Shown: piece after piece, positions 1 through 64,000 of the stretch
How positions within the stretch are numbered: position 1 is the first letter of the stretch
Layout: the number at the start of each line of letters is the position of its first letter
Sequence record: NC_054906.1
Direction: 5' to 3' (one strand)
Source of the DNA: Enterobacteria phage RB18
DNA length: 64,000 bases
Notes under the pieces: model-generated
Told to the model about the DNA's origin: nothing
The model's database searches: none
Seen by the model: only the letters and a program-made list of their open reading frames with translations
Made by a program: the position numbers and the translations under genes

Positions 1-1494
1 TATTTTAACACCTGAAACTTTTTCAGCAATATCACGCCAAGTAAATAAAAGAGCAATATCAATTCGTGCTTTTTCACCTTGACTGAATGAAGCATAACTA
101 AAATCTTCACGACCACGGGATTTAATTGTCTCATTAAATTCTTCATCTAATGTAAACACATAATCCGCTTCCATTATTTTAAGATAATGGTTAATCTGCT
201 TATTAAATAATGGAATGTACTTTTTAATAATAGCACCTTTAATACCAGAATCTTTGAGCATATCAGTCAAAATTCCTCGGTGGTATTTTTCCATTACTAA
301 ATTAGTTTTTGTCTTAACAATTTTATCAAGTTCTTCTTGAAGCAGTGCTATTTCATCAGCATGGTCAATAAACTCAGAAGATGCTTTTTCTATAGCTGCT
401 TTAACTTTTTTAGCTTTATCTACCGTCGTGATTAGAGATTGCTTTTTATTGCGAATATCATTTGCCAACGACTGTTGGGTTTTAATATTATCTCGGTATT
501 CATCAACAAGAACTTTTAAATTATCACGATGTATTGAAAGCTGTTCAAACGAATGCGTACATTCAGAAACTTTATCTTTAATTTTAGAAACAACTTTATC
601 ACCTGAACTTAATTGTGACAAGCAGGTTGGACATAATCCACCTTCGTGATACATATTAATGACTTTATTATACGAGTCAATTTTTGATTTAATTAAAACT
701 GCTTCTTGACCGATTTTATTAAATGCATCAGTCGGGTCTTCATCCAAAACAATATTAACTAATCTTTCATTAGCTTCTTCTATTTCCGATTTTAACGTTC
801 TAGCTTCTTTTGCCAAATCATCATACATATTTTGCAGACGAGTAAGGTTGTCACCCGTTAATTTTTTCTGGCGTTCAACGTTATCATTATATATTTTAAT
901 TTGTTGGATAATACTATCTTTTTTAACATCAAGCACTTGGTTTTGTGAATTTAATTCGCGTATTAGTGCTTTATTAAGCTTATCCATTTCAGCTAATGTT
1001 CCTACCTCAAGCAAGTCTTCCACAAGCTTTCTTCGCGCAGGGGTCGACAAACCCATGAAAGGGGTATACCCTGCTGTACCAAGGACAACAATCTGCTTGA
1101 AACTGGCATATGACATTCCGATAAGCTGTTCAAATTCTGCTTGGAAATCTTTACTGCTGGCAGATTCATTAAGACGTGTACCGTTAACGGTGATTTCGAA
1201 AACGTTCGGTTTTTGTCCTCTTTTGATATAGTACTTTTTCTCATCATATTCCATCCACAGTTCAACTAAAAGTTCTTTCTTATTTGTGCTGTTTATTAAT
1301 TGACCTTTCTTTACATCACGAAATGGCTTGCCAAAAAGCCCAAATGTGATGGCTTCTAACATAGTAGACTTACCACCACCATTTCGTCCAGTAATAAGAG
1401 TTTTTTGAACCTTATCTAATTGAATGTCAATAGGATTTCCACCTACTGACATTATATTTTGGTACCTAACTCGGTTTAGTTTAAAATTCTTCAC
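1..1494 (-). CDS. 46: Recombination endonuclease subunit gp46 (Rad50/SbcC-like ATPase); partial, 3' end runs off the window start
   Basis: Minus-strand translation MSVGGNPIDIQLDKVQKTLITGRNGGGKST... has a Walker A motif and a CPTC zinc-hook-like motif. It lies downstream of gp47 as in T4. Start is either GTG at 1494 (RBS AAGGA, overlaps the upstream stop) or ATG at 1452. Confidence 0.85.
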   Translation of the reverse strand, partial: MKNFKLNRVRYQNIMSVGGNPIDIQLDKVQKTLITGRNGGGKSTMLEAITFGLFGKPFRDVKKGQLINSTNKKELLVELWMEYDEKKYYIKRGQKPNVFEITVNGTRLNESASSKDFQAEFEQLIGMSYASFKQIVVLGTAGYTPFMGLSTPARRKLVEDLLEVGTLAEMDKLNKALIRELNSQNQVLDVKKDSIIQQIKIYNDNVERQKKLTGDNLTRLQNMYDDLAKEARTLKSEIEEANERLVNIVLDEDPTDAFNKIGQEAVLIKSKIDSYNKVINMYHEGGLCPTCLSQLSSGDKVVSKIKDKVSECTHSFEQLSIHRDNLKVLVDEYRDNIKTQQSLANDIRNKKQSLITTVDKAKKVKAAIEKASSEFIDHADEIALLQEELDKIVKTKTNLVMEKYHRGILTDMLKDSGIKGAIIKKYIPLFNKQINHYLKIMEADYVFTLDEEFNETIKSRGREDFSYASFSQGEKARIDIALLFTWRDIAEKVSGVKI

Positions 1495-1754
1495 AAAAGA
1501 TTCCTTTTAATGTATCTTTTAGACCATTCTATCATATCATCATAATCTAAAAAGTATTCATCAAATTCAGCCATGCAAACAACACCTTGTGCTGTTTTTG
1601 ATGTAATATAAATTATTCCAACATATCTAGAATCTTCTTCGGTATAATCAATGTTTGCTATGAATTCATCATTAATGTCAAATGTCGAAAACTTCACAGT
1701 ATGCATCCTTAATACAAGATACGGCCATATCTCGCAATGATTTAGGTGTGTCAT
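1491..1754 (-). CDS. Small hypothetical protein (46.1-like position); start uncertain
   Basis: 87-aa ORF in the track; its stop overlaps the putative GTG start of gene 46 (GTGA). It overlaps the next ORF in another frame, so the true start is probably internal. Confidence 0.4.
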   Translation of the reverse strand: MTHLNHCEIWPYLVLRMHTVKFSTFDINDEFIANIDYTEEDSRYVGIIYITSKTAQGVVCMAEFDEYFLDYDDMIEWSKRYIKRNLL

Positions 1755-1941
1755 TATCTAAAATGTTGAAGTTAAAAGATACAGCCCAATCTGTACAGAC
1801 CGTAACTTTTTTAATACAATTATCTTCAACCTCTAGCGGTTCAAACCAATATTCAATAATTTCTTTATGACCAATATCATCTTTTACTTCGCATTCAAAA
1901 TGCTGACTCATCATAACATTTTTAAATTCATCAAAAGTCAT
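1678..1941 (-). CDS. Small hypothetical protein (46.2-like position)
   Basis: 87-aa ORF whose ATG overlaps the gp47 stop codon (ATGA), suggesting translational coupling. Confidence 0.5.
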   Translation of the reverse strand: MTFDEFKNVMMSQHFECEVKDDIGHKEIIEYWFEPLEVEDNCIKKVTVCTDWAVSFNFNILDNDTPKSLRDMAVSCIKDAYCEVFDI

Positions 1942-2957
1942 TGTGTTGCCTCTACATATAACTGATTTGCATATTGAATAAGTGCTTCGCGGTCAGAATC
2001 AGTGATGTCTGGAATTGCATTAATGTATTCTTCCATCAACGTCTGAAGAGATTGAACTTCAACTTCTTCACTGTCATCTGACTCGACAGAGTTATCAATC
2101 TTTGACACAACTCGTAACGAATGCACAACTTTTTCTAGTTCAGATTCGAACTTCGTTAGATTTTTGTCTACTTCAGTTACTATAACACGTACTGATAGAT
2201 TTGTAAAATCTTTATAGTCAATTTTTCCTTTAAATGGATAATGAATTCTACGATGCCAGGTAGTGTTGTTTGGAATAAATTCCATTCGTTCTGTTTCTGT
2301 ATCAAACATCCAGAACCCACGAGGGTCATTCTCGTCACCGGCAGTTAGTGTCCATGGTGTCCCAATATATCTGACATTAGCAGCCTCAGAAATAGTATGG
2401 AAGTGACCAGACCACACTTCTTTATAAGTCTTAAGGAAATCAGGTTCAAGACCGTGAGATTTCATTCCTTTATAAAAATAAAATCCATTCAGTTCCCAGT
2501 GACCAACACAAAAAGAAGCAGAAGAAGTTTTTATGTGCTCGAGAATTTCACCAGTATTTTCTTCACACATCCAAGGAATCAAATCAATCAAACACCCGTC
2601 AAAATCTACTGTAGTAGGCTTATCATATACTTTAACATTAGGATATTTAGCCAAAAGCTCAGTAGAAGCATTTGGAGTTAAAGTATTTTTAAAGTGCATA
2701 TCATGGTTTCCTACAACAGTATGCAGGGTAATACCAGCATCATCAAGCATTTGAACTATTTCACGAGCGAACTCCATAGTTTTATGCGTGATTGCTTTTC
2801 GCACATCAAAAATATCGCCGTATTGAATCCAGGTAGTAATTCCATTTTTCTTAGAATATTCTATCGCTTGCTTAATTCCATCCAACTGAATGGATTGAAC
2901 CCACTCATCATCGGCTTTAACGCCTAAATGCCAATCACCTAAATTTAAAATTTTCAT
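1938..2957 (-). CDS. 47: Recombination endonuclease subunit gp47 (Mre11/SbcD-like phosphoesterase)
   Basis: 339 aa; MKILNLGDWHLG...GNHD metallophosphoesterase motifs; same length and position as T4 gp47, immediately upstream of gene 46. Confidence 0.9.
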   Translation of the reverse strand: MKILNLGDWHLGVKADDEWVQSIQLDGIKQAIEYSKKNGITTWIQYGDIFDVRKAITHKTMEFAREIVQMLDDAGITLHTVVGNHDMHFKNTLTPNASTELLAKYPNVKVYDKPTTVDFDGCLIDLIPWMCEENTGEILEHIKTSSASFCVGHWELNGFYFYKGMKSHGLEPDFLKTYKEVWSGHFHTISEAANVRYIGTPWTLTAGDENDPRGFWMFDTETERMEFIPNNTTWHRRIHYPFKGKIDYKDFTNLSVRVIVTEVDKNLTKFESELEKVVHSLRVVSKIDNSVESDDSEEVEVQSLQTLMEEYINAIPDITDSDREALIQYANQLYVEATQ

Positions 2958-3094
2958 ATATCAAGAACCGTCATTGAAATGCAAAATAAAATTATTGAAA
3001 TAAATCCATCTGGAGTGCTAAAGAACCCAATCCAGCACGCTCTAGTGAATAGATAAAATGCAAGAAAAAGTATCACATATCCAAGAAATATCAT
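2954..3094 (-). CDS. Small hydrophobic ORF (47.1-like), 46 aa
   Basis: Hand-translated MIFLGYVILFLAFYLFTRACWIGFF...; its stop overlaps the gp47 ATG (ATGA). Below the 60-aa track cutoff. Confidence 0.35.
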   Translation of the reverse strand: MIFLGYVILFLAFYLFTRACWIGFFSTPDGFISIILFCISMTVLDI

Positions 3095-3117
3095 TATATC
3101 AAACTCCGTATAAAGCT

Positions 3118-3135
3118 AAAGGGCCGAAGCCCTTT
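3118..3135 (-). terminator. UUCG-tetraloop hairpin at the a-gt 3' end (terminator or mRNA stabiliser)
   Basis: aaagggc-cgaa-gcccttt palindrome overlapping the a-gt stop codon. Confidence 0.4.
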
Positions 3136-4336
3136 ATTTTGTAATAATGTCAAACTGTTCTTTAAAGCAGAAGCTTGAATCTTGATGTTGATACAAAAAT
3201 TCATACGCTTTTTCTCGCTCACGGTCATAAAGAGCTCGGTCAGATGACAGTTCTTTAATACGCTCGAATGTTGATTCCATATCATTTTCATCAAACCAAA
3301 CGATACCGCTATCATGCGAAATTAGCGGAGTATTATCAACACGGAATTTTAAATTTTCGCCAGTAGATTTCCAAAATACCGGAATTGTTCCACATGCACC
3401 AAGCTCGAGATGAGTATATTCTAAAGAACGTTGTAAATATTTTTTGTCCAACTTACTCAGCTGATAACCAAATCCGGATTTACTCATGCGTTCAAGCATT
3501 TCGCTATTTACATAACGGTCAAGAATTTGCGTTGGCAAATTAGGAGCAATTTTAATTTGGTCTACTTGATGAAGACGATAATATTCATATGGAATTCCCT
3601 TTTCTTTAATAGGAATGAACGCTGGAGAACGTTCCAGACCTTCCATAATAGTACTTAGTCCTGCAGGTTTAAGATGTTTTTCATGAAAATCAAACATCTG
3701 ATAAAAACCTTTCCATGTAGTCGTACGACCAATCCAACGGTTGATATTCATGTTAATTTCAGAAACATCTTTCCAGTAGGTTGATCGAACCTTCGCAATA
3801 TCCATCGGAGGCTGAAAGTTATATACTGTCGGTGCTTCTTCAATATCATCAAACAGAGAAACAGTTTCTGGATACCACTCTTTCATCAGAACTTTATTAA
3901 AATCACCATTATCGGAATGGCTAAAAATAACATCAGCTCGACGAACAGTTTCTTCTAATCCCAAATTTCGGCGCAAAGAAAGAGAAGAATGGTCATGTTG
4001 ATAAACTACAACACGAACCGAAGGTTTAATGTTATCAATAATTTTTTTATAGTTATTAATAGTGTCTTCTTCAACTGAAGTAGCAGGAACTGAATTGATA
4101 ATTAGAATATCACAATCATTTACCAGCTTAAGTGTTTTATCGTATTCTTTTGCCAATAAAACCGGAATTGAAAATGATTTATAATCATGCGCACAATTAC
4201 GAGTAAATGATTTATCTTTAGCATAAACCAAAGTCACTTCATGACCATTTTTAATAAACCAATCACGTTGCTCGAGTGAGAATTTTGTTACACCACAACC
4301 TTCAAGACCTCGAGCCATAAAAATACATACTTTCAT
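3134..4336 (-). CDS. a-gt: DNA alpha-glucosyltransferase
   Basis: 400 aa; N-terminus M.CIFMARGLEGCGVTKFSLEQRDWFIKNGHEVTLVYAKDK matches my recollection of T4 alpha-glucosyltransferase; same length and map position. Confidence 0.85.
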   Translation of the reverse strand: MKVCIFMARGLEGCGVTKFSLEQRDWFIKNGHEVTLVYAKDKSFTRNCAHDYKSFSIPVLLAKEYDKTLKLVNDCDILIINSVPATSVEEDTINNYKKIIDNIKPSVRVVVYQHDHSSLSLRRNLGLEETVRRADVIFSHSDNGDFNKVLMKEWYPETVSLFDDIEEAPTVYNFQPPMDIAKVRSTYWKDVSEINMNINRWIGRTTTWKGFYQMFDFHEKHLKPAGLSTIMEGLERSPAFIPIKEKGIPYEYYRLHQVDQIKIAPNLPTQILDRYVNSEMLERMSKSGFGYQLSKLDKKYLQRSLEYTHLELGACGTIPVFWKSTGENLKFRVDNTPLISHDSGIVWFDENDMESTFERIKELSSDRALYDREREKAYEFLYQHQDSSFCFKEQFDIITK

Positions 4337-4578
4337 TTAATATCCTCTTTGTTTTGGTTTATTTACCAAAAATTTATAAAGCAATATAGGAGCCGAAGCT
4401 CCTATCCACATAATACGCCATACAGAGGCTCGTTAGAACTTTTAAATTTTATGCGCTTATATGTTATAGTTCCTTCTGCTTTAGCTTTATCATGAGACTC
4501 TTTAAAGCGTCTCATCATTTCCTCTTTAGAGGAATGAATTTTATTATAATCTATTTCAGAAGTCTGGGTGTTCATCTT

Positions 4579-4785
4579 TCATAACTGCCACCATTTTTTG
4601 ACTTGATAAGAATCAACCCACACTTTCATATTAGGGTCTGCTCTTACAATAGGAGGATTAACTTCTTTAATTGAACTATCATGGTATTCTTTTTCAGAAA
4701 TTTTCACACAAAGATGACCATTCAAAGATTCAGTAAATCCTGCATTAATTTTAAGACGCTTGAATTTTACGTGTGTAAGCATCAA
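4579..4785 (-). CDS. Hypothetical small protein
   Basis: 68-aa minus-strand ORF in the tightly packed early-gene array between a-gt and gene 55. Confidence 0.35.
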   Translation of the reverse strand: MMLTHVKFKRLKINAGFTESLNGHLCVKISEKEYHDSSIKEVNPPIVRADPNMKVWVDSYQVKKWWQL

Positions 4786-5068
4786 TCATATCCTCAATCT
4801 GCGATCTAGTAGTCTTCCAAAGAATACTGATGAGTTCATCGTTATATGGCTGTTTTAGAATATCCCGACTTTTCTTGATAGCATATTCGTATTGAGCAAA
4901 ATTATTATTTTCAGCTGCAATCTGAGCGTGCTTATAAAGACGATTCAGTTCGCGTTTGTTTTTAGACAATAACTTATTTGCTTTTCTTTCTGCTTCAAGA
5001 CGGTTCTTTTCTTCAATAGAAGAAATAAGCTTTTCCACTTCATCATTAATTTCGGGTTTATCAGTCAT
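4751..5068 (-). CDS. Hypothetical protein
   Basis: 105-aa ORF, strongly charged and helical (KLISSIEEKNRLEAERKANKLL). Confidence 0.45.
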   Translation of the reverse strand: MTDKPEINDEVEKLISSIEEKNRLEAERKANKLLSKNKRELNRLYKHAQIAAENNNFAQYEYAIKKSRDILKQPYNDELISILWKTTRSQIEDMIDAYTRKIQAS

Positions 5069-5069
5069 A

Positions 5070-5288
5070 TTATTTCTCTAATATAAAATAAAAATCATCA
5101 TCTGTTAAATGATACCGATAGTTTAATTCTACACCATTAGATTTAAAAGCGGTATCATACGGATTTTCTGGATCAATATCAATGTCAAGAGCTAAAACTT
5201 CCCTGAGATACATTTTAAGTAAATAGGGAATAGCTTCAACTTCAGGTATTTCTTCCAAGAATCCGGAGAGGTTAATCGTTAGCCTCAT
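5070..5288 (-). CDS. Hypothetical small protein
   Basis: 72-aa ORF directly downstream of gene 55 with short overlap. Confidence 0.45.
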
Positions 5289-5829
5289 ATAAAAAATCCA
5301 AACTAGGAGAATCGTCTACAACACTTTTCTTTTCAGCCCCTGGTGTTCTATAGGTTGATTCTTCGTAATGCGTCATTTTATCATAGATGTCTTGAATAAA
5401 AGTTTCATCTACTAACGCAACCATATCGTCGTCACGACTGTCATAGACATTGTGAACGAAGTAACTATATTTCTTTGCAACTTCCTTACGTTCTTTTTTA
5501 ATACGTTGGACGAATGCATTAAAACAAGCTTGAGTTATATACGCATGTGGGTTTTTATATTTCGTTTCATCAAAATTATGAAGCCCCTTAATAGAAGCTT
5601 CTATACCATCTGCAATCATTTCTTGTTTCCAAGACTGGGTGTATCCTGAAAAGTTGAAACGTTTAGATAAGCCTTCTGCAATAAGCATAATGGCTAATCC
5701 GATAGTATCATTCTGACGAACTACTTTATTTGGGTCTTTATTATTTGCTAATTCTGTTTTCCAATCAATAATAGCTTGTAAAAGCTCTTTATTGTTTACG
5801 TAATTATATTTAGGCTTAGTTTCTGACAT
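5272..5829 (-). CDS. 55: Late-transcription sigma factor gp55
   Basis: 185 aa from ATG at 5829 (RBS AAGAGG); [24 protein letters not shown]... matches my recollection of T4 gp55 in sequence, length and position. Confidence 0.9.
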
Positions 5830-5907
5830 TTTCACCTCTTAGCTCAATTCATAGATCTATTATATCATAATATTTGAAGATCTATCTTAAAGCATAGAGG
5901 ATATCAG

Positions 5908-6177
5908 TTATCTAAGTAAGCAGTATGCTTGGAACACTTTCTCCATCATCTTTTTAAATTCATGAATATCTATGTAATGACTAGTTAAATCAGCATGATA
6001 TAAAAAGTCTAAAAACTTTTCATGTGTACTAGCATATTCACTTTCATTTAATTCAGAAACATGACTTTCCCAATATCCAACACCAGTCTTATTTGGGAAA
6101 AATGAAATTTTCATGTATTGGTCAACATAGAAAATTCCATAATTTTCAATAGTAATAGAAATATTAATAAATTTCAT
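5908..6177 (-). CDS. Hypothetical protein
   Basis: 89-aa ORF in the array between gene 55 and nrdH. Confidence 0.4.
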   Translation of the reverse strand: MKFINISITIENYGIFYVDQYMKISFFPNKTGVGYWESHVSELNESEYASTHEKFLDFLYHADLTSHYIDIHEFKKMMEKVFQAYCLLR

Positions 6178-6389
6178 GCATTCATCAACTTAGCCGCTTC
6201 AAGAGCTGCATCTAGTGAATCAAATTGGTCAACATATTCAATCAATTCGCCGTAATTGGCATATAACCACCATTGGCTAAATTCATACTCAAGGATGAAT
6301 CCATTTCCTTCAATTTGAGTTAAACCAATGCCATTTGTATTTACTTCATATCCAGCAAGACGCAAATCGTTAATAAGAGCTTCGTTCAT
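6174..6389 (-). CDS. Hypothetical protein
   Basis: 71-aa ORF, abuts neighbours with 4-nt overlaps. Confidence 0.45.
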   Translation of the reverse strand: MNEALINDLRLAGYEVNTNGIGLTQIEGNGFILEYEFSQWWLYANYGELIEYVDQFDSLDAALEAAKLMNA

Positions 6390-6391
6390 AA

Positions 6392-6718
6392 TTATACCTT
6401 AGTAATTTTCAGGTCTGCAAATTTTTTCTTGCGTTGATTTTTCATGCGACGAATAGTTTTATCGGAAATTTCATGCTTTTGATAAGCTTTAGATTCTACA
6501 CCAAAAGCTTTAACATCAAATTCTGACAAGATATATTGAACCAACAATTCACGGACAGTATTGCGTCCAATCTTCTGATCATTCTGTTTCATCGTCTGAT
6601 GAAGCTCTTTTTCCCATTTATCCAAAATTTGAGGAGTTACAATATCGCCTTTTTCTAACAAAGAAACTACTTTATCATATGCGTAAGAATTGATGGCGTT
6701 TTTAATTTGAATAGTCAT
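6392..6718 (-). CDS. Hypothetical protein
   Basis: 108-aa ORF with a basic C-terminus (RRMKNQRKKKF). Confidence 0.5.
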   Translation of the reverse strand: MTIQIKNAINSYAYDKVVSLLEKGDIVTPQILDKWEKELHQTMKQNDQKIGRNTVRELLVQYILSEFDVKAFGVESKAYQKHEISDKTIRRMKNQRKKKFADLKITKV

Positions 6719-6751
6719 ACATTATCCTCAATTACGTTAAAATTTTATTAT

Positions 6752-6772
6752 CCAAAAAGGGCCGAAGCCCTT
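6752..6772 (-). terminator. Intrinsic terminator (UUCG hairpin plus U-tract)
   Basis: Minus-strand AAGGGC-UUCG-GCCCUU followed by UUUUGG. Confidence 0.5.
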
Positions 6773-6971
6773 AGCTAAACTTTTTGGCACCCTTCCAGCC
6801 TTCGTACATCATTGCGACTGACAATGACAAAGCTCCTTCACATGCTGCATACTTATTATTCCAGAACCAATTTAGAAAAACTTCATCCTCAATACCATTG
6901 TGTTTCATGTTCTGGAAAAATTTGGCGCGTTCTTCAGCAATTCGCTGCGATAATTTAGATTCAGGATTCAT
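6771..6971 (-). CDS. Hypothetical protein
   Basis: 66-aa ORF followed by a UUCG-loop hairpin. Confidence 0.4.
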   Translation of the reverse strand: MNPESKLSQRIAEERAKFFQNMKHNGIEDEVFLNWFWNNKYAACEGALSLSVAMMYEGWKGAKKFS

Positions 6972-7187
6972 TTAAATTTCCCAATTGCCATTTTCATCAA
7001 TAAATTTAATCCAGTCATTTACTGACCACTTAGTTGTATCGCCTTTTGGAGCAACATTTAAAGTGTATAGCCATTGCTTAAAAAGCATTCGTTTGATATT
7101 CATATTTTCCTCAGCTATAACGATAACACTCGTTTGATTTACGTTTAGCAACTCGTTGAGAAGTATTATAATCAAAATCATCGTCAA
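6972..7187 (-). CDS. Hypothetical protein
   Basis: 71-aa ORF. Confidence 0.4.
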   Translation of the reverse strand: MTMILIIILLNELLNVNQTSVIVIAEENMNIKRMLFKQWLYTLNVAPKGDTTKWSVNDWIKFIDENGNWEI

Positions 7188-7443
7188 TGTAAACTGATTT
7201 TTTCAACTTTCTTACTTCACCGCGTAATTGACGATTTAGCTCATCTTTAACTTCTGAATCAATGCCTTTCATTCTACGCCATTTATCTGAGCGAAAAATG
7301 TTTTCAACCATATCTTTATGACTTACACCGTCTGGAGCTTTACGCTTTCCGAAATAGTCATAATCACGCACTTTTAAGTCTTTACGACGATACGTTTTAC
7401 CCATGGAGTTTAATTTCCTTAGCAACTGAACTAAATGCAGCAC
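7111..7443 (-). CDS. Hypothetical basic protein; start probably internal
   Basis: 110-aa ORF rich in K/R; overlaps the downstream ORF in another frame. Confidence 0.4.
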   Translation of the reverse strand: MLHLVQLLRKLNSMGKTYRRKDLKVRDYDYFGKRKAPDGVSHKDMVENIFRSDKWRRMKGIDSEVKDELNRQLRGEVRKLKKSVYIDDDFDYNTSQRVAKRKSNECYRYS

Positions 7444-7579
7444 GATCGCAAATCATGCGTTTATGTAACTTGAGTATAATATAGCAAACTTCAAAACTAT
7501 TTACATGAGTAACACGAACAGCATTACCATTAATGAGATAATACTGTCCCTTTTTAATTTCTTTATCAACCACAACCAT
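7397..7579 (-). CDS. Hypothetical small protein
   Basis: 60-aa ORF immediately downstream of an early-type promoter. Confidence 0.4.
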   Translation of the reverse strand: MVVVDKEIKKGQYYLINGNAVRVTHVNSFEVCYIILKLHKRMICDRAAFSSVAKEIKLHG

Positions 7580-7609
7580 ATCAATTCCTCAAAGGTAATT
7601 CATATGTTA

Positions 7610-7639
7610 ATAATACCACGGTTTGAACTTGTTGTAAAC
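7610..7639 (-). promoter_or_regulatory. Early sigma70-type promoter (GTTTAC, 18 nt, TGGTATTAT)
   Basis: Minus-strand GTTTAC -35 (7634-7639) and extended -10 TATTAT (7610-7615); A/T-rich upstream. Confidence 0.5.
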
Positions 7640-7711
7640 AACTTTGTGAAAAATATTTTAGGGAATGATAAGAAAGGAATGATAGCTTAGAATGGTAATA
7701 TACAGAATGTG

Positions 7712-7737
7712 AGAAAGAAAGGCCCAGAGGGCCCGTC
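7712..7737 (-). terminator. Intrinsic terminator downstream of nrdH
   Basis: GGGCC-UCU-GGCCC stem then UUUCUUUCUC. Confidence 0.5.
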
Positions 7738-8046
7738 TTAATCTTCTATGATATCTCTATCATATCCAAGTGAAATGAGAGTTTCTTTGAAGTGTTTAAT
7801 GTTCTTTTGTCTAGAATCATTAATGAAAATGACTGGATAACGAATGTTAAGAGATGTGAATCCAGCGCGTTTAGCAAGAGATACAATCAGTGGACGATCA
7901 TACTCAATCTTACCGTTATTTGTAAGAACTTTATAGAAAGTAAAAGGAGCATTGAGCTCCTTTAGAAGTTTTGTAACTGATTGACATCCAGGACAACGAC
8001 CTACTTCATCTGGAATTCCATAGACTTCAATCTTATTTTGTTTCAC
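7738..8046 (-). CDS. nrdH: Glutaredoxin-like protein NrdH
   Basis: 102 aa with a CPGC redox motif; located beside nrdG/nrdD as in T4. Confidence 0.8.
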   Translation of the reverse strand: MKQNKIEVYGIPDEVGRCPGCQSVTKLLKELNAPFTFYKVLTNNGKIEYDRPLIVSLAKRAGFTSLNIRYPVIFINDSRQKNIKHFKETLISLGYDRDIIED

Positions 8047-8048
8047 AA

Positions 8049-8261
8049 CTATTCCTTACTAAGAGCAGCATTCAGCTTGTTAGTAATTTTATCCAGACGC
8101 TCATTGAACTCACTAGAAGATAAGCCCTTTTCTGGAGAAATCAAACTAATCACGAAAAATATAGCAATAAAAGGAATAAGGAAAATAGCTCCAACTGCCA
8201 TAAACAGAAAGAATGTTACAGTTGTAAGAAAATCAGCTAAACCTTTACGAAATTTATACAT
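8049..8261 (-). CDS. Small membrane protein
   Basis: 70 aa with one long hydrophobic helix (FLTTVTFFLFMAVGAIFLIPFIAIFFVISLI). Confidence 0.5.
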   Translation of the reverse strand: MYKFRKGLADFLTTVTFFLFMAVGAIFLIPFIAIFFVISLISPEKGLSSSEFNERLDKITNKLNAALSKE

Positions 8262-8376
8262 ATTTTACCCTTAATTAATTAACCAAGCATTGATAAGCAC
8301 TAAACTATATTGGGAATAAAATTCTGGACCAAAATGAAAAATCATATCATTTATAGTATCCATAATATAATTCAAT

Positions 8377-8847
8377 TTAATCATGTTTCCACACCCCATC
8401 GGTATTTGACCAAAGCCGCTGATTATCTGATCCTCGCCACAGCTTTTTAGTCGGAAGATTTTTCTCATACTTCCCATCAATAATAACATCAACATATTTA
8501 AGCATTTCTAGTTGTTTAATATCTTCAAACTTATATCCTGTCCACAACCAAATGCTTTTATTGGGATAAAGATTTTTTACTGTTTGAACAATGCAATGAA
8601 TAACATCTCGGTTATCAGGATAAAGAGGGTCTCCTCCAGTTATAGTCAATCCTTCTATATAATCATTATTCAAACATTCAATTAATTGTTCTAGTGTTTC
8701 ACCAGTGAATGGAATACCATTTCTAGCATTCCATGTTGATTTATTATAACACCCTTCGCATTTATGCAAACAACCTGTAACGAAAAGAACGACCCTGCAA
8801 CCAGGGCCATTAACAAAATCGCAAGGATAAAATCTATCATAATTCAT
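8377..8847 (-). CDS. nrdG: Anaerobic ribonucleotide reductase activating protein NrdG (radical SAM)
   Basis: 156 aa; cysteine cluster CLHKCEGC typical of glycyl-radical activases; overlaps the nrdD stop. Confidence 0.9.
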   Translation of the reverse strand: MNYDRFYPCDFVNGPGCRVVLFVTGCLHKCEGCYNKSTWNARNGIPFTGETLEQLIECLNNDYIEGLTITGGDPLYPDNRDVIHCIVQTVKNLYPNKSIWLWTGYKFEDIKQLEMLKYVDVIIDGKYEKNLPTKKLWRGSDNQRLWSNTDGVWKHD

Positions 8848-10661
8848 TGGTGCTTAACCCTATGCATGATTTCTTTATTTTTACCGAGATTAAATCCGCG
8901 TTCGTTAGGATTTCCCAAATAACCACATGTTCTTCTTATTGTGTTCATCTTTTTAGGATCAGTTTCTCCACAAATAGAACAAACAAATCCGTTTTCAGTA
9001 GGAGTCATTTCATGGGTACTTCCACACGTAAAACATTTATCTACTGGCATATTAACACCAAAATAATCTAAATGTTGTGCAGCATAATCCCATACGGCCT
9101 CAAGGCCTTTCAAGTTATTTTTCATATCAGGAAGTTCAACATAAGAAATGTGACCACCTGTCGCAATGAAATGATATGGCGCTTCACGAGAAATCTTTTC
9201 AAACGGAGTAATATTTTCTTCTACTGAAACATGGAAACTGTTAGTGTACCAACCTTTATCGGTAACATCTTTTACGCTTCCATATTTTTCTGTATCGAGT
9301 TTACAGAAGCGATAACAAAGGTTTTCAGCAGGAGTCGAATATAAACTAAAAGCAAATCCAGTTCTTTCAGTCCACTGTTTAAGATGAGCATTCATTTTAG
9401 TTAAAATTTCTCGTCCAATATCACGACCGACAAGAATATTCAATTCGTGAATACCAATGTATCCTAAAGACACTGAACTTCTACCGTTTTTAAATAACTC
9501 AATTATGTCGTCATCAGGTTTAAGACGAACCCCGAATGCACCTTCTTGGTAAAGAATAGGAGCAACAGTAGCTTTAACTCCTTTTAAGGAACTAATTCTA
9601 CACATCAAAGCTTCAAAACATAAATCCATTCGTTCATTAAATAGCTCAACAAATTTCTGTTCATTGAATTGTGTTCCAATATAAGAATCTAACGCGATGC
9701 GAGGAAGATTCAGTGTTACAACACCAAGATTATTACGTCCATCAAGAATTTCATTACCAGTCGAATCTTTCCATACGCTCAAGAAACTACGGCAACCCAT
9801 TGGAGAAACAGGAACAGATGAACCAGTGATAGCTTTATTGTTCTTAGCTGAAATAATATCAGGATACATCCTTTTGCTTGCGCACTCTAGAGCAAGTTGC
9901 TTAATGTCGTAATTCGGATCGTCTTTATAAAGATTAACGCCTTCTTCAACGAACATAACAAGCTTAGGGAAAATAGGAGTTATTCCATCACGACCGAGAC
10001 CTTTAATACGATTTTTCAGAATTGCTTTCTGAATCATTCGTTCAGTCCAGTCAGTTCCCGTACCAAATGTAATTGTTACAAAAGGTGTTTGCCCGTTTGA
10101 ACTAAAGAGAGTATTTACTTCATATTCATAAGCTTGGAATGCATCGTATACGTCTTTTTCTGTTTTAGATTGAGCATAATTCAACGCATCAGCGATTTGC
10201 CATTTTTCTGCATCCTCAATATGTTTTGCATAGGTGCGTTTAACATAAGGAGAAAGTACTTTATCTACATTAGCAAAAGTCGTTCCGCCGTATTGATGGG
10301 AAGCAACCTGTGCAGTAATTTGTGCCATAATTGCAGTAGCAACACCGATTGATTTAGGAGTTTCAATCTGTGCATTACCAAGCTTAAATCCATTCTCAAG
10401 CATTCCTTTTAAATCTACTAAACAACAATTAGTAAATGGAAGAGCAGGGGAATAATCAATATCGTGGAAATGGATAATTCCGCTTTCATGCGCTTTCATA
10501 ATAAAAGACGGGACCATATTTTTGGCAATGTGTTTAGACACAATACCAGCCATAAGGTCCCGTTGAGTTGGAAAAACACGAGAATCTTTATTAGCATTCT
10601 CGTTTAAAAGGTCTTTATTAGTTTTATGAATCAATCCTTCAATTTCTTTTTCAATTGTCAT
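8844..10661 (-). CDS. nrdD: Anaerobic ribonucleoside-triphosphate reductase NrdD, intron-less
   Basis: One uninterrupted 605-aa ORF; C-terminal glycyl-radical region RRTCGYLG and Cys-rich zinc ribbon (CFTCGSTHEM...CSICG). Confidence 0.9.
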   Translation of the reverse strand: MTIEKEIEGLIHKTNKDLLNENANKDSRVFPTQRDLMAGIVSKHIAKNMVPSFIMKAHESGIIHFHDIDYSPALPFTNCCLVDLKGMLENGFKLGNAQIETPKSIGVATAIMAQITAQVASHQYGGTTFANVDKVLSPYVKRTYAKHIEDAEKWQIADALNYAQSKTEKDVYDAFQAYEYEVNTLFSSNGQTPFVTITFGTGTDWTERMIQKAILKNRIKGLGRDGITPIFPKLVMFVEEGVNLYKDDPNYDIKQLALECASKRMYPDIISAKNNKAITGSSVPVSPMGCRSFLSVWKDSTGNEILDGRNNLGVVTLNLPRIALDSYIGTQFNEQKFVELFNERMDLCFEALMCRISSLKGVKATVAPILYQEGAFGVRLKPDDDIIELFKNGRSSVSLGYIGIHELNILVGRDIGREILTKMNAHLKQWTERTGFAFSLYSTPAENLCYRFCKLDTEKYGSVKDVTDKGWYTNSFHVSVEENITPFEKISREAPYHFIATGGHISYVELPDMKNNLKGLEAVWDYAAQHLDYFGVNMPVDKCFTCGSTHEMTPTENGFVCSICGETDPKKMNTIRRTCGYLGNPNERGFNLGKNKEIMHRVKHQ

Positions 10662-11131
10662 TTTAAACTCTTTCTAAGCTGCTTCTTAAATGAAGCTATT
10701 AACTGTGTTTTAGTGTCAGATTCATTATATTCAAATCCTCTTTGAAGCATCTCAGCCATCATTTCCTCTTTTCCTAAACGAGAAAATTCCTTTGATTTAT
10801 CTCCAACGAAGTTAGGGTGAATATTATTTTGGGTGTAATCGGATTTTAAATAAGTAAGTAAATTTTCTAACCATTCAAGATAATCAACACCTTGCCCCTT
10901 TAAGCCAGAACGATTAAATTTATGTTTCATTTGACCTTCTGCGGCATTGCAGAGATTACAAAGCAATCCACGCACCTTTCCTGCTTTTGGTCCATTTAAT
11001 TCATGGTCATGATCAAGATGATTAGCTTGAACATCAGGATTTAGTTCTCGTTGGCAAATTAAGCATTTACCATTTTGTGCATCATAAAATTTCTGTTTTT
11101 CTTCTTTATATAATTTGCCAGTCAATAACAT
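10658..11131 (-). CDS. 49: Endonuclease VII (Holliday junction resolvase) gp49
   Basis: 157 aa; zinc-binding CLICQ...HDHE...CNLCN; size and position as T4 gp49. Confidence 0.85.
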   Translation of the reverse strand: MLLTGKLYKEEKQKFYDAQNGKCLICQRELNPDVQANHLDHDHELNGPKAGKVRGLLCNLCNAAEGQMKHKFNRSGLKGQGVDYLEWLENLLTYLKSDYTQNNIHPNFVGDKSKEFSRLGKEEMMAEMLQRGFEYNESDTKTQLIASFKKQLRKSLK

Positions 11132-11173
11132 AATAAAACCCTTACCTTAAATAGATAAGGGTATTTATTATTT

Positions 11174-11677
11174 TCAAGTATTGTAAAACATTTGATTCAA
11201 TCGCTTATATTGCCGAATCTTTTGGTCAGAAAAAGAAATTTGGGTTTCAAGCCATTCAATATATTCTGCCGCAGCTTGCATCAAATTTCCTTCATAGCCA
11301 TCGTTATTTTCTTGTGCAGCTAATTTAGCTAATGCATATGAAATACGTTCACCTTGAAAATCGGCTTTAGGCTTCTGAACAACTTGATTAGTTCGCTCTA
11401 CAACTTCTTCAATTTCGCCATTTTCGACTGATTCAGTATTCCACAAGCACCAATACGTAATTGGCTTATCATAGATGTTAATAATCTTTCCATCAGAAAG
11501 TTCAATTTCAATAATTCCAGTATCAGGTTCTATATCATCTTCACATTCTTTTGCAAGTTCACGAACTTTAAAGACAGTACCTGCACTAAGTTCCGGCCAG
11601 TAATTACACAGCCCTGTATCAGCACGATTAATTCTAAACCACTTATCTACTGTAATCATGTCCCATCTCCATATCAA
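11174..11677 (-). CDS. Hypothetical protein at the position of T4 pin (Lon protease inhibitor)
   Basis: 167-aa acidic ORF directly after gene 49; the pin assignment is positional only. Confidence 0.5.
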   Translation of the reverse strand: MIWRWDMITVDKWFRINRADTGLCNYWPELSAGTVFKVRELAKECEDDIEPDTGIIEIELSDGKIINIYDKPITYWCLWNTESVENGEIEEVVERTNQVVQKPKADFQGERISYALAKLAAQENNDGYEGNLMQAAAEYIEWLETQISFSDQKIRQYKRLNQMFYNT

Positions 11678-11782
11678 TTAAGTCATTTATCGTTGGTTCA
11701 TTATATACTGTTTCTTCATCAGTGTAAACCGGTTCTTCCGGCTCTGGCTCTACAGTTTCCCATCTAGCCGCCCACCAAGGTT

Positions 11783-12103
11783 TTATAGCGTAATCCATTC
11801 TCTTACTGTCTGAGTTACTACACGTTCTCGAAGCTCAACCAGTTCAACGGTAGGAACTGCATAATACCAGTCAGAATGGTAAGAACCTGAGCGAGATTCA
11901 TTTACAGCCACATGTACATTATGTTTTGGACTAAAATAAACACACTGACGATATTGGCATTTACCATCTTGCACCCAGTCTTCTATTTCGATAGGTTTAA
12001 GATAGTCGGAAAAATCGAAATCATAGTTTTCCGAAAATGCATCATGGTCTTCAATGATTTCGCTCAGAACTGCATCAACATCTAATTTATTTTCAATAGT
12101 CAT
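11783..12103 (-). CDS. Hypothetical protein
   Basis: 106-aa ORF. Confidence 0.5.
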   Translation of the reverse strand: MTIENKLDVDAVLSEIIEDHDAFSENYDFDFSDYLKPIEIEDWVQDGKCQYRQCVYFSPKHNVHVAVNESRSGSYHSDWYYAVPTVELVELRERVVTQTVREWITL

Positions 12104-12113
12104 TTTTCACCAA

Positions 12114-12284
12114 TTAATTTCGCAATTTATTAAGTTCTTCATCATCAATCCAGGATTCTAGTCCTGATGGCAGGTCACATTCAATTTCCCAAAGAAGTTC
12201 TTCAATTTTCTGAAGACGATCTAGTTCTTCGGCTGGAATAGTAACCATTGACGGAGCTCGTGATACATTAATATCGTAAATCAT
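12114..12284 (-). CDS. Small ORF, 56 aa (not in the 60-aa track)
   Basis: Hand-translated MIYDINVSRAPSMVTIPAEELDRLQKIEELLWEIECDL...; fills the gap exactly and its ATG overlaps the upstream stop. Confidence 0.35.
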   Translation of the reverse strand: MIYDINVSRAPSMVTIPAEELDRLQKIEELLWEIECDLPSGLESWIDDEELNKLRN

Positions 12285-12286
12285 AT

Positions 12287-12502
12287 TTACCCCAATTTAA
12301 CCATACAATCGCCGTATTTCCACTTAGAAATAGACTTTTCACCATTAGAATAATAAACTTCGAGTTTAGCACGATTATTTTTAATTTGAATAACCTTGGC
12401 TGTCATCAAAGTTCCATACCCATAGTAAACTGCAACTTCATCACCTACATATATCGCGCTTCCGCGGTAATCATGGATATAGTCAGTTCCTTCGAGCATC
12501 AT
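12287..12502 (-). CDS. Hypothetical protein
   Basis: 71-aa ORF overlapping the nrdC stop. Confidence 0.5.
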   Translation of the reverse strand: MMLEGTDYIHDYRGSAIYVGDEVAVYYGYGTLMTAKVIQIKNNRAKLEVYYSNGEKSISKWKYGDCMVKLG

Positions 12503-12762
12503 TTAAAGTATTCCCGCAATTGGTCAAATCCACCAATATGACTTCCATCAGGAGCAAATACTTGAGGCATCGTCAGTCCAATTTGAGTATCACGACCTAG
12601 TTTCGTCAGAAGCTCAGCAATTTTCTCATCATCAAAAACACCTTTTTTCGGCATAATGTTGATAAATTCAAACGGCTGTTTCTTCACGGTCAAAAGACGT
12701 TTTGCATTATCGCAATACACACATTTATGGATGTTGCTATCATAACCATATACTTTAAACAT
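12499..12762 (-). CDS. nrdC: Thioredoxin/glutaredoxin NrdC
   Basis: 87 aa with a CVYC redox motif; same length as T4 NrdC. Confidence 0.85.
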   Translation of the reverse strand: MFKVYGYDSNIHKCVYCDNAKRLLTVKKQPFEFINIMPKKGVFDDEKIAELLTKLGRDTQIGLTMPQVFAPDGSHIGGFDQLREYFK

Positions 12763-12763
12763 A

Positions 12764-13006
12764 TTATTCCTTAATTCCTAGTACTTGTTTAAAAGTCTCG
12801 TCGTAATCAAGACTTTGGCCCGTTTGTTCTTTATGTTTGTATATAATATCACTTACTTCTGATAGCATATTTTTATATGAACGAGTTAAAGCAGATTTAA
12901 GCACGCTGTATCTATCAGGAAATTTACCGTGTTCATTATAATAAGCTATTGCTAATTCACGGACTGCCTTTTCAGCAGTCTCCATATATTCTTTACGCTT
13001 TGTCAT
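12764..13006 (-). CDS. Hypothetical protein (start taken at internal ATG)
   Basis: 80 aa, [30 protein letters not shown]...; the longer track ORF would overlap its neighbour by about 170 nt. Confidence 0.45.
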
Positions 13007-13289
13007 TTTCTTCTCGGTCAAATCGGTGTTTACAATGGCGACATTTATAACGAAGATTATTAGTCTGCCAATGGACCAATTGCACCTGTTCAGTTCCACA
13101 TTCAGGGCAATTAGGAACGTTTTTAGAAGCCCTTTCGCGACGTTTAACCATAGCCATAATGGCATCCCATGCTGGAGGTTTAAAATCTAAATCGTCAGTA
13201 ACTAGCAGTCCTTTATCAAACCCAACGCATGGAGTCCATTCAGGAAAATCTGAAGCTTCAGCAATATCTTCTAATAAACGCTTTTTCAT
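12993..13289 (-). CDS. Zinc-ribbon protein
   Basis: 98 aa with CPECG...CRHCKH. Confidence 0.5.
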
Positions 13290-14212
13290 TTCAGTACCTC
13301 AATAGCATCACGTAAACCATTTGCTTTGGCGGTTAAAGCCTTAATAACTTTAGTATGCTCTTCAATCTGTTTTTCAACTTCAATCAAACGGGCACTGAGA
13401 TATTCGCGTTCTTCTTTCATAGTATCATTCCCATGATTGGGCTTTGGCGTAGGTTTAAATTTATTAGGGTCCTTTAACTTAATAACAACTTTAGTTTCAA
13501 ACAGTGAAAGACCATAATTCGTATTATCATCAAAGGATTCAACTACGTCCATTTTAGACAATAACGTACGAAGATTATAAGTCAAAGAACGAATCGTTTT
13601 ATTATGTTTATTAGCTTCACATGGTTTCATATATGGAAGATTTTTATATATTTCATGCGGAGCACAAACAATAATTGACAATTCAAATGGTCCATTCTGT
13701 GATGATGGAATGAATTTAGCCGTAACCCAATCTTTTACATTTACATTAATAGTACGATCATCGCCATGACAAAACAGTCTACGAGAATGCTTAAAAAGCA
13801 TATTCACATTATTATTAAATTCGTGTGAAAACTCACTGGCAAATTTTTCTTTACTATTTTTAGAAAACCATTCTTCTAAATAAGTTCTTTTCACGTCGTT
13901 AATAATATTAAATGTAACAACACTAGCATTTGATACATTAGTCTCAATGTAGCTTGGATACATAAATTTTTTAACATTATTAACAGCTATCACAGAAGAT
14001 AGTAATCGGGAACGTTTGAACCACTCGAGCAAAGAACCAAGAGAATGTGAATACGCATTTTGTGTATCTTTACAAATATGGTTTTCCCATCCAATATAGT
14101 CTAAAAAATCACGAAGAATATTATTGATTACTGCTCTGTGTCCGATCTGATAATTACGGTGTTTAGTAATAAGACTGTCAAAATAATCAATATAATGTTT
14201 ACGAGTTTTCAT
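13286..14212 (-). CDS. Paralogue family member A: globular N-domain, proline linker, C-terminal coiled coil
   Basis: 308 aa; MKTRKHYIDY... N-terminus, KPTPKPNHG linker, heptad-like C-terminus [42 protein letters not shown]. Confidence 0.55.
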   Translation of the reverse strand: MKTRKHYIDYFDSLITKHRNYQIGHRAVINNILRDFLDYIGWENHICKDTQNAYSHSLGSLLEWFKRSRLLSSVIAVNNVKKFMYPSYIETNVSNASVVTFNIINDVKRTYLEEWFSKNSKEKFASEFSHEFNNNVNMLFKHSRRLFCHGDDRTINVNVKDWVTAKFIPSSQNGPFELSIIVCAPHEIYKNLPYMKPCEANKHNKTIRSLTYNLRTLLSKMDVVESFDDNTNYGLSLFETKVVIKLKDPNKFKPTPKPNHGNDTMKEEREYLSARLIEVEKQIEEHTKVIKALTAKANGLRDAIEVLK

Positions 14213-14264
14213 GTTCTTCTCACTTGGTTAATGATTTATACTCCGAGCCATCCTTGGCTTTAAA

Positions 14265-15266
14265 TTACTTAATTAACTGTAAAGCTTGTTCCAAACGATC
14301 AAGACGATTAACAGATTCTTCCCAAATCCTTTTAGCCTGCTCATATTCTTTCTGCGCTTTATTAGAAATTTCTAGAACTTCTTTATAAGCTTTTTCTAGT
14401 GCAATAACTTCTGGACGAATTTCTACAGGTTCAGGCGAATCATCAAGACATTCCATTAGTTCCTCAAGGGTAGTTTCTTCTTTAGGAGTATTCACAATTT
14501 CATCACATTTTTGTTGGTAAATTTCTTTACTAGTAAGTGAATAAGTACATTTCACTTCACGAAGACTAACTACAATTTTATATCCTTCCCAACCGCATAT
14601 ATTCTTAAAAGGATATGTATGAATATTTTCTACTGTTTCCATACAAAGTAATGCGGTCTCTAATTGACGAGTTATAGTGCTAGCAATTGAGAAAAATTTA
14701 TTAATGTTCTTTTGGTTAGTTTCTGGTGTAAAAAATCCATAATTCACAAAAATAGCTACTTTATTTTTATCAAGCTCATATTCTTTTATGATAATCATAT
14801 CAGAAGCCAAAGGATGAATTTGACGATAATCGCCATAGCATAATTTAGAAGCTGATTTTAAAATTTGCTTTTTGAAAAGTCTGAAATTACTAATCCAACG
14901 ACGAGTAAAAATATTCTCAGGGTCTTCTTTATTATTAAGATGATAAGAATTAACATCACCGAACCAATTATATCCTACTACATCTTTAGTTCGTTTAATT
15001 TCTTTCCCAAAATTACCAAGAATATCCCGATTTACCAAATATGAAAGAAGACGAGACTCTTTAAAAGTTTTCTTGATATTATCTTTATCTACACGGCTAG
15101 AAATTTTACGAATTTCATGAATAAATTTAGCAGAAGAAACAATACCTGCATCAACACTATTGAGCCATTGATTGATAATAGAAAGAACGCTATTTTGGCC
15201 AAACATCGGTATAGCTTTATCATCAATAACGCTATTGAATGATTTGATATATTCGTTACGAGTCAT
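14265..15266 (-). CDS. Paralogue family member B
   Basis: 333 aa from ATG 15266 (RBS GAGGAG); MTRNEYIKSF..., SRLLSYL and LFKKQILKSASKL motifs shared with A and C; C-terminal coiled coil. Confidence 0.55.
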   Translation of the reverse strand: MTRNEYIKSFNSVIDDKAIPMFGQNSVLSIINQWLNSVDAGIVSSAKFIHEIRKISSRVDKDNIKKTFKESRLLSYLVNRDILGNFGKEIKRTKDVVGYNWFGDVNSYHLNNKEDPENIFTRRWISNFRLFKKQILKSASKLCYGDYRQIHPLASDMIIIKEYELDKNKVAIFVNYGFFTPETNQKNINKFFSIASTITRQLETALLCMETVENIHTYPFKNICGWEGYKIVVSLREVKCTYSLTSKEIYQQKCDEIVNTPKEETTLEELMECLDDSPEPVEIRPEVIALEKAYKEVLEISNKAQKEYEQAKRIWEESVNRLDRLEQALQLIK

Positions 15267-15323
15267 AATAATCTCCTCAGTAGAAAGTAAGAACATTATA
15301 CCACATCCTTGTGGCAAAGTAAA

Positions 15324-16343
15324 CTAGTTCAGTGCATTTAGTGCATTGTTCAATTTAGAACGTTGCTTCGTGAGATTTTTTACTTTTTCTTGAGCTTTTT
15401 CTAGCATCTTTTCAGCTTCTAACACTTCATTAGTTGCTTTAACGAGTTCATCATCTACTGCCTTGATAGACTTCTCAATCGCATCCGCGTGCCATTTTTC
15501 AACAGGTTTAAGACTCGGATTTTCAACAGGAAGAAAATTCACTTTATTGAATTTCCATGCATCATTATTACCTGAACTATACATCCAAAATTTAGGATCG
15601 TTTGATGAGTAATTAGATAAATTTAAGTTATCTTGCACTTCCTGCTTTTTCTCTTGTACAACTTCATCCTTTCTCAAAAAATCGTATTTAAATGAAACGA
15701 CCATATCAAGTTCATACGTTGTTGTGTCTAATTTAAATCGTTCGAAATGCTGTGAAATCTTAGAATGAACTGCGGCAACAACATCCATATACTTAAATGC
15801 TTCTGTCAACTGTGATTTAAGGCATTCACAAATTGAAAGAGAATTTTTTGTATTAGGTTTAAAGCTAATTCGTGCAGTTCTATTATTTTCTTTTACTGGT
15901 CTTACTTCCATCTGAAGAGTATAACCATCAAATTTCAGATTCTTTAAGTTAATATCAGAACCTTTTAATCGACTAGCCGTCGACAAAATTTGCTTTAATT
16001 GTTTACGGAATAGAGCAATAAATCTCCATTCAATACGATAATGATTTGGATTGAAAAATCCAGATGATAAATCGACCTTACTCTGACCAACACCTTGAAC
16101 AAATAGAGGATTTTTATAATCAATAGTTTTACAGAAATCGGTGAGCTGCTCACGAGCAGTCATTTGTGTAATATACCCCGCTTTACTAAAATGACGTAAC
16201 CATTCACTGCTATTCATATATTTAAAGTGAATATCACGATTAACTTTATCAGGGTCTAAATTATTTTGACACAAAAATGTCATAACATCACGAGTATAGC
16301 TGGCATTACGAACCATATCTTCAATTTGAGAACGAGTTTTCAT
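15324..16343 (-). CDS. Paralogue family member C
   Basis: 339 aa; MKTRSQIEDM..., LFRKQLKQILSTASRLKG; C-terminal coiled coil. Confidence 0.55.
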   Translation of the reverse strand: MKTRSQIEDMVRNASYTRDVMTFLCQNNLDPDKVNRDIHFKYMNSSEWLRHFSKAGYITQMTAREQLTDFCKTIDYKNPLFVQGVGQSKVDLSSGFFNPNHYRIEWRFIALFRKQLKQILSTASRLKGSDINLKNLKFDGYTLQMEVRPVKENNRTARISFKPNTKNSLSICECLKSQLTEAFKYMDVVAAVHSKISQHFERFKLDTTTYELDMVVSFKYDFLRKDEVVQEKKQEVQDNLNLSNYSSNDPKFWMYSSGNNDAWKFNKVNFLPVENPSLKPVEKWHADAIEKSIKAVDDELVKATNEVLEAEKMLEKAQEKVKNLTKQRSKLNNALNALN

Positions 16344-16351
16344 GGTGTTCC

Positions 16352-17254
16352 TTAAGATTTAAGTAAATCAACAATTTTAATTAATTTTTCACGTTCAGAT
16401 TTAGCTTTACTACTCAGTCCAGATAGTCTGAAAATTTCATCGTCATATTGTTGAATAGAAATATTCAGCTCTTCAATTTGCTTATTAAAATAATCAATTT
16501 GTTCAGAATGTTTTTCGTTACTACGAACTGGTACAGGTTTTGTAGGCAATTTAGTTGAACTGGATTCATCCGGGCGATAAATTAAAATACAACTTGAACC
16601 AATAGGGCATTTAGCACCAGATGAATATTCTAACGTTCCAGCTTCTTTTAAAACTTCAAAAGCTAAACAGAGATGATGCCCCATATTAACATAATCTGTA
16701 GAGCGAGCTCTGATATAATAATCATCGCCGCGAATACTAAATTTAAAGCATTTAAGGTCTTCTGTATTATTGGTCTTAAAAATCATTTGTTTATCTAGAC
16801 CTTTAGCTAATCGAGCGCCTAATGCTAATAATCGTCGTTGATTTTCCCACAAATCCGCAATCATTTGATCGAATGATAATTTCGGCATTAGTCGACCATA
16901 AAGGTCATATCCTTTATTATAATTGCGAAGGATTTCACTCGCATTAATACGAGACAACGCTCCAATTTTATTAAGGGCTTTCATGATGCGATTAGATAAA
17001 CCCATTCCAGACCCGTTTGTTCGTTGTAAATGTTTATCTAATCCAAACCCAATATCAACTTTAAATTTATCTAAAATTTCAGCATGAACATCTCTGTCAA
17101 TAACATTCAAATCCAAAGTTGGGTTAAATCTATGAAAAAATTTATCTGGCTCTCCACGACGAAGTACAGTCCATTCATTCAATTTTTTATTAACTAAAGA
17201 TTTAATTACTGCATTGACATTATTAATTACTACTGACATATTTTCCTCACTCAA
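16352..17254 (-). CDS. Paralogue family member D (more divergent)
   Basis: 300 aa; WENQRRLLALGARLAKG motif, proline linker KLPTKPVPV, C-terminal coiled coil. Confidence 0.5.
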   Translation of the reverse strand: MSEENMSVVINNVNAVIKSLVNKKLNEWTVLRRGEPDKFFHRFNPTLDLNVIDRDVHAEILDKFKVDIGFGLDKHLQRTNGSGMGLSNRIMKALNKIGALSRINASEILRNYNKGYDLYGRLMPKLSFDQMIADLWENQRRLLALGARLAKGLDKQMIFKTNNTEDLKCFKFSIRGDDYYIRARSTDYVNMGHHLCLAFEVLKEAGTLEYSSGAKCPIGSSCILIYRPDESSSTKLPTKPVPVRSNEKHSEQIDYFNKQIEELNISIQQYDDEIFRLSGLSSKAKSEREKLIKIVDLLKS

Positions 17255-17655
17255 TTTTCAATTTTACTAAATACGCAGAATATGATGGAAAAGACTATAT
17301 AAACACCACACACAGATTGAACTAATACCATTCCAAAAAACCAAACAATATTATCAAACAATGTCTGTTTTACGTCGAAAGGACGTAAACTTACAGTAAT
17401 ATTATCGCCTTTTTCTATTGATGAATACATCTCTGGTGAAATATATTCGCTAAATCTATAACCGTCTTTGAGTTCATATACGGCAATAAACGATAAACTA
17501 GACCCCTTTCCTTGAGTTCCTGTAAAGGTATTAACTACAGTAACATCATAATCTTTATAATGCATATAATCATTAATTGCGTAATAACCATATGCAACTA
17601 CTACGCATAAACAACATATCAATAAATTCAATCTTTTAATTATCAACTGTTTCAT
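17251..17655 (-). CDS. Membrane protein
   Basis: 134 aa with N-terminal and C-terminal hydrophobic helices. Confidence 0.5.
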   Translation of the reverse strand: MKQLIIKRLNLLICCLCVVVAYGYYAINDYMHYKDYDVTVVNTFTGTQGKGSSLSFIAVYELKDGYRFSEYISPEMYSSIEKGDNITVSLRPFDVKQTLFDNIVWFFGMVLVQSVCGVYIVFSIIFCVFSKIEN

Positions 17656-17710
17656 AATAATCTCAATTAAAAGGGCTTAGAACCATTATACCATCCTTGG
17701 TATAAAGCGG

Positions 17711-18238
17711 TTATGCGAGTACCGTCTTTAACCGTTCTTCAAACTTCCGAAGAGTATTTTGGCGTTCAGCTCTTTGCTTTTTGTAAGTTTCAATACGCTC
17801 TGAAATGAGAGTGTATCGTTCATTTACTGATTCTTTCATAAAATCAGGAATTTCACGAGAAGCTTTAATCTCGTCAAATTTATCAATAACAGCTTGCTCT
17901 TCAGCAATTAAGTTATCATACATCAAAATATCTTTCTTGATGAACTCAATATCTTCTTGAGTTACACGAGATAATTTAGATGCTTTATCCTTTTTGTACT
18001 GTTCGTTAGTATCACGAGACCAGTGTAATGTACGATTTTTATTCGTATTCTTGTAAATTTCTACAATACCAATCCCATCGATAATAACGATCCAATTCCA
18101 ACGAGATTTGTAAATTTGTCCTCCGTCAACCGTGATTTCACCTCCGATTGAGATGTCATTAAAGAACTTGCTTTGTGCTTCTGATTTAAATTTACCATCG
18201 TTGTAATTTACCAGGTTGAAAATATCTTTAGCGTTCAT
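17711..18238 (-). CDS. Hypothetical protein
   Basis: 175-aa ORF preceded by an early-type promoter and RBS GGAGGAACAC. Confidence 0.55.
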   Translation of the reverse strand: MNAKDIFNLVNYNDGKFKSEAQSKFFNDISIGGEITVDGGQIYKSRWNWIVIIDGIGIVEIYKNTNKNRTLHWSRDTNEQYKKDKASKLSRVTQEDIEFIKKDILMYDNLIAEEQAVIDKFDEIKASREIPDFMKESVNERYTLISERIETYKKQRAERQNTLRKFEERLKTVLA

Positions 18239-18266
18239 TTTGTGTTCCTCCGTAGTTGATAGTTGT

Positions 18267-18296
18267 ATAGTACCACAAAGGAACAGTCTTGTAAAC
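18267..18296 (-). promoter_or_regulatory. Early promoter with conserved leader
   Basis: GTTTAC (18291-18296), 18-nt spacer, TGGTACTAT; leader TATACAACTATCAACTACGGAGGAACAC then ATG 18238. Confidence 0.55.
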
Positions 18297-18298
18297 CA

Positions 18299-18613
18299 CT
18301 AAAAGAAACTTCTTTCACAATTTTTTCCACTGAACCAAGCGCTCACTGCTTTCTTAGTCTCAGGAGCAGTGTTATCCATAAACCATTCAAAAGCAGCCTT
18401 TTTATGATTCTGGAGGGCTTCTCGGGCTTTAATCTGCTCACGGTCTATTAACACTAACATATGAGCCTTTCTTGTCACCAGGGGCTTCTTATGATTTTTT
18501 GAATATTCCCAATCATTTGTCCATCGCATCGTTGTTGCGAATTGAAGTACAGCTTCTTTAATCTTAGTTTCGTAAATTTCACGAGCCTTTGAGTATAACA
18601 TCATTACCTCCAT
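18299..18613 (-). CDS. Hypothetical protein (start may be the ATG at 18601-18604)
   Basis: About 100-aa ORF; internal GGAGG precedes tandem ATGs. Confidence 0.45.
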   Translation of the reverse strand: MEVMMLYSKAREIYETKIKEAVLQFATTMRWTNDWEYSKNHKKPLVTRKAHMLVLIDREQIKAREALQNHKKAAFEWFMDNTAPETKKAVSAWFSGKNCERSFF

Positions 18614-18702
18614 TTACTAGTTTAATTCTAGTCATCTTTTTGATGGCAGTCCATATAATCTATTTCTGAACTGCCTTTTTGTCTTAGAAGTCCTCTTATG
18701 AA

Positions 18703-19671
18703 TTATTTCAGAAGAGTAACCTCAGCGATTTCTTCCCAACCGTTTTTGTCGGTCATAATAAAGTCAGCAAGATAAAGCGCAGTACGCAGTGAAACATTGC
18801 GTAAACGATTAACATTGACTTTCATCCATGATAATGCTTTATAAGTTTCTTCATCAGAAAGACCGCGCTTTTGCATCATGTCAGTTGAAAGAATAACATC
18901 TTCAACCCTGACCATAATTTCTTCATTAGTGTGAACACCCAAATCCAAATAAACTGAGCGGGACACTAATGCTTGTAAATGTGGAGCAAGTTTAGTACCA
19001 CGGTCTAATTCGCGGTCAATGTCAACGTTTGTGATAAAAACAATCGTTCCTTTAAATTCAAACTCACGCTCAATGCCTTTTTCTTCTAAGTAAGAAGATG
19101 CAGTGCTCCAGCAGACTTTACGGGTCTCTCCAGTGTCCAGAGCAGCTTTCAAAAGATTAAGAATATCCATATCAGAGAAAACATCCACATCATCAATCAA
19201 AAGGACAGAATTCTCTTCACGATTATTCCAGAGCTGTTCATAAAGACCGATACCAGAGATTTTACCGTTAATGCTTTTATATTCAATGTATCCAATATCA
19301 TTTGCTTTATTTAAAGCTTTATCCAAAGAATACGTTTTACCAATACCTGCCGCACCAGAGATAATTAATGAACGAATGTTTCCGTTAATAATACCATTCG
19401 TCATCATTCCCATAACATTAAATCTTTTATTAATGCGGGTTTTCATATCTTCATATGATTCTTTAACTTCTTCAACTTTTACACCATCATATGAAATGTC
19501 TGATTTGTAAACCCAAACACCGCGACGTTTACCGTCAATTTCAACAAAAACTTTACCATCTCCTTGCGCATCTACTGGAGCATTATCAGGGAACCACTCA
19601 CCTAAGAGTTCAAAAGTTCCAGAGATTTCTTTGCCAAAGTAGATACCCTTATTGATAGTTACAGTTTTCAT
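18703..19671 (-). CDS. P-loop ATPase (AAA-like) with N-terminal extra domain
   Basis: 322 aa from ATG 19671 (RBS GGAGAATAAA); Walker A GAAGIGKT, Walker B VLLIDDVD; own early promoter and upstream terminator. Confidence 0.6.
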   Translation of the reverse strand: MKTVTINKGIYFGKEISGTFELLGEWFPDNAPVDAQGDGKVFVEIDGKRRGVWVYKSDISYDGVKVEEVKESYEDMKTRINKRFNVMGMMTNGIINGNIRSLIISGAAGIGKTYSLDKALNKANDIGYIEYKSINGKISGIGLYEQLWNNREENSVLLIDDVDVFSDMDILNLLKAALDTGETRKVCWSTASSYLEEKGIEREFEFKGTIVFITNVDIDRELDRGTKLAPHLQALVSRSVYLDLGVHTNEEIMVRVEDVILSTDMMQKRGLSDEETYKALSWMKVNVNRLRNVSLRTALYLADFIMTDKNGWEEIAEVTLLK

Positions 19672-19705
19672 TTTATTCTCCAAATCCGCATCAGTTGATA
19701 GTTGT

Positions 19706-19735
19706 ATAGTACCATAAAGCTTTATGCTTGTAAAC
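19706..19735 (-). promoter_or_regulatory. Early promoter with conserved leader (drives the ATPase gene)
   Basis: GTTTAC (19730-19735), 18-nt spacer, TGGTACTAT; same leader as at 18250. Confidence 0.55.
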
Positions 19736-19757
19736 AACTTTGTGAAAAATTTTTGAA

Positions 19758-19783
19758 ATAAAAAAGGGAGCCCGAAGGCTCCC
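19758..19783 (-). terminator. Strong intrinsic terminator after the nucleotidyltransferase gene
   Basis: GGGAGCC-UUCG-GGCUCCC followed by UUUUUU. Confidence 0.7.
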
Positions 19784-19785
19784 TA

Positions 19786-20799
19786 TCATTTATAATAACT
19801 TCGGTGGTTTTCAAGATAGACCTTCTCAAGGAAGTCATCCCAGAAACTCATGTCTACTTTTTGCTGCATACCGTTCTTAGAAGCTTCAGTAGATGCTGCT
19901 TCTACTTGATCAACCACATCTTCCAAAAACTCTTGAACCGTTTTAAATGGATGTTTACCCAACTTCACGTCGAGAATAAATGGAGCATCTTGAAGTGGAT
20001 AAACCAAGTCGCCAGTTTTGTAAATTTCCAATAGTTGGAGTCCACCACGACAAGCATGGCTCAGAGCTTTCCAGTCAATACCTTCATTGGCTTCAGCCTT
20101 ACGAGCACGTTCACCATATTCAGCATCTAATTTGTTCAGTGACTGCTTAAGCTCAATAAGAGAAAGCGTTGTCTGATATTTACGACCCAATACAGTGTAG
20201 AACGTTTGTGGACCTGTTTTCTCATGATTATGGAACACCCATTCACAGAATTCGTTTTCTGGAAGACGATGCTTAATATCTTCAACTTTAGTGCGACGCT
20301 GCTTAATAGAACCATCTTCTTGGTAATCAACCCATTGCTCAGGGATTTGATTAACTACTTTCAATACATCGCGTAATGCAGCCAAACGAGAACCCTTGAC
20401 ACCATATTTAGAAGCTTGCTTGCGAACATATCCTAAATAGGATTTCATGTTAGTCGTATAAAAACGAGAACGGTTGTCTTGAATAAACTTCCACACATCA
20501 GGCAAATCAGATTTAACCACTAGTTCAGGTGGAGTGTGAAGCATATCCAATGCTACAGTTTCACCATCTGCTGCTAATTTAAAGAAATATTTAAGACTGT
20601 ATAGTTCATGGTCAATATCATCTTTAGTGTTTTTAGATGATGTGTTGTTAGTGTTTTTACTCATGTGCTCTTTGACATTTCCGATAAGAATATCACGAGC
20701 AGGAGGAACAAAAATTTCTTTAAAATCTACATCAGATTCTGGGGTAGAAGTTCCATAAAGATGACTACCAAAATAGCTTTTCATTACTGTTTTCATCAT
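19786..20799 (-). CDS. Pol-beta-superfamily nucleotidyltransferase domain protein
   Basis: 337 aa; motif FGSHLYGTSTPESDVDF (GS-x9-DxD) plus a downstream acidic ALDMLH; helical C-terminal half. Confidence 0.6.
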   Translation of the reverse strand: MMKTVMKSYFGSHLYGTSTPESDVDFKEIFVPPARDILIGNVKEHMSKNTNNTSSKNTKDDIDHELYSLKYFFKLAADGETVALDMLHTPPELVVKSDLPDVWKFIQDNRSRFYTTNMKSYLGYVRKQASKYGVKGSRLAALRDVLKVVNQIPEQWVDYQEDGSIKQRRTKVEDIKHRLPENEFCEWVFHNHEKTGPQTFYTVLGRKYQTTLSLIELKQSLNKLDAEYGERARKAEANEGIDWKALSHACRGGLQLLEIYKTGDLVYPLQDAPFILDVKLGKHPFKTVQEFLEDVVDQVEAASTEASKNGMQQKVDMSFWDDFLEKVYLENHRSYYK

Positions 20800-21257
20800 T
20801 CAGCCTTATATTCAATAACAGGACATACTTTAGCTTTACGAGCTTTTAAAAATTCAACGATAATCGATTTCTTGGGTTGAATAGGAGGTAAACCTTTATA
20901 CGCCCTATCAATATTTTCTATGTGTAAAGCATAATCCTTTTTCCATTTATAATCTTTATATTTTTCATGCAAATGTGCAGGAATAACAAATGAACCGATA
21001 ATAAGTAAAACAACCAAAAGCGCAAGTATAAATGCTGATGGAAGAAGAGTCCATAAACTACCGAAAATAAGCCAACGTTGTAGGCTTTCTGCACAAATAA
21101 TTGTTAGCCCTACGAGTATAGCACATCCAAAAATAGAAACGAAAAATGTAGGAATGGCAATAGACCAAAAATATGCGCATAGTGTCTTAGGTCGTTGCCA
21201 TTCATCGTTAAACAATTTGAATAATTTATAGTGCCAAGAGTTTTCATTAATAATCAT
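20796..21257 (-). CDS. Membrane protein
   Basis: 153 aa with about three hydrophobic segments; stop overlaps the nucleotidyltransferase start by 4 nt. Confidence 0.5.
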   Translation of the reverse strand: MIINENSWHYKLFKLFNDEWQRPKTLCAYFWSIAIPTFFVSIFGCAILVGLTIICAESLQRWLIFGSLWTLLPSAFILALLVVLLIIGSFVIPAHLHEKYKDYKWKKDYALHIENIDRAYKGLPPIQPKKSIIVEFLKARKAKVCPVIEYKAE

Positions 21258-21259
21258 AA

Positions 21260-21781
21260 TTATCCTTTCATTGAAGGCGTAACAGTTGTTAAATACTTAA
21301 TCATAGCTTCAGCTTCTGATTTTGATAATGAAATTTCTCCATTGTTTTGACGAATAGAAATAAAATCCGGATGACGGTCACCACCAGCTTTTAAAACACA
21401 CATATAAGTATCAACTTCATCTTCAATATTTGAAATGATTGAAGCAGTTCCACATGAATGCGGTTTTTGATAAATCAATGCAGCTTTTCTTCCGCCATTT
21501 GACTGTTCATAAACTTTTAATACATCAAACAAATCACTTCTTTTATCAATAGCTAAAATGTTATTTTCATCTTCAATGTTAAATCCTTCGGATACTTCAT
21601 AAAGTGTCACCCATAAATCGCCAATATCAATAACAGCGTTCACTTTTCCATGACTTTCAAGAGCATGACAAATTTTCTTGATTTCGTCATAACTCATTTT
21701 AATAATATCATCTCCTTGAATAAGAAAGATGTCATTTTTAAATTCAACACGAATTAAACCACTTCCACTTGAAATAAACAT
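21260..21781 (-). CDS. Hypothetical protein, tandem paralogue 1
   Basis: 173 aa; C-terminus EAEAMIKYLTTVTPSMKG resembles the neighbour. Confidence 0.5.
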   Translation of the reverse strand: MFISSGSGLIRVEFKNDIFLIQGDDIIKMSYDEIKKICHALESHGKVNAVIDIGDLWVTLYEVSEGFNIEDENNILAIDKRSDLFDVLKVYEQSNGGRKAALIYQKPHSCGTASIISNIEDEVDTYMCVLKAGGDRHPDFISIRQNNGEISLSKSEAEAMIKYLTTVTPSMKG

Positions 21782-21787
21782 ATTTCC

Positions 21788-22342
21788 TCACTTTGAAATC
21801 ATAGTTGGAATGACAGAATCAAGATAAGTCTTTAGCGCAATAGCTTCGTCTTTGGTAAATGTGACAATATGTGCTCGAGAATCATCATTTTGGCGAACAA
21901 GTACGACATCGCCATCTTCATAAGAAGTCTTGACATCCAAAGTCGTAGTATAGTTTGCAGCTACTGGATTAATAATGTTAGCACCGCGATCTTTAGCCCA
22001 TTGAAGTTTAGCCTTTTCGGGTGTTTCGGCTGTTTCAGATTCTAAGAATTCTTTCACCTTGGCAACGAATGTTGCCCAATTGTTGATAGAAAGACACATA
22101 AATTCAGTTTCAATATTACCGCCGTAAAGGCCACGATAAAAACGAACTTGGAGGTCACCTGTAATATTAGTTACACCGGTAACTCCTGAGGGAGCATAAG
22201 ATAAAATCGCAGCCAGTTCCATAGGAAGAATAGTAATACTATCGTCTTCCTGCGTCAGAACGTATACATTACCGCGTTTTTCGATAACTAGGTCACCGAA
22301 CAAATCAGTTGTTTCAATTACAGCTTTCATATTATTTACCAA
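21788..22342 (-). CDS. Hypothetical protein, tandem paralogue 2
   Basis: 184 aa; C-terminus KDEAIALKTYLDSVIPTMISK. Confidence 0.5.
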   Translation of the reverse strand: MVNNMKAVIETTDLFGDLVIEKRGNVYVLTQEDDSITILPMELAAILSYAPSGVTGVTNITGDLQVRFYRGLYGGNIETEFMCLSINNWATFVAKVKEFLESETAETPEKAKLQWAKDRGANIINPVAANYTTTLDVKTSYEDGDVVLVRQNDDSRAHIVTFTKDEAIALKTYLDSVIPTMISK

Positions 22343-22517
22343 TTAAAGTTTCAATATAAGAATCAAGATTTACTTTAGCTTCTTCCATAAGAGTTTTGTA
22401 TTTAATCTTGTTAGCATGTCCGGAGAAAGCTGATTCATCAATAATTGTTGATGTATGAACAGCTTTACTATACGTCTCAATTAATTCTCTTAATTTAAAA
22501 GCCTGCTCACTTGTCAT
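22332..22517 (-). CDS. Hypothetical small protein
   Basis: 61-aa ORF. Confidence 0.4.
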   Translation of the reverse strand: MTSEQAFKLRELIETYSKAVHTSTIIDESAFSGHANKIKYKTLMEEAKVNLDSYIETLIGK

Positions 22518-22621
22518 TACATACTCCTCTGAATCATATCAATAATGTTGTTTACCAAATTATAAGTAAACATTGGGTAATTATATTGAATCATCACATA
22601 CACAACAAACAAAACTTTCAT
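22517..22621 (-). CDS. Small ORF, about 34 aa (not in the track)
   Basis: Strong RBS AAGGAGAAGAGA then ATG; stop overlaps the downstream ATG (TAATG); sits just downstream of an early-type promoter. Confidence 0.3.
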   Translation of the reverse strand: MKVLFVVYVMIQYNYPMFTYNLVNNIIDMIQRSM

Positions 22622-22649
22622 TCTCTTCTCCTTGGCAGTCGACAAGATT

Positions 22650-22679
22650 ACTATACCATAACCTTGCCAACTTGTAAAC
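22650..22679 (-). promoter_or_regulatory. Early promoter
   Basis: GTTTAC (22674-22679), 18-nt spacer, TGGTATAGT. Confidence 0.5.
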
Positions 22680-22681
22680 CA

Positions 22682-22837
22682 TTAAATGACGTTTTCGATA
22701 AAATTCTGAAGCTTTGTATGAGCATCAACCATGATTTTCAATTCTTCTTTAGCGAAAGCCGTACCTCTTTCCCGAGCAGAATACTCATAGTCAGAAACTG
22801 CATTAGCATATTCTTCAATTAGCTTCATTAAAAACAT
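22682..22837 (-). CDS. Small ORF, about 51 aa (not in the track)
   Basis: Hand-translated MFLMKLIEEYANAVSDYEYSAREKG...; occupies the gap between annotated ORFs. Confidence 0.3.
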   Translation of the reverse strand: MFLMKLIEEYANAVSDYEYSARERGTAFAKEELKIMVDAHTKLQNFIENVI

Positions 22838-22844
22838 CTGCTTT

Positions 22845-23039
22845 TCAGTTTTCATTATTCCACCTAATCATTTCAAGATATTGAACTAACTTAGCTTTGG
22901 ATTTATCCAAATCTCTTTTAGCTGCTTCTATACCGTCGTATGAATATCCTTCACAATGCTCAACTGCTAATTGGTATGAATCTATTTCAATATCACGTGC
23001 TAATTTAATGATTTTTTCAAACTGTTCACGTGTTAGCAT
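22845..23039 (-). CDS. Hypothetical small protein
   Basis: 64-aa ORF. Confidence 0.4.
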   Translation of the reverse strand: MLTREQFEKIIKLARDIEIDSYQLAVEHCEGYSYDGIEAAKRDLDKSKAKLVQYLEMIRWNNEN

Positions 23040-23041
23040 AC

Positions 23042-23281
23042 TTAAACTCTCGTATTATGATCGATAATTTCATCAAGAAACATATCTAACGCTTCTAAAG
23101 CATTATCAACTTTAGCTTCAAGTTCATCAATGCCTTTATTTGCAATGCCTGACGAAAACCAAGCAAAGTCACTAAGTTCCTCGTCTGCTTTACGAATTAA
23201 AGCTACCAATTCTTTAATCTTATCCGCTTGTTCGATACTAATCATTATTCCACCACATATGAAAGAGAGAATATTGCACAC
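23042..23281 (-). CDS. Hypothetical small protein
   Basis: 79-aa ORF. Confidence 0.4.
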
Positions 23282-23433
23282 GCCATGTGAGTTGCAACTT
23301 CATCACACATATTATAACGTTTCTTAAGAAGTTCTACAAGTTCTTCACTAGTAACTTCATCCATGTCGACGAAAAAATCACCATTAATGATGACGTAGAT
23401 ATTTCCTTCTTGATTGAGTGCTTCAATTTTCAT
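23245..23433 (-). CDS. Hypothetical small protein (start at internal ATG 23433)
   Basis: 62 aa, [21 protein letters not shown]...; RBS GAGGAG; just downstream of an early-type promoter. Confidence 0.4.
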
Positions 23434-23451
23434 GATGTTCTCCTCTTTATC

Positions 23452-23481
23452 CGATAGTTGTATAGTACCACAGCTCAAACG
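23452..23481 (-). promoter_or_regulatory. Early promoter with conserved leader
   Basis: GTTTAC (23476-23481), 18-nt spacer, TGGTACTAT, leader CAACTATCGGATAAAGAGGAG. Confidence 0.5.
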
Positions 23482-23489
23482 GAAAGTAA

Positions 23490-23513
23490 ACCGGTAAAAT
23501 GAAAAAAGTCTCC
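23490..23513 (-). terminator. Strong intrinsic terminator after the rI operon
   Basis: GUCUCC-UUCG-GGAGAC followed by UUUUUUC. Confidence 0.7.
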
Positions 23514-23528
23514 CGAAGGAGACTAATG

Positions 23529-23915
23529 TTATTCGAGGGAAAGAAGATATTTACTCTGGTAAAACATTCCAGTAATATCATCTATCGTGCTTTGGATGGC
23601 TGGAGGCATTTCTTTATAAATGCTGTTAGATTGGTCTAGTATGCGATCAATCATTTTAATTGTGTCGGTAGGAAGTTTACTGGCATCTGGAATTGAAGGT
23701 GTGTATTTTCTACCAGAATACCCCAAATATTGCTCACCAAATTTATCAATCAAATCTGGCAACTCGGAGAAAATAAAATCGTATGCTTTGTGTCTAGCAT
23801 AACTTTTAGTTTCAAAATGTGCAGAATGAAAATAAGCTTGTGCAGCCATTAATAAACCTAAGTATTCATCTGCCTTTGAAGGTTTTCCACTTTGTGAAAA
23901 GTCGCTGAATTTCAT
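23529..23915 (-). CDS. Hypothetical protein (rI.-1-like position)
   Basis: 128-aa ORF immediately downstream of rI, followed by a strong terminator. Confidence 0.5.
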
Positions 23916-24205
23916 TCAGTCTCCAATTTAATGTTCATAATTCTAGCGTATGATTGTGCCATCTCCGCGCCTCGTTCTATACATTCAAAATCAGAAGAGC
24001 ACGGGTCATTTTTATAGGTCGTTCTCATAAAACTATAGAATTGTTCAGACGATTCTACGCTTTTATTTTCAAAAAGCATATAAACGTGCCTAATACCAGA
24101 TTCCATAAATTTATCAAAATGAGGATCGACATTCGCTTCAATCGATGGAGATAAAACAAATGACAATCCTAGCATGGCAAAAAGTGCCGTTGCTTTTAAG
24201 GCCAT
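23912..24205 (-). CDS. rI: Lysis-inhibition regulator rI (signal-anchor membrane protein)
   Basis: 97 aa, MALKATALFAMLGLSFVLSPSIEA...; hydrophobic N-terminal anchor; matches my recollection of T4 rI in sequence and position. Confidence 0.7.
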   Translation of the reverse strand: MALKATALFAMLGLSFVLSPSIEANVDPHFDKFMESGIRHVYMLFENKSVESSEQFYSFMRTTYKNDPCSSDFECIERGAEMAQSYARIMNIKLETE

Positions 24206-24217
24206 AAAGGCCTCCTA

Positions 24218-24430
24218 TCATTTTTGTCCTGTATTTACTTTATGCCGATGCACGGCCTTAACTTTATCAAGGTATTTTTCAAAATTTCGCAATCTAGTAT
24301 AGTCTGCCGGAGATTGGTTGAGTGATACTTCTCGACGCAAAGCTGAAATGATATTTCCAACTTCCCTACGAATTTCATCTAATTGAAGAACAGTAAGATT
24401 GCGAAGTTGCTTTTCAGTTAATTGTAGCAT
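24218..24430 (-). CDS. Hypothetical small protein (rI.1 position)
   Basis: 70-aa ORF between tk and rI. Confidence 0.45.
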
Positions 24431-24472
24431 ATATACCCCTTTAGTTAGATAAACCTATTTATAACTTTTGCA

Positions 24473-25054
24473 CTAACCGAGCTTTTTAGTTAATTCATTC
24501 CAATGTTTTCTACACAAAGAAACATAAATTTCATCACCAATACAGATTTGATTACCTTCTTTAACTGGTGTTCCATCTTCCATTAATCGAGCTGTCATAA
24601 TCGCTTTTTTACCACAATGACAAACTGCCTTTAGTTCAATAAGTTTATCTGCAATCGCTAAAAGTTCTTTAGAACCTTCAAACAATTTTCCAGCGAAATC
24701 AGTCCTTAATCCATAAGCCATAACAGGAACATTATATGTATCAACAATTCGGCTCAATTGATGTACTTGTTCAGTTTTTAAAAATTGGGCTTCATCTACA
24801 AATACGCAATGAATATCTTTTTGTGCTTCAGCCCATTTATAGAACTCGAAAATATCCATATCATCTGTAATAATATTCGCTTCCTGTTTAATTCCAATGC
24901 GAGAAACAACTTCACAGACAGAATCGCGAGTATCAATAGCAGGCTTAAGAACTAATACACTCATTCCGCGTTCTTTATAATTATGTGCAGCAGTTAAAAG
25001 AGAAGCAGATTTTCCAGCATTCATTGCTGCATAAGTAAAAATTAAACTCGCCAT
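24473..25054 (-). CDS. tk: Thymidine kinase
   Basis: 193 aa; P-loop NAGKSASLL and C-terminal zinc ribbon CHCGKKA...C. Confidence 0.9.
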   Translation of the reverse strand: MASLIFTYAAMNAGKSASLLTAAHNYKERGMSVLVLKPAIDTRDSVCEVVSRIGIKQEANIITDDMDIFEFYKWAEAQKDIHCVFVDEAQFLKTEQVHQLSRIVDTYNVPVMAYGLRTDFAGKLFEGSKELLAIADKLIELKAVCHCGKKAIMTARLMEDGTPVKEGNQICIGDEIYVSLCRKHWNELTKKLG

Positions 25055-25055
25055 T

Positions 25056-25244
25056 TTAGTCCTTAGTTAAATTTTCTAAATATGTTTCTAAATCATTTTC
25101 AGCTTTATCGATAGATTTTACTAATTCGTAATATGTTTCGGCATCTCCATAATCAGAAGATAATTCAAAAGACAAATCCTTTTCTAAACTAATAATTTCA
25201 CCAACTAAAAATAATATTTCGTTCTTTTGTTCGCGAGTAATCAT
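25056..25244 (-). CDS. Hypothetical small acidic protein
   Basis: 62-aa ORF. Confidence 0.4.
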   Translation of the reverse strand: MITREQKNEILFLVGEIISLEKDLSFELSSDYGDAETYYELVKSIDKAENDLETYLENLTKD

Positions 25245-25426
25245 AAAGAATTTATATAATCAATGAGTTCTTGTTCTTTATTATCGAATTCTTTAGAAAG
25301 TTCTTCGTACTCGTTTGCACTAAAAGGACCGCATTCATTACAAACTTTTTCCAATTCGCTATTTTTATCCATAACTTCGTGGATAAGAGAAAAGAGTTTG
25401 TCTTTTTGTTCTTTGCTTAGGCTCAT
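25241..25426 (-). CDS. Hypothetical small acidic protein
   Basis: 61-aa ORF; similar composition to its neighbour. Confidence 0.4.
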   Translation of the reverse strand: MSLSKEQKDKLFSLIHEVMDKNSELEKVCNECGPFSANEYEELSKEFDNKEQELIDYINSL

Positions 25427-25596
25427 ATATTAATTTCCAGAAGTTTTAAAATAATTCGCTTTTGCTTAAATATTTCCATAGTTAAATGATCAGTATCTTT
25501 TTGACCAATTCCAATGGCAAAACCTTTATTAGCAGCGAGTTCAATTAAATTATCAAGTTCACGTAACACTTCGTACTGTAACTCATAACTATTCAT
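25423..25596 (-). CDS. Small ORF, 57 aa (not in the track)
   Basis: Hand-translated MNSYELQYEVLRELDNLIELAANKG...; both ends overlap neighbours by ATGA. Confidence 0.35.
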   Translation of the reverse strand: MNSYELQYEVLRELDNLIELAANKGFAIGIGQKDTDHLTMEIFKQKRIILKLLEINI

Positions 25597-25805
25597 TTCG
25601 GTTTACCTTCTTTAACGAAATCTGGATAAGGATAAAATCCCGAATAAAATCCTTCACCTTTATGATTGATGCATCCTTTATTAGAACAATAGCACCAATA
25701 ATCGAAATCACAAGCCATTTCATCGTTGCATAAAGCAAAAACAACCGGCCATTTACACTTTTCACAGTGGGCATTTTTAAGAATACTAGTTTGGCTCATA
25801 ACCAT
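25593..25805 (-). CDS. Cysteine-rich small protein (putative zinc binding)
   Basis: 70 aa with CEKC...C...C...CYC...C. Confidence 0.45.
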   Translation of the reverse strand: MVMSQTSILKNAHCEKCKWPVVFALCNDEMACDFDYWCYCSNKGCINHKGEGFYSGFYPYPDFVKEGKPK

Positions 25806-26023
25806 GTCACCTTTAAGCAGTATTCTTCTACATGCTGTTTACGACCTTTCTTATCAATAAAGGTATATTCAACGAATGTTCCAATGTAGTCTTTATCTAC
25901 ATCATGTGGACTATTAATTGGACATTTAGTACGGCAAATGCGTTCCCATTGACGAATAATTACTGCCTTATTCTTTGGGTCATACGGATGTGGATAATGT
26001 ATATTCATAATAACGGTTCCCAA
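25796..26023 (-). CDS. Hypothetical small protein
   Basis: 75-aa ORF. Confidence 0.45.
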   Translation of the reverse strand: MGTVIMNIHYPHPYDPKNKAVIIRQWERICRTKCPINSPHDVDKDYIGTFVEYTFIDKKGRKQHVEEYCLKVTWL

Positions 26024-26472
26024 TCAACAATCACAATTTCTAATTTAGAGGAATATGTATCTAAAATCCCCTCAATAATATCCCAGTTCCCTTTACCTAT
26101 GCCTGCACCAATCCTAGGCATATAGATTGTAGGTTTAATCAGTTTATTTTCACCAAACTCATTTAATTCTAACATACAATTCATTAAAGCGGAATACTCA
26201 AAATTTGGCCCTGGTTGAAATTGAGTATAAAGGTTGAAGCAATACGCTTTATGAGTCCTAAAGTATTTTTCATAGACTGAGTAAGAACCGAGTTTAGTTA
26301 CATCACCCCATTCAGTCTGTAATTTATCAGCTTCCAAAATTTTAGGGAAAGCTTTGGTTAATTGACCCGCTACGCCTGAACCCATAGTATGAAAACAATT
26401 GCATCCATGCGCAATATTTTTACCTTCAGCGAAAAGGGCGACAATATCGCCCTTGATATATTTTACAATCAT
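26005..26472 (-). CDS. Macrodomain protein (TARG1/DarG-like family)
   Basis: 155 aa; KGDIVALFAEGKNIAHGCNCFHTMGSGVAGQL and MPRIGAGIGKGNWD resemble, from memory, the TARG1/DarG-type macrodomain signature. Confidence 0.6.
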   Translation of the reverse strand: MIVKYIKGDIVALFAEGKNIAHGCNCFHTMGSGVAGQLTKAFPKILEADKLQTEWGDVTKLGSYSVYEKYFRTHKAYCFNLYTQFQPGPNFEYSALMNCMLELNEFGENKLIKPTIYMPRIGAGIGKGNWDIIEGILDTYSSKLEIVIVDWEPLL

Positions 26473-26816
26473 CTAGTACTCAATCCTCGATTATAAGAAT
26501 CTACCAAACGGTCAACCATTGAATGACAAGCGGCTTTATCTTTCTCCTCCGCAACTGAACATTCTAAGGTATTCCACTTTTTAGCATATCGTTTTAATAA
26601 TGTATCGTTTTTGTATCTACTTGATTTATCTCTTTCTCCGTCTTTATATGCATATATTAATTTCTGTGCAAATTCAGCTTGACATGCTTTATTTTTCCCA
26701 CAATAATCTGCCGCAGTGCGGTTTACATATTCTCTAATTTCAGTATATGATGTATCTGCTGATGCAGAAGCAGAAAATGAAATTAATCCTATACATAAAA
26801 CCAAAATTTTAGTCAT
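26469..26816 (-). CDS. Secreted small protein with signal peptide
   Basis: 115 aa; N-terminus MTKILVLCIGLISFSASASA; four Cys in the mature part. Confidence 0.5.
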   Translation of the reverse strand: MTKILVLCIGLISFSASASADTSYTEIREYVNRTAADYCGKNKACQAEFAQKLIYAYKDGERDKSSRYKNDTLLKRYAKKWNTLECSVAEEKDKAACHSMVDRLVDSYNRGLSTR

Positions 26817-27354
26817 TTACTATTTCCAAAAGTTTATTATTTTTAAGGTAATTAGCCTTTTCTAGGACTTCAGAAGCATATTTAGAACCAGCTTTAACAT
26901 TCCATCCCGAATTATAAGAGGATATTGCTTTTCTTATATCGCCCTTATGTATATTTAACCAATAAGAAAGTTCAATGTACGCCCAGGAAGCTGAATTGGA
27001 TCGTTTATTCAACATTCTTTTTATTTCAGCATCGGTCATATTATAACCAAGTTCCTTAACTCTTGCTCGCATAGTAGGCAAATAATTTTGGAACATTCCG
27101 TAGGCGTGATGCTTTGGTTTAGATTTTAAATTAACTCCGCCAGAGCTTTCTTGCCATAAAATAGCAGCCATTATATGACCTAATCCGCTCTTGTGGATAT
27201 TTTTGTGTGTTTTATATTTTCCATCCTTAGAAAATTGTTCCCCGAATTGATACGCGTAACGCATGTTATCGAGTTGGACATTACTGAAAGTATGCTCGGA
27301 GCTATGTGCCATCATTGAAATGGCCAATAGACCAGCGAGTAGTGCTTTTCTCAT
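26809..27354 (-). CDS. Secreted lytic-transglycosylase-like protein
   Basis: 181 aa; signal peptide MRKALLAGLLAISMMAHS; motif ILWQESSGG...AYGMFQ resembles family-1 lytic transglycosylases. Confidence 0.55.
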   Translation of the reverse strand: MRKALLAGLLAISMMAHSSEHTFSNVQLDNMRYAYQFGEQFSKDGKYKTHKNIHKSGLGHIMAAILWQESSGGVNLKSKPKHHAYGMFQNYLPTMRARVKELGYNMTDAEIKRMLNKRSNSASWAYIELSYWLNIHKGDIRKAISSYNSGWNVKAGSKYASEVLEKANYLKNNKLLEIVND

Positions 27355-27361
27355 GCTTACC

Positions 27362-27823
27362 TCATTGAGTTTTAATTACTGCTTTAGAAGCCTTTCCTGG
27401 TAAACGACGACTGTTGATAATTGCCATCCTACATTGAAGTGACGGGTTTTTGAACTTCTCATTAGGTTTACAAACCGTAAATCCAAGCCAAAGATTTCCA
27501 TCTGTAATTTCCAAACGCCCAGGACGATATTCAACCCCATCAATAAAATCCTCGTCAATGTCAGGACGCGGAGGCATACTCAGGAATTCATTAACTTCTA
27601 AAACATGGTCTTTTATTTTATGGAATAATTCAAAAACGTATGTCTCATCAATCTCCCGTTGAATTGCGCGATCAAGAAGATGCTGAGAATATTTTAGATG
27701 AAACGATGAGACTCCTGCTGCTTTTGATGCCTCACGAATCTCATTGTTAATTTGACGAAACTCCGACTCAAAGTGACGACGAAGCTTATTTCGACGGATA
27801 AAAACTTCTGTATTGATAGTCAT
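27362..27823 (-). CDS. regB: Endoribonuclease RegB
   Basis: 153 aa, MTINTEVFIRRNKLRRHFESEFRQ...; matches my recollection of T4 RegB; preceded by a near-consensus early promoter. Confidence 0.85.
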   Translation of the reverse strand: MTINTEVFIRRNKLRRHFESEFRQINNEIREASKAAGVSSFHLKYSQHLLDRAIQREIDETYVFELFHKIKDHVLEVNEFLSMPPRPDIDEDFIDGVEYRPGRLEITDGNLWLGFTVCKPNEKFKNPSLQCRMAIINSRRLPGKASKAVIKTQ

Positions 27824-27851
27824 GTTATTCTCCTCTTAACTGATAGAAAAA

Positions 27852-27881
27852 TTATACCACAGTCAAGAGGAAAAGTAAACA
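27852..27881 (-). promoter_or_regulatory. Early promoter of regB (near-consensus)
   Basis: GTTTAC (27876-27881), 18-nt spacer, TGTGGTATAAT (27852-27857). Confidence 0.65.
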
Positions 27882-27882
27882 A

Positions 27883-28161
27883 TTATTCTTTAAATCTGAT
27901 TAATTTATTCATAGACTTTGAAACTTCTGCACGAACCTCATGTAAGTTTTTAAGCTGTTCAAGACGCTGTTCATAGTAAGCAATTTCATCTTCTTCGAGA
28001 CAGTCCTGTGAATCTTCTTTAAGATAACGTGCATAGTCCTGGAAAGCTTTACGGACTACTTCCTGGAAGTCATCAAGACTTTGAATTTTCTTAGGAGCGG
28101 CAGATACACGACGAGGGGCAGTATAATACTCATAACCAAACCCTGCACTTAATTGAGCCAT
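27883..28161 (-). CDS. Hypothetical small protein
   Basis: 92 aa from ATG 28161, which overlaps the upstream stop (TAATG). Confidence 0.4.
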
Positions 28162-28463
28162 TAGTATTTTTCCTCTGGTTGGAACACAGCACGGCAAGCC
28201 CACATACTTGCTTCTTTGAGTTTCGTTTTAGCAATAGTTAACTGATCGAGGCTTTCGGCGTAATTCTTCGCGAGTTCATCATCTTCACAGCTATCAAATG
28301 CTTCCCAAAATTCATCGTATAAAGCATCAAAGATAAGTCCTAAACGAACTTCAGCGTCTTTGATAGCATTCACTTTACCGATTTTCTCTTCAGTATGCGG
28401 CTTATAACCTTTAATGTCTTCAATCATATTTGACTTCCTCACCAGTACATAAATCATATTCAA
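28161..28463 (-). CDS. Hypothetical small acidic protein
   Basis: 100-aa ORF. Confidence 0.45.
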
Positions 28464-28641
28464 CTAAACGAATAGGTTCATGAATGCCATATCCCTGAAC
28501 AGAAATTTCTGTCGTAGGATAAATTCCATCAATATCACCCATATTCCACGCTTCGTTAAATTGCTGTTCGCCTGAATTACTAAACCACTCGGCGAAAGCA
28601 TTTAGCACATCTTTAGAACCTTCAATAATTATCTTTGCCAT
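28420..28641 (-). CDS. Hypothetical small protein
   Basis: 73-aa ORF. Confidence 0.4.
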   Translation of the reverse strand: MAKIIIEGSKDVLNAFAEWFSNSGEQQFNEAWNMGDIDGIYPTTEISVQGYGIHEPIRLVEYDLCTGEEVKYD

Positions 28642-29003
28642 TATAAGCTCTCAGTAAAGGTACGAGCAATAACGTCGCGCTGCTGTTCCGGAGTCAGAGA
28701 GTTAAAGCGAACTGCATAACCGGATACACGGATGGTCAGCTGTGGATATTTTTCCGGATGCTTAACTGCATCTTCCAGAGTTTCACGACGCAGAACGTTA
28801 ACGTTCAGGTGTTGACCACCTTCAATTTTAACTGTAGGCTGTGGCTCAATTTCAATTTCACGAGCATGCAAACCGTAGAAAATTTCTGGGTCTACAAAAG
28901 AGTCCTCTTTAAAGGTTTTAGAGACAATAATTCGTGCTTGAATACCATCTTCAAAATAAATAGTACCTTTATGTGTGCCTTCAAGAATTTGATATGCTTT
29001 CAT
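28641..29003 (-). CDS. GrcA/YfiD-like glycyl-radical spare-part protein; chimeric, with host-like 3' half
   Basis: 120 aa; C-terminal [29 protein letters not shown] glycyl-radical motif; the DNA for the C-terminal half is clearly GC-rich compared with the AT-rich 5' half and neighbours. Confidence 0.7.
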
Positions 29004-29010
29004 ATAAACC

Positions 29011-29340
29011 TCAATTAGAAAATAAATTTATCCAAGATTGTTCTTTAATTAAAAATGGCTCAGAATCATATGCCATTAAACTCTGTGTGATTAGTCCTTT
29101 AAAAGGTCCATCAATAAATTCCATGGTAAAATATGGAATTTTATTCATTAACTGTGCGTTAGGAGCAGTGCACAAAACTCTGCATCCTTTGAATACGCCT
29201 TTTTGTAATTTGTATTGCTTGGGATAAAATTCGCTTAAAATGTTGTTATTTGCCAAAATTTCAAAATGATTCACCAATTTATTTTTAATAGTTTTTGGCG
29301 AAAAATAAAGATATTCGAAAAGCTGTGTGTCTGTCATCAT
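29011..29340 (-). CDS. Hypothetical protein
   Basis: About 109 aa from an internal ATG of the track ORF. Confidence 0.4.
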
Positions 29341-29876
29341 TGCATTCCGATTACGAAAAACTGTGGACGAGTAATACCACCAATACAACATTTACTATTA
29401 CAGCAGTAGTGTACAGTCTCAATATGGACACTATAAATCTTATCCATATCAGGAGATTTGACAGGCTCATCAATTATATACAAAATTCGCGAAAGCGATA
29501 AACCTCTGAACTTGCTTCCTTTATTACCAATAAAACTGCGCACAGAATCAGTAAATAAACGAAAACGTATATCATCATTAGAATAACGCGAAAATTCCTT
29601 TTTAATGTTATTTGCAGAAATTTTAGCGTAAGCTGAAGTATTAGAAAGAACGATAACTGTTCCGCCATCATACAACCAATTAGCAGCAAAGTTAGTCACA
29701 GCAATTGATTTACCGGATTGACGTCCACCATCTAGTCGAAGTGTGCAATACTGTTTAAGTAATTCTTCAAATGGCGGGATATATTCGTTTTTACAAATTT
29801 CTTCTACTCTAGCATCAGAATGGTGTGTAAAAGCATTCATCAGGGATAGATAAGGACCAGTTAAAAATGTTCTCAT
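29337..29876 (-). CDS. P-loop NTPase-like protein
   Basis: 179 aa from ATG 29876; Walker A-like GGRQSGKS; occupies the slot where T4 has denV/ipII. Confidence 0.5.
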   Translation of the reverse strand: MRTFLTGPYLSLMNAFTHHSDARVEEICKNEYIPPFEELLKQYCTLRLDGGRQSGKSIAVTNFAANWLYDGGTVIVLSNTSAYAKISANNIKKEFSRYSNDDIRFRLFTDSVRSFIGNKGSKFRGLSLSRILYIIDEPVKSPDMDKIYSVHIETVHYCCNSKCCIGGITRPQFFVIGMQ

Positions 29877-30029
29877 TTTATTCTCTCTAGGTTTGGGCCA
29901 TTCCGTGGCGCATGAATTGTCCATTTCTGTATTTACCCATTACCGCACTTGGGCTCGACCTTATTACAGGTTGGCGGGAATCCCTCACAGAATCATGAGG
30001 TCCAGGTTGTTCCCATATTTCTTATTTGC

Positions 30030-30503
30030 TTATTTGAACGATTTAACGTACTGAATAGAACCTTTACTATTCACAAAGGCAATTTTACCATTTTTGTTAT
30101 ACATGGTAGCAGTACGTTGATAGCCATAAGTTTGTTTACCAGATTGATAACCAACTAATGCAAAATTATCTTCACCCATTTTATTCTGTTTAGCGCGAAT
30201 ACGTTCATGACCATGTGCCATAAGAACCTTAGCATCACCTGTTGCAATGGATCGACGAGTTTTTTCATCTTCAACTGTATTAACAAAGTCGTCAAATGAA
30301 TCAAATTTAGCATGAGATTTATTATACAGTTTTCCATCTACTGCATAATTATATCCCTGTACATCCATCTCAACTTCTGTACCATCATCCAGTACAGCAG
30401 TGATTTTCTGTCCTTTTTTAAATTTCAAAAGATCAGTAAAAGATTCAGCAATAATTTGAGAATTAATAGCTGCTTCAGTAATAAATTCTTGATATGTTTT
30501 CAT
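30030..30503 (-). CDS. Internal (capsid-packaged) protein with capsid-targeting sequence, ipII/ipIII locus
   Basis: 157 aa starting MKTYQEFITEA, the T4 internal-protein targeting leader; adjacent to lysozyme e. Confidence 0.6.
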   Translation of the reverse strand: MKTYQEFITEAAINSQIIAESFTDLLKFKKGQKITAVLDDGTEVEMDVQGYNYAVDGKLYNKSHAKFDSFDDFVNTVEDEKTRRSIATGDAKVLMAHGHERIRAKQNKMGEDNFALVGYQSGKQTYGYQRTATMYNKNGKIAFVNSKGSIQYVKSFK

Positions 30504-30563
30504 GTGTATCCTTTAAATGTAAATATTTTAATTAATAATTTATCTCTTCAAGTAACTGTGAAT

Positions 30564-30593
30564 ATACTATCACAATTCTAGGAAAAAGTAAAC
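30564..30593 (-). promoter_or_regulatory. Early promoter upstream of the internal-protein gene
   Basis: GTTTAC (30588-30593), 18-nt spacer, TGATAGTAT. Confidence 0.5.
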
Positions 30594-30597
30594 AACT

Positions 30598-31566
<969 letters not shown>

Positions 31567-31585
<19 letters not shown>

Positions 31586-32055
31586 TCAGTGATAAAGTTA
31601 TTTAAATTTTGAGTATATTTCTTTTCATCAAAAATCTTTTGCTGTCTGCGTAACCGCCATGGCATTTCAATGAACGCGCACCATATCCCAGATAATATTG
31701 CTGCTGTCAAAATATTAACAAGCATAATTAAAAGAATCCAATCTCCTGTTCTGCCTATTGGACTTTCTCCAAAGAAGCAAAATACGAATGATGACACAGG
31801 AAGACTAATAATATACCACAGAATCATAATTTTATTTGTAAACCAATCAGCATTTGTTAACTTAGCGCGACCATTATGAATACACACGAATTTATCATCT
31901 GTTATAATAGATGGCTTAGCTGCTTGATATCCCATTCTAAACTCCCTAATCAACAAATTTTTCATATCTTCGGAACAACCATTCCAGTCAACTCTATCAA
32001 CTGAAATGCCATCATCCCCATCATCTAAATCATACCAGCGAGTTTTTAAAATCAT
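31567..32055 (-). CDS. Small membrane protein, tandem paralogue 1
   Basis: 162 aa; two hydrophobic helices; C-terminal tail ...NFITECRKLK. Confidence 0.5.
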
Positions 32056-32426
32056 TTAATTTTCCTACAATCACTCACAAACTCTTCCATTGATTCTTTT
32101 TCAATATAAGACATGTAGTTATTATATTCTTTTAATTGTATTTTGTAATCTTTTTTTCTTTGCCAATTTATTTTAAAATTATCATAATGAAAATATAACA
32201 TGGTACCAAAGAATGAAAATAATGAAATCGCTATAGTATAATGAAGTTCACTCCAAACTTCTATTATATCTATTATACCGCTGACGTTACTACGGATGTT
32301 TAAAATAAAACAGTCAATTAACAATCCAATAAGACTACCTGCAAGAGCTGCAAATGCTGATACGGCAAGAATTAATAGTGCCTCTGGAAACGAATATTTA
32401 ACTTTATTTAGTTTTGGCTTTTGCAT
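32052..32426 (-). CDS. Small membrane protein, tandem paralogue 2
   Basis: 124 aa; two hydrophobic helices; tail ...EEFVSDCRKIK. Confidence 0.5.
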   Translation of the reverse strand: MQKPKLNKVKYSFPEALLILAVSAFAALAGSLIGLLIDCFILNIRSNVSGIIDIIEVWSELHYTIAISLFSFFGTMLYFHYDNFKINWQRKKDYKIQLKEYNNYMSYIEKESMEEFVSDCRKIK

Positions 32427-32821
32427 CGTGATTCCTTAACAAATTTCATAATTTCATCAAATTCATACGCAGCAAGTTTAAGCTGGTGTTCATTTTTAAT
32501 CTTTTTACACTGAGCTTTCCATTCGCGTACGCGTTTACGATAATGTCTTCCTTGATACCAGTATCCTACCCAATTTATAGGTACTAATAAAAATGGAACT
32601 ACTAATGGAAGAATTAATACTAACAGAAATATTACGCCAGATTCAATATCAGTCATAAAGTCTATAATCATTCCAACAATCAATAGAATTACAAATGATA
32701 TAGCTGTCACAGGACCTATTAATACATCAGTAGAAATTATCTGACGCTTTAATTCATACTTCAACGGTTTACTTGGAAGGTATAGTGATGGTTTTGACAT
32801 ATTCTCTACATTCCTTAACAA
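32408..32821 (-). CDS. Small membrane protein, tandem paralogue 3
   Basis: 137 aa; two hydrophobic helices; tail ...KFVKESRCKSQN. Confidence 0.5.
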   Translation of the reverse strand: MLRNVENMSKPSLYLPSKPLKYELKRQIISTDVLIGPVTAISFVILLIVGMIIDFMTDIESGVIFLLVLILPLVVPFLLVPINWVGYWYQGRHYRKRVREWKAQCKKIKNEHQLKLAAYEFDEIMKFVKESRCKSQN

Positions 32822-33377
32822 ATTTTTCTAATAATAAATCGCTTTCAAAATTGGGATTTTCTACGAATTTATCAAAAAGATCATCAACAATAGTTAAGAT
32901 ATTCTTTTTACTAAGAATACGTTTATTTTCATGCTTCGTTTCAGAATCAACTATAAGAGTAAAGAAATATTTCTTGCCCTGAAATTTTACAGTAGTATCA
33001 ATATAGAATAAATTTGACTTTTGTAAATTACGTTTAAACCATGCATCACTTAAACTATAAACGCCAAGATAATCATAATCGTCGTTTAAATAACAGACCG
33101 TCCATTCAGGAGAAACAAAATCAGTAAATTCAACATCAAAATCACATGTCAATGAATGAATTGATTCAATACTGTTAATAAGTATTCCAGGACGTATTAA
33201 AGACTTTTTACCTCTAGAAAATCTTCCAGAAAGACTTTCATCAGTTTCATATGAAGAACCCCAATAATAATTACGTCCTTCTGCCATACGTTTAAGAGCA
33301 TTTAATAATTGGTCTGGAACATCAACTTGTCTTTGGAATTCTTCAAACATTGAATTGAAATCACTTTGCATTTTCAT
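32769..33377 (-). CDS. Hypothetical protein
   Basis: 202-aa ORF. Confidence 0.5.
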   Translation of the reverse strand: MKMQSDFNSMFEEFQRQVDVPDQLLNALKRMAEGRNYYWGSSYETDESLSGRFSRGKKSLIRPGILINSIESIHSLTCDFDVEFTDFVSPEWTVCYLNDDYDYLGVYSLSDAWFKRNLQKSNLFYIDTTVKFQGKKYFFTLIVDSETKHENKRILSKKNILTIVDDLFDKFVENPNFESDLLLEKFVKECREYVKTITIPSK

Positions 33378-33397
33378 TCCTATTTACTCCAAGTAAT

Positions 33398-33413
33398 AGG
33401 GGCCGAAGCCCCT
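33398..33413 (-). terminator. UUCG-tetraloop hairpin (weak terminator or stabiliser)
   Basis: AGGGGC-UUCG-GCCCCU just 3' of the ORF at 33419-34012; no clean U-tract. Confidence 0.35.
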
Positions 33414-33418
33414 TATCA

Positions 33419-34012
33419 TTATTTCAGAGAATTAATATATTCCTGAACATCGGCAGAGGTAGTTTCAACCCCAGAAATATTACCATTAAAGGTTTCAACT
33501 CGAGCAAGAGTATCTTCAATATCAACCTTAGTCAGTGCTGCAATTTCAACTACATCATCGGCAGTACTAATTCCGAGGTCATTCGCGGCGCGAGTTTCAC
33601 GGATATATTCCAATTTAACTGCAAGTTCTTGGCGAGCATCATCTAACTCAACTACTTTCTTGGCGATTTCAATTCGCATTTCAGCATAACCATCAGCTTT
33701 AGTAGTCAACTGCTCAGCTGTTCGACGATATAGTAAACCAAGTTTAGCATGCATTGTTACATCTTGACCTTCCGAAAGAAGCTTGCGAATTTCACGCTCT
33801 TTTGATTCGGCCTGCTTATTCTTTTCGACAATAAGTTCACGAATACGCTTTTCTTCATTAATAGATTTAACAGAAGCAGTTTTTAGATCTTTAATCTTAT
33901 CAAGTAGTTTTGCTGCTGCAGCAGTATACTGTTCTTCAACAGATAGATTTTTAGCCATAGCAGAACCAAGTTTAGTGCGAATAAACTCAACAATTTTCTT
34001 CAGTGTGTTCAT
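33419..34012 (-). CDS. Coiled-coil protein (possibly PspA/IM30-like)
   Basis: 197 aa, largely predicted helical and rich in E/K/R heptads; the PspA-like idea is an impression only. Confidence 0.45.
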
Positions 34013-34068
34013 AGTATTTCCTTAGGTTGGTATAATTAGATAATATCACGTTTTAATAGATTGTAAAC

Positions 34069-34404
34069 TTATTCTTCGTCTAGCTCGTCGATAAAGACGT
34101 TGATGGCCTCGATAACGGCATCATTGATAGCTAATAAAATAAAATCATCGTCAGTACCTTTAGAAGATTCTAAAGCATTGATATATGCTTGGTTGGCGAG
34201 TTCCCAAGCCTTTTTAAAATAAGGAGCTTCATCATCAGGACAAATATCCCGCACGCCTTCAAAGATACGTTTGGCATAATCTAACACCCATTGTACAGGC
34301 ATGTTTTGAGAACGTTCGTTAAACTCTTTAAAGTCCTTAGATTCAAAAAGCTCTTCAGGATAATTATTTCTATTACAAAAAGCTTTACTAAAGTTACGTT
34401 TCAT
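34069..34404 (-). CDS. Hypothetical protein
   Basis: 111-aa ORF. Confidence 0.5.
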   Translation of the reverse strand: MKRNFSKAFCNRNNYPEELFESKDFKEFNERSQNMPVQWVLDYAKRIFEGVRDICPDDEAPYFKKAWELANQAYINALESSKGTDDDFILLAINDAVIEAINVFIDELDEE

Positions 34405-34460
34405 AATGTTTTCCTCATTTGTATAGGCTCATAATATCTCAATCATGAGCCTATGTAAAC

Positions 34461-34736
34461 TTATTTCATATTATTGAAATATTCTTCTGCGATTTCGTCG
34501 TTATCATGGTAAACTTTAGAAGACAGTTTAACATAACTTTCAGCAGTGAACATGTTAATCACAACCTTTACAGTATACCACTGACCGTCTTCATTGCCCA
34601 TTACCGCATAAGTTTCAAACATCGGATGATCAGGACCGATAACTTTAATATCATTCACTGTACGACCGAAATCTTCTGAAACACATTTCATAAAGAAGTT
34701 GAACAGTTCGCCGTAATTATCCATTTCGTTCTCCAA
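34461..34736 (-). CDS. Hypothetical protein
   Basis: 91-aa ORF downstream of an early-type promoter. Confidence 0.5.
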   Translation of the reverse strand: MENEMDNYGELFNFFMKCVSEDFGRTVNDIKVIGPDHPMFETYAVMGNEDGQWYTVKVVINMFTAESYVKLSSKVYHDNDEIAEEYFNNMK

Positions 34737-34767
34737 GTTGTTTTCTGTATCAGTAGTTGATAGTTGT

Positions 34768-34797
34768 ATAGTACCATGGAAGAACAGGGATGTAAAC
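34768..34797 (-). promoter_or_regulatory. Early promoter with conserved leader
   Basis: GTTTAC (34792-34797), 18-nt spacer, TGGTACTAT, leader ...CAACTATCAACTAC. Confidence 0.55.
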
Positions 34798-34925
34798 AGT
34801 TTTGTGAAAAAATTTTTAAAAAGTTTTAGGGAATTCTAGGGTCAGGAGGGGCAATTAAAAGATAGGATAATATATTATAAAGGGTAGAAACTAAATGATG
34901 CCTAGAGAGGCCCAGAAAGGCCTAG

Positions 34926-34961
34926 ATACCAAAAAGCCCCAACCTTTTGGTCGGGGCTAAG
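34926..34961 (-). terminator. Intrinsic terminator, copy 1 of a 36-bp direct repeat
   Basis: Minus-strand GCCCCGACC-AAAA-GGUUGGGGC then UUUUUGG; 35/36 identical to copy 2. Confidence 0.7.
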
Positions 34962-34965
34962 AATG

Positions 34966-35439
34966 TTATTTGATTTGTTTAGCAGACCAAATGCGGTCTT
35001 TAATAATTTTTTGGATGTCTTCAACATACTCTAGGTCATGAGCATGTGGGTTATCTTTAAAACTATAAGCACGAGCTAACTTTTGACCTTCAGTTTTGAT
35101 TACTAAAAGCTCTTTAAGGATAGCTTCATATCTGGAGATAATTCCTTTAACAATATTTTTTTCTTGTGTAGCTTTAGGATCTGCTTTAGGAGCAGGTTTA
35201 CCCGAAGCCTTTGCAAAAGCAGCGCCAGTAGCAACTAAACTTTTCCAGGCCATACTAACTGCATTCCCTGTAAATCCTTCGGCTTTCATATCACGAGCAA
35301 ATTGGAATCGTGATTCATCGGAAGCATCTTTATAGGAATATTTACCCGCGGCAATGGCTGCTTTTGCGACAGCTTGAATTTCGGTGCTAGATGCTTCATT
35401 TAACACCGCTTCATTTAAAAATTGAGCATATGATTTCAT
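34966..35439 (-). CDS. Late-expressed protein with a divergent capsid-targeting-like N-terminus
   Basis: 157 aa starting MKSYAQFLNEA (compare MKTYQEFIAEA); Ala/Lys-rich; own TATAAATA late promoter; flanked by two near-identical terminators. Confidence 0.55.
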   Translation of the reverse strand: MKSYAQFLNEAVLNEASSTEIQAVAKAAIAAGKYSYKDASDESRFQFARDMKAEGFTGNAVSMAWKSLVATGAAFAKASGKPAPKADPKATQEKNIVKGIISRYEAILKELLVIKTEGQKLARAYSFKDNPHAHDLEYVEDIQKIIKDRIWSAKQIK

Positions 35440-35475
35440 CTTATTTCCTGTTTTAATTCGTGGTTTTAATATACT

Positions 35476-35483
35476 TATTTATA
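35476..35483 (-). promoter_or_regulatory. Late promoter (TATAAATA) for the ORF at 34966-35439
   Basis: Minus-strand TATAAATA immediately after the upstream terminator U-tract. Confidence 0.55.
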
Positions 35484-35516
35484 CCAAAAAGCCCCAACCT
35501 TTCGGTCGGGGCTAAG
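35481..35516 (-). terminator. Intrinsic terminator, copy 2 of the 36-bp direct repeat
   Basis: GCCCCGACC-GAAA-GGUUGGGGC then UUUUUGG; terminates the tRNA/ncRNA transcript. Confidence 0.7.
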
Positions 35517-35822
35517 CCTTGCGGCAACCTTGTCGGGGTTCCACCTGCTAAGGCAAGTGTTTGTACGAAACGCCGGGATTCGAACCCGGTTATTAAGCAG
35601 TTGACGCTACTTAATATTTTTAAAAGGCCATATCTCGACCATATCCGAACGTTCCGTCAAAAACGCTACTCGGCTTACGGCAAAGATATTTCCTCGAATC
35701 GATAATTCGGTGCGCCGTTTCTGCTGTGATGTAAGAGGGCATCAATAAACGCAAAGATTATTAACGCAATTCCTTACTCAGGGAACATCAGTCCGACGAC
35801 TTACCGGTAGCGACCCGGTTTC
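35517..35822 (-). ncRNA. Candidate structured stable RNA downstream of tRNA-Arg (tRNA-like T-arm motif)
   Basis: About 300 nt with no convincing ORF; GC-rich relative to surroundings; contains CCGGG-TTCGAAT-CCCGG and GC-rich stems; ends at a strong terminator. Confidence 0.35.
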
Positions 35823-36173
35823 TTAATATTCTTTTAAAGCATCAATCTGCTCACGGCGTTTACGCCACAAATCAATTGCTTCATACGCGGATTCAGCATT
35901 TCGAATTAGCCGGCATTTATGTAAAGACTTATGATTTTGATATTGTGTAGATAACGGAATTTTATCTAAAAGGTCTTTACGTTCAAAGTATTCGTAACCA
36001 TCTAAGCCAAATGAACGATTTTTAAGAAATTGCCAATGACCATATTCGTTTTCGATATAAACATAATCTGCGTGCTGATAAAGCAAATTAATTACGCGTT
36101 CAGAAATAACAGTGTCATTGTGATTAAAATAGAATGTTAAATCATGAACTACTAAATAAACATTACCTTTCAT
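35823..36173 (-). CDS. Hypothetical protein encoded inside the tRNA region
   Basis: 116 aa; strong RBS AAGTGAGGAAAATATG; lies just 3' of tRNA-Arg on the same strand. Confidence 0.55.
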   Translation of the reverse strand: MKGNVYLVVHDLTFYFNHNDTVISERVINLLYQHADYVYIENEYGHWQFLKNRSFGLDGYEYFERKDLLDKIPLSTQYQNHKSLHKCRLIRNAESAYEAIDLWRKRREQIDALKEY

Positions 36174-36190
36174 ATTTTCCTCACTTATAA

Positions 36191-36266
36191 TTGGTCGAGG
36201 CAGTAGGGATCGAACCTACGACCCAGGACTTAGAAGGTCCTTGCTCTTCCTTCTGAGCTATGCCCC
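36191..36266 (-). tRNA. tRNA-Arg (anticodon UCU)
   Basis: 76-nt cloverleaf on the minus strand; anticodon loop CUUCUAA; T-arm GTAGG-TTCGATC-CCTAC; encoded CCA. Confidence 0.8.
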
Positions 36267-36270
36267 GTAA

Positions 36271-36346
36271 TTGGGGTGACCGATGGGAGTCGAACCCATG
36301 ACTACGAGAATCACAATCTCGAGTTCTACCAACTGAACTACGGCCA
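36271..36346 (-). tRNA. tRNA-His (anticodon GUG)
   Basis: 76 nt; anticodon loop UUGUGAU; discriminator C; T-loop TTCGACT. Confidence 0.75.
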
Positions 36347-36460
36347 CATTAATACCTACTCCAACAATCAAGATGTCTTCACACGAAATTAAGAGAAGAG
36401 TGATCAGTTCAACCCTTATAATCGCGTCAAGTAGATATTAATGTGACAGTTGTCACAAAT

Positions 36461-36535
36461 TTGGCGGACGTGATAGGATTCGAACCTATAACCAATCGCT
36501 TAACAGGCGATCGCTCTGCCATTGAGCTACACATC
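36461..36535 (-). tRNA. tRNA-Asn (anticodon GUU)
   Basis: 75 nt; anticodon loop CUGUUAA; T-arm ATAGG-TTCGAAT-CCTAT. Confidence 0.75.
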
Positions 36536-36539
36536 CAAA

Positions 36540-36626
36540 TTGGTGGGGAGTGATGGAGTCGAACCACCCGAGTCGCAATGACAATGGATTTACAGTCCAC
36601 ACCGCTACCTCTACGGGATAACTCCC
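36540..36626 (-). tRNA. tRNA-Tyr (anticodon GUA), long variable arm
   Basis: 87 nt; anticodon loop CUGUAAA; type-II variable arm; acceptor GGGGAGT/ACTCCCC. Confidence 0.7.
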
Positions 36627-36632
36627 CTTAAT

Positions 36633-36707
36633 TTGGTGGCCCTGGGTGGAATTGAACCACCATCTGGCGATTATGAGTCGCTTGCTTGAACCTTCCAGCT
36701 ACAGGGC
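36633..36707 (-). tRNA. tRNA-Ile (anticodon CAU, lysidine type)
   Basis: 75 nt; anticodon arm GCGACTCATAATCGC resembles bacterial tRNA-Ile2; 1 nt from tRNA-Thr (dimeric precursor). Confidence 0.7.
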
Positions 36708-36708
36708 C

Positions 36709-36784
36709 TTGGTGCTGATTGACGGAATCGAACCGCCGACCTTCTCATTACAAGTGAGTTGCTCTACCTATTGAGCTAAATCAG
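36709..36784 (-). tRNA. tRNA-Thr (anticodon UGU)
   Basis: 76 nt; anticodon loop CUUGUAA; T-arm GGCGG-TTCGATT-CCGTC. Confidence 0.8.
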
Positions 36785-36789
36785 CAAAA

Positions 36790-36879
36790 CTGGCGGAGGC
36801 GATAGGATTTGAACCTATGAGTCGCCGGAGCGACTGCCGGTTTTCAAGACCGGTGCATTAAACCACTCTGCCACGCCTC
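36790..36879 (-). tRNA. tRNA-Ser (anticodon UGA), long variable arm
   Basis: 90 nt; anticodon loop CUUGAAA; long variable stem-loop. Confidence 0.8.
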
Positions 36880-36886
36880 CAAATAT

Positions 36887-37537
36887 TTATATATTGTTAA
36901 TTTGATTTAGAATTCTTTTTGCTTGAGTATGACTTACGCCAATATGCTTAGCATATTTAGACAATTCGCCACGTTTAGAAAAATCATATAATTTAGAAAT
37001 TTCTATTCTTCTTTTTCTTTCATCCGCAGAAACTTTTGCTTCGTTCGCTTTTGCTATTTTACGTTTAGCTTCTTGAGAATGAGTTTTACCAGCAAAGCCA
37101 TTCTTCATTAATCCATTTGAAGACCATCCTTTTAATTTTCCGTTAGAATGTGCCTTTTTAACACCCAATGAAATTAATTCGCGCTGCTGATCTGTCATAG
37201 GATAATTATTTATATGGTCCCATCCACCTTCACCTCCAAGTTTTAAATTATACACATCTGGTCTATTTAAAAACTCTTCTGTGACAATATTTTTCTCGGC
37301 TTCAAGCATAGATTCTTTATCGTCAAAATACTCTAATATTTCTTTAGAAAAATTTTCTATACCATATTTATCTTGGGCTCTTTTTAATAATTTACCAGAA
37401 CCCATATATCCATCATCTAAATTTTCGGTAGAATGCACACCAATATAAATTTTATTATTAATTTTATTTGTTATTTTATAAAGATAAAAATGCATATCAG
37501 TCCCTAATAAAGAACTGAGCGTCTCACGACGAGTCAT
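36887..37537 (-). CDS. segB: GIY-YIG homing endonuclease SegB-like
   Basis: GIY-YIG motif FYLYKITNKINNKIYIGVHS; inserted between tRNA-Gly and tRNA-Ser; the true start may be the internal ATG at 37495. Confidence 0.7.
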   Translation of the reverse strand: MTRRETLSSLLGTDMHFYLYKITNKINNKIYIGVHSTENLDDGYMGSGKLLKRAQDKYGIENFSKEILEYFDDKESMLEAEKNIVTEEFLNRPDVYNLKLGGEGGWDHINNYPMTDQQRELISLGVKKAHSNGKLKGWSSNGLMKNGFAGKTHSQEAKRKIAKANEAKVSADERKRRIEISKLYDFSKRGELSKYAKHIGVSHTQAKRILNQINNI

Positions 37538-37541
37538 AAAT

Positions 37542-37615
<74 letters not shown>

Positions 37616-37620
37616 AAATT

Positions 37621-37707
37621 TGGTGCGAGAAGTGGGACTCGAACCCACAAGGAAATCATTCCGCAGCATTTTAAGTGCTGTGCCTTTACCAATTTGACCA
37701 TTCTCGC
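37621..37707 (-). tRNA. tRNA-Leu (anticodon UAA), long variable arm
   Basis: 87 nt; anticodon loop CUUAAAA; type-II variable arm. Confidence 0.8.
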
Positions 37708-37708
37708 G

Positions 37709-37781
37709 CTGGGAATAAAGGACTCGAACCTTTGCATCCTGGAATCAAAATCCAGTGCCTTACCAACTTGGCTAATTCCCA
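37709..37781 (-). tRNA. tRNA-Gln (anticodon UUG); CCA not encoded, abuts tRNA-Leu
   Basis: 73 nt; U1-A72 acceptor TGGGAAT/ATTCCCA; anticodon loop UUUUGAU. Confidence 0.75.
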
Positions 37782-37867
37782 ATTATTAACAAAGGCTCTC
37801 AAATAAGAGCCCTTGATGATAGAGGGTATTAATCAGTGCGGTATGAGTTAATAATAACAAATAATTC

Positions 37868-38392
37868 TTAAAGCAAATTAAACATTTTAACGGTCGGCAA
37901 AACAATTTCTTTTTCTATATAAGAGTATTTAACACTCTCAACTACGCGCAGAAAATCATAATCATAATATTCAGAAGCACTGCCTAAAATATTAATAAGT
38001 CCTTCAAGCACTTTATTACAATTCACAAAGAATAAGTCAAATACACGTTCTTCATCTTCTTCAGATTTATTACCAAGGTCAACTTCTATATCAAAGACCT
38101 TTTTAATGAATTCTGGATAAAGCTGGTCTGAGAACAGTCCTTCAACCAAGTATTCATAGATAAAAAGCGATTGCTCGCTGAACAAGCCATTACCACAATA
38201 ACGTTCAGCTTTAGTACTAGAATGTCTGCTTTTAAACTTCTTTAAAAGATATTGGAACTGTAAGATTTCATGCTCTTCTACGCCAAACAGTGTTTTAGTT
38301 TTATAGTTGTCACCATCATTTTCCCAGGTAGTGACATCAATTACGTAACCCTGCGGAATTGTAGTACCTAAACAAATATTCATTTTCACCAC
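37868..38392 (-). CDS. Hypothetical protein
   Basis: 174-aa ORF. Confidence 0.5.
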   Translation of the reverse strand: MVKMNICLGTTIPQGYVIDVTTWENDGDNYKTKTLFGVEEHEILQFQYLLKKFKSRHSSTKAERYCGNGLFSEQSLFIYEYLVEGLFSDQLYPEFIKKVFDIEVDLGNKSEEDEERVFDLFFVNCNKVLEGLINILGSASEYYDYDFLRVVESVKYSYIEKEIVLPTVKMFNLL

Positions 38393-38682
38393 GCTGCATT
38401 AATATAAGTATATTTAATACATTCAAGACTTAAAGGATTCTTGAAAATATCATATTCAAGAGGACCTTTTTCTGTTTCAATAAAGAAATCAAAATTTACT
38501 GTATTAAATTTACGGTCTTCCTTCACTAATTTAACCTGAGAAGATGAACGGTCAATGTAAACCTTTTCAACTTCAAAACATGTTAAAATGCCATAATCAT
38601 CAATCAAGGCTTTAGCTGCTTCTTGATCATATTTATATCCATTTTCAATGGACGATACTTTCGCATAAAGTATCATTATCAA
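38386..38682 (-). CDS. Hypothetical protein
   Basis: 98-aa ORF. Confidence 0.45.
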   Translation of the reverse strand: MIMILYAKVSSIENGYKYDQEAAKALIDDYGILTCFEVEKVYIDRSSSQVKLVKEDRKFNTVNFDFFIETEKGPLEYDIFKNPLSLECIKYTYINAAW

Positions 38683-39089
38683 CCTCTATCAACAATAGCA
38701 TGAGTATGGGCATTTACGATTTGCCACCAGTCGAAACGATTGGAACCATAATCTGGTTTATTTTCATTTTCTTTAATGATATCACGCAGTTTATCTTCTG
38801 TTTCAGCATACGCAATTAAATCATCATATCCACCGCAAGGATAATAATTATCACCTGCGAATAAAAGAAAATTTACCTTAGATGGATTTACGTAATAATG
38901 GTCTTTAGGATATTTAGTTCCTCTCCAATCAGTTACTTCAACATAACGGTAAGAAAATCCATTTTTACTTTCAATCCAACTCCACGCTTCAAAAGGAGTA
39001 TTAAAAACTTTATCAGGTATTAAATTACCTTCAAAATGAGAAGGATTTGCATAATCCCCGGCATAAACATAATATTCGTTAATACTCAT
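38679..39089 (-). CDS. Hypothetical protein
   Basis: 136-aa ORF rich in aromatic residues. Confidence 0.5.
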   Translation of the reverse strand: MSINEYYVYAGDYANPSHFEGNLIPDKVFNTPFEAWSWIESKNGFSYRYVEVTDWRGTKYPKDHYYVNPSKVNFLLFAGDNYYPCGGYDDLIAYAETEDKLRDIIKENENKPDYGSNRFDWWQIVNAHTHAIVDRG

Positions 39090-39275
39090 TTATTCACCTT
39101 TAGAAATTTTATCCATAACGATAGCGATTAAACCAATTAAAAATGCTACTACAAGCGAAAACACATTTTCTGCTGTAGTTAATAATCCGCATATAAATCC
39201 AACAAACATTGAAAAACTAAAAGCGGAAGCAGAAATTGCAATAGCAACATTTCGAATTAATTCACAACGTTTCAT
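39090..39275 (-). CDS. Small membrane protein
   Basis: 61 aa with two hydrophobic segments. Confidence 0.45.
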   Translation of the reverse strand: MKRCELIRNVAIAISASAFSFSMFVGFICGLLTTAENVFSLVVAFLIGLIAIVMDKISKGE

Positions 39276-39301
39276 TTTATTCTCCTCGGTAGTTGATAGG
39301 G

Positions 39302-39331
39302 TAATAGTATCACTACCCTATCTAAAAGTAA
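39302..39331 (-). promoter_or_regulatory. Early promoter (variant leader)
   Basis: GTTTAC (39326-39331), 18-nt spacer, TGATACTAT, leader TACCCTATCAACTACCGAGGAG. Confidence 0.5.
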
Positions 39332-39333
39332 AC

Positions 39334-39567
39334 TTATTTTTTACGAAAAATTGATTTATATTTATCAGCCCATTTCTCAATGACTTTTGCCGGGCCATAG
39401 ATAACAAAGTAATCGCCAAACTCTTCACCACCGAGTTGACCGAAATCATCTAATGCATCACGAAGAACTCCATGAGGCATTTCACCCATTTTATCTTTCT
39501 TGCCAGTGTAAATAAACTCAACTTTTACATCAGCAGTTTCAGCAATAAATTCTTGATACGTTTTCAT
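39334..39567 (-). CDS. Internal (capsid-packaged) protein candidate at the ipI locus
   Basis: 77 aa from ATG 39567 (RBS GGAGAA), beginning with the exact T4-type targeting leader MKTYQEFIAE; the body is short and acidic. Confidence 0.6.
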   Translation of the reverse strand: MKTYQEFIAETADVKVEFIYTGKKDKMGEMPHGVLRDALDDFGQLGGEEFGDYFVIYGPAKVIEKWADKYKSIFRKK

Positions 39568-39607
39568 TTTGTTCTCCAATTTCACATTTGTTTTGATAGG
39601 GTAATAG

Positions 39608-39637
39608 TATCACTACTAAAACCCCATGTAAACAACT
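39608..39637 (-). promoter_or_regulatory. Early promoter upstream of the ipI-locus gene
   Basis: GTTTAC (39632-39637), 18-nt spacer, TGATACTAT. Confidence 0.5.
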
Positions 39638-39645
39638 TTGTGAAA

Positions 39646-40330
<685 letters not shown>

Positions 40331-40331
<1 letters not shown>

Positions 40332-41056
40332 TATAGTACCTTTAGTGTATTTTTAATTTTAGAAAAAAGTTCTTCAAGAGAACCATCGTTTGTAATTACT
40401 AAATCGCCATCACGAATTGGCAATCCAGCTTCTGTAATATGAGTATCATTGGATTTTTGACCAGGACGAACTACATGAATTACTGTAGCACCCATCGCCC
40501 TAGCCGCATCCATTTCATGATCTTGACGAGTATCAGGAACGATATAATAATCATAACCTGAGTTAAATTTATCAAGATAATCTAAAGCAAATAATTTTAC
40601 CCAGTACATGCGGTCGAAGTTATTAACAATCAAATCCGTACCTAGGGCTTGCATCAGACGACGGACTGACCATTGATCTTCAATATTATTTATAACGTCA
40701 GTAATTTTGTTAAATGCTACGAAATTAACTGATTCTTTTCCTTCGTCATCAAAAACAAACACACCTTTAATTGGGCTTTTACCATTAAGATAGCAAAATG
40801 CTTGTTCCATAATCGTGATTACTTCTAATTTAGTCAGATTTAAATTAGTCTCACGATCATAGTCAATTCCTTCAAACTCTTTACGAGTTAAGCAAGGATA
40901 GTCAGTGTTTGCTGCAAATACTCCCCATGCATAAGCCAATGCATCCTTAATAGGACCAGCAAGTTGATATTTAACTGCAGAATAATTGCTCATGATAAAA
41001 TCAGCAGTAGTATCTTTTCCACTACGCTTTACACCGCTTAAAAAGATTAGTTTCAT
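40331..41056 (-). CDS. 1: Deoxynucleoside monophosphate kinase gp1
   Basis: 241 aa from ATG 41056, MKLIFLSGVKRSGKDTTADFI... with P-loop. Confidence 0.85.
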
Positions 41057-41105
41057 GTGTTTCTCCTCAAATTTAATTAAAATTATAACACACAAAACTG
41101 AAGCA

Positions 41106-41636
41106 TTAAACTTCTGCTATAATTTTTCCATCTTTTTCTACTTGAAAATAGGTGTAAGGAATCGTTGCTGTACATACTAAAGCCGGGTCTGAATCTTCCG
41201 TATAGCTAAATTCTACTTCAGATAGGTCAGAAACCCAAGGCTTATAAAAATTTATTGACATCACGATTTCAGTTTTGCTATTATCTAAGATGTAAAGCGT
41301 AATGTACTCAGGACCTGTTTTTTGGGCAGTATTTTCACCTGTAAGATAGTTGCTAGTTCCTAGCATCCATTCATACATTCCTATCCATGACTTAAGTTCT
41401 TCATCAACTATAAATCTCACGATGAGTGGATCATACTCGAATGTAACACCAGGACGTTGTGCTCGGCCCAGTCCAAACGGCCCAGTCACGGTATCAGTAA
41501 CAGGTATTCTAATTCCTGGAATAGGAACTGACTGAGCATTTAAAGTAAAAGCAGATGTAGTATTACTGTGCGGTATTGATACTACAAAGTTAGTTGTATT
41601 TGCTTGGTTAAAAATTTGTTGCAGAGCTTGCGACAT
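41106..41636 (-). CDS. 3: Tail completion / sheath stabiliser gp3
   Basis: 176 aa from ATG 41636; length and position match T4 gp3. Confidence 0.75.
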   Translation of the reverse strand: MSQALQQIFNQANTTNFVVSIPHSNTTSAFTLNAQSVPIPGIRIPVTDTVTGPFGLGRAQRPGVTFEYDPLIVRFIVDEELKSWIGMYEWMLGTSNYLTGENTAQKTGPEYITLYILDNSKTEIVMSINFYKPWVSDLSEVEFSYTEDSDPALVCTATIPYTYFQVEKDGKIIAEV

Positions 41637-41742
41637 ATATTCCTCATAATGCTTTATAACTGTTGGTGGTATAATGGGTCTAAGTCCCTTCCATTCAATT
41701 CCATTTAGAACAAACAATAGAAAAGAATGGAAGATAATAGAA

Positions 41743-42567
41743 TTAGATATTTGACCAGACTTTGTTTGCAGAGAAACGTTTTCCTTTTGAAACGAACTGC
41801 TGAAGTGGCATTAACACAACGTTCGCCCAGTCTTTCGGGGCGATTTCAACAAGGCTACCCATAATATTACCAGGTATATATGCCTTAATCATTTGGTCTG
41901 CACCCCTAAATCCTTTCACTTGACTCCAATCAATTTTTAATTTCGTTTTATTAGTAATAGTAGGTGTATTTGCATATTGCTTTAAAAGCTCTTCTAGGAA
42001 TTGCTGACGAGCTTTAGGTGGAATATAGTGCAAGTTTAATCCGTACATTAAATTATGCTTACCTAAACCAAGGTAAATTACCAAAGGAAATTTATCCCAA
42101 TAAGGAAGAGTTTCCTTGTGTTTAGCATCATAAGCAAAAGCATATATTCGTCCCGGCTGCGGGCGAACAACTTTATGTCCTTTTACTTGCTTAATAGTTT
42201 CAGCAAACCATTTTCTGGTTTTATTATTAATTGCTGCGCCTTCATTACGAATTTTATCGCGCAATGTTTGTCTGAATGAATTTATCATAAGCAGTTGTCT
42301 TTCTTGCTTATTGAGCTTATTCATTGGTTTTGATTCAAGCTTTTGAATCTTTTCAGCCGTTTTAATTCCTGAAGCATATTTTGACATTGCCGAAGTAAAC
42401 GTAGAGTATTTGATTCCTCTTTCTTCAGCAAATTGTTTTCCTGTCATTCCTTTTGCTTTGGCCTTTTTATATTCAAGACCTATTTGAATCCATTTCTTTT
42501 CGTTTAATGATTGCTTAACCTTTGGAACTTGGGGAGTGCTTTCATTAATTATTTGAAAAATAGCCAT
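41743..42567 (-). CDS. 2: DNA end-protector protein gp2
   Basis: 274 aa; length and position as T4 gp2; overlaps gene 4. Confidence 0.8.
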
Positions 42568-43019
42568 TATGCCCCCTTAAAGCCAAGAGCTCGTAATCCA
42601 TCTTCTGTTAGAATTCTAAATTTTATTCCACGCTTTTCAGCTAAAGATTGTGCTGCTTTCCATTTATCAGTGTTCACAGACCAGGTATAAATTTCATTCA
42701 TAAATCTTTTCTTCGCTGCGGTTGTTAGATGTGCTGGTTTAACTGGTGGTTGTGTTTCTTTTTTAGGTTTTATTTCAATAAAAAATTCTTGTCCAGAAGA
42801 ATCTTTCATCCAAATATCCATGAAGTATCTACGTTTTTTCCCTTCTGCATTACAAAAATAAGGAATTACTGCTGTTTCACTACCCCATGCAATAATTTCT
42901 GGATTTTTATCTAACCATTCAAAAAAGAATTTTTCCCAATTTGATCTATACGTAATTTTTTTAGGGTCACCTCTATACTTTGATATATTTTTAGGAACCC
43001 ATTTTCCAGAATATGCCAT
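42567..43019 (-). CDS. 4: Head completion protein gp4
   Basis: 150 aa; late promoter TATAAATA upstream on the minus strand. Confidence 0.8.
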
Positions 43020-43030
43020 TGGATTCTCCT

Positions 43031-43038
43031 TATAAATA
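43031..43038 (+). promoter_or_regulatory. Late promoter (TATAAATA) for gene 53
   Basis: Plus-strand TATAAATA about 30 nt upstream of the gene 53 ATG. Confidence 0.6.
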
Positions 43039-43045
43039 GATAATA

Positions 43046-43053
43046 TATTTATA
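43046..43053 (-). promoter_or_regulatory. Late promoter (TATAAATA) for gene 4, divergent from the gene 53 promoter
   Basis: Minus-strand TATAAATA about 27 nt upstream of the gene 4 ATG. Confidence 0.55.
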
Positions 43054-43066
43054 AACAGGAGGGCCC

Positions 43067-43657
43067 ATGCTCTTTACATTTTTTGATCCGATTGAATATG
43101 CGGCCAAAACGGTGAATAAAAACGCGCCGACTATTCCTATGACAGATATTTTTAGAAACTATAAAGACTATTTTAAACGCGCTCTTGCGGGATACCGCTT
43201 ACGTACTTATTATATTAAAGGTTCACCACGCCCGGAAGAATTAGCAAATACTATATATGGAAATCCACAGTTGTATTGGGTTTTATTGATGTGTAATGAT
43301 AATTATGATCCATATTATGGATGGATTACTTCACAAGAAGCTGCTTATCAAGCATCTATACAAAAATACAAAAATGTAGGTGGAGACCAAATAGTATATC
43401 ATGTGAATGAGAATGGTGAAAAATTTTATAATTTAATATCATACGATGATAATCCATATGTTTGGTATGATAAAGGCGATAAAGCTAGAAAATATCCTCA
43501 ATATGAAGGAGCACTTGCTGCGGTCGATACGTATGAAGCGGCTGTTCTTGAAAATGAAAAACTTCGTCAAATAAAAATAATAGCAAAATCAGACATTAAT
43601 TCATTTATGAACGACCTTATACGTATAATGGAGAAATCTTATGGAAATGATAAGTAA
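43067..43657 (+). CDS. 53: Baseplate wedge protein gp53
   Basis: 196 aa; late promoter at 43031-43038; first gene of the plus-strand baseplate operon. Confidence 0.85.
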   Translation: MLFTFFDPIEYAAKTVNKNAPTIPMTDIFRNYKDYFKRALAGYRLRTYYIKGSPRPEELANTIYGNPQLYWVLLMCNDNYDPYYGWITSQEAAYQASIQKYKNVGGDQIVYHVNENGEKFYNLISYDDNPYVWYDKGDKARKYPQYEGALAAVDTYEAAVLENEKLRQIKIIAKSDINSFMNDLIRIMEKSYGNDK

Positions 43658-45368
43658 TAACCTTAATTGGTTTGTTGGTGTTGTTGAAGATAGAATGGAC
43701 CCATTAAAATTAGGTCGTGTTCGTGTTCGTGTGGTTGGTCTACATCCACCTCAAAGAGCACAAGGTGATGTAATGGGTATTCCAACTGAAAAATTACCAT
43801 GGATGTCAGTTATTCAACCTATAACTTCTGCAGCGATGTCAGGAATTGGAGGTTCTGTTACAGGGCCAGTAGAAGGAACTAGAGTTTATGGTCATTTTTT
43901 AGACAAATGGAAAACTAATGGAATTGTCCTTGGCACGTATGGTGGAATAGTTCGCGAAAAACCGAATAGACTTGAAGGATTTTCTGATCCAACTGGGCAA
44001 TATCCTAGACGTTTAGGAAATGATACGAACGTATTAAACCAAGGCGGAGAAGTAGGATATGATTCCTCTTCTAACGTTATTCAAGATAGTAACTTAGACA
44101 CCGCAATAAATCCCGATGATAGACCACTATCAGAGATTCCAACCGATGATAATCCAAATATGTCAATGGCTGAAATGCTTCGCCGTGATGAAGGATTAAG
44201 ATTAAAAGTTTATTGGGATACCGAAGGATATCCGACAATTGGTATTGGTCATCTTATCATGAAGCAGCCAGTTCGTGATATGGCTCAAATTAATAAAGTT
44301 TTATCAAAACAAGTTGGTCGTGAAATTACAGGAAATCCAGGTTCTATTACAATGGAAGAGGCGACGACTTTATTTGAGCGTGATTTGGCTGATATGCAAC
44401 GTGACATTAAATCGCATTCTAAAGTAGGACCAGTCTGGCAAGCTGTTAACCGTTCTCGTCAAATGGCATTAGAAAATATGGCATTTCAGATGGGTGTTGG
44501 TGGTGTAGCTAAATTTAACACAATGTTAACTGCTATGTTAGCAGGAGACTGGGAAAAAGCATATAAAGCCGGTCGTGATTCATTGTGGTATCAACAAACA
44601 AAGGGTCGTGCATCCCGTGTTACCATGATTATTCTTACGGGAAATTTGGAATCATATGGTGTTGAAGTGAAAACACCAGCTAGGTCTTTATCTGCAATGG
44701 CTGCTACTGTAGCTAAATCTTCTGACCCTGCTGATCCTCCTATTCCAAATGACTCGAGAATTTTATTCAAAGAACCAGTTTCTTCATATAAAGGTGAGTA
44801 TCCTTATGTGCATACGATGGAAACTGAAAGTGGACATATCCAAGAATTTGATGATACCCCTGGGCAAGAACGATACAGATTAGTTCATCCAACTGGAACT
44901 TATGAAGAAGTATCACCGTCAGGAAGAAGAACAAGAAAAACTGTTGATAATTTGTATGATATAACAAATGCTGATGGTAATTTTTTGGTAGCCGGTGATA
45001 AAAAGACTAACGTCGGTGGATCAGAAATTTATTACAACATGGATAATCGTTTACATCAAATCGATGGAAGCAATACAATATTTGTACGTGGCGATGAAAC
45101 TAAGACGGTTGAAGGTAATGGAACTATCCTAGTTAAAGGTAATGTTACTATTGTAGTTGAAGGTAATGCTGACATTACAGTTAAAGGAGATGCTACCACT
45201 TTAGTTGAAGGTAATCAAACTAATACAGTAAATGGAAATCTTTCTTGGAAAGTTGCTGGGACAGTTGATTGGGACGTTGGTGGTGATTGGACAGAAAAAA
45301 TGGCATCTATGAGTTCTATTTCATCTGGTCAATACACAATTGATGGATCGAGGATTGACATTGGCTAA
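43641..45368 (+). CDS. 5: Baseplate hub / tail lysozyme gp5
   Basis: 575 aa; internal lysozyme domain MAEMLRRDEGLRLKVYWDTEGYPTIGIGHL; C-terminal beta-helix repeats VEGN/VKGN. Confidence 0.9.
   Translation: MEMISNNLNWFVGVVEDRMDPLKLGRVRVRVVGLHPPQRAQGDVMGIPTEKLPWMSVIQPITSAAMSGIGGSVTGPVEGTRVYGHFLDKWKTNGIVLGTYGGIVREKPNRLEGFSDPTGQYPRRLGNDTNVLNQGGEVGYDSSSNVIQDSNLDTAINPDDRPLSEIPTDDNPNMSMAEMLRRDEGLRLKVYWDTEGYPTIGIGHLIMKQPVRDMAQINKVLSKQVGREITGNPGSITMEEATTLFERDLADMQRDIKSHSKVGPVWQAVNRSRQMALENMAFQMGVGGVAKFNTMLTAMLAGDWEKAYKAGRDSLWYQQTKGRASRVTMIILTGNLESYGVEVKTPARSLSAMAATVAKSSDPADPPIPNDSRILFKEPVSSYKGEYPYVHTMETESGHIQEFDDTPGQERYRLVHPTGTYEEVSPSGRRTRKTVDNLYDITNADGNFLVAGDKKTNVGGSEIYYNMDNRLHQIDGSNTIFVRGDETKTVEGNGTILVKGNVTIVVEGNADITVKGDATTLVEGNQTNTVNGNLSWKVAGTVDWDVGGDWTEKMASMSSISSGQYTIDGSRIDIG
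45100..45290 (+). repeat. In-frame octapeptide repeats encoding the gp5 C-terminal beta-helix
   Basis: Repeated GGTAATG/GAAGGTAAT units giving VEGNGTIL / VKGNVTIV / VEGNADIT / VKGDATTL / VEGNQTNT. Confidence 0.6.
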
Positions 45369-45402
45369 TATACTTCCAATGAGCGCTGATTTAGGAGAAT
45401 CC

Positions 45403-45897
45403 ATGGAAGGTTCTTCTATCGACGTCACCTTTACCGCTCAATTAGAAACAGGTGAAACGTTAGTATCTATAAATATAACTAGTTACGAAGAAACTCCTGG
45501 GGTTTTAGTAGAAGAAAATCGCTTATATGGAACATATGAATCTGTGTTTGGATTTGGAGATGACGCGTTGAAATATCGTTTAGGCGATGAATTTAAAACT
45601 GCTGCTTCATGGGAAGAACTTCCTACTGATTCTGATACTCAGTTGTATTTGTGGAAAGCTCCTCAAAATCTCCAGAAGACATTCACTTACGAAGTAACAT
45701 TAATATATGACTACCAAGAACAAAGTGAATCTGGAGGTTCTGGCAGTAATTCTAGGTCATCTTCTGATACTACTGAACCGACGGATCCTCCTGCTCCAGT
45801 AAGAAAAACTCTCGTTAAAAATTATACTAAAACTATAGTTGGAAATTGGAGTCGTTGGGCTAATAAATTGAGAAGCTATGTGTATGAGAGGCCATAA
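45403..45897 (+). CDS. 5.1: Hypothetical protein gp5.1
   Basis: 164 aa from ATG 45403 (RBS AGGAG); between gene 5 and 5.4. Confidence 0.5.
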
Positions 45898-46191
45898 ATG
45901 TCAGGATTAAGTTATGATAAGTGTGTTACTGCTGGCCATGAAGCGTGGCCTCCAACAGTTGTGAATGCTACACAAAGTAAAGTATTCACTGGAGGAATTG
46001 CTGTTCTAGTAGCAGGCGATCCAATTACAGAACATACAGAAATTAAAAAGCCATATGAAACACATGGCGGAGTGACACAACCCAGAACTTCTAAGGTATA
46101 TGTCACTGGAAAGAAAGCTGTTCAAATGGCTGATCCAATATCATGCGGTGATACTGTGGCTCAGGCATCATCTAAAGTATTCATTAAATAG
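45898..46191 (+). CDS. 5.4: PAAR-repeat spike-tip protein gp5.4
   Basis: 97 aa; small Gly-rich beta protein directly after 5.1, as in T4. Confidence 0.7.
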
Positions 46192-46199
46192 GATTTAAA

Positions 46200-48182
46200 A
46201 TGGCAAATACCCCTGTAAATTATCAATTAACAAGAACAGCAAATGCTATTCCCGAGATATTCGTCGGGGGTACGTTTGCTGAAATAAAACAAAACCTCAT
46301 TGAATGGCTTAATGGCCAAAATGAATTTTTGGATTATGATTTTGAAGGCTCAAGATTAAACGTTCTGTGTGACCTTTTAGCTTATAATACATTATACATT
46401 CAGCAGTTTGGTAATGCTGCTGTGTATGAAAGCTTTATGCGTACTGCTAACTTACGAAGTTCAGTTGTTCAAGCTGCACAAGATAACGGATATTTACCTA
46501 CTTCAAAATCCGCTGCGCAGACCGAAATTATGTTAACATGCACCGACGCATTGAATAGGAATTACATTACAATTCCTCGCGGAACTCGCTTTTTAGCATA
46601 TGCAAAAGATACTTCTGTTAATCCATACAACTTCGTTTCTACCGAAGACGTTATTGCTATTCGTGATAAAAATAACCAATATTTTCCGCGTTTAAAATTG
46701 GCCCAGGGACGTATAGTAAGAACTGAAATCATTTATGATAAATTAACACCTATTATCATTTATGATAAAAATATTGATAGAAACCAGGTTAAATTATATG
46801 TTGATGGAGCGGAATGGATTAACTGGACGAGAAAGTCAATGGTTCATGCTGGTTCAACATCAACGATTTACTATATGCGTGAAACTATTGATGGAAACAC
46901 TGAATTCTATTTTGGCGAAGGTGAAATTTCTGTTAATGCTTCTGAAGGAGCTTTGACCGCTAATTATATCGGAGGTCTTAAACCTACCCAGAACTCTACG
47001 ATTGTTATTGAGTACATCAGTACTAACGGTGCAGATGCGAATGGCGCAGTCGGATTTTCATATGCAGATACATTAACAAATATAACTGTCATCAATATTA
47101 ATGAAAATCCAAACGACGACCCAGATTTTGTCGGAGCAGATGGCGGCGGTGATCCAGAAGATATTGAACGTATTCGTGAATTGGGTACTATTAAGCGTGA
47201 AACTCAGCAGCGATGTGTAACTGCGACAGATTATGATACATTTGTCTCAGAAAGATTTGGTTCTATTATTCAAGCCGTTCAGACTTTCACTGATTCTACT
47301 AAACCTGGTTATGCATTTATTGCTGCTAAACCTAAATCAGGATTGTATTTAACTACTGTGCAGCGTGAAGATATTAAAAATTATCTCAAAGATTATAATT
47401 TAGCACCTATTACGCCATCAATTATTTCTCCTAATTATCTTTTCATTAAGACTAATTTAAAAGTCACATATGCTTTAAATAAGCTGCAAGAATCTGAACA
47501 GTGGCTTGAAGGTCAAATAATTGATAAAATTGACCGCTATTATACTGAAGATGTAGAAATTTTTAACTCATCTTTCGCTAAGTCTAAGATGTTAACTTAT
47601 GTAGATGATGCAGATCATTCTATCATTGGTTCATCAGCGACTATTCAAATGGTTCGTGAAGTACAAAACTTCTATAAAACGCCTGAAGCGGGTATTAAAT
47701 ACAATAATCAAATAAAAGATCGTTCTATGGAATCTAATACGTTTTCATTTAATTCTGGACGAAAGGTTGTAAATCCTGATACTGGTTTAGAAGAAGATGT
47801 ATTATATGACGTTCGTATAGTATCAACAGACCGAGATTCTAAAGGAATTGGTAAAGTTATTATTGGTCCATTTGCTTCTGGCGATGTTACAGAAAATGAA
47901 AACATTCAGCCGTATACAGGCAACGATTTTAACAAATTAGCAAATTCTGATGGACGCGACAAATATTATGTTATCGGTGAAATAAATTATCCAGCTGACA
48001 TGATTTATTGGAATATCGCTAAAATTAATTTAACATCTGAAAAATTTGAAGTTCAGACTATTGAATTATATTCTGACCCAACCGATGATGTTATCTTTAC
48101 TCGCGATGGTTCACTGATTGTATTTGAAAATGACTTACGTCCACAATACTTAACTATCGATTTGGAGCCTATATCACAATGA
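46200..48182 (+). CDS. 6: Baseplate wedge protein gp6
   Basis: 660 aa; length and order as T4. Confidence 0.9.
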   Translation: MANTPVNYQLTRTANAIPEIFVGGTFAEIKQNLIEWLNGQNEFLDYDFEGSRLNVLCDLLAYNTLYIQQFGNAAVYESFMRTANLRSSVVQAAQDNGYLPTSKSAAQTEIMLTCTDALNRNYITIPRGTRFLAYAKDTSVNPYNFVSTEDVIAIRDKNNQYFPRLKLAQGRIVRTEIIYDKLTPIIIYDKNIDRNQVKLYVDGAEWINWTRKSMVHAGSTSTIYYMRETIDGNTEFYFGEGEISVNASEGALTANYIGGLKPTQNSTIVIEYISTNGADANGAVGFSYADTLTNITVININENPNDDPDFVGADGGGDPEDIERIRELGTIKRETQQRCVTATDYDTFVSERFGSIIQAVQTFTDSTKPGYAFIAAKPKSGLYLTTVQREDIKNYLKDYNLAPITPSIISPNYLFIKTNLKVTYALNKLQESEQWLEGQIIDKIDRYYTEDVEIFNSSFAKSKMLTYVDDADHSIIGSSATIQMVREVQNFYKTPEAGIKYNNQIKDRSMESNTFSFNSGRKVVNPDTGLEEDVLYDVRIVSTDRDSKGIGKVIIGPFASGDVTENENIQPYTGNDFNKLANSDGRDKYYVIGEINYPADMIYWNIAKINLTSEKFEVQTIELYSDPTDDVIFTRDGSLIVFENDLRPQYLTIDLEPISQ

Positions 48183-51100
48183 CAGTAAAAGCACCTTCAG
48201 TCACTAGTCTCAGAATTTCCAAGTTATCCGCAAATCAGGTGCAAGTACGCTGGGATGACGTTGGTGCTAATTTCTACTATTTTGTAGAAATCGCTGAGAC
48301 AAAAACAGACTCGGGGGAAAAACTCCCGAGTAATCAATATCGTTGGATTAATTTAGGATATACTGCAAATAACAGCTTCTTTTTTGATGATGCTGATCCA
48401 TTAACAACATACATTATTAGAGTAGCCACAGCTGCGCAAGATTTTGAGCAGTCTGATTGGATTTATACCGAAGAGTTTGAAACTTTTGCTACAAATGCTT
48501 ATACATTTCAAAACATGATTGAAATGCAATTAGCCAATAAATTCATTCAGGAAAAATTTACTCTTAATAATTCTGATTATGTTAATTTTAATAATGACAC
48601 TATAATGGCTGCATTGATGAATGAATCGTTTCAATTCAGCCCATCATATGTTGATGTTTCATCAATAAGTAATTTTATTATTGGTGAAAATGAGTATCAT
48701 GAAATACAGGGCTCTATTCAGCAGGTATGTAAGGATATTAACCGAGTTTATTTGATGGAATCAGAAGGGATTCTATATCTTTTTGAGCGTTATCAACCTG
48801 TAGTTAAAGTATCTAATGATAAAGGACAAACCTGGAAAGCTGTGAAGCTCTTCAATGACCGTGTAGGATATCCTTTATCTAAGACAGTATATTACCAATC
48901 TGCGAACACAACATACGTTCTAGGATACGACAAGATTTTCTACGGCCGTAAATCAACTGATGTTAGATGGTCAGCTGATGATGTCAGATTTAGTTCTCAG
49001 GATATAACATTTGCTAAACTTGGCGACCAATTACATCTAGGATTTGATGTAGAAATTTTTGCCACTTACGCGACTTTGCCAGCGAATGTATACCGCATTG
49101 CAGAAGCTATTACTTGCACCGATGATTACATTTACGTTGTCGCCAGAGACAAAGTTAGATACATAAAAACGAGTAATGCACCTATAGATTCTGATCCATT
49201 ATCTCCAACATATTCGGAAAGACTTTTTGAACCTGACACAATGACTATAACCGGAAATCCTAAAGCAGTATGCTATAAAATGGATTCTGTTGGTGATAAA
49301 GTTTTTGCTCTTATTATTGGTGAAGTTGAAACATTAAATGCCAATCCGAGAACATCAAAAATAATTGATTCCGCTGATAAAGGAATATATGTTTTAAACC
49401 ATGATACGAAAACGTGGAAAAGAGTTTTTGGTAATACTGAAGAAGAAAGAAGACGTATTCAACCTGGATATGCGAATATGTCAACTGACGGTAAATTAGT
49501 TTCTCTGTCTTCGAGTAATTTTAAATTTTTAAGCGATAACGTTGTTAATGACCCTGAAACTGCAGCAAAATATCAGTTAATTGGTGCTGTCAAATATGAA
49601 TTTCCTCGTGAATGGTTAGCTGATAAGCATTATCATATGATGGCATTTATAGCGGATGAAAAATCTGATTGGGAGACTTTTACTCCTCAACCAATGAAAT
49701 ACTACGCAGAACCGTTCTTTAACTGGTCTAAAAAATCTAACACACGCTGTTGGATAAACAACTCTGATAGAGCTGTAGTAGTTTATGCGGATTTAAAATA
49801 CACCAAAGTTATAGAAAATATTCCGGAAACATCACCAGATAGATTAGTTCATGAATACTGGGATGATGGTGATTGCACTATAGTAATGCCAAATGTCAAA
49901 TTCACTGGATTTAAAAAATACGCATCAGGAATGCTTTTCTATAAAGCCTCTGGTGAAATAATTTCTTACTATGATTTTAACTATCGTGTGAGAGATACAG
50001 TAGAAATTATTTGGAAACCTACTGAAGTATTTTTAAAAGCGTTTTTACAAAACCAAGAGCATGAAACCCCTTGGTCGCCTGAAGAAGAGCGTGGATTAGC
50101 TGACCCTGATTTAAGACCATTAATTGGCACAATGATGCCTGATTCTTATTTGTTACAGGATTCGAATTTTGAGGCATTTTGCGAAGCATATATTCAATAT
50201 CTTTCTGATGGATATGGAACTCAGTATAATAATTTACGAAATTTAATTCGTAACCAATATCCACGAGAAGAGCATGCGTGGGAATATTTGTGGTCAGAGA
50301 TATATAAAAGAAACATTTATTTAAATGCTGATAAACGTGATGCTGTTGCAAGATTTTTTGAATCACGCAGCTATGATTTTTATTCTACTAAAGGAATTGA
50401 AGCATCATACAAATTTCTTTTTAAAGTTCTTTATAATGAAGAAGTTGAAATTGAAATTGAATCGGGAGCAGGTACTGAATATGATGTAATCATTCAATCT
50501 GATTCTCTTACAGAAGATTTAGTAGGACAGACTATCTATACTGCAACCGGAAGATGCAATGTTACTTATATAGAAAGAAGTTATTCTAACGGTAAATTGC
50601 AATGGACCGTGACTATACATAATCTTTTGGGGCGTTTAATAGCAGGACAAGAAGTTAAAGCAGAAAGACTTCCAGGCTTTGAAGGCGAAATTATTCGTGG
50701 GGTTAAAGGAAAGGATTTGCTTCAAAATAATATAGACTATATTAATAGAAGTCGGTCATATTATGTAATGAAAATTAAATCCAATTTACCTTCTTCCCGC
50801 TGGAAATCTGACGTTATTCGTTTTGTTCACCCAGTAGGATTTGGATTTATAGCAATTACACTTTTAACAATGTTTATTAATGTCGGTTTAACTCTTAAAC
50901 ACACAGAGACAATAATTAATAAATATAAAAACTACAAATGGGATTCTGGATTGCCTACTGAATATGCTGATAGAGTAGCTAAATTAACTCCTACCGGTGA
51001 AATTGAACACGATTCAGTAACAGGCGAAGCAATTTATGAACCTGGTCCAATGGCTGGTGTAAAATATCCTCTTTCTGATGACTATAATGCTGAAAATAAT

Positions 51101-51277
51101 AATTCAATGTTTCAAGGTCAATTGCCGTCTGAACGACGTAAATTAATGAGTCCTCTATTTGATGCATCTGGAACAACATTTGCGCAATTTAGAGATTTAG
51201 TTAATAAACGTCTAAAAGACAATATAGGAAATCCAAGAGACCCTGAAAATCCAACACAGGTTAAAATAGATGAATGA
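48179..51277 (+). CDS. 7: Baseplate wedge initiator gp7
   Basis: 1032 aa; length and order as T4. Confidence 0.9.
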   Translation: MTVKAPSVTSLRISKLSANQVQVRWDDVGANFYYFVEIAETKTDSGEKLPSNQYRWINLGYTANNSFFFDDADPLTTYIIRVATAAQDFEQSDWIYTEEFETFATNAYTFQNMIEMQLANKFIQEKFTLNNSDYVNFNNDTIMAALMNESFQFSPSYVDVSSISNFIIGENEYHEIQGSIQQVCKDINRVYLMESEGILYLFERYQPVVKVSNDKGQTWKAVKLFNDRVGYPLSKTVYYQSANTTYVLGYDKIFYGRKSTDVRWSADDVRFSSQDITFAKLGDQLHLGFDVEIFATYATLPANVYRIAEAITCTDDYIYVVARDKVRYIKTSNAPIDSDPLSPTYSERLFEPDTMTITGNPKAVCYKMDSVGDKVFALIIGEVETLNANPRTSKIIDSADKGIYVLNHDTKTWKRVFGNTEEERRRIQPGYANMSTDGKLVSLSSSNFKFLSDNVVNDPETAAKYQLIGAVKYEFPREWLADKHYHMMAFIADEKSDWETFTPQPMKYYAEPFFNWSKKSNTRCWINNSDRAVVVYADLKYTKVIENIPETSPDRLVHEYWDDGDCTIVMPNVKFTGFKKYASGMLFYKASGEIISYYDFNYRVRDTVEIIWKPTEVFLKAFLQNQEHETPWSPEEERGLADPDLRPLIGTMMPDSYLLQDSNFEAFCEAYIQYLSDGYGTQYNNLRNLIRNQYPREEHAWEYLWSEIYKRNIYLNADKRDAVARFFESRSYDFYSTKGIEASYKFLFKVLYNEEVEIEIESGAGTEYDVIIQSDSLTEDLVGQTIYTATGRCNVTYIERSYSNGKLQWTVTIHNLLGRLIAGQEVKAERLPGFEGEIIRGVKGKDLLQNNIDYINRSRSYYVMKIKSNLPSSRWKSDVIRFVHPVGFGFIAITLLTMFINVGLTLKHTETIINKYKNYKWDSGLPTEYADRVAKLTPTGEIEHDSVTGEAIYEPGPMAGVKYPLSDDYNAENNNSMFQGQLPSERRKLMSPLFDASGTTFAQFRDLVNKRLKDNIGNPRDPENPTQVKIDE

Positions 51278-52274
51278 TTCAAGTGTTATCTATCGTGCGA
51301 TAGTTACTTCAAAATTTAGAACAGAAAAAATGTTGAATTTTTATAATTCAATTGGAAGTGGTCCGGATAAAAACACTATCTTTATCACATTTGGAAGATC
51401 AGAACCATGGTCATCAAATGAAAATGAGGCGGGCTTTGCCCCGCCTTATCCCACTGATTCTGTATTAGGTGTAACTGACATGTGGACGCATATGATGGGA
51501 ACAGTAAAGGTTCTTCCATCGATGCTCGATGCAGTTATTCCTCGTCGAGATTGGGGAGATACTAGATATCCGGATCCATACACGTTTAGAATTAATGATA
51601 TTGTAGTGTGTAACTCAGCTCCTTACAACGCTACTGAATCAGGCGCAGGCTGGTTAGTATATCGTTGTTTAGATGTTCCTGATACCGGAATGTGTTCAAT
51701 CGCATCTTTAACTGATAAGGATGAATGCCTTAAGTTAGGTGGAAAATGGACTCCTTCTGCTAGGTCAATGACTCCTCCTGAAGGTCGAGGAGATGCTGAA
51801 GGAACAATTGAACCTGGGGACGGATATGTTTGGGAATATCTATTTGAGATTCCGCCTGATGTATCTATAAATAGATGCACGAATGAATATATCGTGGTTC
51901 CTTGGCCTGAGGAATTAAAAGAAAATCCGACTAGATGGGGATATGAAGATAATCTCACTTGGCAACAAGATGATTTTGGATTAATTTACCGTGTTAAGGC
52001 AAATACTATCCGTTTTAAAGCATATTTAGATTCAGTTTATTTTCCTGAAGCTGCATTGCCGGGAAATAAAGGATTTAGACAAATATCAATAATCACGAAT
52101 CCTCTTGAAGCTAAAGCTCATCCAAATGACCCAAATGTTAAAGCTGAAAAGGATTATTATGATCCGGAAGATTTAATGAGGCATTCGGGCGAAATGATTT
52201 ATATGGAAAATAGGCCACCTATTATTATGGCAATGGATCAGACAGAAGAAATCAATATTCTGTTTACATTTTAA
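51270..52274 (+). CDS. 8: Baseplate wedge protein gp8
   Basis: 334 aa; followed by an intrinsic terminator. Confidence 0.9.
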   Translation: MNDSSVIYRAIVTSKFRTEKMLNFYNSIGSGPDKNTIFITFGRSEPWSSNENEAGFAPPYPTDSVLGVTDMWTHMMGTVKVLPSMLDAVIPRRDWGDTRYPDPYTFRINDIVVCNSAPYNATESGAGWLVYRCLDVPDTGMCSIASLTDKDECLKLGGKWTPSARSMTPPEGRGDAEGTIEPGDGYVWEYLFEIPPDVSINRCTNEYIVVPWPEELKENPTRWGYEDNLTWQQDDFGLIYRVKANTIRFKAYLDSVYFPEAALPGNKGFRQISIITNPLEAKAHPNDPNVKAEKDYYDPEDLMRHSGEMIYMENRPPIIMAMDQTEEINILFTF

Positions 52275-52279
52275 ATTAA

Positions 52280-52304
52280 GGGAGCCCATGGGCTCCCTTT
52301 TTCT
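52280..52304 (+). terminator. Intrinsic terminator after gene 8
   Basis: gggagcc-catg-ggctccc followed by tttttc. Confidence 0.75.
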
Positions 52305-52305
52305 T

Positions 52306-52313
52306 TATAAATA
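52306..52313 (+). promoter_or_regulatory. Late promoter (TATAAATA) for gene 9
   Basis: TATAAATA right after the gp8 terminator. Confidence 0.6.
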
Positions 52314-52337
52314 CTATAAACTCATAAGGAAACCGCT

Positions 52338-53204
52338 ATGTTCATTCAAGAACCAAAGAAATTGATTGATACCGGCGAAATTGGTAACGCTTCTACTGGT
52401 GATATCTTATTCGACGGTGGTAATAAAATTAATAGTGATTTTAACGCAATTTATAATGCGTTTGGCGATCAACGTAAAATGGCAGTAGCAAATGGCACTG
52501 GAGCAGATGGTCAAATTATCCATGCTACTGGATATTATCAAAAACACTCTATTACAGAGTACGCAACTCCAGTGAAAGTTGGCACTAGACATGATATTGA
52601 TACTTCTACCGTAGGCGTAAAAGTTATTATTGAAAGAGGAGAACTTGGTGATTGTGTTGAATTTATTAACTCTAATGGATCAATATCAGTTACTAATCCT
52701 TTAACTATTCAAGCCATTGATTCAATTAAAGGCGTTTCAGGTAATTTAGTAGTAACTAGCCCATATAGTAAAGTTACTTTACGCTGTATTTCATCTGATA
52801 ATTCTACGTCGGTTTGGAATTATTCTATTGAAAGCATGTTTGGACAAAAGGAATCACCAGCTGAAGGTACATGGAATATTTCTACATCTGGATCAGTTGA
52901 TATTCCACTATTTCATCGTACTGAATACAATATGGCTAAATTGCTAGTTACGTGCCAATCGGTAGATGGAAGAAAAATTAAAACAGCAGAAATAAATATT
53001 CTTGTGGATACTGTTAATTCAGAGGTAATTTCTTCTGAATATGCTGTCATGCGGGTTGGGAATGAAACCGAAGAAGACGAAATCGCTAATATTGCATTTA
53101 GTATTAAAGAAAATTATGTAACGGCGACTATAAGTTCTTCAACTGTCGGTATGAGAGCAGCAGTTAAAGTTATCGCTACGCAGAAAATCGGGGTGGCTCA
53201 ATAA
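52338..53204 (+). CDS. 9: Baseplate wedge / long-tail-fibre socket gp9
   Basis: 288 aa; late promoter at 52306-52313. Confidence 0.9.
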   Translation: MFIQEPKKLIDTGEIGNASTGDILFDGGNKINSDFNAIYNAFGDQRKMAVANGTGADGQIIHATGYYQKHSITEYATPVKVGTRHDIDTSTVGVKVIIERGELGDCVEFINSNGSISVTNPLTIQAIDSIKGVSGNLVVTSPYSKVTLRCISSDNSTSVWNYSIESMFGQKESPAEGTWNISTSGSVDIPLFHRTEYNMAKLLVTCQSVDGRKIKTAEINILVDTVNSEVISSEYAVMRVGNETEEDEIANIAFSIKENYVTATISSSTVGMRAAVKVIATQKIGVAQ

Positions 53205-55012
53205 TGAAACAAAATATTAATATCGGTAATGTTGTAGATGATGGTACCGGTGACTACCTGCGTAAAGGTGGTATAAAAATAAATGAAAACTTTGATGAGC
53301 TTTATTATGAACTCGGTGATGGTGATGTTCCATATTCAGCCGGTGCCTGGAAAACTTATAATGCTTCATCAGGACAAACATTAAAAGCTGAATGGGGAAA
53401 ATCATACGCTATTAATACATCTTCTGGAAGAGTGACTATAAATCTTCCAAAGGGTACAGTTAATGATTACAACAAGGTAATTAGAGCTAGAGACGTATTT
53501 GCTACATGGAACGTCAACCCAGTTACACTAGTAGCTGCTTCCGGCGATACGATTAAAGGGTCTGCAGTACCAGTTGAAATTAATGTTCAATTCAGCGATT
53601 TAGAACTAGTGTATTGTGCCCCAGGACGTTGGGAATATGTCAAAAATAAACAAATTGACAAAATTACCAGTTCAGACATTAGTAATGTAGCTCGCAAAGA
53701 ATTTTTAGTTGAAGTTCAAGGACAAACGGACTTTTTAGATGTTTTCCGTGGAACTAGTTATAATGTAAATAACATCAGAGTAAAACATCGCGGTAACGAA
53801 TTGTATTACGGTGATGTGTTTAGCGAAAACAGCGATTTTGGCTCTCCGGGCGAAAATGAAGGAGAACTAGTTCCTCTTGATGGATTTAATATTCGATTAA
53901 GACAGCCTTGTAATATTGGTGACACTGTTCAAATTGAAACATTTATGGATGGTGTATCGCAGTGGAGAAGTTCATATACAAGACGTCAAATTAGATTGTT
54001 AGATTCAAAATTAACGTCAAAAACTTCTTTAGAAGGAAGCATTTACGTTACTGATTTATCAACAATGAAATCAATTCCATTTTCTGCTTTTGGATTAATT
54101 CCAGGAGAACCTATTAATCCTAACTCTCTTGAGGTTCGTTTTAACGGGATTTTGCAGGAATTGGCTGGCACAGTTGGAATGCCATTATTTCATTGTGTTG
54201 GTGCCGATTCAGACGATGAAGTAGAATGCTCTGTTTTAGGTGGAATTTGGGAACAATCTCATACCGATTATTCAGTTGAAACTGATGAAAACGGCATACC
54301 GGAAATTTTACATTTCGATAGAGTATTTGAGCATGGTGACATTATCAATATCACCTGGTTTAATAATGATTTGGGTACATTATTAACAAAAGATGAGATT
54401 ATTGATGAAACTGATAATCTCTATGTATCGCAAGGACCGGGAGTAGATATTTCTGGTGATGTAAATTTAACAGACTTCGATAAAATTGGTTGGCCAAATG
54501 TAGAAGCAGTTCAATCTTATCAACGCGAATTTAATGCTGTTTCAAATATTTTCGATACGATTTATCCTATTGGAACTATATATGAAAACGCTGTTAATCC
54601 AAACAACCCTGTTACATATATGGGATTCGGCTCATGGAAATTATTTGGGCAAGGAAAAGTTTTAGTTGGATGGAATGAAGATATTTCGGACCCTAACTTT
54701 GCTCTAAATAACAACGATTTAGATTCGGGTGGAAATCCTTCACATACTGCAGGTGGAACAGGTGGTTCTACTTCTGTTACATTGGAAAATGCTAATCTTC
54801 CTGCAACTGAAACAGATGAAGAAGTTCTAATAGTTGATGAAAATGGATCAGTCATTGTTGGTGGGTGTCAATACGATCCAGATGAATCCGGTCCAATCTA
54901 CACTAAATACCGTGAAGCTAAAGCATCTACTAACTCTACTCACACTCCGCCAACATCAATAACTAACATTCAACCATATATTACAGTTTATCGTTGGATA
55001 AGGATTGCATAA
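53204..55012 (+). CDS. 10: Baseplate wedge protein gp10
   Basis: 602 aa. Confidence 0.9.
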
Positions 55013-55667
55013 TGAGTTTACTTAATAATAAAGCGGGAGTTATTTCCCGCTTAGCCGATTTTCTTGGTTTTAGACCCAAAGCTGGTAATATAGACGTAAT
55101 GAATCGTCAATCAGTTGGGTCAGTGACAATTTCTCAATTAGCGAAAGGATTTTATGAACCAAACGTAGAATCAGCTATTAATGACGTTCATAATTTTTCT
55201 ATAAAAGACGTTGGTACAATTATTACTAATAAAACTGGTGTTTCTCCTGAGGGTGTTTCTCAAACTGATTATTGGGCATTTTCTGGAACTGTAACAGACG
55301 ATTCTCTTCCTCCGGGTTCTCCTGTTACGGTATTAGTATTTGGTCTTCCAGTTTCAGCAACAACTGGAATGACGGCAATTGAGTTTGTTGCAAAAGTTCG
55401 TGTTGCCCTTCAAGAAGCTATTGCGTCATTTACTGCTATCAACTCATATAAAGACCATCCAACAGATGGTAGTAAATTAGAAGTTACTTATTTAGATAAT
55501 CAAAAACATGTATTAAGCACATATTCTACATATGGAATAACTATTTCGCAGGAAATTATTTCTGAGTCTAAACCTGGCTACGGTACATGGAATTTATTAG
55601 GCGCACAAACTGTAACTTTAGATAATCAGCAGACTCCTACAGTATTTTATCATTTTGAGAGAACAGC

Positions 55668-55671
<4 letters not shown>
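55012..55671 (+). CDS. 11: Baseplate wedge / short-tail-fibre attachment gp11
   Basis: 219 aa from the ATG overlapping the gp10 stop (TAATG). Confidence 0.9.
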
Positions 55672-58711
<3,040 letters not shown>

Positions 58712-58714
58712 CAT

Positions 58715-58730
58715 GGGGCCGCAAGGCCCC
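58715..58730 (+). terminator. Hairpin after wac (weak terminator)
   Basis: ggggcc-gcaa-ggcccc; the T-tract is displaced (aaaggatttt). Confidence 0.4.
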
Positions 58731-58742
58731 AAAGGATTTTAA

Positions 58743-60444
<1,702 letters not shown>

Positions 60445-60485
60445 TAAATATTATAAACTAATTAAAGCCCAGATTAGGAGAAATC

Positions 60486-63626
<3,141 letters not shown>

Positions 63627-63655
63627 TATTAAAGCATATTAAAGAGGATTAAAAA

Positions 63656-64000
63656 TGACTTTATTATCTCCGGGCATTGAGCTCAAAGAAACTACGGTTC
63701 AAAGCACCGTGGTTAATAACTCTACTGGTACAGCAGCTTTGGCCGGTAAATTCCAGTGGGGTCCTGCTTTTCAGATTAAACAGGTTACAAATGAAGTAGA
63801 TTTAGTTAATACTTTTGGTCAACCAACCGCTGAAACTGCTGACTATTTTATGTCTGCGATGAATTTCTTGCAGTACGGAAATGATTTACGAGTAGTTCGT
63901 GCTGTTGATAGAGATACCGCTAAAAACTCATCACCAATTGCTGGTAATATTGAATACACAATTTCTACCCCAGGTAGTAACTATGCAGTTGGAGATAAAA
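63656..64000 (+). CDS. 18: Tail sheath protein gp18; partial, continues past the window end
   Basis: Begins MTLLSPGIELKETTVQSTVVNNSTGTAALAGKFQWGPAFQIK; late promoter at 63619-63626. Confidence 0.85.

Follow-up and report, generated by a model that had tools for sequence, protein, structure and literature searches.

The window analyzed here, by which we mean the whole stretch of 64,000 nucleotides, is Tequatrovirus DNA that is 95–97% identical over 16 kb to phages such as TadeuszReichstein/Bas43, KIT03, and KAW1E185. The open reading frame at 39334..39567 had been recorded in an initial annotation made from the sequence alone, in which the strand was not stated. The frame exists as described, with 77 codons followed by a stop codon and a GGAG sequence 6 nt 5′ of the ATG, and it lies on the minus strand. 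The order of genes on this strand is gp3, gp1 (dNMP kinase), 57A, 57B/Acb1, ip6, trna.4, trna.3, trna.2, and ten tRNA genes. As the corresponding order in T4 is 57B, ipI, trna.4, trna.3, trna.2, and the tRNA genes, ip6 occupies the ipI slot. The same position, between the tRNA region and 57B/Acb1, had been proposed initially and is borne out by the gene order, the Pfam match of the upstream neighbor, and the alignment with T4. The interval from 57B to trna.4 is one of two polymorphic ip loci, the other of which adjoins e. The features of the locus, from upstream to downstream, are the following.

40687..40694, minus strand: nearest upstream late-promoter motif, TATAAATA, inside gene 1 (motif search)
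39646..40101, minus strand: 57B/Acb1 (anti-CBASS phosphodiesterase), upstream neighbor of ip6 (Pfam Acb1, E = 2.6e-60)
39593..39633, no strand assigned: upstream copy of a 41-nt direct repeat (promoter block), cassette boundary (repeat search, family D1)
39604..39632, minus strand: T4 early-type promoter (TTTACA, 17 nt, TACTAT, upstream TG) directly 5′ of ip6 (promoter scan)
39574..39577, minus strand: Shine-Dalgarno sequence GGAG, 6 nt 5′ of the ATG at 39567 (direct sequence reading)
39334..39567, minus strand: ip6 coding sequence, precursor of the internal protein Ip6, 77 codons plus TAA stop (ORF list, PHROG 8111, tblastn)
39538..39567, minus strand: capsid-targeting sequence MKTYQEFIAE, with the gp21 cleavage motif I-A-E at its end (identity to the T4 IPII and IPIII leaders)
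39337..39537, minus strand: predicted mature Ip6* (67 amino acids), a small beta-alpha-beta-beta-alpha-beta domain of net charge 0
39358..39447, minus strand: 90-bp divergent patch, codons 41–70 (strands beta2-beta3 and helix alpha2), separating "window-type" from "T6/Bas37-type" Ip6 alleles
39293..39333, no strand assigned: downstream copy of the 41-nt direct repeat (trna.4 promoter), other cassette boundary (repeat search, family D1; T4 alignment)
39090..39275, minus strand: trna.4 homolog (61-amino-acid membrane protein), downstream neighbor of ip6 (ORF list; PHROG 1692; annotated as trna.4 in KIT03 and T4)

The translation of the Ip6 precursor is MKTYQEFIAETADVKVEFIYTGKKDKMGEMPHGVLRDALDDFGQLGGEEFGDYFVIYGPAKVIEKWADKYKSIFRKK (77 amino acids). 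Its body had been described as acidic and 67 residues long; the length holds, but with 12 acidic and 12 basic residues the mature body has a net charge of 0 and a pI of about 6.5. A local acidic stretch within it is DALDDFGQLGGEEFGD. All other Ip proteins in the comparison (T4 IPI*, IPII*, and IPIII*, T6 Ip5, and the products of the two further leader-bearing genes of the window) are more basic than Ip6*, with pI values of 9.0–9.7. A longer reading from a GTG start at 39585, as found in some database entries (P0001, beginning MKLENKMK...), was rejected, as this start overlaps with the ribosome-binding site and the leader would no longer be N-terminal. Among the deposited Ip6 entries, those with upstream starts (MKLENKMK..., MEIKMK...) would bury the leader, and others read through to 98 amino acids; the entries concerned are P0001, P0005, P0006, and P0007. 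These variant forms likely reflect differences in start- or stop-codon annotation and not real isoforms.

Residues 1–10 of Ip6, MKTYQEFIAE, match the leaders of the T4 internal proteins IPII and IPIII exactly. The initial description of this segment as the exact T4 internal-protein leader thus holds for IPII and IPIII, but not for IPI, whose leader differs (MKTFKEFTST...) and whose propeptide is longer. A degenerate pattern back-translated from the leader gave two matches in the 64 kb (39538–39567 and 30474–30503), compared to 0.00 expected in shuffled sequences. Foreign proteins are packaged when they carry just the first ten residues of IPIII; within the leader, targeting depends on residues 4 and 7 and processing on residues 8 and 10, and the prohead protease gp21 cleaves after the Glu of the motif L/I-X-E (PMC9026906). 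All four key positions are kept in Ip6 (Y4, F7, I8, and E10), and its gp21-type site is I-A-E at residues 8–10. The leaders of diverged Ip6 subfamilies (MKTYQEFINE, MKTFNEFIAE, MKTYQEFMAE, and MKSFKEFITE) also keep the pattern, with INE, IAE, MAE, and ITE as the respective sites. Judged from these residues, Ip6 very probably becomes part of the head contents and enters the host along with the DNA, and gp21 cleavage after E10 would leave the 67-residue mature protein. Open-access proteomics, including the papers on the Yersinia Tequatrovirus phages fD1 and fPS, provided no usable listing for Ip6 in virions.

An alignment with T4 revealed conservation of the end of 57B, of the early-type promoter block (GTTTACA...GTAGTGATACTATTACC), and of the promoter and start of trna.4, while the coding body between these conserved flanks is unrelated to ipI. 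The promoter block located upstream of ip6 is thus kept upstream of T4 ipI. As both flanks and promoter are conserved, ip6 shares the regulatory context of ipI, the product of which is known to be packaged. No late-promoter motif TATAAATA was found by motif search directly upstream of ip6 or within 1.1 kb, and between the nearest upstream motif inside gene 1 and ip6 no terminator-like site was predicted. Judged from this arrangement, late read-through transcription from 40687–40694 could plausibly supply ip6 at the time of packaging.

The two copies of the 41-nt repeat that bracket ip6 are 80% identical and lie 300 bp apart, and they are plausible recombination substrates for the gain, loss, and swapping of ip cassettes. 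T4 ipI is flanked by the same early-promoter blocks. The number of ip genes at the locus varies, with one in the window, two each in T6, T2, and Bas37, and five in ECML-359. In this Gaprivervirus, five tandem leader-bearing ORFs are located between 57B and trna.4 (L005, 1202–2722), and their leaders are, in order, MNIKTYNEFLAE, MKTFNEFFNE (Ip9), MQTFHEFLVE, MKTYQTFITE (Ip5), and MKTYQEFINE. The fifth ORF (2468–2722) encodes an Ip6 relative with 39% identity and is absent from the annotation of the record. In T2 (AP018813; L016, 7798–8433), the ipI locus is occupied by Ip7 together with an Ip5-like gene, and Ip6 is absent. Several features of this record carry names that were plainly transferred in error; for example, the Ip4-type gene beside e is labeled "valyl tRNA synthetase modifier" and gp2 "tail tape measure protein".

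The gene in the window is a catalogued and named allele, Ip6, of the polymorphic ipI locus and as such is already known. Ip6 belongs to the internal proteins that T-even phages carry interchangeably. Ip6 matched PHROG 8111, "internal virion protein", with an E value of 3.9e-51 (residues 1–77 of the 77-position profile). A tblastn search of 50,697 phage records detected Ip6 in 249 of them. In 17 the protein is 100% identical, among them JK1 (where it is annotated "Ip6"), KIT03, slur07, teqhal, and AndreasVesalius/Bas42; about 220 further genomes encode Ip6 with 76–95% identity and with the same length, locus, and leader. Other annotations are ip6 in VR7, VR25, and VR26, ipVI in PST, and elsewhere internal head protein. 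The top structural match in BFVD is Ip6 of VR7 (TM 0.97). The protein thus agrees in length, locus, and leader with Ip6 of the T-even phages, from which it differs in nothing of substance. Ip6 of T6, encoded directly after the Ip5 gene, is 82% identical to the window protein and carries the T6-type patch, whereas the window protein carries the window-type patch. The ip allele series is credited to Repoila et al. 1994 (EMBO J 13:4181) by Silas et al. (PMC12373910).

Among 5.8 billion database proteins, the Ip6 family amounts to only about 19 clusters when grouped at 90% identity, and every one of them comes from T4-like phages. Diverged subfamilies with 33–40% identity are present in Gaprivervirus ECML-359, Karamvirus KMB19, and the Citrobacter phage CkP1. 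No Pfam family was matched by Ip6, and a sequence search of the PDB returned no solved structure and only insignificant matches to DyP (E ≥ 0.067). Two candidates were discarded: P0013, obtained in a search of 1.8 billion proteins with the mature body, was a compositional match via the low-complexity repeat ESYDKYGPEIG, and P0019, obtained in a profile search, was a chimera of ribosomal L14 and Ip6 on a 531-bp contig, that is, an assembly artifact.

The function of the family can be approached through phage Bas37 (KarlGJung, MZ501089; BASEL supplementary table, PMC8594841). According to the HIDEN-SEQ preprint, bas37_0260 is required on E. coli K-12 BW25113, can be lost without a defect on K-12 lacking mcrA, mcrBC, and mrr, and when deleted renders the phage specifically sensitive to McrBC (bioRxiv 10.1101/2025.11.20.689424). 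The authors of the preprint regarded the product as a previously unknown inhibitor that has only the N-terminal signal in common with IPI, IPII, and IPIII (bioRxiv 10.1101/2025.11.20.689424), and the name Ip6 is not used for it in their text. Its translation is MKTYQEFIAETADVKVEFIYTGKKDKMGEMPHGVLRDALDNFGQLAAEDYGDKIVVTGPAAVIEKWAAENKSIFRKK, which identifies it as Ip6 of the T6 type. Like Ip6 of the window, of which it is the ortholog, the protein has 77 amino acids, 64 of them identical, with an identical leader, and its gene lies directly upstream of the trna.4 homolog. In Bas37, the gene is preceded by one for Ip5 (bas37_0261, whose product is the same as T6 Ip5), a companion that ip6 of the window lacks. 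Since bas37_0260 is Ip6, its phenotype gives the Ip6 family an experimentally assigned role as a countermeasure to McrBC, an assignment that comes from a single preprint and a genetic phenotype. McrBC sensitivity upon loss of the gene was observed in Bas37, and the window allele is linked to it by sequence comparison. By analogy with Bas37, the target of the window protein is likely McrBC rather than the GmrSD enzyme blocked by T4 IPI.

While the main facts on the ip6 locus are already in the literature, the link added here is that the protein long named Ip6, the "ip6" clone of Silas et al., which was used in GmrSD tests only, and the unnamed McrBC inhibitor bas37_0260 belong to one family.

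McrBC cuts DNA containing 5-hydroxymethylcytosine (5hmC), and T2 and T6 DNA retains about 25% bare 5hmC, whereas T4 DNA is fully glucosylated (PMC13160076). The window encodes a DNA alpha-glucosyltransferase (3134–4336, minus strand; Pfam AGT, E = 2.4e-236), and the second glucosyltransferase locus lies outside it. In KIT03, a relative with an identical Ip6, this second locus (L018, 4742–5584) is annotated as a T2/T6-type beta-glucosyl-HMC-alpha-glucosyltransferase and not as T4 beta-gt. If T2 and T6 are a guide, this annotation in a relative implies that hmC may be partly bare in the window phage as well, and an McrBC inhibitor that is made beforehand and arrives with the DNA would suit phages of this kind. 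T2 has T2/T6-type glucosylation without Ip6, so Ip6 is at best partly linked to this modification, and a simple link was rejected. Because T2 is partly glucosylated and yet without Ip6, Ip6 is not the sole route to McrBC resistance. Phage teqhal, whose Ip6 is 100% identical to that of the window, has the K-12 strain E. coli MG1655 as its listed host. E. coli MG1655 is McrBC positive.

Taken together, these data are consistent with a route in which the Ip6 precursor would be expressed from a promoter context like that of T4 ipI and docked by its leader MKTYQEFIAE into the scaffolding core of the prohead. Cleavage by gp21 after Glu10 (I-A-E) would then leave the folded 67-residue domain in the head with the DNA, and upon infection the pre-made Ip6* would be ejected into the cell together with the genome. 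There it would neutralize host McrBC, a type IV enzyme cutting DNA with non-glucosylated 5-hydroxymethylcytosine, probably by direct stoichiometric binding and before any phage gene is expressed. Such protection would matter where glucosylation is of the T2/T6 type and leaves about a quarter of the hmC bare. We put the probability of this whole reading, including packaging, processing, injection, and neutralization of McrBC by the exact window allele, at roughly 0.7, and not higher mainly because the allele classes may differ in target specificity: 12 of the 13 residues at which Ip6 of the window differs from the Bas37 allele are clustered in codons 46–70, so that the window allele could have another specificity. 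The initial proposal of an injected anti-restriction effector at a polymorphic ipI locus agrees with the leader, the gp21 motif, the ipI-like flanks, and the need for the Bas37 ortholog against a type IV system, but the protein is not an unknown candidate, as it bears the name Ip6 and is present in identical form in 17 genomes. As injected proteins act before phage gene expression, they help to decide whether a T-even phage can infect a given strain. Host range could be predicted better, for example in the choice of therapeutic Tequatrovirus phages, if each Ip allele were matched to the restriction enzyme that it blocks.

The clustered substitutions fall into a patch of 90 bp (codons 41–70) that divides the Ip6 alleles into two classes, an observation that is new here. 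In a comparison with Bas45/PaulHMueller over 1.4 kb from 57B to trna.3, identity per 30-nt window was 97–100%, but only 67–77% in the patch. Between the two allele classes, 12–14 of the 30 patch residues differ, compared to 0–2 differences in codons 1–40 and 71–77, and hybrid versions of the patch exist (P0008 and P0009). For the patch against T6, Bas37, or Bas45, dS was 1.0–1.26 and dN 0.26–0.30. Positive selection in the patch was not supported, with a dN/dS of about 0.24 at saturated dS. The high dS together with this ratio indicates that the patch diverged long ago and was transferred as part of a short recombination tract, and that it is not the product of a recent adaptive burst. As natural Ip6 alleles differ almost only in this one short patch, it is the place to look for target-contacting residues.

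The patch also gives rise to the best-surviving alternative, namely, that Ip6 is packaged and injected, but that the window-type patch retargets it to a McrBC variant or another modification-dependent nuclease different from the one met by the Bas37/T6-type protein. Such a switch would account for the sharp drop in identity within an otherwise nearly invariant region and for the persistence of both classes and of hybrids in nature, and there is a precedent in Ip1, Ip2, and Ip3, each of which blocks just one GmrSD variant (PMC12373910). We nevertheless consider it rather unlikely, as the low dN/dS and several conservative core exchanges (F>Y, F>I, I>V) fit a conserved fold and function, and as K-12 strains are listed as hosts for phages with either allele.

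Less probable still is that Ip6 inhibits a GmrSD-family enzyme cutting glucosylated hmC DNA, as T4 IPI, IPII, and IPIII do, which was the target implied by the initial annotation. T4 IPI, in its mature form IPI*, is the injected inhibitor of GmrSD of E. coli CT596, and T4 IPII and IPIII are injected inhibitors of GmrSD from ECOR21 and ECOR17. For each of T4 Ip1, Ip2, and Ip3, Silas et al. 2025 identified a different GmrSD type IV enzyme as the one inhibited (PMC12373910). Ip6 has the slot, flanks, and promoter in common with IPI, and by analogy the logic of IPI, consisting of a leader, gp21 cleavage, packaging, injection, and the blocking of a type IV enzyme, would also apply to Ip6; it is this common locus and delivery system that speaks for a GmrSD target. 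However, the likeness to IPI ends at the leader. BLASTP aligned only residues 1–16, without any similarity of the bodies, and at the DNA level the body has been replaced, so that Ip6 is not simply a conserved IPI ortholog. The mature proteins are of similar size, with 76 (IPI*) and 67 (Ip6*) residues, and IPI* folds into two beta-sheets framed by helices at its N- and C-termini. IPII and IPIII have the same leader as Ip6 and use the same delivery route, but differ from it in their unrelated basic bodies (pI 9.6), their locus beside e, and their target enzymes. When ip4-10 from T4-like phages were assayed against active GmrSD variants, apparent interactions "could not be reproduced" (PMC12373910 Supplementary Fig. 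9), and T6, an Ip6 carrier, is still restricted by GmrSD from ECOR21 and ECOR17 (PMC12373910). As, in addition, the phenotype of the Bas37 ortholog maps to McrBC, an IPI-like GmrSD target is probably wrong.

Further information on the Ip6 body came from the search of 1.8 billion proteins with the mature body, in which the Ip6 cluster and one other protein, P0012, were the sole accepted matches. P0012 has 63 amino acids, is 53% identical to the Ip6 body, and lacks the capsid-targeting leader. Its gene lies on T4-like contigs of four metagenomic samples (L006–L009; Logan assemblies SRR21291447-51), in L006 at 3001–3192. In-frame stops are located upstream, its start corresponds to the residue equivalent to V14 of Ip6, and it has its own early-type promoter and ribosome-binding site. 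The neighboring genes encode DUF5417 and MotA-like proteins, and the location is not the ipI locus. Apart from this cassette, comparison of the contig with the phage collection gave no close relative. The leaderless Ip6 homolog in a metagenomic T4-like phage is new here. Because it has its own early-type promoter, it shows that the Ip6 body can apparently serve as an autonomous module acting inside the infected cell, with the leader as a separable delivery tag.

The existence of P0012 bears on the possibility that Ip6 of the window, too, is an anti-restriction protein that remains unpackaged and is made early in the cytoplasm from its own promoter, as is the case for T4 Arn. Arn (anti-restriction nuclease), an early-expressed McrBC inhibitor, is likewise small (92 amino acids) and has the same presumed target, but it differs from Ip6 in that it lacks a leader, is made after infection instead of being injected, and is encoded at a different locus, beside asiA. 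BLASTP detected no sequence similarity between Ip6 and Arn (E = 0.16 over 14 residues). While the early-type promoter directly 5′ of ip6 and the distance of the nearest late motif (more than 1.1 kb) would suit an unpackaged protein, Ip6 begins with the ten residues that suffice for packaging, which are conserved across all diverged subfamilies, and its promoter context matches that of T4 ipI, which encodes a packaged protein. We therefore regard a purely cytoplasmic Ip6 as very improbable. Hardly any credence can be given to Ip6 as mainly a structural or DNA-condensing head filler without a dedicated anti-defense role. In favor of such a role, internal proteins were historically seen as basic DNA-binding proteins with about 300 copies per head (PMC9026906). 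Against it, mature Ip6 has a net charge of 0, unlike the basic Ip proteins, its leaderless homolog appears to be expressed as an ordinary early gene, and the Bas37 ortholog is dispensable except in McrBC-positive cells.

The patch and the leaderless homolog lead to a further proposal, which we regard as doubtful: the patch might be a swappable specificity module, with two anciently diverged versions exchanged via short recombination tracts among phages that are nearly identical elsewhere, and each version would block a different variant of McrBC or another type IV enzyme, and the leaderless homolog might show how an early anti-restriction gene becomes an injected one by gaining a leader of ten residues.

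Besides ip6, two further leader-bearing genes had been pointed out in the window, a second one at 30030–30503 and a divergent one at 34966–35439, and both are present, with the N-termini MKTYQEFITE and MKSYAQFLNE, respectively.

30030..30503, minus strand: second leader-bearing gene, Ip4-type internal protein (157 amino acids, MKTYQEFITE), beside the lysozyme gene e (Pfam DUF7412, E = 5.7e-96; PHROG 3155, "internal virion protein")
34966..35439, minus strand: third gene, with the leader-like N-terminus MKSYAQFLNE/AVLNE (157 amino acids; PHROG 2280, unknown function)
35476–35483, minus strand: late-promoter motif TATAAATA of the third gene, 37 nt upstream of its ORF

From its matches, the product of the second gene appears to be an Ip4-type internal protein. 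The gene was found in 469 phage records, and one homolog from a Salmonella phage with 71% identity is annotated "lp4 protein". At least 99% identity was observed in 289 phage records, so the gene is far less variable than those at the ipI locus. T4 has ipIII and ipII at the position of this gene.

The N-terminus of the third protein contains two L-N-E sites of the gp21 type. Its gene is present in 510 phage records, in which all annotated homologs listed are "hypothetical protein", and T4 has no counterpart of it between e.8 and rnaC. Based on the N-terminal sequence, the product may be an unrecognized internal or injected protein; that this leader-bearing gene is nowhere annotated as encoding an internal protein is a new observation.
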